This document shows, piece by piece, positions 1 through 39,737 of a stretch of DNA of 39,737 nucleotides. The position numbers and the translations under genes were made by a program. Under the pieces are notes generated by a model. The model saw only the letters and a list, made by a program, of their open reading frames with translations, did not search any database and was not told the DNA's origin. The DNA is from a virus. Lineage: Duplodnaviria; Caudoviricetes. The DNA lies in IMG/VR virus record IMGVR_UViG_3300012041_000042, positions 1-39,737 of that record. One strand, given 5' to 3'. Positions within the stretch are counted from its first letter, which is position 1. Every line of letters begins with the position of its first letter.

Positions 1-66
1 CTCGTTTGCGCACGATCGCAGCAAAATGACTCCGGGATAAGGCCATTTTCTGATCGAGTTCTGACC

Positions 67-252
67 ATGCCACACGACAGCGATGATGCGCACGTGCCAG
101 GGCCTGAGCTGGGCCCCGTGACGCTCACGCCGACCGAGATCGTGCCGATCCGAGGCCTGTCACCGATTGAGGCGATACGTCGGAAGCTTCAACGTGCCGA
201 GTCCGCCGCAGCGGTCGAGGGCGACACGCCTGAGAAACGCGAGGAGGGATGA
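67..252 (+). CDS. hypothetical protein (61 aa) upstream of TerS
   Basis: ATG-started ORF ending 7 nt before the TerS start; no recognisable motif. Confidence 0.45.
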   Translation: MPHDSDDAHVPGPELGPVTLTPTEIVPIRGLSPIEAIRRKLQRAESAAAVEGDTPEKREEG

Positions 253-259
253 TGGACGT

Positions 260-847
260 ATGGCAGGCGTGAAGGGCCAACGATCAGGCGGGCACAACGC
301 GAAAAGCATCGAGCAGCTCGAGATTGAGGGCACGTTCGATCCGAGTCGTCACGCGGGGATCGACAATCCGCTGCCCGTGCCGGGTCTGCCGAAAGCGCCA
401 GGCCCGCTCGGCCCACTCGCGCGGAAAGAATGGAAACGCACGATCGCCCTCCTCGACGAGGCGCGCACGCTGTCGCGCGAAATCGCGTCAGCCCTGTATC
501 AGTATTGCCAGCTGTTCGAAGAGTCCGAGCACATTGCGACGCAGCGCATCGAACGGCGACGCACGATCGAACGACTCGAGGCCACACTGCCGCAGCTCAC
601 GGGCGAGAGTCTCGTCCAGGCGATCGGTGACATCACGAAGATGGCGCAGCTCGACGCGAAGGACGCGACGCAGATTCGCCAGTACCGCCTGGCGCTCCGG
701 ACGTATCTCGTGGAATTTGGACTCACCCCGGCGGCGCGGAGTCGCGTGAAACTGGTGCCGATGCATCGACGGGCCCTCGCAAAAACACATGTCGAAACGC
801 CGCTCGAAAAGCTCCAAGCCGCGAAGCGATCCCTCCGCGCGGTCTAA
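260..847 (+). CDS. terS: terminase small subunit, P27 family
   Basis: ATG at 260 after GAGGAGG; N-terminal GRSGG-like motif, 'A..EW.R' and C-terminal 'EFGLTPAARSRV'; directly upstream of TerL. Confidence 0.85.
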   Translation: MAGVKGQRSGGHNAKSIEQLEIEGTFDPSRHAGIDNPLPVPGLPKAPGPLGPLARKEWKRTIALLDEARTLSREIASALYQYCQLFEESEHIATQRIERRRTIERLEATLPQLTGESLVQAIGDITKMAQLDAKDATQIRQYRLALRTYLVEFGLTPAARSRVKLVPMHRRALAKTHVETPLEKLQAAKRSLRAV

Positions 848-2522
848 GCGCGGCTGGGCCAAGCTCGACCATCGGGTCGATCTCTACGCGCGTCGTGTGC
901 TCGGCGACACACGCGCGGGCACGCAGATCGTCGCTGGTCCGCTGGTGCGCCTGGCGTGCGAGCGGCATCTCCGCGATCGCCTCGAGGCGCGCTGGACGTG
1001 GAGCGCCGCGCACGCCGACCTCGCCATCAACTATTTCGAAACCGTCCTGCGCCTGCCGGATACGCAGGATGCGCAGGGGCACCCGCGGCCGTTTCTGCTC
1101 GCGCCGGCGCAAGTGTTCATCGTCGGATCGATCATGGGCTGGCTTGGGCCGGACGGCTACCGCCGCATCCGTGAGGCCTATATCGAAATGGGCAAGGGCA
1201 ACGGCAAAACGCCGCTGTTTGCCGGTCTCGGCCTCTACGGGCTGCAGATGGACGGCGAACGCGCGCCGGAAATCTATGCGGCGGCCGTCACGCGCGACCA
1301 GGCGAAGATCCTCCACCGCGACGCCGACCGTATGGTCGCCGTATCGCCGGATCTGACGGGCGAGATCCTGCCGACCGTGAACAATCTCGCGTACGAGATG
1401 GGGTTCTTTCGACCGTTCTCCCGCGACCAGGGCATGAAATCAGGACCGCGCCCGCACATGGCGCTGGTCGACGAAGTGCACGAACATGCGTCGCCGGAAG
1501 TCATCAACAAGTTGAAAGCCGGCTTCAAGTTTCGGACGCAACCGCTCGCCGGCTACATCACGAATAGCGGCTTCGACAAGACGTCGATCTGCGGGCAGCT
1601 GCACGCGCACGCCGAGCATGTCCTGCGCGGCACTGCGGAGGACGAGCAATTCTTCGCGTACGTGTGCGCGCTCGATGACGACGATGATCCGCTCACCGAT
1701 CCCTCGTGTTGGATCAAAGCGAACCCGCTGCTCGGTGTGACGATCACCGAGACGTACCTCAAGCGCCAGGTGCAGAACGCGAAGAACATTCCGGCCGAGC
1801 TGAATATCGTGCTTCGGCTGAATTTTTGCGTGTGGACCGCCGCGCATACGCGCGCGATCGATCCGGTGCTCTGGAAACGCGGCGCCGTTGTGGTTTCGGA
1901 TGACGCGCTCGCCGGCGTGGAGTGTTACGCCGGCCTCGACCTCGGGCAAAGTGACGACCTCTCGGCGTTCGCGAAAATCTGGCCGCTCGAGGATGGCCGT
2001 CTCGTCGTCCGCATGCGCTACTGGATTCCGGAATCGGCGCTCGAGCGGTACCCGCATCGGCCGTATGACCAGTGGAAACGCGCGAATATTCTTGAAGTCA
2101 CCGAAGGCGTCACCACGAATTACGACACCGTCGAAACGGCGATCAGCGCCGATTGTGCGCGATGGGGTGTGCGCGAGCTCGGCTACGACAACAAGTTCGC
2201 GGAGCAGCTCGCGCAGCACCTGCAGGGCTACGGCATCGACTGCACGAACATCGTGCAGGGCTTCGCGGTCAATCTCGCGATCCGCCGGCTCCTCGAGCTC
2301 GTCGCCGAGGGTGAGCTGTGTCACGGCGGCGACGTGATCCTCGAATGGATGTCCGCGAATGTGGTCTTGCGTCATGGCCTGAAAGGCGACGTGCGCCTCG
2401 ACAAGGAAAAAGCCCCGGAGAAGATCGACGGCTTTTCGGCCCTCTGCAACGCCATGATGGTGTGGCTGACGCAACCCGTGCACCAGTGGGGCGACGCCGA
2501 TCCGGCGGTGTTACTCGTATGA
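789..2522 (+). CDS. terL: terminase large subunit
   Basis: Walker A variant GKGNGKT, Walker B ALVDEVHE, 'WIKANPLLG', nuclease 'GLDLG..DDLSA', 'EKIDG'. Confidence 0.95.
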   Translation: MSKRRSKSSKPRSDPSARSKRGWAKLDHRVDLYARRVLGDTRAGTQIVAGPLVRLACERHLRDRLEARWTWSAAHADLAINYFETVLRLPDTQDAQGHPRPFLLAPAQVFIVGSIMGWLGPDGYRRIREAYIEMGKGNGKTPLFAGLGLYGLQMDGERAPEIYAAAVTRDQAKILHRDADRMVAVSPDLTGEILPTVNNLAYEMGFFRPFSRDQGMKSGPRPHMALVDEVHEHASPEVINKLKAGFKFRTQPLAGYITNSGFDKTSICGQLHAHAEHVLRGTAEDEQFFAYVCALDDDDDPLTDPSCWIKANPLLGVTITETYLKRQVQNAKNIPAELNIVLRLNFCVWTAAHTRAIDPVLWKRGAVVVSDDALAGVECYAGLDLGQSDDLSAFAKIWPLEDGRLVVRMRYWIPESALERYPHRPYDQWKRANILEVTEGVTTNYDTVETAISADCARWGVRELGYDNKFAEQLAQHLQGYGIDCTNIVQGFAVNLAIRRLLELVAEGELCHGGDVILEWMSANVVLRHGLKGDVRLDKEKAPEKIDGFSALCNAMMVWLTQPVHQWGDADPAVLLV

Positions 2523-2761
2523 AGGACCTGCTGCGCTGGCTCGCCTGGTGGCGACCGCCGTGTCTGCACGAGGCGGTCATCGTGAATCGGATCGATGACC
2601 CGCGTTCGGCGATCCGCGGCGTGCTCTGGCAGAGCCGCGGCGCCTGGCTCGTCGTGAAGCAGGCCGAGCTCCTGACGGCCGGCCAGGACCCCACACCGAT
2701 CGACGGCGAGATCGTTCTGCACCGCACGAACGTCGCGTTCATTCAACGGCTCCCGCGCTAA
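2519..2761 (+). CDS. small protein, possible Sm/LSm-like beta fold
   Basis: ATGA overlap with the TerL stop; pattern VIVN..AIRGVL..WLVVKQA..DGEIVLHRTNVAFIQ. Confidence 0.7.
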   Translation: MKDLLRWLAWWRPPCLHEAVIVNRIDDPRSAIRGVLWQSRGAWLVVKQAELLTAGQDPTPIDGEIVLHRTNVAFIQRLPR

Positions 2762-2780
2762 GGGAGAAAGGATCCGACCG

Positions 2781-4256
2781 ATGGCTATCATCCGCAGTTT
2801 CGGCACGGTGCAAAGCGTCGCGGCGGCGATGCCGGTGACCTCGACACCCTCCAACGCGGCCGGCAGCTGGGCCGGCTACGCCTACAGCTACGCGACGCTG
2901 TACCGGACGCAACCCAATGTGCGGACGGTGGTCGACTTCCTCGCGCGCAACGTCGCACAACTCGGGCTGCATGCGTTTCGCCGGCACTCGGACACTGACC
3001 GCGAGCGCCTGGCCGACTTCCCGGCGATCCAATGGCTCACACATCCGAACCCGGGGACGACGCGTTATCGCCTCTTCGAAGCGCTGATGCAGGACATGGG
3101 GATTTACTTAAACGCGTTCTGGTTGAAGGTCCGCACCGACGATCGGATCGGTCTGGTCCGACTCCCGCCGGAGCAAGTCGAGGTCGAGGGCGGATCGTTT
3201 CCGTCGCTCTACCGGTGGATTCCCGCGGGCAGCGACATCAGGGAATTCGATCCAAGTGAAATCGTGCATTTCGGCGGATACGACCCGTGCAATCCGCTGC
3301 TCGGATTGTCGCCGCTCGAAACGCTGCGCCGGATTCTGCTCGAGGAGATCGCCGCGCAGGACTATCGGGCGTTCTACTGGCGCAATCATGCGCGCATGGA
3401 CGGCATCATCGAGCGCGACAAGGATATGAAGCCCTGGACCCCGGACCAGGAAAAACACTGGAAGGCGTCATTTCGGGACGCGCACACCGGCCGCGAGAAC
3501 ACCGGTAAAACGGCTGTGCTCTGGCCCGGGATGAAGTGGGTTGAACGGTCCTTCTCCGCCAAGGAGTCTGAGCTGAACAACGCGCGCAAGCTCACCCGCG
3601 AAGAGGTGACGCGCGAGTATCACGTGCCCTTGCCGATGGTGGGCATCCTCGATCACGCGACGTTTTCGAACATCAAGGAGCAGCACAAGAACCTGTACCA
3701 AGATGCCCTCGGCCCATGGCTCGTCAACATCGAGGAGGAGCTCGAGCGGCAGCTGCTGCCGGAGGTGGACGACCCCGAGGATGTGTACTTTGAATTCAAC
3801 ATCGCGGAAAAACTCAAAGGCAGTTTCGAAGAGCAAGCCGACAGCATTCTGAAGCTGGTCGGTCGGCCGATCATGACGGCGAACGAGGGCCGTGCGCGGC
3901 TGAATTTCTCGGCGATCGACGATCCGACGGCAGACGAGCTCGCGCAACCGCTCAACACCACGACGCCCTCGACGGCGTCCGCATCGGAGCCCGGCGCCGA
4001 CGCCACGGACCCGGTCGCGGAACCGGACGAGGCGGCCGTCGCGGCGGTCATCGCGCAGCATCGCACGCGTCAGGGCCGATTCCTCGACAAGGTCTATCCC
4101 GGCGACCGCCCCGCGGCGTTCAATCTGACACGCTACAACGCGGAACTCACCGAGGATCTGGTCGCGATCGAGATGCCAGAGCCGCGCGCGCGAGAGACGG
4201 CCGAACGTGCCAACGCGGAGACGCTCCGCGCGCTGACGGAGGCGCTCGTTTCATGA
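2781..4256 (+). CDS. portal protein, HK97 family
   Basis: 'LTHPNP', 'EIVHF', 'GLSPLE', 'TFSNIKEQ', 'MTANEGR' portal motifs; position after TerL; RBS-like GGGAG/AAGGA upstream. Confidence 0.93.
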   Translation: MAIIRSFGTVQSVAAAMPVTSTPSNAAGSWAGYAYSYATLYRTQPNVRTVVDFLARNVAQLGLHAFRRHSDTDRERLADFPAIQWLTHPNPGTTRYRLFEALMQDMGIYLNAFWLKVRTDDRIGLVRLPPEQVEVEGGSFPSLYRWIPAGSDIREFDPSEIVHFGGYDPCNPLLGLSPLETLRRILLEEIAAQDYRAFYWRNHARMDGIIERDKDMKPWTPDQEKHWKASFRDAHTGRENTGKTAVLWPGMKWVERSFSAKESELNNARKLTREEVTREYHVPLPMVGILDHATFSNIKEQHKNLYQDALGPWLVNIEEELERQLLPEVDDPEDVYFEFNIAEKLKGSFEEQADSILKLVGRPIMTANEGRARLNFSAIDDPTADELAQPLNTTTPSTASASEPGADATDPVAEPDEAAVAAVIAQHRTRQGRFLDKVYPGDRPAAFNLTRYNAELTEDLVAIEMPEPRARETAERANAETLRALTEALVS

Positions 4257-4498
4257 CACCCAGGGTCCCCCGAGCCCGGGGACGGCCGCCGTTAGATCCC
4301 AACGGCGACACGTCATCGCTGACGCTGCCGTTGTCATCGGCGCTGCACGATCAGTTGTGTGCGTGCGCGAAGAAAGAAGGCCTCAGCGTGAACGAGATCG
4401 CCCGCCGCGCCATCGCGCGCGATCTCGAGCGCCACAACCCCCGGTCGGGAATAAACCAACTGAAAAATAGGCCCCTGACGCGACCTGGGCGATATTGA
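4253..4498 (+). CDS. ribbon-helix-helix-like DNA-binding protein
   Basis: ATGA overlap with the portal stop; RGRPP then a beta strand (SLTLPL) and two helices 'LHDQLCACAKKEGLSVNEIARRAI'. Confidence 0.65.
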   Translation: MTPRVPRARGRPPLDPNGDTSSLTLPLSSALHDQLCACAKKEGLSVNEIARRAIARDLERHNPRSGINQLKNRPLTRPGRY

Positions 4499-4505
4499 CG
4501 CCATT

Positions 4506-5498
4506 CTGGACCCCTATCGACACGTCATCAGCTTCGCACTCGACCATCCCTGGGCCCTCACGCCCCCGATGCTGGGCGTGGTCGCGGACGTGCTGGCGCG
4601 GCGCATCGCCGGGCACACGCTGACCGCCAGCGAGCTCGAGGCGGCGCTCACGAAACGCGAACGGCTTCCCCAGCCGGACACCGGCGCGGTGGCGGTGATC
4701 CCGGTGCATGGCGTGATCGTGCCGCGCGGCAATCTGTTCTCCGACGTGAGCGGCGCGACGTCGCTCGATCGCTTGCGGTCACAACTCCAAGCCGCCCTCA
4801 ACGCGGACGCGGTCGACACGATTCTGCTCGACGTGGACTCGCCTGGCGGCAGCGCCGCCGGCGCCACGGAATTCGCGCGCGACGTGATGAAGGCGCGCAC
4901 GAAAAAGCCGGTCGTCGCGGTCGCGCAGTACACCATGGCCTCGGCCGCGTACTGGATCTCAGCCGCCGCGACGGAAATTGTCGCCAGCCCCTCCGCGCAT
5001 GTCGGCAGCATCGGCGTCTATACGATTCACGACGACCTGTCGAAGGCCCTCGCCGAGCTCGGCATCAAGCGGACCTATGTGGCGGCCGGGAAATTCAAGG
5101 TGGACGGCAACGAGACCGAACCGCTGAGCGCGAGTGCGCAGGAATACCTGCAGAGCCTCGTCGACACGACGCATGACCGCTTTATCGCGGACATTTCCCG
5201 CGGCCGCGGCGTGTCGAAGGACGATGTGAAAACCAAGTTCGGGCAAGGGCGCCTGCTGACCGCGGAGGACGCGCTCAGCGCCGGCCTGATCGATACCGTG
5301 GCGACGCTCGAAGAGACCTTGGCGCGGCTGACGTCCGCGTCACCGCCGTCGCGTGGCGCGCGCGCGACGACGGACCCTCCAGCACTTGAGGAAGACACGT
5401 CCCAGGAGCCCGCCCCGCGGGCCACGGACCAGGATCGACCCGAGGCACGCTGGCGGGCACGCATTGCACAGCAACTGTTAGAACGCGCGCTGGTCTAA
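4506..5498 (+). CDS. S49 (SppA/ClpP-like) prohead protease
   Basis: 'DVDSPGG', 'MASAAYWIS', 'VGSIGV', 'AGKFK' motifs; first ATG is at 4569 but the frame is open from 4479, so the start may be CTG at 4506. Confidence 0.9.
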   Translation: MDPYRHVISFALDHPWALTPPMLGVVADVLARRIAGHTLTASELEAALTKRERLPQPDTGAVAVIPVHGVIVPRGNLFSDVSGATSLDRLRSQLQAALNADAVDTILLDVDSPGGSAAGATEFARDVMKARTKKPVVAVAQYTMASAAYWISAAATEIVASPSAHVGSIGVYTIHDDLSKALAELGIKRTYVAAGKFKVDGNETEPLSASAQEYLQSLVDTTHDRFIADISRGRGVSKDDVKTKFGQGRLLTAEDALSAGLIDTVATLEETLARLTSASPPSRGARATTDPPALEEDTSQEPAPRATDQDRPEARWRARIAQQLLERALV

Positions 5499-5525
5499 CA
5501 GCCATTCCCTTCTGAGGACACTGTT

Positions 5526-6785
5526 ATGAATATCGCGGCACTCGAGCGAGACCTCGAGAAAAAGCAATCAGAGGCCCGGGCCCTATTTGAGAAAACCGCC
5601 AAGCAAGCCGACGCGGAAGACCGGGAATTCACCGCCGAAGAGCGCGCGGCCGTCGAGACACTCTTGGCCGAGGCCAAGACGATCAAAACCAAGCTCGATC
5701 GGCTGAAGGCGGACGCGTCGATGCGCGATCAGATCGATCAACTCCTCGGGGACGAGCGGTCGCGTGCGTCGGCATCCGATCCGTCACGCGGCCGCCGGTC
5801 GGGCATCCGCGTCTCGCTCGGGCAGCTCTTCGTCGACTCCGATGTCTACAAAGCATTCCGGAATCAAACCAAAGCCGTGCGCGGCTCGCGGTGGTCGACC
5901 GGTGTGGTCGAGCTGCAGAGCGAGCTCCTCGATTCCGACACCGGCTCACCAGGGTCCGGTGGTGATCTGATCGTCCCGGACTATCGCCCGGGCATTCTGC
6001 CGCTGTTGTTCCGCCGGCTCACCGTCGCGGACTTGATCGCACCCGGCACGACCGACTCGAACGCGATCATCTACATGCGGGAAACGGCGTTTACGAACAA
6101 CGCCGATACGGTCGCCGAAGGTGCGGTGAAACCGGAATCCGGGTTGCGCTTCGACCAGGAGACCGATCGCGTGTACAAGATCGCGCACTGGCTCCCGGTC
6201 ACCGAAGAGATGCTCGAGGACGTACCGGCGCTGCGGTCGTACATCGACGCCCGGCTGCGCCTGGGCGTGCAGCTCGCGGAAGAGGACAAGCTGCTGAACG
6301 GCGCCGCGTCGCCGGCCGAGCTCACGGGGATCCTGCACCGCGTCGGGCTTCGGCCTCCGGTCTCTGGTGGCTCGGGGGGGGCCGCGAACGCCGATGCGAT
6401 CTTCCAGCAGATGATGGGCATCTTCAACGATGCCTTCGTGATGCCCGATGGCATCGTCATGAATCCGCTCAACTGGCAGACGATCCAGCTCATGAAGGAC
6501 AGCAGCGGCGCGTACATGGGTGGCGGGCCGTTCAATACGCCGCCGGTGCCGCGGCTCTGGGGCCAGCCCGTGGTGCCCACGCCGGCGATCGTGGCGGGGA
6601 CCGCGCTGGTTGGCGCGTTTCGATCGGCGGCGCAGATCTTCCGCAAGGGCGGGATCCGCGTCGAGGCATCGAACAGTCACGATGACTACTTCATCCGCAA
6701 CTTGGTCGCGATTCGCGCCGAGGAGCGGCTCGCGCTCGCGGTCTACCGGCCGGGTGCCTTCGGCACCGTGACCGGGCTCGACTAA
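5526..6785 (+). CDS. major capsid protein, HK97 fold with N-terminal delta (scaffold) domain
   Basis: Coiled-coil N-terminus, 'GGDLIVP', 'VAEGAVKPES', 'KIAHWLPVTEEMLED', 'VAIRAEERL..YRPGAF'; GAGGA RBS. Confidence 0.95.
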   Translation: MNIAALERDLEKKQSEARALFEKTAKQADAEDREFTAEERAAVETLLAEAKTIKTKLDRLKADASMRDQIDQLLGDERSRASASDPSRGRRSGIRVSLGQLFVDSDVYKAFRNQTKAVRGSRWSTGVVELQSELLDSDTGSPGSGGDLIVPDYRPGILPLLFRRLTVADLIAPGTTDSNAIIYMRETAFTNNADTVAEGAVKPESGLRFDQETDRVYKIAHWLPVTEEMLEDVPALRSYIDARLRLGVQLAEEDKLLNGAASPAELTGILHRVGLRPPVSGGSGGAANADAIFQQMMGIFNDAFVMPDGIVMNPLNWQTIQLMKDSSGAYMGGGPFNTPPVPRLWGQPVVPTPAIVAGTALVGAFRSAAQIFRKGGIRVEASNSHDDYFIRNLVAIRAEERLALAVYRPGAFGTVTGLD

Positions 6786-6797
6786 GCACCTGGGAGG

Positions 6798-6830
6798 GGA
6801 CGCCGATACGACGTGATCGCGTCGGCGTCC
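6798..6830 (+). terminator. GC-rich stem-loop after the major capsid gene (weak terminator or mRNA stabiliser)
   Basis: GGACGCCGAT...GTCGGCGTCC inverted repeat; no U-tract. Confidence 0.5.
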
Positions 6831-6852
6831 TCGGTCCAGTCGAGACTGACCG

Positions 6853-7545
6853 ATGGGCGTCATCATCACCCGCACGACGGAGAGTCATCTTGACTACTTC
6901 ACGCGCAACCTGACGGTCGGCAAGGACAGTCAGGTCGCGACGGCGCACGGCTACGCGTCCGCGGCCCGTCTCACCGACGCTCAGCAGGAACCGCTCGAGA
7001 TCACGGACGTGAAAGCGTATCTGCGGTTCGTCGAAAGCGAGCACGACCAGGACGGCGAAATCCAGAACTGGATCAAGGGCGCGCGGCAGAAGCTCGAAAA
7101 GGACACCGGCTTGGCGCTGCTGACACAGAGCTGGCGCGTGGCCGTCGATCAGTTTCCGTCGTATCGCCAGTCGCTCTATCTGCCAGTGTGGCCCGTGCAG
7201 TCGATCGATCGGTTCATCTACATCGATCGCGACGGGACGGAGCAAAACCTGCTGGTCTCCCCGTCGAATTTTCTGCTCGGATCGACGTCGCGGCCGGCGC
7301 AGCTCGGGCTCGTCGACACCGCATCGTGGCCGACAGACGGCCGGCACTTTCAACCCGGGACCCTCGAGCTCACCGCGGGATGGACCGAGCTGGGCGACAT
7401 TCCAGCCGAGCTTTTGATGGCGATGAAGAAGCTGATCGGCGATTTCGCCGGCTTCCGCGAATCGGCGCTCGTCGGCCAGGTCGCGGCGGTGCCGCAGAGC
7501 TACGACGCGCTGATCGCGGCGTGGATCCTGCCGGGGGCTGCGTAA
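6853..7545 (+). CDS. head-tail adaptor (HK97 gp6/SPP1 gp15-like)
   Basis: 'EPLEITDVKAYLR', 'ALLTQSW', 'IPAELLMAM...FRE'; position after the capsid gene. Confidence 0.85.
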   Translation: MGVIITRTTESHLDYFTRNLTVGKDSQVATAHGYASAARLTDAQQEPLEITDVKAYLRFVESEHDQDGEIQNWIKGARQKLEKDTGLALLTQSWRVAVDQFPSYRQSLYLPVWPVQSIDRFIYIDRDGTEQNLLVSPSNFLLGSTSRPAQLGLVDTASWPTDGRHFQPGTLELTAGWTELGDIPAELLMAMKKLIGDFAGFRESALVGQVAAVPQSYDALIAAWILPGAA

Positions 7546-7892
7546 TGTCGGGCCTGATTCAAGCCGGGCGTTTGACCCGCACGATTACGCTGCAGACGGC
7601 GACCGAAACGCAGGACCCGAGCAACGGGGCCGTGCTCATCGACTGGACGGCGATCGCCGAGTCGTTGCCCGCGGAATGGCTCCCCGCGTCCACGCGCGAG
7701 GCGTATCAAGCCCAGCAGCGACTGGCGGCCTACATCGATGGCGTGTTCCGGATTCGCTACCGCGCGCGGCCCCAGCCGGAGACGCAGCGGATCGTGTTCG
7801 AAGGCCGGACCTACGACATCAAACCGGCGATTGAGCTGGGCGTGCGCGAAGGGTGGGACATTCCGGCCGTGGCGCGCGCGGAGGGCGCCTAG
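7545..7892 (+). CDS. head closure/stopper protein (SPP1 gp16-like)
   Basis: TAATG overlap; 'AGRLTRTITLQ', 'FRIRYR', 'RIVFEGRTYDI'. Confidence 0.85.
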   Translation: MSGLIQAGRLTRTITLQTATETQDPSNGAVLIDWTAIAESLPAEWLPASTREAYQAQQRLAAYIDGVFRIRYRARPQPETQRIVFEGRTYDIKPAIELGVREGWDIPAVARAEGA

Positions 7893-7893
7893 C

Positions 7894-8523
7894 ATGAGCG
7901 TGTACGCCACGGTGGAGCGCCGCTGGCCCGAGAGCACCATCGTGTGTATCGGTGGCGGTCCGAGCCTCACCGCGGCCGATGTGGACGCCTGCCGCGGCCA
8001 CGCGCACGTCATCGCGATCAATGACGCCTACCGCCTGGCGCCGTGGGCGGATGTCCTGTACGCCTGCGACGAGCAGTGGTGGAAATGGCATGCTGGCGTC
8101 CCAAGCTTCACCGGCCTGAAATACAGCCTGACGCTGCCATCGAATAACTCGTGGGGCGTGCAGATGCTCCGCAACGACGGCCCGCACGGTCTCGCCACGA
8201 AGCGCGACAGCCTGCGCACGGGCTCGAACGGCGGCTATCAGGCGATCAACCTGGCCGTCCACTTCGGCGCCGCGCGGATTCTGCTCCTCGGCTATGACAT
8301 GGCGCGCGCGGGCGGCAAAACGCATTGGTTCGGCGAGCATCCCAAAGGCGCCCCACCGCCGTTTGCGCGGATGCTCCAGGCCTTCCCGACGTTGGTCGCC
8401 CCGCTCGCCGCGCTCGGGGTCGAGGTCGTCAACTGCACGCCAACGACCGCGCTCCGCACGTTTCCGCGGCGCGCGCTCCGGGAGTGCCTGTCGGTGGGTG
8501 CGTGCGTGGAGGCGGCGTGCTGA
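7894..8523 (+). CDS. putative nucleotide-sugar transferase, DUF115/MAF/Cst(GT42)-like fold
   Basis: 'IVCIGGGPSL', 'VIAINDAY', 'SNGGYQAINLA..FGAARILLLGYD' motifs. Confidence 0.7.
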   Translation: MSVYATVERRWPESTIVCIGGGPSLTAADVDACRGHAHVIAINDAYRLAPWADVLYACDEQWWKWHAGVPSFTGLKYSLTLPSNNSWGVQMLRNDGPHGLATKRDSLRTGSNGGYQAINLAVHFGAARILLLGYDMARAGGKTHWFGEHPKGAPPPFARMLQAFPTLVAPLAALGVEVVNCTPTTALRTFPRRALRECLSVGACVEAAC

Positions 8524-9224
8524 ACGTCTGCTGCTTCAAGTGGACGCCGCCCCCTGGCTACCGCTCCACCTTCGGGCCGGAGGCGGTGAACGTGCTGCAG
8601 CACATGGTCGCGCGCCATTACGCGGCGCCGCACCGGTTTACGTGCATCACGGACGATGCGCGCGGCCTCGATCCGGCGGTGCACGTCGTGCCGCTGTGGT
8701 CCGACTTCGCGACGATCCCGAGTCCGCACGGCGGGCACAACCCGAGCTGCTATCGCCGGCTGCGCGTCTTCGCGCCAGACATCGCGCCGATTCTCGGCGA
8801 TCGCTTCGTGTGCGTGGATCTCGACACGGTCATCGTCGGTGATTTGGCGCCGCTCTTCGATCGCCCGGAAGACTTTGTGATCTGGGGCGAGACGGATCCG
8901 CGCAGCTTCTACAACGGCTCGATGTTTTTACTGCGCGCGGGTACACGGACGCGCGTGTGGGACGAGTTTGATCCGCAGTACTCGCCGCAGCGCGCGAAAG
9001 CCGCCGGGAAGTTTGGCTCCGACCAAGGCTGGATCTCGTTCTGTCTCGGCCGCGGCGAAGCGACGTGGAACCGACGCGACGGTGTCTACAGCTATCGCGT
9101 GCACCTGAAGCCGCACGGCGGCCGCCTGCCGGCCGATGCGCGCATGGTCATGTTTCACGGCCACGAGGATCCCTGGTCGCCCGCGGCGCAACGGCTGGAC
9201 TGGGTGAGGGCGCAGTGGAACTAG
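8517..9224 (+). CDS. putative GT-A glycosyltransferase (GT8-like), copy 1
   Basis: GTG start overlapping the previous stop; 'CFKW', 'FTCITDD', DxD 'VDLDTVIVGDL', 'YNGS', 'SDQGWI', 'FHG..DPW'. Confidence 0.8.
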   Translation: MLNVCCFKWTPPPGYRSTFGPEAVNVLQHMVARHYAAPHRFTCITDDARGLDPAVHVVPLWSDFATIPSPHGGHNPSCYRRLRVFAPDIAPILGDRFVCVDLDTVIVGDLAPLFDRPEDFVIWGETDPRSFYNGSMFLLRAGTRTRVWDEFDPQYSPQRAKAAGKFGSDQGWISFCLGRGEATWNRRDGVYSYRVHLKPHGGRLPADARMVMFHGHEDPWSPAAQRLDWVRAQWN

Positions 9225-9229
9225 TCACC

Positions 9230-9874
9230 ATGACGACACCGCTCGATCACGGCTGGCAGTGGTCACGCTTCCAGGGCAGCGCCGAGGCGCTGAAATGGAA
9301 CCGCCGCGACCTCGACTCGCTCGCCTTGGTCCTCGCGATCGTGCCGGGGCGCACGGCGGCGGTGCAGGCGGGCGGCAACCTGGGCGTGTTTCCGAAGGCG
9401 CTCGCGCGCGTGTTCCAGACGGTCTACACGTTCGAGCCCTCGCCCGATTGCTTCGCGGCCTTGATGGCGAACGCGCCCGAAAAAAACATCGTCAAGCTGC
9501 AGGCGGCGCTCGGTGACACCGCGCGGCTCGTCAACGTCTCCCGCGATCGACGAGACGGCAAGCCAAATCCGCACGAGGGCATCACGCATATCAAGGGTGT
9601 CGGCGTCCTGCCGATGCTCGAGCTCGACGATCTGTGCCTGCCGGTCGTCGACCTGCTGTACCTCGACCTGGAAGGCTATGAATTGTTCGCGCTGTGGGGT
9701 GCCGTGGAAACCGTGCTGCGCTGTCGGCCCGTGATCGCCGTCGAGATCAACAAGAGCATCGGCTTCTATGGCTACACGCCTGACGACGTACGCCAGTGGA
9801 TCACCGCACGCGAGTATCGGCCGGTGTTCACCACACGGGCCGACGAAGTCTTCGTGCCGAAGGAATGGCCGTGA
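9230..9874 (+). CDS. FkbM-family SAM-dependent methyltransferase
   Basis: 'QAGGNLG', 'VYTFEP', 'AALG', 'LDDL', 'LYLDLEGYE..AL.GA..T..R.RPVI.VE'. Confidence 0.88.
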   Translation: MTTPLDHGWQWSRFQGSAEALKWNRRDLDSLALVLAIVPGRTAAVQAGGNLGVFPKALARVFQTVYTFEPSPDCFAALMANAPEKNIVKLQAALGDTARLVNVSRDRRDGKPNPHEGITHIKGVGVLPMLELDDLCLPVVDLLYLDLEGYELFALWGAVETVLRCRPVIAVEINKSIGFYGYTPDDVRQWITAREYRPVFTTRADEVFVPKEWP

Positions 9875-10590
9875 AGGTGACGAGCGCCGTTCACACCGTC
9901 GCCGACTATCAAGCCGCCTTCGATGCGGAATGCGGCCAGGCGTATCCGATGATCGACGCGTTTGAAGCGCGCGCCGGCGTCGCGATCGATGAGGGTCGCC
10001 TGCGCGCGGCGGCCTATCTGCTCGCGTGTCCGCTGAAAGCGCATCCGCCGAACTGGCAGCACGGCCGCGTGCTCTATGCGGCGGCGGTGCAGCACTTCGA
10101 GGCGTATCGCGGGCACGCGCTGGTGCTCGACATCGGGACCGCCAAGGGCTTCTCGGCACTCTGCCTGCAGTGGGCGCTACGCGACGTCGGCGTCACCGGC
10201 CACGTCGTGTCGGTCGATGTGATCGATCCGTGCAGCCGCGTGCCGCGCAATACCGTCGCCGAGCTCGGTGCGCCGCTCACGCTCTTCGAGCTGCTGCGCC
10301 CCTGGCCGGAGGCGGCGACGATCACGTTCCGCCACATGACCGGGATCGACTTCCTGCTGGGGTATCAGGGACGGATCGACTGTGCCTTCATCGATGGCAA
10401 GCATACGGGCGCGGTCGTCGCGCAGGAAGGTCTGCTCCTTGCCGAACGTCAGCAGCCCGGCGACCTCGCGATCTTCGATGACGTGCACCTGAAGGACGTG
10501 CGCCAGGCGGTGTCCGATCTGCGCGCGTACAACCTCGAGTGGATCAGCGTGAGCCCGTTGCGCGCATACGCCGTCGGGAGGCGGCGATGA
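9865..10590 (+). CDS. class I SAM-dependent methyltransferase (Methyltransf_24-like)
   Basis: 'VLDIGTAKGFS', 'VVSVD', 'AFIDGKH', 'AIFDD'; start is ATG 9865 or GTG 9871. Confidence 0.85.
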   Translation: MAVKVTSAVHTVADYQAAFDAECGQAYPMIDAFEARAGVAIDEGRLRAAAYLLACPLKAHPPNWQHGRVLYAAAVQHFEAYRGHALVLDIGTAKGFSALCLQWALRDVGVTGHVVSVDVIDPCSRVPRNTVAELGAPLTLFELLRPWPEAATITFRHMTGIDFLLGYQGRIDCAFIDGKHTGAVVAQEGLLLAERQQPGDLAIFDDVHLKDVRQAVSDLRAYNLEWISVSPLRAYAVGRRR

Positions 10591-11252
10591 GGCTCACGAT
10601 CGCCTGCGTGTGGGTGCAGGGACATGTGCCCTACGGCGTGGAGTATGTCGCGCGGTTGGCCTCGAGCGTGCGGCGGGCACTGACGCGGCCATACACCTTC
10701 GTGTGCCTCACCGATCAGCCGCGCCGCGTGCCCGCCGGGCTCACCGCGATCACAGTACCGTCGCCGCGGCCGTTAAAGGGCTGGTGGTCGAAGATCGAAC
10801 TCTTCCAGCCGGGCCGCTTCACGGGGCGCGTGCTCTTTCTCGATTTGGATTCGCTGATCGTCGATCAGCTCGATCCGATTGTCGACTATCCGGCGCCGTT
10901 CGCACTCGTGCCCCACACCGGCAAGCCCGCCGGCACGTTTCCGGAGGGGCGCGAAGGTCTGACCGTCGTGAAGCGGTTCAACTCGAGCGTGATGGTGTGG
11001 GACGCCGATGGGCACCTCGATCGTCTCTGCATGGACTGGTCGCCCCGCGTGGCCGCCCGGCTGTGGGGCGATCAGGACTGGATTGGCGAGCAGCTGCCGG
11101 ACGCCGCCGCGATGCCGATGACCTGGTTCCCGCGCGTCTCGCAGATCGAAGACGGCCCTGTGCCCGCGGACGCGAAGGTGGTTCTGTGCAAGAAACCGAA
11201 GAATGTGATCGCCGCCCGGCAGTGGCCCTGGGTGCAGGAGGCCTGGCAGTGA
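10587..11252 (+). CDS. putative GT-A glycosyltransferase (GT8-like), copy 2
   Basis: ATGA overlap; 'FVCLTD', 'GWWSKIELF', DxD 'FLDLDSLIV', 'FNSSVMVW', 'GDQDWI'. Confidence 0.82.
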   Translation: MRLTIACVWVQGHVPYGVEYVARLASSVRRALTRPYTFVCLTDQPRRVPAGLTAITVPSPRPLKGWWSKIELFQPGRFTGRVLFLDLDSLIVDQLDPIVDYPAPFALVPHTGKPAGTFPEGREGLTVVKRFNSSVMVWDADGHLDRLCMDWSPRVAARLWGDQDWIGEQLPDAAAMPMTWFPRVSQIEDGPVPADAKVVLCKKPKNVIAARQWPWVQEAWQ

Positions 11253-12001
11253 TGGGCACGCCCTGGTCGGCCGCGCTCCCGGTCGTGTACATGGCGACGG
11301 CCGCGGCGCCGAAGCGCGTGACGCTGATCTATCCCTACTACTGCAACGGCCAGTTTCTCGCCGTCCAGGTGGCCGGCTGGCAGCGGTGGCCGGCGGATCT
11401 ACGTGCGCACGTCGAGGCCGTGATCGTCGATGACGGATCGCCGGAACCCGCGGCAGACGTGCTGCGGCATCTCGTGCCGCCGTTTCCGTGGCGCTTGTTT
11501 CGGATCCGCGAAGACCGGCGCTGGAACTGGCTCGCCGCGCGCAATCGCGGCGCGCACGAAGCCGCCGACGGCTGGCTGTTGATGACCGACATGGATCACG
11601 TCATCCCGGAAGCGACCATGGCGGCGGTCGTGATGGGCGCGCACGACCCGGCGGTGATCTACGGGTTTCGTCGGCGGGAGTCATCCGGCGCGCGGCTGCA
11701 GCCGCATCCGAATTCCTGGCTATTGACGCGCAAGCGGTTTTGGACCGTCGGCGGCTACGACGAAACCCTGTCGGGCTATTACGGCACGGACGGCGACTGG
11801 CGGCGGCGCTGTGCGCGCGTCGCGCGGATGGAAATTCTGCGCGAGGACCTCGTTCGGCACGAGTTCGACGGCGATTCCAGCACGCGCCGCTATCAACGGA
11901 AACAACCGGAAGACGCGGCGGTGAAACATCTGATTGCGGCGCGCGGACCCGACTGGAGTCCTCGCACGCTGTCGTTCGCGGCGGATGAAGTGGCCCTGTG
12001 A
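11252..12001 (+). CDS. GT2-family glycosyltransferase
   Basis: 'VTLIYPYY', 'VIVDDGS', 'AARNRG', DxD 'TDMDH', 'VGGYDE..GYYGTD'. Confidence 0.88.
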   Translation: MGTPWSAALPVVYMATAAAPKRVTLIYPYYCNGQFLAVQVAGWQRWPADLRAHVEAVIVDDGSPEPAADVLRHLVPPFPWRLFRIREDRRWNWLAARNRGAHEAADGWLLMTDMDHVIPEATMAAVVMGAHDPAVIYGFRRRESSGARLQPHPNSWLLTRKRFWTVGGYDETLSGYYGTDGDWRRRCARVARMEILREDLVRHEFDGDSSTRRYQRKQPEDAAVKHLIAARGPDWSPRTLSFAADEVAL

Positions 12002-12441
12002 ATCCATCAGAGGTGCTGCGCACGTTTATCCTCGCGGATCCGGCGCTGGCGGCGGCGCTCGGCACGCGGGTGTATCCGATCAAGTTGCCGCAGACCGTGA
12101 CGTATCCCGCGATGACGATTCAGAAAATCAGCGGCAGCGCGTTGGCGCCGTTGAAAGGGCGGGCGTCTCTGGCGCGTCCGCGGTTTCAATGTGACGTGTG
12201 GACGCGCGAGGGCGACGGCAACGCGTCCGCGGAGGTGCAACGGATCGGCCAGTTGCTCTCGGATCGCCTCGAGGGCGCGGTGTTCACGGTGCAGGATGAG
12301 GACGTCTCGCCGGCTGAAGCGCTGATCGTCGCACTCGAATTCGACAACGATCAGGAAACGTATGAAACGGACGTCGAGGGTGGGTTCTTCCGGTATCGGG
12401 CGGATTACTTTATCCACCATCAAACCGGGCACGGCACGTAA
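11998..12441 (+). CDS. tail terminator/completion protein (DUF3168-like)
   Basis: GTGA overlap; 'ADPALAAALGTRVYP', 'TYPA', 'RFQCDVW'; precedes the tail tube gene. Confidence 0.8.
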   Translation: MNPSEVLRTFILADPALAAALGTRVYPIKLPQTVTYPAMTIQKISGSALAPLKGRASLARPRFQCDVWTREGDGNASAEVQRIGQLLSDRLEGAVFTVQDEDVSPAEALIVALEFDNDQETYETDVEGGFFRYRADYFIHHQTGHGT

Positions 12442-12468
12442 ACAGCACGAGACACGGAGGGCGGAATT

Positions 12469-12909
12469 ATGGCTGATGGCTTAGTCGCACAAGGAAGTTA
12501 CCTGCTGTTGCAGTCGGCCGCGGGCAGTCCGCCGACCTTCATCGAGATTGCCGAGGTCACGAACATCTCGGGCGCCGGCGGGACGACCGAGCGGATCGAC
12601 TTCACGCACCTGCGAAGTCCAGGGCGACGCCGCGAATACAAACCGTCGTTCATCGAATCGGGCGTGCTGACCTTCACGTGTCAGTACATTCCGGCCGATC
12701 CCTCGCATATTCGGCTGCTCGCGCTGCTCGATTCCGGCGAGGAAGTGGCGCTGCGCGAAGTGTTCGTCGATGGGTCCGGCTGGGATTACATCGGCTATGT
12801 GGCGGGCGTCGAGAAGACCGGCCAGGACGTCGGCGGCAAGGTGCAATTGAATTGCTCGTTCCAGATCACCGGGGCGATCGATTTCACGGGCGCGGGCTCG
12901 CCGGCGTAA
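12469..12909 (+). CDS. major tail tube protein
   Basis: 'IAEVTNISG', 'IDFTHL.SPG..REY', 'FQITG'; GGAGG RBS. Confidence 0.88.
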   Translation: MADGLVAQGSYLLLQSAAGSPPTFIEIAEVTNISGAGGTTERIDFTHLRSPGRRREYKPSFIESGVLTFTCQYIPADPSHIRLLALLDSGEEVALREVFVDGSGWDYIGYVAGVEKTGQDVGGKVQLNCSFQITGAIDFTGAGSPA

Positions 12910-12954
12910 ACGCGGGACGGACGGCTGCCGACTCTGGGCGGCGAGGGAGGATGC

Positions 12955-13371
12955 ATGGCGAAGACACCACGCGGCGAAGTCGAACTGGCGAGCGCGTCGG
13001 GGACCGTGTACACGTTGCGACTCGGGTTCGGTGCGATCTGTCAGCTCGAGGACGCGCTCAACCTCGAGGCGGATGAGATCCTCGAAAAGTGGAAAGGGCG
13101 GTTTCGCGCCAGGATGCTGCGCGACTTTATCAAAGTGGCCGCCGTGGATCCGCCGGCGCCCTCCGATGCGGAGGCCAACGCCCTGATCGATGCCGTAGGC
13201 ATCGTGGCGGCCGTCGGGGCCATCAGCGACTGCATTTCGCTGGCCTTCCAGGATTTGGAAGAGGAACCCGGCACGAATGGCGCGTCGGCGTCCCCTCCCG
13301 TGCCGCCAGTGGACAAAAAGCGCGCGCGTCGCGCCACTGGCGCCGGGCTCTCGACCGCGGCGCCGAGTTAG
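12955..13371 (+). CDS. tail assembly chaperone (G-like)
   Basis: Between tail tube and TMP; 'YTLRLGFGAICQLED'; GGGAGG RBS. Confidence 0.8.
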   Translation: MAKTPRGEVELASASGTVYTLRLGFGAICQLEDALNLEADEILEKWKGRFRARMLRDFIKVAAVDPPAPSDAEANALIDAVGIVAAVGAISDCISLAFQDLEEEPGTNGASASPPVPPVDKKRARRATGAGLSTAAPS

Positions 13372-13709
13372 GGATCCTGCAGCTGGGGCCCGCGGAGGTG
13401 TGGGATCTCAGCACGACCGAGCTCGACGCGATCTTCGCCGGCACCGGCAAGGCGCGCCGCTGGTGGTATGAGCTCGCGCTCTATACGGCATGGCATACGG
13501 CGGCGTTCGCCTCGCAGGCGATGGCCGGCAAGCTGGAGGCGTGGAGTACGTATCAGCAGAAGGTCACCGGGGCAGCGCCAGCACCGGCCCCGGCCCCGGC
13601 CGCTCCGGTGTCCTGGGAAACGCGCAAAGCAGAACGGGCGGCACAAATGGCCCTCTTCAAAAAACATCACGCGGCGCGGACGACGCCCCCAAGGGTGCGC
13701 CGTGGCTAA
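13314..13709 (+). CDS. tail assembly chaperone -1 frameshift extension (GT-like)
   Basis: Slippery C AAA AAG at 13314-13320 in the G frame; the -1 frame is open to 13709 with 'GPAEVWDLSTTEL' and 'AWHTA'. Confidence 0.72.
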   Translation, partial: QKARASRHWRRALDRGAELGILQLGPAEVWDLSTTELDAIFAGTGKARRWWYELALYTAWHTAAFASQAMAGKLEAWSTYQQKVTGAAPAPAPAPAAPVSWETRKAERAAQMALFKKHHAARTTPPRVRRG

Positions 13710-14109
13710 CGGCACGACGTTCAGCTTCGAAGGCCTTCCCGGCTTCAAGGACGCGCTGGATCGTGCCGCGGCGGATATTCGCGCGCAGGTCGCCGCGCTC
13801 ATGGAAGAGACCGCGTACGCCGTGCGCGACGATGCGCGCGCGAATGTGATCGCGAGCACGAAGGGTGACGGCGATCTCGCGCGCGCGATCATCGTGATCG
13901 GCAAAGGCACGAGCTGGCGCGTAGGCCTGAGCGATCAGGTGTTCCCCGGCCGCGGCGGCGATCGCGTCCATCAGCGGCCGTTCATCTACGGGCACATCCT
14001 CGAGCATGGCAAACGGCTGCAGCCGGCGGAGCCCTTCATGCGGCCCGCGGCCGACTCGCATCTGATGCGCTTTCAATCCCGCCTGAACGGCGTCGGCCTG
14101 GTGATCTGA
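13702..14109 (+). CDS. HK97 gp10-like neck/tail completion protein
   Basis: GTG start; 'FEGL', 'GDLARAI', 'YGHILEHG...PAEPFMRPA'. Confidence 0.8.
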   Translation: MANGTTFSFEGLPGFKDALDRAAADIRAQVAALMEETAYAVRDDARANVIASTKGDGDLARAIIVIGKGTSWRVGLSDQVFPGRGGDRVHQRPFIYGHILEHGKRLQPAEPFMRPAADSHLMRFQSRLNGVGLVI

Positions 14110-14110
14110 C

Positions 14111-17100
14111 GTGCCAACAATCGCTAGCTTAATTGTTCGGATTGGCGCGAACGATCAGCAGATACAGAGCGCGCTGGCGAGCGTCGGCCAGAAGGCGAAG
14201 AGCGTCGACGCCGACCTCAAAAAGCTGGGCGGCACCGCGCTCGGCGCGAAGGCGGAAGCGTCGCTCAAGGATCTCAAGTCCACGATGGACGGGATCACGA
14301 AGGCGCAGGAGCGCGTCGCCGAGAAGGCGCGCCTGGCGGCCGCGGGTCTCGAAGCGATGGGCGGCGTCGCGCGCCTCACCGAGAAAGAACTCAAGCAAGT
14401 CCAACGCACGCTGAACGAAGGCGTGAGCGCGTACGAGGCCCTGGGAAAGAAAGCGCCGGCCGAGCTCCAGAAGGTCGCGGACGCGGTGAAGGGCAAGCTC
14501 GACGCGCCGATGGGCACGCTCAACACGAAGATGATCGCGCTCGGCACGGCCCTCGGTACGTCGCTCGCCGGCGCCGCGCAGCAGATCGGTCGTCAGTTGC
14601 TCACGTCGGCGAAAGCGACGCTCGACTTCGCGGATGCACTCTCGAACATGAGTGCGAAGACCGGCGTCTCCGTCGAAGGCCTGCAGCGGCTCGAAGCGCT
14701 CGGCGTGACGTCCGGCGTGTCGATGGAAACGCTCGCCGGCGCCGTCGGGCAACTGCAGAAGCACCTCGACGATCCGGCGGCGCAGAAGTCGCTGGCTGAG
14801 ATGGGCCTCAACTACCAGCGGATCCGCAACCTCGAACCCGAAGATCAATTCTTAGAGATCGCGAAGTCCGTCGCGGCGATCAAAGACCCGGTCGAGCGCG
14901 CGAACGCCGGCGCCGCGCTCTTCGGCAAGCAGTGGGAAACGATCGCGCCGGCGATTACCGGCGACATCGACGCGATCATTTCGTCGATGCATGGCCTCTC
15001 GAAAGAGCAGGTCGAGGCGCTCGACGCCGCAGGCGACGCCTGGGACAAGTGGCAGAAGCAAGCGAGCAACGCGTTCGATCGCTTCCTGGGCAACATCGTC
15101 ATCGGCGCGCAAAAGGCTGAGCTCACGATCGGGAAATCGCTGCTCGATCCGGTCGGGTCGTTGTCGCGCCTGCTCCAGCAGATGGATAAGGAGGCGCGGA
15201 ACTTCGAAGGCAACATGCCGAAGGTCCGCGACCCCGGTTTCACCTTCAAACCATACGATCCGGCGCAGGCGACGCAGGGCGCGAACCTCAACCGCATCCT
15301 GGCCGAGAGCGACGAGAAGCTCGGCGGGCTCATCAAGAAAGCCGACGAGCTCGCGAAGTCGCGGGCCGCGGCGTTCACCGAGCAACTCTTCAACCGGGAT
15401 GCGATCGCGAACGCTGAAGGGCTGATGTCCGCGCTCGGCGGCGTCGAGAACCTCACGAAGCTGACCGCGACGGCGACCGCGACGCTGCACGCGAAACTCG
15501 GCGAGGCCATCGACGTCTACCGCGTGATGGGCCGCGAGGTGCCGGCGGCGCTGCAGGAGATCTACAACAAGACGCTCCCGCTGCGCACGTTCGAGGTCAA
15601 AGCCGTCGTCGGGCCGTCACTGCGCGGCATGCAGCAGACCTTCGTCAATCTCGGCGAGGTGCTGCAGAACGGCACCGTCTACGCGCGCGACCTCACGTAT
15701 GAGCTCACCGCCGGGACGATCCAACTCGACAAGTACGGCAACGTGATCAAGACCGAGGTGATCCCACCGCTGGGGACCTTCGGCGTCACGATCGCCAAAA
15801 CGATCACGCTCACGCAGCAGCTCGGCGATGGGGTGAAGAAAGCCTTCGGCAGCCTCCCCGATCTCCTCAAGCAGGCATTTACGGGCGGCGGCGGGCTCCT
15901 CGGCGCGGCGAAGGCCTTCGGCGTGCAGCTGGCGGAAGCGCTCACGGCGCCGCTCATGGCGCGGCTCTCGGCAACACTTGCAAAATTCGGCGGCGCGATC
16001 TCCGGCGCGATCGGCATCGGCGGCACCGCGGCGACCGCCGTCGCCGGCACAGCCGCCGCGGCGGGAGGTGCCGCGGCCGCTGGCGCGGGCGGAGCGGCGG
16101 CCGGCGGTGCCGCGGCAGGCGGCGGGATCCTGGGCGGGATCACGGCAGCACAAGCGATTCCAATTGCGGGCGCCGTGGCGGCTGGCGTGTACGGGATCGT
16201 CAAGGGGGTGCAGGCGCTCAAGGCGCAAGCCGCGCACAAGGAAGTCAACCGCCTGCGCGAGGCCTTCTTCAATCTCCAGGGCGGCCTCGAATCCATCAAT
16301 CCGCGCGTCCAGGAAATGACCGGCAACGTCGATGCGGTCCAAGCCGTGTTCGACGCGAAGAATCCCGAGCAGTACGAGGCGGCGATCGCGAACCTCACCG
16401 GAGTCCTCGATGCCTACAACGCGAAGTGGGCCGAGCAACAGCGGCTCTTCGAAGACCTCTCGGTCGATGTCGGCACCGTCACCGAAAAACTCGCCGGGAT
16501 CACCACCATCACGCCCGATGTCCAGAAGGCGCTCGAGGCGGTCTTCGACGAGACCACGACCGAGGGTTACCTCGGCGCCATTCGGAACCTCAACACAGAG
16601 CTCGACAAGCAGAAAAAGAAATACGACGAGATCGAGGGCACGCTGTCGAAGTACGGGATTTCGTTCCAGTCGGCGGGCAACGAATTCAAGCAAGCGAAGC
16701 TGAACGAGCGGGCGCAAACGCTCACGAAGGACTTCCTCACGCTCAAGGGCGCCGGCGTCGAGATCAACACGCAGATGCGCGGCATGGGTAAGGAAATCCG
16801 CGACTTCATCAAGGACGCCCAGGTCGCCGGGATCGAAGTGCCGGAGTCGATGCGCTCGATCATCCAGCACGCGATCGACGCGGGCGAAGTCTTCGACAAG
16901 GACGGTAAAAAGATCACCGATATGAAGGATCTCGGGCTGACCTTCGGCACGACGATGGAAACGACGATGGCGAAAGTGGGGCTCGCCACCGATCGCCTCA
17001 CGCTCGTGCTCGAGGACCTCGCCAAGTTCCTGAAAGAGAAACTGCCGAACGCCGCAAAGGAAGGCGCCGAGAAGACGAACGACGAGCTCGGCAAGATCGA

Positions 17101-17494
17101 AGATCCCGTCGTCACGGTGAAATATCGGGATGAGGGGCCGGGATCGCCAGGCTTTGTCCCGCCGCCAGAATCCCCGGGGGCGGCCAGTGGCGCGCGGGTG
17201 CGGCCATGGGGATTACAACACCTGGCGTCGGGTGGCCTCGCGCGCGGCACCGACACTGTGCCGGCGATGCTCACGCCTGGCGAGCTCGTGCTCAATAAAG
17301 ACCAGCAGCGCGCCCTCTTCGGTGGCGGCGCGCCTGTCGTCGTGAATCTCTCGATCGCGATCGACGGCGTCTTCAGCGAGGGCGATCTCGTGCAGACCGT
17401 GCAGCGGCGCGTCGCGCCGATTCTCGCGCAGACGATCGAGGACAACGTCGCCGGCAGCCGCACGCGCTTCCAGGACGTACTCGGAGTTACCTAG
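14111..17494 (+). CDS. tape measure protein
   Basis: 1127 aa, Ala/Lys-rich helical; 'IASLIVRIGAN', 'KTGVSVEGLQ', Gly/Ala hydrophobic stretch, C-terminal 'ASGG..RGTDTVPAMLTPGELVL'. Confidence 0.93.
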   Translation: MPTIASLIVRIGANDQQIQSALASVGQKAKSVDADLKKLGGTALGAKAEASLKDLKSTMDGITKAQERVAEKARLAAAGLEAMGGVARLTEKELKQVQRTLNEGVSAYEALGKKAPAELQKVADAVKGKLDAPMGTLNTKMIALGTALGTSLAGAAQQIGRQLLTSAKATLDFADALSNMSAKTGVSVEGLQRLEALGVTSGVSMETLAGAVGQLQKHLDDPAAQKSLAEMGLNYQRIRNLEPEDQFLEIAKSVAAIKDPVERANAGAALFGKQWETIAPAITGDIDAIISSMHGLSKEQVEALDAAGDAWDKWQKQASNAFDRFLGNIVIGAQKAELTIGKSLLDPVGSLSRLLQQMDKEARNFEGNMPKVRDPGFTFKPYDPAQATQGANLNRILAESDEKLGGLIKKADELAKSRAAAFTEQLFNRDAIANAEGLMSALGGVENLTKLTATATATLHAKLGEAIDVYRVMGREVPAALQEIYNKTLPLRTFEVKAVVGPSLRGMQQTFVNLGEVLQNGTVYARDLTYELTAGTIQLDKYGNVIKTEVIPPLGTFGVTIAKTITLTQQLGDGVKKAFGSLPDLLKQAFTGGGGLLGAAKAFGVQLAEALTAPLMARLSATLAKFGGAISGAIGIGGTAATAVAGTAAAAGGAAAAGAGGAAAGGAAAGGGILGGITAAQAIPIAGAVAAGVYGIVKGVQALKAQAAHKEVNRLREAFFNLQGGLESINPRVQEMTGNVDAVQAVFDAKNPEQYEAAIANLTGVLDAYNAKWAEQQRLFEDLSVDVGTVTEKLAGITTITPDVQKALEAVFDETTTEGYLGAIRNLNTELDKQKKKYDEIEGTLSKYGISFQSAGNEFKQAKLNERAQTLTKDFLTLKGAGVEINTQMRGMGKEIRDFIKDAQVAGIEVPESMRSIIQHAIDAGEVFDKDGKKITDMKDLGLTFGTTMETTMAKVGLATDRLTLVLEDLAKFLKEKLPNAAKEGAEKTNDELGKIEDPVVTVKYRDEGPGSPGFVPPPESPGAASGARVRPWGLQHLASGGLARGTDTVPAMLTPGELVLNKDQQRALFGGGAPVVVNLSIAIDGVFSEGDLVQTVQRRVAPILAQTIEDNVAGSRTRFQDVLGVT

Positions 17495-18391
17495 ATGGCG
17501 ACGCCCGCCTTTAACACGATATACACGCACTACTCCGATGAGGTCGCGCGCCTGGCGACGATCACGATCGAAAGCGACACCACGCCCTCGCGCGCCGGCG
17601 GCGACGCCTATGGGCCCGCCGCGCTCGTCGATGACAACCCGGCGAAGGTTGCGAAGATTAACGAAACCTCCAGCGGCGCGCCTGCCGTCGGGCTCGTCTC
17701 CGGCGCCTGGGTCTTCGCGTACGCGGCGAAGCAGCCGATTCGGCTTGCCGCGCTGATTCATACCACGGCGGCGGATCCGATCTACCACCCGAGCGCGAGC
17801 GTGCGCCTCCAGGGCAACAACACGGCCGACTTCTCGGCACCGGCCTTCTCGGCGAACTTCGATCTGCTGCCATGGCTCGGGACGAGTAGCGGCCGGTGGC
17901 CGCAGAACCCGTACCTCCGGCTGGACGACGAGCCCGGCTTCGATCCTGCGGGCTTTTTCTTCTGGCGCCTCGTCTTCGCGAATCAGCCGGAGAACATCCA
18001 AGTCGGCGAGGTGCGCTTCCACCCGGTCTATTACGAGTTCGATCCTGATTTGCGGTGGGGCTTGCGCGCAAGCGCTGAGAAGCCGCAGATCGAAAACCGC
18101 ACGGCCTTCGGCGTGTCGACGCTGTACGCGCGCGGCACGACCATCTGGGAGCAGGAAGCCGAGATCCTCCTCACGGATGACATGCGCGCCGCACTCGAAG
18201 ATCACTGGTACGACGTGGAGGGCCGCACGTGGCCCTGGCTGATCGTGCCGTCGGGCCCGGTGCGCGGCGACCGCTGCTACCTCGTGCGGTACGCCCTCAC
18301 CGAGGAAAGCGTGCGATGGGACAACTGGGAGATCACGAGTCAGCGGTTGCAATTTCAAGAGGTCGGACGCGGTCTGCGTCCGGGGGTGTAA
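17495..18391 (+). CDS. putative distal tail/baseplate hub protein
   Basis: Immediately follows TMP; beta-rich and aromatic; called mainly by position. Confidence 0.55.
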   Translation: MATPAFNTIYTHYSDEVARLATITIESDTTPSRAGGDAYGPAALVDDNPAKVAKINETSSGAPAVGLVSGAWVFAYAAKQPIRLAALIHTTAADPIYHPSASVRLQGNNTADFSAPAFSANFDLLPWLGTSSGRWPQNPYLRLDDEPGFDPAGFFFWRLVFANQPENIQVGEVRFHPVYYEFDPDLRWGLRASAEKPQIENRTAFGVSTLYARGTTIWEQEAEILLTDDMRAALEDHWYDVEGRTWPWLIVPSGPVRGDRCYLVRYALTEESVRWDNWEITSQRLQFQEVGRGLRPGV

Positions 18392-18394
18392 ACG

Positions 18395-19471
18395 ATGTCG
18401 CTCCTATTCATGGATTCGTTCGATCACTATGCGACGGCGGATCTCACGGAAAAATGGACGGCGACGCATAGCAACGGCGGCGGTGCGACACAAACGATTG
18501 CGGCCGGAAGTGCTCGGACGGGCGCGGCGGGGTTTCGGGCGGTGTACTCCGTTGCGTCCGGGTGTACATCCAGTCTTAGCAAAACACTGGCTCCGTCCGG
18601 CGCGGGATTCGTGGTTGGCTGTGCGTTTCGCACGGATGTTGCGCCCAATGTGACGAAGGGGACGGGCATTCTAGGGGTATGGGATACCGGCGTGGAGCAA
18701 ATCGTGTTGGTGCTCTTGGCGGATTTGCGGCTGCAAGTGCGGCGCGGGTCCGTGGAGGCAGGAACGGCGATTGCGACGAGTACGGCGTCGGTGAGTCTGA
18801 ACGTGTGGGCGTACGTGGAAATGCAAGGTGTGATTGATCCTAGTACGGGAAGTGTGGCGGTGCGGGTCAATGGTTCGGAAGTGTGCAGCGTAACCGGAGT
18901 CAGTACACGGGCAACGGCGGTGACACAGTGGACGGCCGTATCAATTGGAATTCAGGCGATGGTAAGCAATGTCGTGGCCGTGGAACGGGCGTGCGAGTAT
19001 GACGATTTATACGTCTTGGATGGCTCCGGCGCAGGACCGTTGAATGCGTTTTTGGGGGATTGTCGCGTGGATGCCTGTCTGCCGACGGGGACGGGGGCGA
19101 CGGCGGCCTGGACGCCTTCCACGGGCGCGAATTGGGCGTGTGTGGATGAGGTGCCGTCGAATGACGATGCCGACTATACAAGCTCTGCGACGATCAATCA
19201 GATCGATTCATTCGCGGTGCAGGATGCGCCGGTTTCGGGGACGGTGTACGGCGTGCAAGCCGTGTTGGTTGCCCGCAAAGGGGATGCGGGCGCGGCAAGC
19301 GTGGCATCGTTGGTGCGGTATAGCGGCGTCGATTATGTCGGATCGGATTTGAATCCAGGGCTGACGTACGCGTGTTTGCGGCAAATTTATCCTACCAATC
19401 CCGGCACGTCGGCGGCCTGGACGTTCGCGCAATTTAATGCGTCGGAGTTCGGCTACAAGCGGACGGCTTAA
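18395..19471 (+). CDS. putative virion tail-tip protein, beta-sandwich (LamG-like) character
   Basis: Thr/Ser/Gly/Val-rich; 'WAYVEM', 'AVRVNG', 'YDDLYV'; atypical codon usage. Confidence 0.6.
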   Translation: MSLLFMDSFDHYATADLTEKWTATHSNGGGATQTIAAGSARTGAAGFRAVYSVASGCTSSLSKTLAPSGAGFVVGCAFRTDVAPNVTKGTGILGVWDTGVEQIVLVLLADLRLQVRRGSVEAGTAIATSTASVSLNVWAYVEMQGVIDPSTGSVAVRVNGSEVCSVTGVSTRATAVTQWTAVSIGIQAMVSNVVAVERACEYDDLYVLDGSGAGPLNAFLGDCRVDACLPTGTGATAAWTPSTGANWACVDEVPSNDDADYTSSATINQIDSFAVQDAPVSGTVYGVQAVLVARKGDAGAASVASLVRYSGVDYVGSDLNPGLTYACLRQIYPTNPGTSAAWTFAQFNASEFGYKRTA

Positions 19472-19473
19472 CA

Positions 19474-22400
19474 ATGGCCCTGGCGCGGGTCCAATCGTCA
19501 AATAAAACAAACGTTCTCGCGGTGGCGGTGACGATTACGTTTCCGACGCCGCCCAGTGTCGGCAACGGGCTGATCGTCTTTACGAATTTTTATGGTGGTC
19601 CGATCATTCCCACAACGTGTACGGACAACCACGGGAATACCTATAGTCTCGCAACCTATCGGGTTAACGGCTCGGCGGTCTGCGGGATCTTTTATTGTCC
19701 GATCATTGCGGCGACGGGATCGCCTTTCACGATCACGGCGAATAAGAGCGGGTCCGGGTCGGTCACGGTCTATTGGGTGGCGCGGGCGGTGGAATTCAGC
19801 GGCGTCGGTACGGGGTTACTTGTCGATCAATTGATAGGGGCCACGGGAACATCCACAACGCCGAATACGGGATCGACGGCGGCGCTCACAGGTGCGGAAT
19901 CGTTGCAGGCGGCGGCGCATGCCATTTTAGAGTCCCACAGTTCGATCACGGTTGGCGCGGTGACGCCAGCGTGGACGCAAGAATTCGAGGAATTACCAAA
20001 CAATCAAATCGCCGGGGAAGCTGATACGCGGATCGTGTCGGCGTCGTCCGGCACGACGCCGAATTGTGGTTGGACGGTTGCGCCGTCGGCGCGGGCGTGG
20101 GCGGCGGTGATCGTCGCGTTCAAAGTGCCTGACGTGGTGGCGTTGACGGACACGCGGATCACGCAATCGGCGGCGGAAGTGCTGACGGATCCGGACACGG
20201 TGACAACGCGGATCACGCAGTCTGTGATCGAGGCGTTGAATCTGCCGTTGGCGGTGACGCGGATTACACAAAGTCTGATCGAGGCGTTGATTTGGGTATC
20301 TCCGCCGGAACAGACATTCGAAGATGGTGCGGTATCGCATCCGTTGACGTGGATCACCTTAACGAAGAAGGACGGCTCGAAGCATCCCTATGCCGAGGTC
20401 GATCTCAATGATCCACCTGACTACTACGACGGGTACAAGCGGCCGCGCGTCGAGCGCTTCTTGACGATCGCGCGCGGCTTGTCCGATCGCGACGGACAGA
20501 TCGAGCACATGAGTTTCGGCGCGGTGCTCTCGGACATTGCGACCGATCGCTTCGATACCGATCGCGAGTTCCGCTCGACGCTCGCCGATGCCGTCAACCA
20601 GTACCTCACCAACCGGCCGCTCGAAGTGTGGTTCGTCGATGATGTCGAGCGGCGACGGCTCGGCCTGCCGCGGCTCGCCGCGGTCGGCTTCGTCAACGAC
20701 TATGCACCCACCGCCGATCTGCAGTTTGAACTCAAGGGCGCGGACTGGCTGAAAAAGAAATTCTCCCGGAAGCGCCGCGCACAGCAGGGCTGGCAACCGT
20801 TGATCACCGCGGCCGACTTTCCGGCTTGTCCCGAAGAGATGCTCAACAGTCCGGCGCCGCTCATCTATGGCTCGCTCGGGCTCGGCGGATCGGATGCCGT
20901 CGTCGGCGTCACGATCACGGTCAACCCGCAGCCGGTCGCGGCTCCGGGCAGCTTCGACCTGTCGCTGGTCACTGGCGGCAAGACGGCCGGCGTCACGCGC
21001 TACTACCAGGTCGCCGCCTTCGTCGGCGGCCAGGAGTCGGACCATTCGCCGACGCTCGTCGAGCGCACGACTAACACGCACAAAACGATCCGCCTCACAT
21101 GGGATGCAGTTCCAGGTGCGACCTCGTACCGGATCTACTCGTCGCACCGCGCCGACTTTTTGCAGGGCGCGCTGCTCGATGTCGCCGCAGGCGTGCTCGC
21201 GTACAACGACACGACCGTCCTGCCGAATGAGAATAAAGAGTGGATTACCGGCACGGCCTGGCGCCTGATGCTGCGGCAGAATTTCCAGTACCTCGTCTAC
21301 GCGAACGTCGGCGGCGGCCTCTTCAGCATTCCGGGTACGGCGTACACGGTGATCACGCCCATCCCGGATCGGCGCGAGACGCCCTCGACGCTCATCCAGC
21401 GGGACATCGACATCGCCTGGACCGCGCACCCCGGCGCCGTCGATGGGTACCGCATCATCCGCCGGCGCTCGTACTATTCGGACTGGGACCCGGAGTACTC
21501 GCGGCAATGGGATGTCGCAGCCGGCGTGCTGACCGTCACCGATGACAACGTCACCATCACCGCTGTGACGATGCCGACCGGCGAATTGATCGCGACCTCA
21601 GCGGCGGGACAGGCCGAAGCGATCTTCGTCGGCATCGGCGCCTACGGAGACCCGACGCCGATCACGGTTTCGGCCCTGCTCATCGCGCGCCATGCCTGCG
21701 CGCGCGTCGGCAACATCTACATTCCCAATACGACGGAAGGCGTCGACGGCGAAACGACGACGACCTATGCCGCAGTCGCGGATGACCAGTACGGCGTGAC
21801 TTGGTTTGCCCCGGACCATCCCGGCTGGATCTATCCGACGAAGTACGTAGACATCAACGGGCAGCGCTTTACGTTGATCTTCACGACCGTCGAGCCGCTG
21901 CCGGACACCGTCTTCGTCGATGTCGATGGCATCGAGACCGCGGCCGATGGAACCGGCACGCTCATCCGATCGATCGTCGATCAGCGGCTGCACTTCATGG
22001 TCAACTTCATCGCGCCCGATACGCCGTGGGCGACCGGTCCGTACCTGACCGCGGCGGCGACGGTCTTCCCGCACCTGCCCGACATTCCGCTCGTCGATGA
22101 GGCCTCACATACTGCCGTCAAGGCATCCCTCGCGACACGGCTTAGCGGCACCGACTACGAGGGCGCGACGATCATCGGCGCGGCGCGGGAGTTCGTCAGT
22201 GCGCTTGATGCACTCGCGCGCTTTCAGCAGAGCGGCGACTTCGACCAAACGTTCAACCGCAAAGGCCAGGACACCGTGTCCTGTGAGCCGATCGAGGCGG
22301 CGCTCGATCTGCCGGTCATCGGCGATGTCCTGAGCATTCGACAAGGGTCTTTCAACCTCGTCGATCAAGTGCAGTCGGCGTTTTTCAACATCATTCCCTA

Positions 22401-23001
22401 CGTCCACAGTCGCGACTACACCGGCCGCGAGAAGGGCGGCTGGAAAGGCAACGCCGAGATCCGCTCGGATGAGTCCATCACCAACTACGACCAGGAGCGC
22501 GAAGCCCCGAAGATGGAGCTCCATGCCTGCCGTGCGAATACGCCGCAGGGCTCAGCCACGATCGCCGATGTCATGGCGCGCAAGCTCGCGCGCTTTCAGG
22601 ACCCGCGGCGCATCGGCTCGCTGCAGATGCCCTTCGAGGGCCTCAACTATGAGCCCGGCAGCGTCGTCGCGATCACGCATCTGGAAGGCATCGGCGCCGA
22701 GGGCTGGACTGGTCGCGAAGTCCGCATCATCCGGCATGAGGTCGAGCCGACGACCGGCCTCATCCGGCTCGACTTCTACGATCTCACGGCCGTGCTCGAG
22801 AACCACGAGGCTTTACGTCGACGTCGAGACTCGTCCACCACAACGACAGAACCGAAGGGAGCGATCCATGAGCCGCAACGATCCGAAACCCGACCACCCG
22901 ATCAACGAACCCGACACGCCGGCACGGCCCGAGCGCCCCGAGCAGCCCGACCGCCCAGGCCGGCCAAGCGAACCCCCAAAGCCGACACACCCCATCGTTG
23001 A
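19474..23001 (+). CDS. large tail tip/central fibre protein with FN3-like segments
   Basis: 1175 aa; 'LTWDAVPGATSYRIY' and 'IAWTAHPGAVDGYRII' FN3-like strands; 'PLIYG'; C-terminal 'YEPGSVVAITH'. Confidence 0.75.
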   Translation: MALARVQSSNKTNVLAVAVTITFPTPPSVGNGLIVFTNFYGGPIIPTTCTDNHGNTYSLATYRVNGSAVCGIFYCPIIAATGSPFTITANKSGSGSVTVYWVARAVEFSGVGTGLLVDQLIGATGTSTTPNTGSTAALTGAESLQAAAHAILESHSSITVGAVTPAWTQEFEELPNNQIAGEADTRIVSASSGTTPNCGWTVAPSARAWAAVIVAFKVPDVVALTDTRITQSAAEVLTDPDTVTTRITQSVIEALNLPLAVTRITQSLIEALIWVSPPEQTFEDGAVSHPLTWITLTKKDGSKHPYAEVDLNDPPDYYDGYKRPRVERFLTIARGLSDRDGQIEHMSFGAVLSDIATDRFDTDREFRSTLADAVNQYLTNRPLEVWFVDDVERRRLGLPRLAAVGFVNDYAPTADLQFELKGADWLKKKFSRKRRAQQGWQPLITAADFPACPEEMLNSPAPLIYGSLGLGGSDAVVGVTITVNPQPVAAPGSFDLSLVTGGKTAGVTRYYQVAAFVGGQESDHSPTLVERTTNTHKTIRLTWDAVPGATSYRIYSSHRADFLQGALLDVAAGVLAYNDTTVLPNENKEWITGTAWRLMLRQNFQYLVYANVGGGLFSIPGTAYTVITPIPDRRETPSTLIQRDIDIAWTAHPGAVDGYRIIRRRSYYSDWDPEYSRQWDVAAGVLTVTDDNVTITAVTMPTGELIATSAAGQAEAIFVGIGAYGDPTPITVSALLIARHACARVGNIYIPNTTEGVDGETTTTYAAVADDQYGVTWFAPDHPGWIYPTKYVDINGQRFTLIFTTVEPLPDTVFVDVDGIETAADGTGTLIRSIVDQRLHFMVNFIAPDTPWATGPYLTAAATVFPHLPDIPLVDEASHTAVKASLATRLSGTDYEGATIIGAAREFVSALDALARFQQSGDFDQTFNRKGQDTVSCEPIEAALDLPVIGDVLSIRQGSFNLVDQVQSAFFNIIPYVHSRDYTGREKGGWKGNAEIRSDESITNYDQEREAPKMELHACRANTPQGSATIADVMARKLARFQDPRRIGSLQMPFEGLNYEPGSVVAITHLEGIGAEGWTGREVRIIRHEVEPTTGLIRLDFYDLTAVLENHEALRRRRDSSTTTTEPKGAIHEPQRSETRPPDQRTRHAGTARAPRAARPPRPAKRTPKADTPHR
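20152..20290 (+). repeat. three tandem 51-54 nt coding repeats (TRITQSxxExL)
   Basis: ACGCGGATY at 20152, 20206 and 20257; peptides TRITQSAAEVL / TRITQSVIEAL / TRITQSLIEAL. Confidence 0.9.
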
Positions 23002-23041
23002 GCCTGACGATCCCGAGGGGCACCCCTCGCCGCGGGACTGA
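22868..23041 (+). CDS. small Pro/Asp/Glu/Arg-rich disordered protein
   Basis: GAAGGGAG RBS then ATG; PxxP periodicity and two HPIxEPD motifs; overlaps the tail gene 3' end. Confidence 0.55.
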   Translation: MSRNDPKPDHPINEPDTPARPERPEQPDRPGRPSEPPKPTHPIVEPDDPEGHPSPRD

Positions 23042-23048
23042 GTAACCG

Positions 23049-23828
23049 ATGCTGAAAGGGCTGCAAACCCATTTTCAGAACACGATCCTCGGCAAGGAGA
23101 AGTGCGCACGCCTTGCCGAGATCGGCGTGCAGATGGGCCGCATCGACGGGCAGGACGAATCGGCGCAACTGATTTGCGACCAGGTGGGCGAGCTCACCGA
23201 CGCGGGCATCAAGTCCTACGTCACTGGCAATTCGGCGGCGCAGGTCGCTGGACTTCCGAAACACATTTACGGCTTCGAATATCTCAACGAACCCGATGGC
23301 CAGATTCATCCCGACGACTACATGGGCGGCTTGCGCGATGTTGCGCTCGAGTGCGAGCTGTATCGCATCGACAGCTACGGCCCGACTGTGAGCAATTTGA
23401 TTCGCACGAAGGTGCTGGCGACTGGCGAAGAGCTACGCGGCATCGAGTACATCGAGGCGTGTGCCCCGTTCCCCGTGACCATGAAGGGCGCGGTCCACCG
23501 CTACGGCGACAACGACAGCGTATCGAATCCGCATCGCGGCTTCGTCAGTCGCGAACATGAAGTCTTCGCGATGCACGGCGCGCTGGACTGGCAGCGGCCG
23601 TGGGGCGTCTCCGAAACCGGCTGGGCCTCGACCGGCTCGCTGACCGAGGAGATGGTGGCGCACAACTGGGCGTGGGACTGGAAATTCTGGGAACGGATGA
23701 TGGCGCTGTTCTGCGTCATGTACCAACTCAACGACGGACCGGGCGACGGCAACATCGATCACTTCGGGTTGTTCCGCGTCGACGGCACGCTGAAAGAGGC
23801 GGTAGCGAAGACCTTCAGGAGCACATGA
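23049..23828 (+). CDS. clan GH-A-like glycoside hydrolase
   Basis: Acid/base 'EYLNEPD', 'VHRY', nucleophile 'VSETGW', C-terminal 'YQLND...HFGL...DG..K'. Confidence 0.72.
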   Translation: MLKGLQTHFQNTILGKEKCARLAEIGVQMGRIDGQDESAQLICDQVGELTDAGIKSYVTGNSAAQVAGLPKHIYGFEYLNEPDGQIHPDDYMGGLRDVALECELYRIDSYGPTVSNLIRTKVLATGEELRGIEYIEACAPFPVTMKGAVHRYGDNDSVSNPHRGFVSREHEVFAMHGALDWQRPWGVSETGWASTGSLTEEMVAHNWAWDWKFWERMMALFCVMYQLNDGPGDGNIDHFGLFRVDGTLKEAVAKTFRST

Positions 23829-24103
23829 TGAAAATTGCGATCACCAACGCGACGCTGTTCGGACCCCTGCCGATCACCGGCTGGCTCACGGCCGACTATG
23901 ACGGCACGGGCGTGAAACTCACGAAGCCGCTCGAAGGCGGGGCGTACCTCTCGATTCCACCCGGCAGCGCCTACGAAGGCAAACCCGGTGTGGGCGGCGT
24001 GTACGAATCGTTCCGGCAACAAGGCAGCGATCTCGTCTGCGCGTACACGCACGACGGCGTCGACTACGTCCATGTCGTGCCGTTCAAGGAACTCGTGTCG
24101 TGA
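23825..24103 (+). CDS. hypothetical protein
   Basis: ATGA overlap with the previous stop, AGGAG RBS, GTGA overlap with the next gene. Confidence 0.65.
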   Translation: MMKIAITNATLFGPLPITGWLTADYDGTGVKLTKPLEGGAYLSIPPGSAYEGKPGVGGVYESFRQQGSDLVCAYTHDGVDYVHVVPFKELVS

Positions 24104-25527
24104 GCGCCAGCGCGAACTACTGGCTTCATCGCGGCGCAACGACCACGGGACCAGGCCCCCGCCGCACAGGGCTCGTGCGGGCCAACTACAAGGTCGTCTA
24201 CGACGACACGGGCATCTTTCACCCGCTCGGCCTGACGTTCTTCTGGGCGCTCTACGGCTGGAAACACGAACGCGCCCGCGTGCTCGCGCACCTCAAGTGG
24301 ATCGCCACGAAGGGCTTCGACTACTTGCGCATTTTGGGCGAGTGCGATTGGCGCGGCCGCTCATGGGGACCCGCGGAATTTCCCGACTACGACCAGATCC
24401 TGCACGAGTACGTCGCCGCCGCCTACGACCACGGCCTGCGCACCGAAGTGACGATCGTCGGCGGCCGGCAATTCGACGCCGACACCGGACAGCGCCGGTT
24501 CTTCCCCGCGCAACTCGCGAAGCGCGTGTCGGATGTGCTGCGCGACCAAGCCCACAAGGTCATGCACTACGAGTGCGCGAACGAGTGGAACCGGCTCGAC
24601 AAGGTCACGATGGACGACCTCGTGCGCATGGGCACGGTGCTCTCCATGTCGTCACCGAATCTCGCGTCGCTGTCGTGTCCCTCGGGCGAGCGCGAACACG
24701 CGCTGCGCCTGCACGGCGAGACGATTCAAGAGGACGACCCCGAGTTCGCACAGCTCGAGGCCGAAGACAAGCCGCAACCCTACAGCGGCTACGAGGACAT
24801 GGTGGCGGCGACGAAGCGGGCCGGGTGCAGTGGGTTCACGATTCACCCGCGCCGGAGCTCGCACGACCACGGGTGGTCGCACGTCCGACAGGGCTACGAC
24901 TTCAAGGACTTCCCCGGTGCCACGTGGAACAACGAGCCGGAGGGTCCACAAAGCAGTGTCCAGTCGATGACCGACCCGCTGCAACTCGCGTGCTGCCGAC
25001 TCCTCGGGATCATCTGCGGCGGCGCGGGCTACGTGCTGCACGTCGGACAAGGCGTGACCGGCCTCGCCGATCCGAACCACAACCGCCCGAACAACATGTG
25101 GGAAGTCGACAACATCGACGCCATCATGTCCGCCGTGCGCCGCTGCGATGACCTCCTGCCGGAGGGCGTCGAGAACTGGCGCTGCGTCAACAACGGACGC
25201 GGCGATCACCCGCTGCCGCTCAACGACGTGACCGGCTTCTGGGAGAGCGGCGCACACGACCGAGCGCCAGCGGTGAACAAGAACTATGCGGCGCTCTCCA
25301 CGCAGAACACGTTCGTCGAGATCGTGACCGGGGTGAAGAGTGTGGATGCGGTGGGACCGGTGCCCATCGGGACGGCGCGGCGGAAGATGGAGGTGGAGGC
25401 GTTCGATCCCCTCACGTTGCAATCGGTGGTGGGACGAGTCCTCACGCTCGAACCGGGGACCACGTGGTACCTCAACGGGCGTGCCGACACGATGGCGGCG
25501 TACGTGATTCGGGGACGCTACGTGTGA
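24100..25527 (+). CDS. clan GH-A-like (GH5/DUF4038-like) glycoside hydrolase with C-terminal beta domain
   Basis: 'GFDYLRI', 'AYDHGLR..VTI', 'YECANEW', 'WNNEP'; C-terminal 'EVEAFDPLT'. Confidence 0.62.
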   Translation: MSASANYWLHRGATTTGPGPRRTGLVRANYKVVYDDTGIFHPLGLTFFWALYGWKHERARVLAHLKWIATKGFDYLRILGECDWRGRSWGPAEFPDYDQILHEYVAAAYDHGLRTEVTIVGGRQFDADTGQRRFFPAQLAKRVSDVLRDQAHKVMHYECANEWNRLDKVTMDDLVRMGTVLSMSSPNLASLSCPSGEREHALRLHGETIQEDDPEFAQLEAEDKPQPYSGYEDMVAATKRAGCSGFTIHPRRSSHDHGWSHVRQGYDFKDFPGATWNNEPEGPQSSVQSMTDPLQLACCRLLGIICGGAGYVLHVGQGVTGLADPNHNRPNNMWEVDNIDAIMSAVRRCDDLLPEGVENWRCVNNGRGDHPLPLNDVTGFWESGAHDRAPAVNKNYAALSTQNTFVEIVTGVKSVDAVGPVPIGTARRKMEVEAFDPLTLQSVVGRVLTLEPGTTWYLNGRADTMAAYVIRGRYV

Positions 25528-25733
25528 GATTGGTGCTCGTGCTCGCCGCCACGCTCCTCACCGGCTGCGTCGTGCGCCCGTGGAACCTCCGCACGTTCCC
25601 GCGCTGCGCCGATGGGCTCCCCGTCGAGATCCTGATCGACCCGGCCTGCCCACCCGACGGCGTGTGCGGCTACTCGTGTCTCCCCGGCCGGTGGGGTGCG
25701 GACGTGGCGACCTGGCGGATAACCACCCTCTAA
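25524..25733 (+). CDS. small Cys-rich lipoprotein (possible o-spanin-like)
   Basis: GTGA overlap; signal peptide with lipobox LTG-C; four further Cys; Pro-rich. Confidence 0.6.
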   Translation: MRLVLVLAATLLTGCVVRPWNLRTFPRCADGLPVEILIDPACPPDGVCGYSCLPGRWGADVATWRITTL

Positions 25734-25763
25734 CAATGCCATTCTTATTCGGAGGAGGACGAC

Positions 25764-25904
25764 ATGGTGCTGACGACTCTGTTCGAACTGCTCGCGTTCG
25801 TCTGCTTCGTCGCCGCCGCGTTCGGCGTGGCCGCCCGCGTGAACCTCGTCGCCGCAGGACTCGCTCTGTGGATGCTCGCCCTGCTAGTCTCGAGTGTCCG
25901 GTGA
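25764..25904 (+). CDS. two-TM small membrane protein, holin-like (46 aa, not in the ORF track)
   Basis: GGAGGAGG RBS; MVLTTLFELLAFVCFVAAAFGVAARVNLVAAGLALWMLALLVSSVR. Confidence 0.65.
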   Translation: MVLTTLFELLAFVCFVAAAFGVAARVNLVAAGLALWMLALLVSSVR

Positions 25905-25928
25905 GAAACCGCTAGGGCGGCGATCGAA

Positions 25929-26369
25929 CTACTTCCCGATGCGGAATGTCTTGCTGGCGAACCAGCCGCCCCGCATCGGGGACACCTGCACGCCACGCGA
26001 CACCTGCTTCGGAAGGGCCAGCAACACGGCCCCGCCGACCATCGCGCCCACGCCACCCCACATCAGGCCGGGCCGCTCGAAACTGACGGTGCCGTCCGCT
26101 TCGTAGGTGTCCGACCCGAATCGGCTCGTCGACATGCAGATCGTGTCTGTCTTCTTGCCGTAGCCGGTGGGATCGTCGTAGGTGAACCTGTGCGTGGTAT
26201 ATCCCGCGCGGCATCGCGCGTCGTGATAGTCGAACGACGCGGCCATCATGCCTGCCCCGCCGGCGATCGCCAGCCATCCGGCGACCCGCTTCCCGTCCGC
26301 TGCCGCCGTGCGCGGCACCATCCCGATCATCAGCGCCACGGCCACAATTCCCGCTGTCTTACCTTTCAC
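25929..26369 (-). CDS. exported/membrane protein (moron-like)
   Basis: GTG after AGGAG; signal peptide ending AAA-D, two further hydrophobic segments, a Cys pair. Confidence 0.7.
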   Translation of the reverse strand: MKGKTAGIVAVALMIGMVPRTAAADGKRVAGWLAIAGGAGMMAASFDYHDARCRAGYTTHRFTYDDPTGYGKKTDTICMSTSRFGSDTYEADGTVSFERPGLMWGGVGAMVGGAVLLALPKQVSRGVQVSPMRGGWFASKTFRIGK

Positions 26370-26905
26370 TGTCTGCTCCTGTGGTGGTTGGTTGGTGGTT
26401 GTAGTGCGGCAGCGCACGGGAGCTGTTTCAACGCGTCCGCCAGGCGGGTGAGCGTGAACGTGTCGGTGACGGTTTCGCCATCACCATCCGACACGCGGAA
26501 CGTGATGGTCTTCGCGGTCACGGCCTTCTCGGTGAAGGCCCTCACTGAGCGTATCGGCAGGAACGCGGCTTTGTGATTCGCGGCGATGTCCCACCACCCC
26601 ATCGTCGCCAGCTCGTCAGGCCAGCGGTGATCGACACGAATGGTGTTCGCTCTATCGCCGCTGAGGTACCGGCCGAACAGCAAGCCGACGTTCAACCCAT
26701 CGGGCATGCACATCCAGGCGAGAGATGATGTCCTGCTTTCTCCGAGCGTGAGCGCGGTGCTGCGGTCGGCATCAGTCATCGCGTCTAGCTTCTTCCTGAC
26801 CATGAAACTCCCGAACTTCAGATCCCCCTCGGCCGATGCGCCGACCGCCATCACCGCCACCGCTCCGATGGCTACTACGTACTGTCTCACTCTCACGGAC
26901 GCCAA
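26366..26905 (-). CDS. secreted protein (moron-like)
   Basis: TTG after GGAAGG; signal peptide ending ASA-E; 'LDAMTD...L...C', 'FTL..LADAL..L.C'. Confidence 0.7.
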   Translation of the reverse strand: MASVRVRQYVVAIGAVAVMAVGASAEGDLKFGSFMVRKKLDAMTDADRSTALTLGESRTSSLAWMCMPDGLNVGLLFGRYLSGDRANTIRVDHRWPDELATMGWWDIAANHKAAFLPIRSVRAFTEKAVTAKTITFRVSDGDGETVTDTFTLTRLADALKQLPCAAALQPPTNHHRSRQ

Positions 26906-27045
26906 CCTTCCATCTTTGCTTTGCTACGCGTCGCCGGTCGGCCGCCCTTCGCGCCGTTCACCTTGACGGCGGCGGTCTTGGCCTTGGACTTCGCACGACC
27001 GCCGAGGCGCCCGAGCGCAACGGCAGCGGGGTTCTTTTTCTTCAC
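26893..27045 (-). CDS. small basic protein with KNPAAVALGRLGG...NGAKGGRP (50 aa, not in the ORF track)
   Basis: GTG-started ORF read manually; its stop overlaps the next gene start; very Lys/Arg/Gly-rich. Confidence 0.7.
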   Translation of the reverse strand: MKKKNPAAVALGRLGGRAKSKAKTAAVKVNGAKGGRPATRSKAKMEGWRP

Positions 27046-27060
27046 GAACCCCAATCTAAA

Positions 27061-27074
27061 CCTAAGCGGTTAGG
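27061..27074. promoter_or_regulatory. palindrome CCTAA-GCGG-TTAGG beside a putative -10 (TAGATT, minus strand)
   Basis: Inverted repeat next to TAGATT, which lies 7 nt before the GTG at 27045. Confidence 0.45.
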
Positions 27075-27136
27075 GTGTCGTTGCGCGAGCGCAAATGCCC
27101 GCTCGAGAACGTGCAGTTTGGAAGTGCAATTTCGGC

Positions 27137-27718
27137 CTACGCCGGCTTCGCAGTCGCCATGGCGGCGGCTCGTGCACACCAGCGTCGACAGTGCGTGGCC
27201 CGCCAGGGTGCCGACTGCCGGCGCGGCGTCAGCGCCGGCATCGGCCCGCCGCAGTGGGCGCACGTCGCGGCCTGCTGGACCAAGGCCACAGGGCCGCGCA
27301 CGACAAACCCCTTCGGCGTCAACCGGAAGAGCGCTGGGCGGCGCCGCAGCTCCGTCAGGATCACCGCATCAATCCGGCGCGGCGTCTTCTGCTTCACGAA
27401 CCGCGCGATGTGTGCCTTTAACCCCGCGAGGTCGAGCGGGCCGTGCGCCCGCAATGCCTTTTCGATCCGTTGCCACAGGAATGCTGGACTCGTGGTGGCA
27501 TCCGTCTTCTGGTCCAGGCCGTGCCGGTGCCTGCCCAGTTCGAGCATCCGTGCCTCGTAGACCGCCTCGGCGAGTGCCCTCGATTCCTTCTTGCGCTGAG
27601 CAGTGGTGATGCCGACGAGGATGTCGGTCCGCTCTTTCTTCTTCGTCAATTCGAGATACATCCACCAGAACTTGCTATTGTCTTTCGCAAACACGCCCAC
27701 GTAATGCTCTCCTTTCAT
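27137..27718 (-). CDS. protein with an integrase-N-terminus-like domain and C-terminal Cys4 (Zn) motif
   Basis: WWMYLELTKKKERTDILVG matches integrase WYLYLEPIGKKEKTDILYG; CAHC...CRRWC; GAGG RBS. Confidence 0.75.
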   Translation of the reverse strand: MKGEHYVGVFAKDNSKFWWMYLELTKKKERTDILVGITTAQRKKESRALAEAVYEARMLELGRHRHGLDQKTDATTSPAFLWQRIEKALRAHGPLDLAGLKAHIARFVKQKTPRRIDAVILTELRRRPALFRLTPKGFVVRGPVALVQQAATCAHCGGPMPALTPRRQSAPWRATHCRRWCARAAAMATAKPA

Positions 27719-27770
27719 GGGCGCGTTGCGCGCGCCACCTCGCCCGGTACACGCCTCGAGTTGTTCGTCT

Positions 27771-28064
27771 CATTCCCCCGCTGTTCCTCCAGCAGAGTAT
27801 GGGGAACCCGGGGGGAATGGAAGTGTTGTTTTTCATTGTTTTTCGTTGTTTAGGCCGACGGCCCGGGCGTCCGGCTCATCGGATGGAAATCGCAGGATTG
27901 TTGAGGAATCGTGAGGAAACGGGGCTTTTTAATTGGTGGACGGCAGGAGGATCGAACTCCTGACCTCCGCATTGCGAAGGCGGCTGAAGCATACCATTTC
28001 CTCAAGGATTTCAGCCGACTCGCGTGCGCTGGGGAACCGGGGGGGAATGGAATCGCCGTTTTTC
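27771..28064. repeat. attP arm-type repeats
   Basis: TGGGGAACC(C/G)GGGGGGAATGGAA-N5-GTTTTTC at 27800-27834 and 28030-28064; degenerate inverted copy at 27771-27791. Confidence 0.8.
27934..27978 (-). mobile_element. attP: attP core: 3' half of tRNA-Ala(CGC)
   Basis: Minus strand reads TTCGCAA TGCGG AGGTC AGGAG TTCGATC CTCCT GCCGTCC A CCA: anticodon loop, T arm, U70/A73 Ala identity elements and CCA; no D arm; adjacent to int. Confidence 0.9.
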
Positions 28065-29312
28065 GCGTAGGACGCGCGCCGCCGGCCGGGTGGCCTTGCC
28101 CCTGCCCTGCCCCCTCTTCGCCGCTCTGGCGGCGTCATGGCGCGCCTGTTTGGCTTTCTGCGCGTTGTCCGTGTTGAGTCGATCGACGATCGCGTCGAGG
28201 TCGGCGGCCTTCACCAGGTGATACGTCTTCTCCAGCATGAACGTGTTCTTCCATCCGCCCATCTGCGCGACCGCTTTCAACACGCCCTCACCGCCCTGAT
28301 CCACCATGCGCGTGGCACCCGTGGTGCGGGTGGCCCAATGGAACACGTTCCCGCCGTGCTTCCGGCCCCACGGCACGCGCACCCGCGCGGCGGCGCGGCG
28401 CAGCATCGTCGCGAAGGCGCCGCGGCGATTGCGCTCGAGTTCGGCGCCGCGACGCTGGGGAAATAGATACTCGGTGGCGTTGGGCGGCAGCGCGTCGAGC
28501 GCCTTGATGATGACCTTCGAGAGTTTGATTTTGTAGGGCCTGTTGTTCTTGGGCTCCCGCACGCACAGCCATTGGTGGCCGGCGTCACCGTATTCCCGGT
28601 CGGTCTTCTTGAAGTCGAGAATGTTGGTGAGGCGCACGAGGCCTTCGTAGCCAATCAGGAAGATGGCGCGATCCCACGGCGTGTCGAGCGCGGCGAGCAG
28701 GCGCTCGCGTTCCGCGTCGCTCATCAGCCGGGGCACCGCGTCAACACAATCGAGAAACGGCGCGTCCTCGAGTGGCGACTTCTCGAGATAGGTCGGCACG
28801 GCTGCGACGAGCATCTGTTTGAGCACGGCCGTCTCGCGGTTAATCGTCACGGGTTTCGGCGGTGGCAGTGTGCGCGGCTTGCCGTTCGGTCCACCGAAGT
28901 GCGCGATCACGTAGGGCACGTTCGTCCGCCAGGTCTCATACTCCTTCAGCGTCTCGGTGGTGATCTCCGTGAGCACGGTGAGGTGCTTCGCAGCGCAGAA
29001 GCGCAGGATGTGTTTGAGAATGTCGCGCTCGCGCTCGGCGCCCCCGTGATGCACGACGACGTTGTCGCAGAACCACTGCGCGAAGGTGGTGATGGCGATC
29101 GCCGGCTTCGCTTTCGGCGTGCCGAGCCCGCGCTTCTGGTCGCCGAGCTCGTTCAGACGGACCAGGTAGTGCTGGCGCGCCTTCTCCTTCTGTGCCTTGC
29201 GCTCCTGCCGGGTCTTGCCGTACAGGATGTCGGTCTTCTCCTTCTTGCCGATCGGCTCGAGGTAGAGATACCAATGCTGGCGCCCTTCGTGTTCGCGGTT
29301 GAGTAGCCCCAC
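28011..29312 (-). CDS. int: tyrosine integrase
   Basis: 'TINRE..VLK', catalytic R (GLVR), K (EPKN), HWATR, GGW, Y (EKTY); likely GTG start at 29312 after GAAGGG; next to attP. Confidence 0.9.
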   Translation of the reverse strand: MGLLNREHEGRQHWYLYLEPIGKKEKTDILYGKTRQERKAQKEKARQHYLVRLNELGDQKRGLGTPKAKPAIAITTFAQWFCDNVVVHHGGAERERDILKHILRFCAAKHLTVLTEITTETLKEYETWRTNVPYVIAHFGGPNGKPRTLPPPKPVTINRETAVLKQMLVAAVPTYLEKSPLEDAPFLDCVDAVPRLMSDAERERLLAALDTPWDRAIFLIGYEGLVRLTNILDFKKTDREYGDAGHQWLCVREPKNNRPYKIKLSKVIIKALDALPPNATEYLFPQRRGAELERNRRGAFATMLRRAAARVRVPWGRKHGGNVFHWATRTTGATRMVDQGGEGVLKAVAQMGGWKNTFMLEKTYHLVKAADLDAIVDRLNTDNAQKAKQARHDAARAAKRGQGRGKATRPAARVLREKRRFHSPPVPQRTRVG

Positions 29313-29317
29313 GTCAG

Positions 29318-29683
29318 TCAGTTCCCTTCGTCTTTGAATTGGCCCGTGTGTTTGTTTCCCTTTTGCGATTCGGGCCACGCAGCGTCAAGGCGATCCAGCG
29401 CGGCGAGGGCGGATTGCAAGGCCGCCCGGATCTCCGTCGTCGATCCGTTAAAGATCGCGGCCTCGTGCAGCAGGTGGGATAGCCGTGTTTCAATCGTGAC
29501 GGCGTTCGCCGCATCATGCATCTCCAGCGCGGCGTAAATCTGATCAAGATTGGCGTCGTCCAAATAGACGACGATCCGTAAGTCACCCTGATACGACCAC
29601 CCTTGATAGACGGAATCGCACTTCATGGCCTCGTGATCGAGGCATTGGACGACATCTCGATCCAGCCGAAATCTCATCGTCAT
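29318..29683 (-). CDS. hypothetical protein
   Basis: Protein-like ORF in the leftward operon ending 5 nt before int. Confidence 0.55.
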   Translation of the reverse strand: MTMRFRLDRDVVQCLDHEAMKCDSVYQGWSYQGDLRIVVYLDDANLDQIYAALEMHDAANAVTIETRLSHLLHEAAIFNGSTTEIRAALQSALAALDRLDAAWPESQKGNKHTGQFKDEGN

Positions 29684-29728
29684 TTCGCCCCCCCCCCGTG
29701 TAGCTTGTCAATCGCTGCCCGCATCTCG

Positions 29729-30085
29729 TCATTTGTCCTCGGCCGGATCGTCGCCACGCCGGACGACGTCGAGCACCGCCGGGCAGTCCGCGAAGTACTC
29801 GCGCACCGCGGCGAGAAAGCGCGTCCCGGTCTCGCGCAACTCCGGCGTCACGCCCGGGTGCCGGAGCGCCAACTGGAGCAGCCCCGTCAACTGAAAGACC
29901 GTGACGGGCTGACAGACCAACTCCATTGGCGTCGGCGCTTTGCGTTCGAGTTCCACGGCCATGCACCCGACGAGGATTTGCTCGTCATCGAGGAAGACGT
30001 GGCAGTGTCCGCAGTACCGCTCGATGATGTCGTGCGTGTTTGTGGAGGTCCACCCGCAATGTGGGCATGTGATCGACGCAGTCAT
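29729..30085 (-). CDS. hypothetical protein with N-terminal Zn-finger (CPHC...CGHC)
   Basis: ATGA coupling; two CxxC pairs. Confidence 0.7.
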   Translation of the reverse strand: MTASITCPHCGWTSTNTHDIIERYCGHCHVFLDDEQILVGCMAVELERKAPTPMELVCQPVTVFQLTGLLQLALRHPGVTPELRETGTRFLAAVREYFADCPAVLDVVRRGDDPAEDK

Positions 30086-30327
30086 GCGCGGCGGCGCTCG
30101 TTGTCCTCGATCCAACCCTTGACAGCATCGAGCATCCCGGCGCGGTCACTGTTGGAAATCCAGAACACCGCACCTTTGCCTATCGGCTCTGGTGCATTCT
30201 CGCCAAAGGGCACCAAGAATAGACCCCACCCCCAACCCTCTGGCGTTCGCTCATCGATCAACGCGGCGAGTGTGCGTAGCGCCCGTTCGATCTCGGGATT
30301 GCGGACTTGATACCTTTCGTCAGTCAT
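30082..30327 (-). CDS. hypothetical protein
   Basis: GGAGG RBS; abuts its neighbours. Confidence 0.7.
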   Translation of the reverse strand: MTDERYQVRNPEIERALRTLAALIDERTPEGWGWGLFLVPFGENAPEPIGKGAVFWISNSDRAGMLDAVKGWIEDNERRRA

Positions 30328-30651
30328 CTACACCTCCAACCGCGACGGCGTCGTCGTCCACGCGAGCACGGCTTCCCGCGAGCCCCACGCGCCAGCGGGC
30401 GCATGATCGACCAGGAACGCCGCGATGTGCCCGACGCTGACGAGTGAAAAGGGATCGGCCCGCATTACGGCACTCATGAGATCGTTCACGAGCACGGCTT
30501 GCAGGAAACTCCCGGGCAGGATGCCGTCGGCGAAATATCGGACAAGACCCTCGCGCAAATGCTCGGGCACTCGGGACCGCGGCAACTCGCCCACAATGTG
30601 GACGACGAGCGCCTCACGCGCCTGGTCAGAGAGCTGGTCCCACAGACTCAC
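30328..30651 (-). CDS. hypothetical protein
   Basis: GTGA coupling, GGAGGAG RBS; 'PGSFLQAVLVNDL..A..RAD', 'AWGS'. Confidence 0.7.
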   Translation of the reverse strand: MSLWDQLSDQAREALVVHIVGELPRSRVPEHLREGLVRYFADGILPGSFLQAVLVNDLMSAVMRADPFSLVSVGHIAAFLVDHAPAGAWGSREAVLAWTTTPSRLEV

Positions 30652-30968
30652 GTCGTCGTCTCCTCCTGCTGTTGCACCCACGCAGGGAGGTCGATCTCGA
30701 TCACGAAGTTCGCCTGTGGCAGCGGCGCGATGAACGTCCACTTGAACGGCTGATGCAGGCGAACAGCCCGCTCGTCCTTCAGGCCAGCGGCAAGTAGGAG
30801 CGCGAGCGACAACTGTGCCGGACCACTCCCGCCATACCCCCAGCTGAACCAGTCCGGTGAATGGTTCCAGACGCGCTGTGAGCGATACGGGTAGAGTCGC
30901 TTTCCATCCACCATCACGATGCGTGTCGCCCACGTGCCCTCGACGTGCATCTCCCTCTCTGTCGTCAC
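30648..30968 (-). CDS. DUF6166-like protein
   Basis: 'NHSPDWFSWGYGGSGPAQLSLALL' motif. Confidence 0.72.
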   Translation of the reverse strand: MTTEREMHVEGTWATRIVMVDGKRLYPYRSQRVWNHSPDWFSWGYGGSGPAQLSLALLLAAGLKDERAVRLHQPFKWTFIAPLPQANFVIEIDLPAWVQQQEETTT

Positions 30969-31231
30969 TGCACCAACCCCCGGCGCACCGCGAGAATGTG
31001 CTCACGGAGCACGCTCGCCACGGCGGTCACGACCTCTTCAATGTCCCGCTCTGGCCGCTCGAGCGTGCCAATCCCGACCATGAGCCCAATCTCGTACGAC
31101 AGCGCCGTGATGACGACGTGCGTATTCGTGTCGGGGTGCGCCACCTTGAGCCACTGCTTGAGCCACGTATGCAACTCCTCGTGCAACGCGACCGCCGCGT
31201 CCACATCGGCTTGGGTGAACGCTATCGTCAT
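30965..31231 (-). CDS. hypothetical protein
   Basis: ATGA/GTGA coupling at both ends. Confidence 0.6.
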   Translation of the reverse strand: MTIAFTQADVDAAVALHEELHTWLKQWLKVAHPDTNTHVVITALSYEIGLMVGIGTLERPERDIEEVVTAVASVLREHILAVRRGLVQ

Positions 31232-31431
31232 GGCTTCGCCCGCGCATCGACAAAGGACCGGGGTGGCGGCGTCGTCAACCGCTCGACGAGCTCCATGAAC
31301 GCCTGCTCGCGGGTCTGCCAACTGGCGGTCACCGGGTGGCGCTCGAGCCCGGGCGCACGGACGAACGCTCGCCAGTACCCTCTGGCGTCCTCTTCGAGCG
31401 TGATCGCCATCAACACCGATTCCGGCATCAT
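31228..31431 (-). CDS. hypothetical protein
   Basis: GGAGG RBS; coupled at both ends. Confidence 0.6.
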   Translation of the reverse strand: MMPESVLMAITLEEDARGYWRAFVRAPGLERHPVTASWQTREQAFMELVERLTTPPPRSFVDARAKP

Positions 31432-31712
31432 TCGCCTCCTTCAATCGGCAATGGCTGAATCTGTTCACACTGCATACAGACGCGCGGGCGGTCACGAAAC
31501 GGGCCGTGCGGGTTCGACGCGACCCACGCGCCGCACTTCGTACACGGGTCGATGTGTGCACCGGCCGGCGGGACGCCGAGCGGAAAGTCCGCCACGCGCC
31601 GACAGATGATGCTGTCGGGGGGCACTGGCACGTCCCCGAGCGGCACGAGCTGGCCCGCCCACGTGCGGCCGTAGTACTGCCCGCCGTGAACGTCCGTTGG
31701 CTTCTTGGCCAT
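31428..31712 (-). CDS. small Zn-ribbon protein
   Basis: CTKC...CMQC; TGATG coupling. Confidence 0.6.
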   Translation of the reverse strand: MAKKPTDVHGGQYYGRTWAGQLVPLGDVPVPPDSIICRRVADFPLGVPPAGAHIDPCTKCGAWVASNPHGPFRDRPRVCMQCEQIQPLPIEGGE

Positions 31713-32110
31713 CACAGACCGTCCGCGAGCATCGCCACGAGCAGAAACGTGCCCTTTATGATCCGGGCCTTGAGCCGCGCCTTGGCCGGCCGTGGCGGTG
31801 CGACTAGAACCCCGATCAGTTCCTTCACGAGGCTCGCCATGTGCGGCGGCATCCGATCCCACTCGATGGGCGGTCCACACGAGTCCAACACGAATTTCAA
31901 CTCGTCGAGTGCACGGCAGCACGCGTGGTACTCGTCCTGAATGTGGCGCGTCGCGTGCACATCGACGACGTCCGAGGTCGCATCCGCCACCCCATCGAGC
32001 GCCTGTCCGAGCACAGTCATCCGCGCCGTGACGCGGGCGACGGCGCGTGCGAGCAATTTCGACGACGACCGAACGACGGGATCGACGGTAAATGTGCGCA
32101 GACGCGACAT
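31712..32110 (-). CDS. hypothetical helical protein
   Basis: ATG after GAGG; follows the repressor in the leftward operon. Confidence 0.55.
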   Translation of the reverse strand: MSRLRTFTVDPVVRSSSKLLARAVARVTARMTVLGQALDGVADATSDVVDVHATRHIQDEYHACCRALDELKFVLDSCGPPIEWDRMPPHMASLVKELIGVLVAPPRPAKARLKARIIKGTFLLVAMLADGL

Positions 32111-32164
32111 CGGAGGACCCTCGCGGGAAGGACGCGTGGTTGGCCGACTGAACGCCGACGACGG

Positions 32165-32620
32165 TTAGTGATTCGCGACTTTTTTGGGTGGGAGTGCCGG
32201 GGGATGCTGGCGACGCACGGCGTCCTTTTGCGAGAAATGCTCTAATGTGCCCTGCACGATACGCTGCAATTTCGGGGGAATGGCCCGGTACTGCGCCAAT
32301 ATTCGTTCGTCGGCGGCGGTCAGGCGACGGCCTTCCACGAAATGCGCCCGGCGTTCCGCTGCCACGCCGAACAAGTCCTCGATGAGATCCACGACGTCGC
32401 CATGTCCGGCCGCCCGCAAGAGTTTCGCGGGGGAGTAGCCCGTGCGCTTCGCCACGCGCAGACACGCGTCGATCGGCATCACGTGCCGTGGATCGCCACG
32501 CAAATACCGACTGATGGCCGAACTCGTCAACCCGACTTCGTCGGCAAATGCCTTCTTCGTTAACGCCGACTCGCGGATGATCGCCTCGAGCAGCGGAGGG
32601 AGGTCCGCACGCACAACCAT
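32165..32620 (-). CDS. CI-like XRE-family repressor (no S24 peptidase domain visible)
   Basis: HTH 'LTKKAFADEVGLTSSAISRYLRG'; divergent from a Cro-like gene. Confidence 0.85.
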   Translation of the reverse strand: MVVRADLPPLLEAIIRESALTKKAFADEVGLTSSAISRYLRGDPRHVMPIDACLRVAKRTGYSPAKLLRAAGHGDVVDLIEDLFGVAAERRAHFVEGRRLTAADERILAQYRAIPPKLQRIVQGTLEHFSQKDAVRRQHPPALPPKKVANH

Positions 32621-32637
32621 ATGCTTTAGCGCTTAGC

Positions 32638-32816
32638 ATCGTATCCCCCCACTTGCAATTATTGCAAGACATCCACTCGCAGTGTAGTCAAGAATTGCGA
32701 TATGTTCAAGAGCCCCTAGCGCTTTTCTGCACAACAAAAGTCCACCTTGACACTGTACGGCTTCCGACCGTAATCTTTGCCAAAAGCGCAAATATTGTAT
32801 TTGCAATGTTTGCTAA
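32638..32816. promoter_or_regulatory. divergent lysis/lysogeny control region with TTGC-N7-GCAA operators
   Basis: AT-rich; operators at 32652-32668, 32694-32710 (1 mismatch), 32776-32792 and 32800-32816 (1 mismatch); + strand TTGACA (32747)-N18-TAATCT; - strand TTGCAA (32667)-N18-TACGAT. Confidence 0.72.
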
Positions 32817-32836
32817 TACCTCGGAAGGGCCCCATT

Positions 32837-33091
32837 ATGCTCCCTGAACTCGAAGCCCTGAACCGCCTCCGGTTGCGCCGGGAATGGACGTGGGAACAAC
32901 TCAGCCAGGCCATGCGGCGCGCCCACGTCCCTATCCCCTACCGGACGCTCCATCACCTGCTGACGAACCCAGACGTCAAACCGCACGACAAGACCCGCGG
33001 GCGCGTGCAGCGGTTCCTGAAATCCGCGGTGGCCCGGCGCCAGGCGCGCCCCCGTCGTCGTCCTACAACGCCGCCCGAGGTGACGCTGTGA
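32837..33091 (+). CDS. Cro-like HTH protein
   Basis: 'RLRREWTWEQLSQAM...IPYRTLHHLL'; first rightward gene. Confidence 0.72.
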   Translation: MLPELEALNRLRLRREWTWEQLSQAMRRAHVPIPYRTLHHLLTNPDVKPHDKTRGRVQRFLKSAVARRQARPRRRPTTPPEVTL

Positions 33092-33342
33092 CAAAACGGG
33101 CCTTTGCACTCGTCGCCCCGCCGCCGACGTCGTCCCGCGCCGTCGTGGAGTCACCCTACTTCGACTCGAAGGAAGCGATGGCCTACTTGCGGCTGAAGTA
33201 CCAACAGCAATTGCATCACCTGATCAAGGAGCACGGCCTGCCGACCTTGCGGTGCGGCGGACGGCTCCGTTTCGACAAACGCGAACTCGACGCCTGGCTG
33301 CGCGGCACCACCGCCCTCGAGCTGCGCCGCGCCGGAAAGTAG
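33088..33342 (+). CDS. excisionase-like HTH_17 DNA-binding protein
   Basis: 'YFDSKEAMAYLR', 'LPTLRCGGRLRFDKRELDAWL'. Confidence 0.82.
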   Translation: MTKRAFALVAPPPTSSRAVVESPYFDSKEAMAYLRLKYQQQLHHLIKEHGLPTLRCGGRLRFDKRELDAWLRGTTALELRRAGK

Positions 33343-33353
33343 GGCGAATACCC

Positions 33354-33542
33354 ATGACGGTCAACTACGCAGTGACTTTCGAATTCGACACCCGGCCGCC
33401 GATCACCCACAGAGGCACCGTTGCCGGCTCCAGCGGGGCCACATGTGTGGCGCGGGCGGCACGAATTGCCCAGAAGGCTCTTCGCCCTGTCGGTTGGACG
33501 TCACTGGTTGTCGTGCTGCTCGAACGCGTCCAGGGAGCCTAG
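33354..33542 (+). CDS. hypothetical protein
   Basis: Fills the gap between coupled genes. Confidence 0.65.
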   Translation: MTVNYAVTFEFDTRPPITHRGTVAGSSGATCVARAARIAQKALRPVGWTSLVVVLLERVQGA

Positions 33543-33543
33543 G

Positions 33544-34419
33544 ATGGCGGACGTCCTCACCACCCTGCTCGGGTCGGGCATCCACGACGTACCGGCCGCC
33601 GTCTATCACGCCGACCCGGCCCCAGAGCCCTCGCTGTCGAGCTCGATCGCGAAGCTGATCTGCCAGGCCTCGCCCGCGCACGCCCGCCACGCGCATCCGC
33701 GGCTCAACCCGGCGGCCGTCGAGGAGGACGCGGAGAAGTTCGACATCGGCACCGCCGCGCATCGGCTTCTGCTCGAAGGTCACGCCGGCGTCGAGGTGCT
33801 CGACTTTCCCGACTACCGCACGAAGGCCGCGCAGCTCGCCCGCGACCAGGCCCGCGCCGCCGGCAAGACTCCTTTGCTAAGGAAGGTCTGGACCGACGTC
33901 GAGGCGATGGTCGCCGCGACGCGCGCGCAGCTCGCGCAGCACCGCGACGGCGGTGCCGACATGTTCACGAATGGCAAGCCCGAGCAGACGCTGATCTGGC
34001 AAGAGGAAGACTTCGGTGGGATCTGGTGTCGCGCGCGGCTCGACTGGCTGCGCCCGGATGCCATTGACGATTTCAAGAGCACCGCCGCGAGCGCGAACCC
34101 GGACGACTGGACTCGCACGCTCTTCGGCTGTGGCTTCGACATTCAGTGCGCGTTCTACCTGCGCGGGCTGAAAGCCCTGACCGGGTATGACGCGACGTTC
34201 CGCTTCTGCGTCCAGGAGACCGCGGCCCCGTTCCAACTCTCCGTCATCACGCTCGGCCCTGGCGCGCTGACGCTCGCCGAAAAGAAATGTCTCTACGCGC
34301 TCGAGGTCTGGGCGACGTGCCTCACGAAGGGCGAGTGGATCGGGTATCCGCGGCGCACCTGCCACGCGATGCTGCCGCCGTGGCAGGAAGCGCAATGGCT
34401 CGAGAAGGAGCTCCGATGA
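33544..34419 (+). CDS. RecE/exonuclease VIII-like PD-(D/E)XK nuclease (DUF3799-like)
   Basis: 'YHAD', 'LSSS', 'GTAAH..LLE', 'CRARLDW', 'DDFKST', 'Q.AFY..G'. Confidence 0.88.
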   Translation: MADVLTTLLGSGIHDVPAAVYHADPAPEPSLSSSIAKLICQASPAHARHAHPRLNPAAVEEDAEKFDIGTAAHRLLLEGHAGVEVLDFPDYRTKAAQLARDQARAAGKTPLLRKVWTDVEAMVAATRAQLAQHRDGGADMFTNGKPEQTLIWQEEDFGGIWCRARLDWLRPDAIDDFKSTAASANPDDWTRTLFGCGFDIQCAFYLRGLKALTGYDATFRFCVQETAAPFQLSVITLGPGALTLAEKKCLYALEVWATCLTKGEWIGYPRRTCHAMLPPWQEAQWLEKELR

Positions 34420-34586
34420 CGGGCGCGATGACGCGAGAGGAATTCGAGGTGTGGATTCGGCGCACGGGTCGCGCGCTGACCGATCCCGACGCGCCGATCG
34501 TGCCGTGCCGCTGCGGCGATGTGAACTGCAAAGGCTGGCGCTTCGACGTCCGACCCGCCGAGCCTGACGAGCAGGAGACGCGGTGA
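34416..34586 (+). CDS. small Cys-containing hypothetical protein
   Basis: AAGGAG RBS, ATGA coupling; 'PCRCGDVNCKGW'. Confidence 0.65.
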   Translation: MTGAMTREEFEVWIRRTGRALTDPDAPIVPCRCGDVNCKGWRFDVRPAEPDEQETR

Positions 34587-34909
34587 CTCGCCGGTTTGTC
34601 GACATGCGCACAATCCAGCGGCGCATGCAGTTCAAGGACGATCGGATCAATCGCGCGCTGGCGCGGGATGCGGCGCGCAGAAAGGAACCTGCGATGAGCG
34701 TGGAGATTCCGGCGTACCTGCAGAGCCACCTCGACGTCGCCGACGCGCTGCCGATTCGGCTCGCCGACGCGTCGCTCGATGACATTGAGATGCTGCAACA
34801 GCGACTGCGCGATCTCGTGGCGCTCGTGGCGAATCGCGACGGACAGATCGTCAAACTCACCCGCGAGCTCGACCGCCTGCACCCGGCGATTCAGAAAGTG
34901 ACCCGATGA
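34583..34909 (+). CDS. hypothetical coiled-coil protein
   Basis: GTGA/ATGA coupling; AGGAG RBS. Confidence 0.6.
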   Translation: MTRRFVDMRTIQRRMQFKDDRINRALARDAARRKEPAMSVEIPAYLQSHLDVADALPIRLADASLDDIEMLQQRLRDLVALVANRDGQIVKLTRELDRLHPAIQKVTR

Positions 34910-35058
34910 GAAAAACCGCCATCGACAAAGCCATCGACGCGCTCGAAGCCGAGAAGAAAGTCATCGAGTTAGCGATCGCGAAGCTGCGCGCCGCTAACGA
35001 GAAGAAAGCCGCGCCGCGCATTCGTCGCGTGCCCGCTGTCGCCGAAGGCGCGAAGTGA
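34906..35058 (+). CDS. small coiled-coil protein (50 aa, not in the ORF track)
   Basis: MRKTAIDKAIDALEAEKKVIELAIAKL...; coupled at both ends. Confidence 0.65.
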   Translation: MRKTAIDKAIDALEAEKKVIELAIAKLRAANEKKAAPRIRRVPAVAEGAK

Positions 35059-36035
35059 CATTCGAATTCCGCGACGCCGTGCGCGAGAACGTCAGCCTGC
35101 TCATCGGCCTGTCGGGCGCGAGCGGATCCGGCAAGACATACACCGCGATGCGCCTGGCGAAGGGGATCGCTGGTGACACACCCTTCGCCGTCATCGACAC
35201 CGAAGCCGGCCGCGCGAAGCACTATGCCGATGCGTTTCACTTCAAACACGGCGATCTGAAGCCGCCCTTCCGCCCGAGCGCGTACGCCGACGCGATCAAA
35301 GCCGCCGACGATGCGCACTTCCCCGTGATCGTCGTCGACTCGATGTCGCACGAGTGGGCCGGCGAAGGCGGCATCCTCGACTGGCACGAGGACGAGCTCC
35401 AGCGCATGGCCGGCACCGACTGGAAGAAGCGCGAGAGCTGCAAGATGGCCGCGTGGATCACGCCGAAGATGCAGCACAAGCAGATGGTGCAGAAGCTGCT
35501 GCAAGTGCGTGCGCACCTGATCCTCTGTTTTCGTGCAGAACCCAAAGTGGAGATGCAGCGCGGCGCCGACGGCCGCATGGAGATCGTCGAGAAGAAGTCC
35601 CTGACGGGGCTGCACGGCTGGATCCCGATCTGCGAAAAGAATCTGCCGTATGAGCTGACGGCGTCCTTTCTGCTTATGGCTGATCGGCCTGGCGTGCCGC
35701 TGCCGATCAAACTGCAACAGCAGCACAAGGACCTCTTCCCGCTCGACCAGGCGATCACCGAAGCGAGTGGCGCACGGCTGGCGGCGTGGGCGCGCGGCGG
35801 GGTGATATCAGAAATACCTGGCGGGGCGCTCGACTGGGCCGGGTTGATCGTCAGCGCGACGTCCCGCGACGAGCTGCTCGCGGTCGGCACGCGACTCGCC
35901 GCCGCGACCAACTTGTCGCCGCAAGGTCTCGACACGCTGCGACGCGCGTACGCCGCACGACTCAAGAAGTTTCCGGCCGCGCGCGTGAAGAAACCCGCGC
36001 CGCTGACGGCCGATGACATTCAGTGGACGCCCTGA
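35055..36035 (+). CDS. Sak4-like AAA (AAA_24) ATPase / single-strand annealing recombinase
   Basis: Walker A GASGSGKT, 'VIDTE', Walker B 'IVVDSMSHEW.GEGG', 'PYE'; near a RecE-like gene. Confidence 0.85.
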   Translation: MTFEFRDAVRENVSLLIGLSGASGSGKTYTAMRLAKGIAGDTPFAVIDTEAGRAKHYADAFHFKHGDLKPPFRPSAYADAIKAADDAHFPVIVVDSMSHEWAGEGGILDWHEDELQRMAGTDWKKRESCKMAAWITPKMQHKQMVQKLLQVRAHLILCFRAEPKVEMQRGADGRMEIVEKKSLTGLHGWIPICEKNLPYELTASFLLMADRPGVPLPIKLQQQHKDLFPLDQAITEASGARLAAWARGGVISEIPGGALDWAGLIVSATSRDELLAVGTRLAAATNLSPQGLDTLRRAYAARLKKFPAARVKKPAPLTADDIQWTP

Positions 36036-36047
36036 CGGAGGACTCCA

Positions 36048-36182
36048 ATGATCATGCGCACGCTCCGCACGTGGCTCTGGCGCTGGAAGTTGTCCCGGCT
36101 GATCCCACGCCTCGGCACCGTCACGCTCGACAGACACACGCCCGACTACGCCGCATTTCTCCGCGACATGAGGGACCGATGA
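36048..36182 (+). CDS. small hypothetical protein (44 aa, not in the ORF track)
   Basis: GGAGGA RBS; ATGA coupling to the next ORF. Confidence 0.55.
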   Translation: MIMRTLRTWLWRWKLSRLIPRLGTVTLDRHTPDYAAFLRDMRDR

Positions 36183-36457
36183 CGCGCCGCGATGCGCAGG
36201 GCCGCCGGTACCTCGAGGTCCTGCCGTTCGAGGACGGCCCGATCAAACAGGCGTACCGCGACCGGCCGCTCCACGATCACCGCTGCGTCGAGTGCGGCGT
36301 GATCCTGATCCACGGCACCGACCGCTACTTTCAACGCAACGACGCGACCGACGGCACCCAACCCAATCTGCTCGAACGCGCACTCATGGCGCTGACCTAC
36401 GACCCGGTGTGCGGCCTGTGCGGCGACCGGGCGCTCACGGCACTGGCGACGAACTAA
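36179..36457 (+). CDS. small Zn-binding hypothetical protein
   Basis: CVEC...CGLC; ATGA coupling. Confidence 0.6.
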   Translation: MTRRDAQGRRYLEVLPFEDGPIKQAYRDRPLHDHRCVECGVILIHGTDRYFQRNDATDGTQPNLLERALMALTYDPVCGLCGDRALTALATN

Positions 36458-36469
36458 GGGACGAGACAC

Positions 36470-36817
36470 ATGTGGTCGAAGGTAGATGACGCACTCATTG
36501 ATCATGCGAAGGTGTTCGCGGCGGGCGATCTCATTGGCCGCAACGGACCCGCGATTGCGCTCGGCGTGTACTTACTCGGCCTGATGTGGGCGAATAAGCA
36601 CCTGACCGACGGGCATCTACCAGTGACGGTAGTGAAGCGCTGGCGCCACGCCGACCACCCGATGCGCGTCGCCGACGCCCTGGTGAGCGCGGGCCTCTGG
36701 GAGAAGAACGGCACCGGCTACATCGTCCACGACTTTCACGATCACAACCCGAGCGCCGAGGCGGTGAAACAGAAGCGTGAAGAGGATCGGAAACGGAAGG
36801 CAGCCAAGAAATCATGA
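36470..36817 (+). CDS. replication initiator/replisome organiser N-terminal domain
   Basis: 'W.KVDD...DH.KV', 'LTDG', 'LV.AGLW', 'YIVHDF.DHNPS', basic helical tail. Confidence 0.72.
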   Translation: MWSKVDDALIDHAKVFAAGDLIGRNGPAIALGVYLLGLMWANKHLTDGHLPVTVVKRWRHADHPMRVADALVSAGLWEKNGTGYIVHDFHDHNPSAEAVKQKREEDRKRKAAKKS

Positions 36818-36841
36818 CTGCGGAATCCGCGACGACTCCGC

Positions 36842-37402
36842 TTGGAATCCCACGCGCCTCCGACGGGAATTTTACGCACGCGCGCGCGCGATCCCGTCCC
36901 GTACCCGTCCCGTCCTTCCCCTACCCCGCGCCCGGTCCCGGAATTTCAGAGGGAAGGATCGTCGTACTTCACAGAATTAGAACCTGCTGGGAAGACCCAG
37001 CAAGACGCAAAGACGGGGAGAAATAACGAAGTGCCCCCGGAGAATCACAGCCGCCTCATCGCGAAGCTGATGCGCGAGCTACTCCAGACGGAAGTCTTCG
37101 ACACGCTCGCCGACCTGAGCGACGCGACCAAAGTGCGGTGTGCCCGGCTCCGTATCAGGTGGTCGACCGACGAAGTGACGCACGCGATGAAAGTCATCGC
37201 CTCAAACCGAGTGCTGACAGGGGCGCTGCCACCAGTTCAGCGTCGACCAACACCGCCACCAGGACCCACAGGCCGCCCACTCTCGCGTGTGGAAGCGACT
37301 CACCTCTACAACGACCTAATGGGCCGCTATCAACGCGAACGCGCAACAGTCACGACGACGGACGCGCACGATTTTCCTGCGCTCGTGGAAATCAAATGGT
37401 GA
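36842..37402 (+). CDS. probable C-terminal part of the replication initiator (same frame, after an in-frame TGA) or a separate protein
   Basis: Same reading frame as 36470; Pro/Arg linker RARDPVPYPSRPSP followed by a helical domain; start uncertain. Confidence 0.5.
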   Translation: MESHAPPTGILRTRARDPVPYPSRPSPTPRPVPEFQREGSSYFTELEPAGKTQQDAKTGRNNEVPPENHSRLIAKLMRELLQTEVFDTLADLSDATKVRCARLRIRWSTDEVTHAMKVIASNRVLTGALPPVQRRPTPPPGPTGRPLSRVEATHLYNDLMGRYQRERATVTTTDAHDFPALVEIKW

Positions 37403-37809
37403 AGACCATCACGACGGTCACGGTCTTTACCGACGAATGGAGCATCCTTGCGGAATTCTGGCGACAGGTGTACGAAGGCGGCGACCGACTGGACCTCCTT
37501 CAGCACATGACGCACGTCCACATTGCGCGACCACCAGACTGGGACCAAGCGGCGATTCGGCGTGCACACGAAACCGGTGTCGCCAAGTTCGGGTACGCGT
37601 GCTTCAGTTGCTTGAATGCGGACCGTCGCATCTACGTCCACCACATCATCGAAATTCAGCACGGTGGCAGCAATCACCCGCGCAACCGCGTCCCGCTCTG
37701 TTTTCGGTGCCATCACCATCTGCACCCGTGGCTCGTCGAACCGGAAGGGGGACGTCACGATGGGTGGGAATTGTTGGCCGACATTGTGCGAAGGGTGAAG
37801 CAGCGATGA
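37396..37809 (+). CDS. HNH endonuclease
   Basis: CFSC...VHHII...GGSN...NRVPLCFRCHHHLH. Confidence 0.85.
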   Translation: MVKTITTVTVFTDEWSILAEFWRQVYEGGDRLDLLQHMTHVHIARPPDWDQAAIRRAHETGVAKFGYACFSCLNADRRIYVHHIIEIQHGGSNHPRNRVPLCFRCHHHLHPWLVEPEGGRHDGWELLADIVRRVKQR

Positions 37810-38120
37810 ACCCGGAAGTCCGACTCGCGCTCGTCGCGACGCTGCTCGGCTACGCGGCTCGAACGCCGCGCTGGTTTGATCCGCCTGGCTGCGGCTACTG
37901 CGGCGGCACGTCCGGCTACGTGCACGGCTCGCTCTGTCAGAACTGTGCGGATCGCTTGGCCCGACTGTCGGTGGCTCCGGCCTCGCTGGCTGCCGTGGCC
38001 CCTAGCGGCGGCTTCACGCCCTTGAAATTTATCAACCAGGATCCCCGACTCCTGCGGCAGTCCGATCTGCGCCAGGGCGGGCGGATCGACAAGCTGCCCT
38101 TTGACGACGACGCCGCATGA
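37806..38120 (+). CDS. hypothetical Zn-finger protein
   Basis: CGYC...CQNC; ATGA coupling. Confidence 0.6.
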   Translation: MNPEVRLALVATLLGYAARTPRWFDPPGCGYCGGTSGYVHGSLCQNCADRLARLSVAPASLAAVAPSGGFTPLKFINQDPRLLRQSDLRQGGRIDKLPFDDDAA

Positions 38121-38479
38121 AGTACCTGCCCGCACTTCGCCCGAAGACGCGCTCCCGGTGGGAGGACCTGCTCGCCCGCCAGCTCGCGGCGGCGCCGCTG
38201 CCGACGCCGGTGCGCGAGTATCGCTTTCATCCAGTGCGGAAGTGGCGCTTCGACTTCGCCTGGCTGCCGCAGACCCTTGCGGCCGAGGTGGAAGGGGCGA
38301 CATTTGCGGGCGGGCGGCACACGCGCGGCGTCGGCTTCGCGGCCGACACCGAGAAATACAACGCCGCGGTGCTGCTCGGCTGGCGCGTGCTCCGCTTCAC
38401 GCACGTGCAGATCAAAAGCGGCGAGGCGTTGAAGACGATTCGCGAGGCGCTCACCCGACCGGAAGGAGTGATGGCGTAA
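38117..38479 (+). CDS. Vsr/DUF559-like PD-(D/E)XK endonuclease
   Basis: 'EYRFHPVRKWRFDFAW', 'AEVEG', 'D.EKYN.A..LGWRVLRF'. Confidence 0.82.
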   Translation: MKYLPALRPKTRSRWEDLLARQLAAAPLPTPVREYRFHPVRKWRFDFAWLPQTLAAEVEGATFAGGRHTRGVGFAADTEKYNAAVLLGWRVLRFTHVQIKSGEALKTIREALTRPEGVMA

Positions 38480-38725
38480 ATGTTTATTGCTTCCAGCACA
38501 GACGACAACGGACGCCGGCTCTTAGTCCTCGGCCTGTCCGATGCCAACCGCGCACGGCTGGCCGACCACCAACCGATTCGTCTCTCACGCGTCTCGCATG
38601 GCATGGCCATGCCCGCGGACCTCACGATCGTGATTTTCGCCGGCAGCACCGAGGAGTCAATGGCCGCCGAGATGGCGAGCCTGATCGGACCGACAACCGT
38701 TGTCGATCAGAAACGACCGATCTGA
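38480..38725 (+). CDS. hypothetical protein
   Basis: Abuts the previous stop; 'LVLGLS..N..RL...QPI'. Confidence 0.65.
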   Translation: MFIASSTDDNGRRLLVLGLSDANRARLADHQPIRLSRVSHGMAMPADLTIVIFAGSTEESMAAEMASLIGPTTVVDQKRPI

Positions 38726-38726
38726 C

Positions 38727-38912
38727 ATGCGCACGGTGAGAGCGACGGCGCGCTGTCAGTTCTGCGACTGGAAGGTCAAGGCAACCGGCGACGACGTCGT
38801 CGAGGTGGGCACGTTTCTGCGGCGGCTGTGTATTGAGCACACTGAGGCCGAACACGCCGACGAGCTCGCGCACGATCGGCAGAAGGAGGATGCATGCGAC
38901 TCTTCGAAGTGA
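38727..38912 (+). CDS. small Cys/His-containing hypothetical protein
   Basis: CQFC...H...H pattern; ATG 1 nt after the previous stop. Confidence 0.55.
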   Translation: MRTVRATARCQFCDWKVKATGDDVVEVGTFLRRLCIEHTEAEHADELAHDRQKEDACDSSK

Positions 38913-39454
38913 ACAAAGTTGGGATGTTTCTCGATCAGATCAGCCACGGGATCGAGACGCGCAGCGGCGACGAGGTGAAGATCGTGACGTTGACGTTGCG
39001 CGTGGCCCCGTTTTCGCACGATCTAGCCCGCGCGATCGAGAACGGTGTGCGCACGACGCTGTTCAAGCTCAACCACCCGGATCCGCACGCACACCTCAAG
39101 CGCGTCGACTTCCGCCTCGGCGTGCCGCGGCAACAGCTCATCGTGTTCGCAGCCCCGGACACGAAGAAACCCTCGATCTGTTTCGACCAGGCGAAGATCG
39201 TCGCGACTTACGCGCGCACGCAGAAGGACATCAACGGGTTCGTGTTTGTGTGGAAGACGAGCTTCGGGCCGGTTGGCAAGCTCGAGCTCGAGTATCTGCA
39301 GGACTGGTTGCTCGGGCAGCGGTTCGTGACGACGGAAGCCGCTGAGCCCGGGCTGTTCCCCGACGACGAGCACGAGCACGAGCTCGACGAGGAGCCAGCG
39401 GCGACGCGCCCCGCGCCGATGTTCGATGACGACAGCGACACCAAGAGGCACTGA
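38894..39454 (+). CDS. hypothetical protein with acidic C-terminus
   Basis: AAGGAGG RBS; 186-aa ORF. Confidence 0.72.
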   Translation: MRLFEVNKVGMFLDQISHGIETRSGDEVKIVTLTLRVAPFSHDLARAIENGVRTTLFKLNHPDPHAHLKRVDFRLGVPRQQLIVFAAPDTKKPSICFDQAKIVATYARTQKDINGFVFVWKTSFGPVGKLELEYLQDWLLGQRFVTTEAAEPGLFPDDEHEHELDEEPAATRPAPMFDDDSDTKRH

Positions 39455-39457
39455 GCG

Positions 39458-39718
39458 ATGCCCACGAGTTCGAATGTGCTCTGCGGCTGTGGCCGATTCA
39501 TGTACGTGAAGAAAAACAGCGTCACCGTCGAGGAACTGACGGAAGACGGCGAGGCATATAAGCTTTGGTAGGTTGATCTGTTCGAGTGCGTGGAGTGCGG
39601 TGTCGAGATCATCACCGGCTTTGGCCAGGGGCCGATCGCGGAGCACTGGCAGCTGACTTATCGCGCATCATGTGATCGATTGGCGCCAATCTATCTGGGC
39701 CGGTGTCGAGATGCATGA
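39458..39718 (+). pseudogene. Zn-ribbon-like ORF interrupted by an in-frame TAG at 39569-39571
   Basis: CGCG...YKLW*VDLFECVECG...; the Cys pairs lie on both sides of the stop; ATGA coupling to a truncated next gene at 39715. Confidence 0.6.
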
Positions 39719-39737
39719 GCATTAAAGGCAATACGGC

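Follow-up and report, generated by a model that had tools for sequence, protein, structure and literature searches.

An integrase-type N-terminal domain grafted onto a winged-helix protein beside a phage attP: a possible arm-site competitor with recurrent non-catalytic relatives

Why should a phage with its own tyrosine integrase carry, across the attachment site, a second gene that begins like an integrase and ends as something else? The question is raised by a 39.7-kb virus record, here called the window, in which an open reading frame at 27137–27718 (minus strand), confirmed in the ORF listing, had been described in an earlier note as a stand-alone paralogue of the integrase N-terminal domain. 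Translation probably begins at GTG 27700, since the ATG leads straight into a Shine-Dalgarno-like AAAGGAGAG (27707..27715, minus strand) lying 6 nt before the GTG; the gene (27137..27700, minus strand) would then encode 187 residues comprising an integrase N-domain, a winged helix and a four-cysteine, zinc-finger-like motif. The claimed alignment is real: BLASTP pairs residues 7–62 with the N-terminus of the phage’s own integrase at 23/56 identical positions (E 1e-9) and finds no second significant segment. The residual DNA identity once noted between the two genes also exists, in that AGGATGTCGGTC is present at 27618–27629 in one and at 29224–29235 in int, but the T-D-I-L motif that it encodes is widespread in the integrase family, and it is therefore no proof of duplication. 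No family core-binding (CB) or catalytic (CAT) profile matches the ORF, which bears out the description of the product as non-catalytic and, as it lacks both domains, places it outside the tyrosine integrases. The full protein has no Pfam match and hence no nuclease domain by Pfam, and neither Pfam nor a TIGR01764 search found a MerR-type HTH_17 domain in it. Judged by sequence comparison, the protein does not stand alone as an N-domain but is a fusion (hereafter the chimera), in which an integrase N-domain takes the place of the basic KGG-type N-terminus of its relatives. Two trivial origins were ruled out: a frameshifted integrase, since there is no CB or CAT match downstream in any frame, and an assembly artefact, since the whole stretch lies in single contigs of sequencing runs X1 and X2 and the junction recurs in run X3.

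The head of the chimera (residues 1–62; 27515..27700, minus strand) is an integrase-type, putative arm-binding domain. Against a family profile built from integrases only it scores 95 bits, compared with a median of 97 for the profile integrases and 58.6 for the phage’s own N-domain. It is homologous to the N-termini of integrases with CB and CAT domains (21/57 profile matches are full-length integrase-sized and start with this domain), and it retains 12 of 16 family-conserved positions, or 13 with the GTG start, in an intact reading frame. It departs from the family in carrying K in place of R6 (conserved in 95% of integrases) and N in place of D8 (82%), and in having one extra residue ahead of the helix. 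Identity to the own integrase is 39%, which ranks only 52 of 77 distinct integrase N-domains (best other 55%) and rules out a recent duplication of int, the origin implied when the gene was called a paralogue; the head more probably came by capture of the 5′ end of another integrase gene. In both free trees—quick trees on 66–67 columns—it sits among integrases, outside the main paralogue group, but the data (67 columns) are also compatible with its membership in that group (p-AU 0.53). The structure prediction suggested in the earlier note gives an AlphaFold2 model (pLDDT 85, pTM 0.66) with strands at residues 3–5, 11–16 and 21–28 and a helix at 34–59; the predicted fold thus has the three strands and one helix described for the arm-binding topology (PMC8138268). 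Fold searches with the head gave nothing significant. The best score was Z 5.0; the arm domain of the HPI integrase (3jtz) reached Z 3.9 with an rmsd of 2.8 over 50 residues, tied with unrelated rows, an AP2 repeat was among the top structural matches (Z 3.9), and the lambda N-domain had a Foldseek E of 3.3. Pfam, PHROG and PDB sequence searches with the head returned no match, and a search for longer homologues of residues 1–66 returned weak matches only.

The remainder of the protein is, as first described, unrelated to int: a winged helix at about residues 74–135 (27296..27481, minus strand), modelled with three helices and common to the KGG-form relatives, followed by a CxxC...CxxxC motif at residues 147–175 (27176..27262, minus strand) whose four cysteines (C147, C150, C171 and C175) are invariant in 4/4 aligned proteins. 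The motif probably binds zinc, and the whole C-terminal part is predicted to be a DNA-binding module. The middle domain has no Pfam match to HARE-HTH (PF05066), the Atlas structure row for which lies below its bar (TM 0.47/0.76), and its top Foldseek rows are mostly generic winged helices. Among 1284 candidates, three other homologues were found at E<=0.001; they align over the C-terminal two-thirds only (60–83% identity), none has the N-domain, and all three open with a basic KGG-type segment. The unconserved C-terminus that the earlier note named as a mark of a decaying integrase remnant is thus not seen, the C-terminus being conserved in relatives that have no integrase piece; dN/dS across the whole module is 0.24–0.32. 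The exact fusion of an integrase N-domain to this winged helix is a singleton, and single-protein scans of viral contigs, a search of the Atlas by features and one of cultured phages gave no result.

A KGG-form gene follows int and attP, as the chimera does in the window, in L002/L007, L003 and L005/L006, and a shorter KGG plus winged-helix version occurs in L108. The near-identical phage L006 has an int 93% identical in nucleotides and yet the KGG form in the slot, and BLASTN homology between the window and L006 ends at 27800 and picks up again at 27481. The lineage-specific segment between these points (27482..27799, minus strand) holds an inverted arm-like site, the leader, the N-domain codons and a linker, and replaces the KGG-type 5′ end of L006. 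In a contig of run X5 a match to the P′ arm is followed by 30 letters, 25/30 identical (counted by eye) to 27104–27133, just beyond the chimera’s stop, so that X5 seems to hold a relative with no gene in the slot. With X5, the KGG relatives and the chimera, the slot therefore has three states: empty, KGG-headed and integrase-headed. The chimera is intact in runs X1 and X2 (possible source samples), whereas run X3, an independent soil sample, contains both the KGG form and a 271-nt contig piece carrying the junction with 2 differences; the phage occurs in soil and groundwater. By these comparisons the graft is lineage-specific and optional, and the slot around attP holds many unrelated genes.

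The placement of the gene on the far side of attP is confirmed: along the minus strand the order is int, an arm repeat, a 45-bp core, a second arm repeat, an inverted third repeat and the chimera. The core (27934..27978, minus strand) corresponds to the 3′ half of tRNA-Ala(CGC). A search of 201 genomes with a pattern containing one ambiguous base matched 6, and 5/6 sites were full tRNAs; against the 3′ half of these tRNA-Ala(CGC) genes, which come from 5 genomes belonging to the same class as an Acidobacteriota MAG, the core is 44/45 identical, and the host is therefore probably from that class. The end of the core lies 234 nt before the chimera start on the same strand, and no terminator-like site was found between int and the chimera; Rfam, ARAGORN and promoter scans of the window gave no result. 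The arm-type tandem repeats lie inside the end of int on the P side (28032..28049, minus strand; −71 from the core start) and on the P′ side at 27802..27819 (minus strand; +159), and the extra, inverted one (27771..27787, plus strand) is 70 nt upstream of the chimera start and missing from L006. The tandem motif occurs these three times in the window, only at attP or in the chimera’s leader. Such repeats were called at a fixed distance from the core in 30/36 family loci (−68 to −73 and +129 to +171), the P-side arm standing at −68 to −73 in most relatives and spacing from the core start changing mostly in steps of ~11 bp as the P′ side shifts. A lysine three residues before a conserved threonine accompanies CCC arms in 18/19 loci, with one mixed, and all 6 pure CAC-arm loci have arginine there; the raw Fisher p is 3e-4 for a column chosen by eye, with 3 independent pairs giving p 0.5, and we treat this covariation as a lead. 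The window pairs a lysine head with CCC arms, which is also the commonest state. For most sampled family integrases (L036–L082) the integration target is this tRNA-Ala(CGC) 3′ half; a few use other tRNAs.

The phage’s own tyrosine integrase is an open frame of 433 aa at 28011..29312 (minus strand; PF00589 E 3.5e-8, phrog_1 E 2.6e-22). Its N-domain (29312–29133, minus strand), at 58.6 bits the lowest-scoring of the family set and left out of the profile, is strongly conserved relative to L006 (dN/dS 0.06). Directly downstream of the chimera lies a separate gene for a 50-aa KGG-type basic protein (26893..27045, minus strand); in L006 an unrelated gene begins at this position. The winged-helix protein of the phage has lost its KGG head while a free KGG gene adjoins it, and L032 has a similar KGG gene just ahead of its own paralogue. 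Farther downstream, 25929–26905 (minus strand) contains two genes with signal-peptide-like starts, one matching phrog_1848, which would lie near attL in the prophage and are possible lysogenic cargo. An excisionase-like HTH gene at 33157..33342 (plus strand; TIGR01764 E 7.4e-6, just under the cut-off, with a provisional 5′ end) is a candidate for the conventional directionality factor. HTH_17 genes like it stand right after int or attP in L023 (gene at 5711), L075, L076 and L082, and in those relatives are not beside the repressor region.

The expected recurrence of int–attP–paralogue triads was found. Viral contigs sampled by the catalytic domain gave 47 loci, of which 3 without 1 kb downstream were dropped, and 7/44 carry a second, non-catalytic N-domain gene near attP, either by itself or joined to T5orf172. 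The seed held 11 of the 44 loci, including 4 of the 7; a less biased count is 3/33 non-seed loci, all of them T5orf172 fusions, among them a near-copy of a seed locus. Three of the seven genes follow the core (+188, +188 and +196) and four precede it (−562 three times, and −609); no paralogue of known context is farther than about 610 nt from it. A two-sequence profile retrieved 57 representatives: besides the 21 of full integrase size, 2 were spurious, 11 had non-integrase C-termini (judged by eye, with genomic context known for P0016 only) and the rest were fragments or ambiguous. Of the 11, three end in HTH_17-like domains (Pfam E 3e-7 to 0.045) and one in T5orf172. Another search yielded stand-alone proteins in which the loop is shortened and a C-terminal helix of their own follows, as well as further T5orf172 fusions; the head is joined to T5orf172 in 6 proteins. 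The dN/dS check proposed earlier covered paralogue pairs from other loci, which give 0.31 (L009/L010) and 0.27 (L022/L009), with a Fisher p of about 0.0005 and a control integrase N-domain pair at 0.43, and on these alignments paralogues elsewhere in the family are under purifying selection. In the second tree 17/19 paralogues and one integrase fragment group at SH-aLRT 93. For the 5 paralogues with a cognate N-domain to compare, the own int ranks 14 to 68 of 77. Integrated copies with a paralogue at attL were not found in two samples of 401 genomes, where 2 and 9 genomes matched, all with full integrases except a 68-aa truncation (L093).

Several of these loci have features of their own. The conserved stand-alone family of 76–112 aa (L010 4001–4264; P0038, P0041, P0069, P0071 and P0074), in which the loop preceding the helix is shortened and the C-terminal helix is amphipathic, is a better experimental target than the window’s gene. 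N-domain::T5orf172 genes lie between int and core in L049 (2122–2814), L014 (5326–6018) and L032 (869–1405); in L049 arm repeats flank the gene (−692 and −72), and such genes may be homing nucleases aimed at shared attP arms. The post-core paralogue genes (L009 3973–4001; L010; L022) start 10–19 nt past the P′ arm with no clear Shine-Dalgarno sequence, an arrangement that suggests leaderless transcripts from a promoter overlapping the arm. In MAGs, integrases of the same family are found divergent from the core and directly downstream of a full tRNA (L094 1480–1675; L092 1232–1501). The integrase of L011 (4001–5089) is frameshifted after codon 72 relative to near-identical L014, through an assembly error or a real lesion.

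Our preferred reading, which we hold tentatively, is that the chimera is an optional accessory competitor that occupies the arm repeats of attP and damps site-specific recombination. The chimeric protein would have to be expressed, its N-domain would bind the tandem CATTCCC/GTTCCC-type repeats, and, having no core-binding or catalytic part, it would displace or crowd Int at P and P′ and so reduce recombination; binding to the extra arm-like site in its own leader might also provide feedback. The biochemistry is borrowed from other systems: arm binding and activity in trans are known for the lambda N-domain on its own (PMC9791396), and in KplE1 the integrase represses a promoter overlapping its att arm (PMC2951348). 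What is observed is the N-domain homology, the absence of CB and CAT domains, the location just beyond the P′ arm, the grafting of the head onto a gene already resident in the slot, and the recurrence of such N-domain genes in the family. A competitor is favoured by the confinement of the tandem motif to attP and the leader, the intact head with its predicted topology, the recurrence and selection of paralogues elsewhere, and the precedents from lambda and KplE1. Against it stand the singleton status of the fusion, the KGG-headed closest phage, the seemingly empty X5 slot, R6K, D8N and the insertion before the helix, as well as the head’s place outside the main paralogue group, the non-significant fold searches and the 3 independent pairs to which the residue-to-arm covariation comes down. 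A broader proposal, which we find quite doubtful, is that the family repeatedly evolves catalytically dead mini-integrases as a third natural controller besides Int and Xis; a prophage could then lock a shared site by occupying the arms of incoming relatives, given that tRNA-Ala(CGC) is the target of most relatives, that the arm motif is the same in them, and that the paralogues are closer to foreign integrases than to their own.

The chimera could instead be a neutral graft, a somewhat unlikely but credible account in which illegitimate recombination near attP set another integrase’s 5′ end before the resident winged-helix gene, the arm-site leader, ribosome-binding site and first 62 codons supplying only a start and any function residing in the C-terminal module. 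Being unique and optional, the fusion agrees with this, as do the substitutions at R6 and D8 and the traffic of unrelated genes through the slot; the replaced segment, moreover, begins right after the P′ arm and includes the inverted arm-like site. The MAG L094 has a full integrase gene with the same tRNA-Ala core and an inverted arm site 58 nt before its start, and a tRNA or core lies upstream of 4/60 family integrases, so donors of the graft’s layout exist. What weighs on the other side is that the junction is in frame exactly at the domain end, that the profile score is near the median, that the junction recurs in the independent soil run X3 (2 differences over 271 nt) and that selected N-domain genes occupy the same neighbourhood in other phages; none of this is decisive, as a recent graft from a working integrase would look intact too.

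We consider improbable a reading in the line of the earlier note, in which the gene encodes a directionality factor or a partner of the integrase and integration switches its expression by separating it from the int transcript and placing it under the promoter of the host tRNA. The geometry stands, since after integration the gene would follow the host tRNA at a distance of about 235 nt, on the same strand, with no terminator-like site found on the way from int, and three other paralogue genes are also post-core. The switch itself fares worse: the KGG form fills the same slot, 4/7 sampled paralogue genes precede the core and would remain with int, N-domain sequences are not tuned to the own Int, and the excisionase-like gene at 33157 makes a further directionality factor less needed. 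Much the same low credence goes to a shuffled DNA-binding module, an exchangeable targeting head like AP2 on a transcription regulator with targets unrelated to recombination. The same head is indeed fused to T5orf172 and to HTH_17-like domains, an AP2 repeat is among its structural matches, and T5orf172 genes swap DNA-binding domains and have been co-opted as repressors (PMC10448857); but within the window the arm-type motif is confined to attP and the chimera’s leader, and the paralogues keep close to the core, so that binding to the motif would touch recombination anyway.

If such genes are selected and have arisen more than once, the entry and exit of prophages would be subject to a further, directly testable level of control, and prophages may have a means of competing for a single tRNA site; even a neutral graft would illustrate how the 5′ ends of integrase genes are recycled at attP. 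The value lies mainly in the recurring class, the window’s gene being a weaker test case than the conserved stand-alone family. A search of mostly open-access literature found no description of arm-binding domains encoded naturally as separate genes beside attP; PMC5559632 describes partial second integrase genes, which are of another kind. In the literature searched, arm-binding domains are known as parts of integrases and the free lambda N-domain has been studied only as an engineered fragment, so that the parts are known and natural non-catalytic arm-binding genes beside attP are what appears to be new.

The chimera’s head resembles the arm-binding domains of tyrosine integrases (lambda Int 1–64, Tn916 and the HPI integrase 3jtz; PMC8138268) in being N-terminal in homologous integrases, in its predicted strands and helix, and in the core-flanking repeats at fixed distances; it differs in having no recombinase attached, in its fusion to a winged helix and zinc-finger-like motif, and in its weak structural match. 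Engineered lambda N64 in trans (PMC9791396) is also a separate N-domain, one that can bind arms and influence the catalytic domain, but those are laboratory constructs stimulating a modified C-terminal domain, whereas here a natural gene sits beside an intact integrase. In the autoregulation of KplE1 intS (PMC2951348), too, arm-type sites overlap the leader of a gene downstream of a tRNA and attL; there, however, the regulated gene is the full integrase, which here lies on the other side. Excisionases and other winged-helix directionality factors (Xis, HTH_17, AlpA-like) are small basic DNA-binding proteins encoded next to att, as the chimera is predicted to be, and some sibling N-domains are fused to HTH_17-like domains; the chimera has no HTH_17 match, its winged helix has three helices, and an excisionase-like gene stands elsewhere in the phage. 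HNH-AP2 and T5orf172 homing-endonuclease genes (PMC10448857) swap beta-sheet DNA-binding heads, as the sibling N-domain::T5orf172 genes recall, although the chimera carries no nuclease domain. Finally, the integration-dependent immunity of mycobacteriophage BPs (PMC4557955) shares the idea that integration alters a regulator, but in BPs attP lies inside the repressor gene, whereas here the core is outside the chimera and integration leaves its product unchanged.
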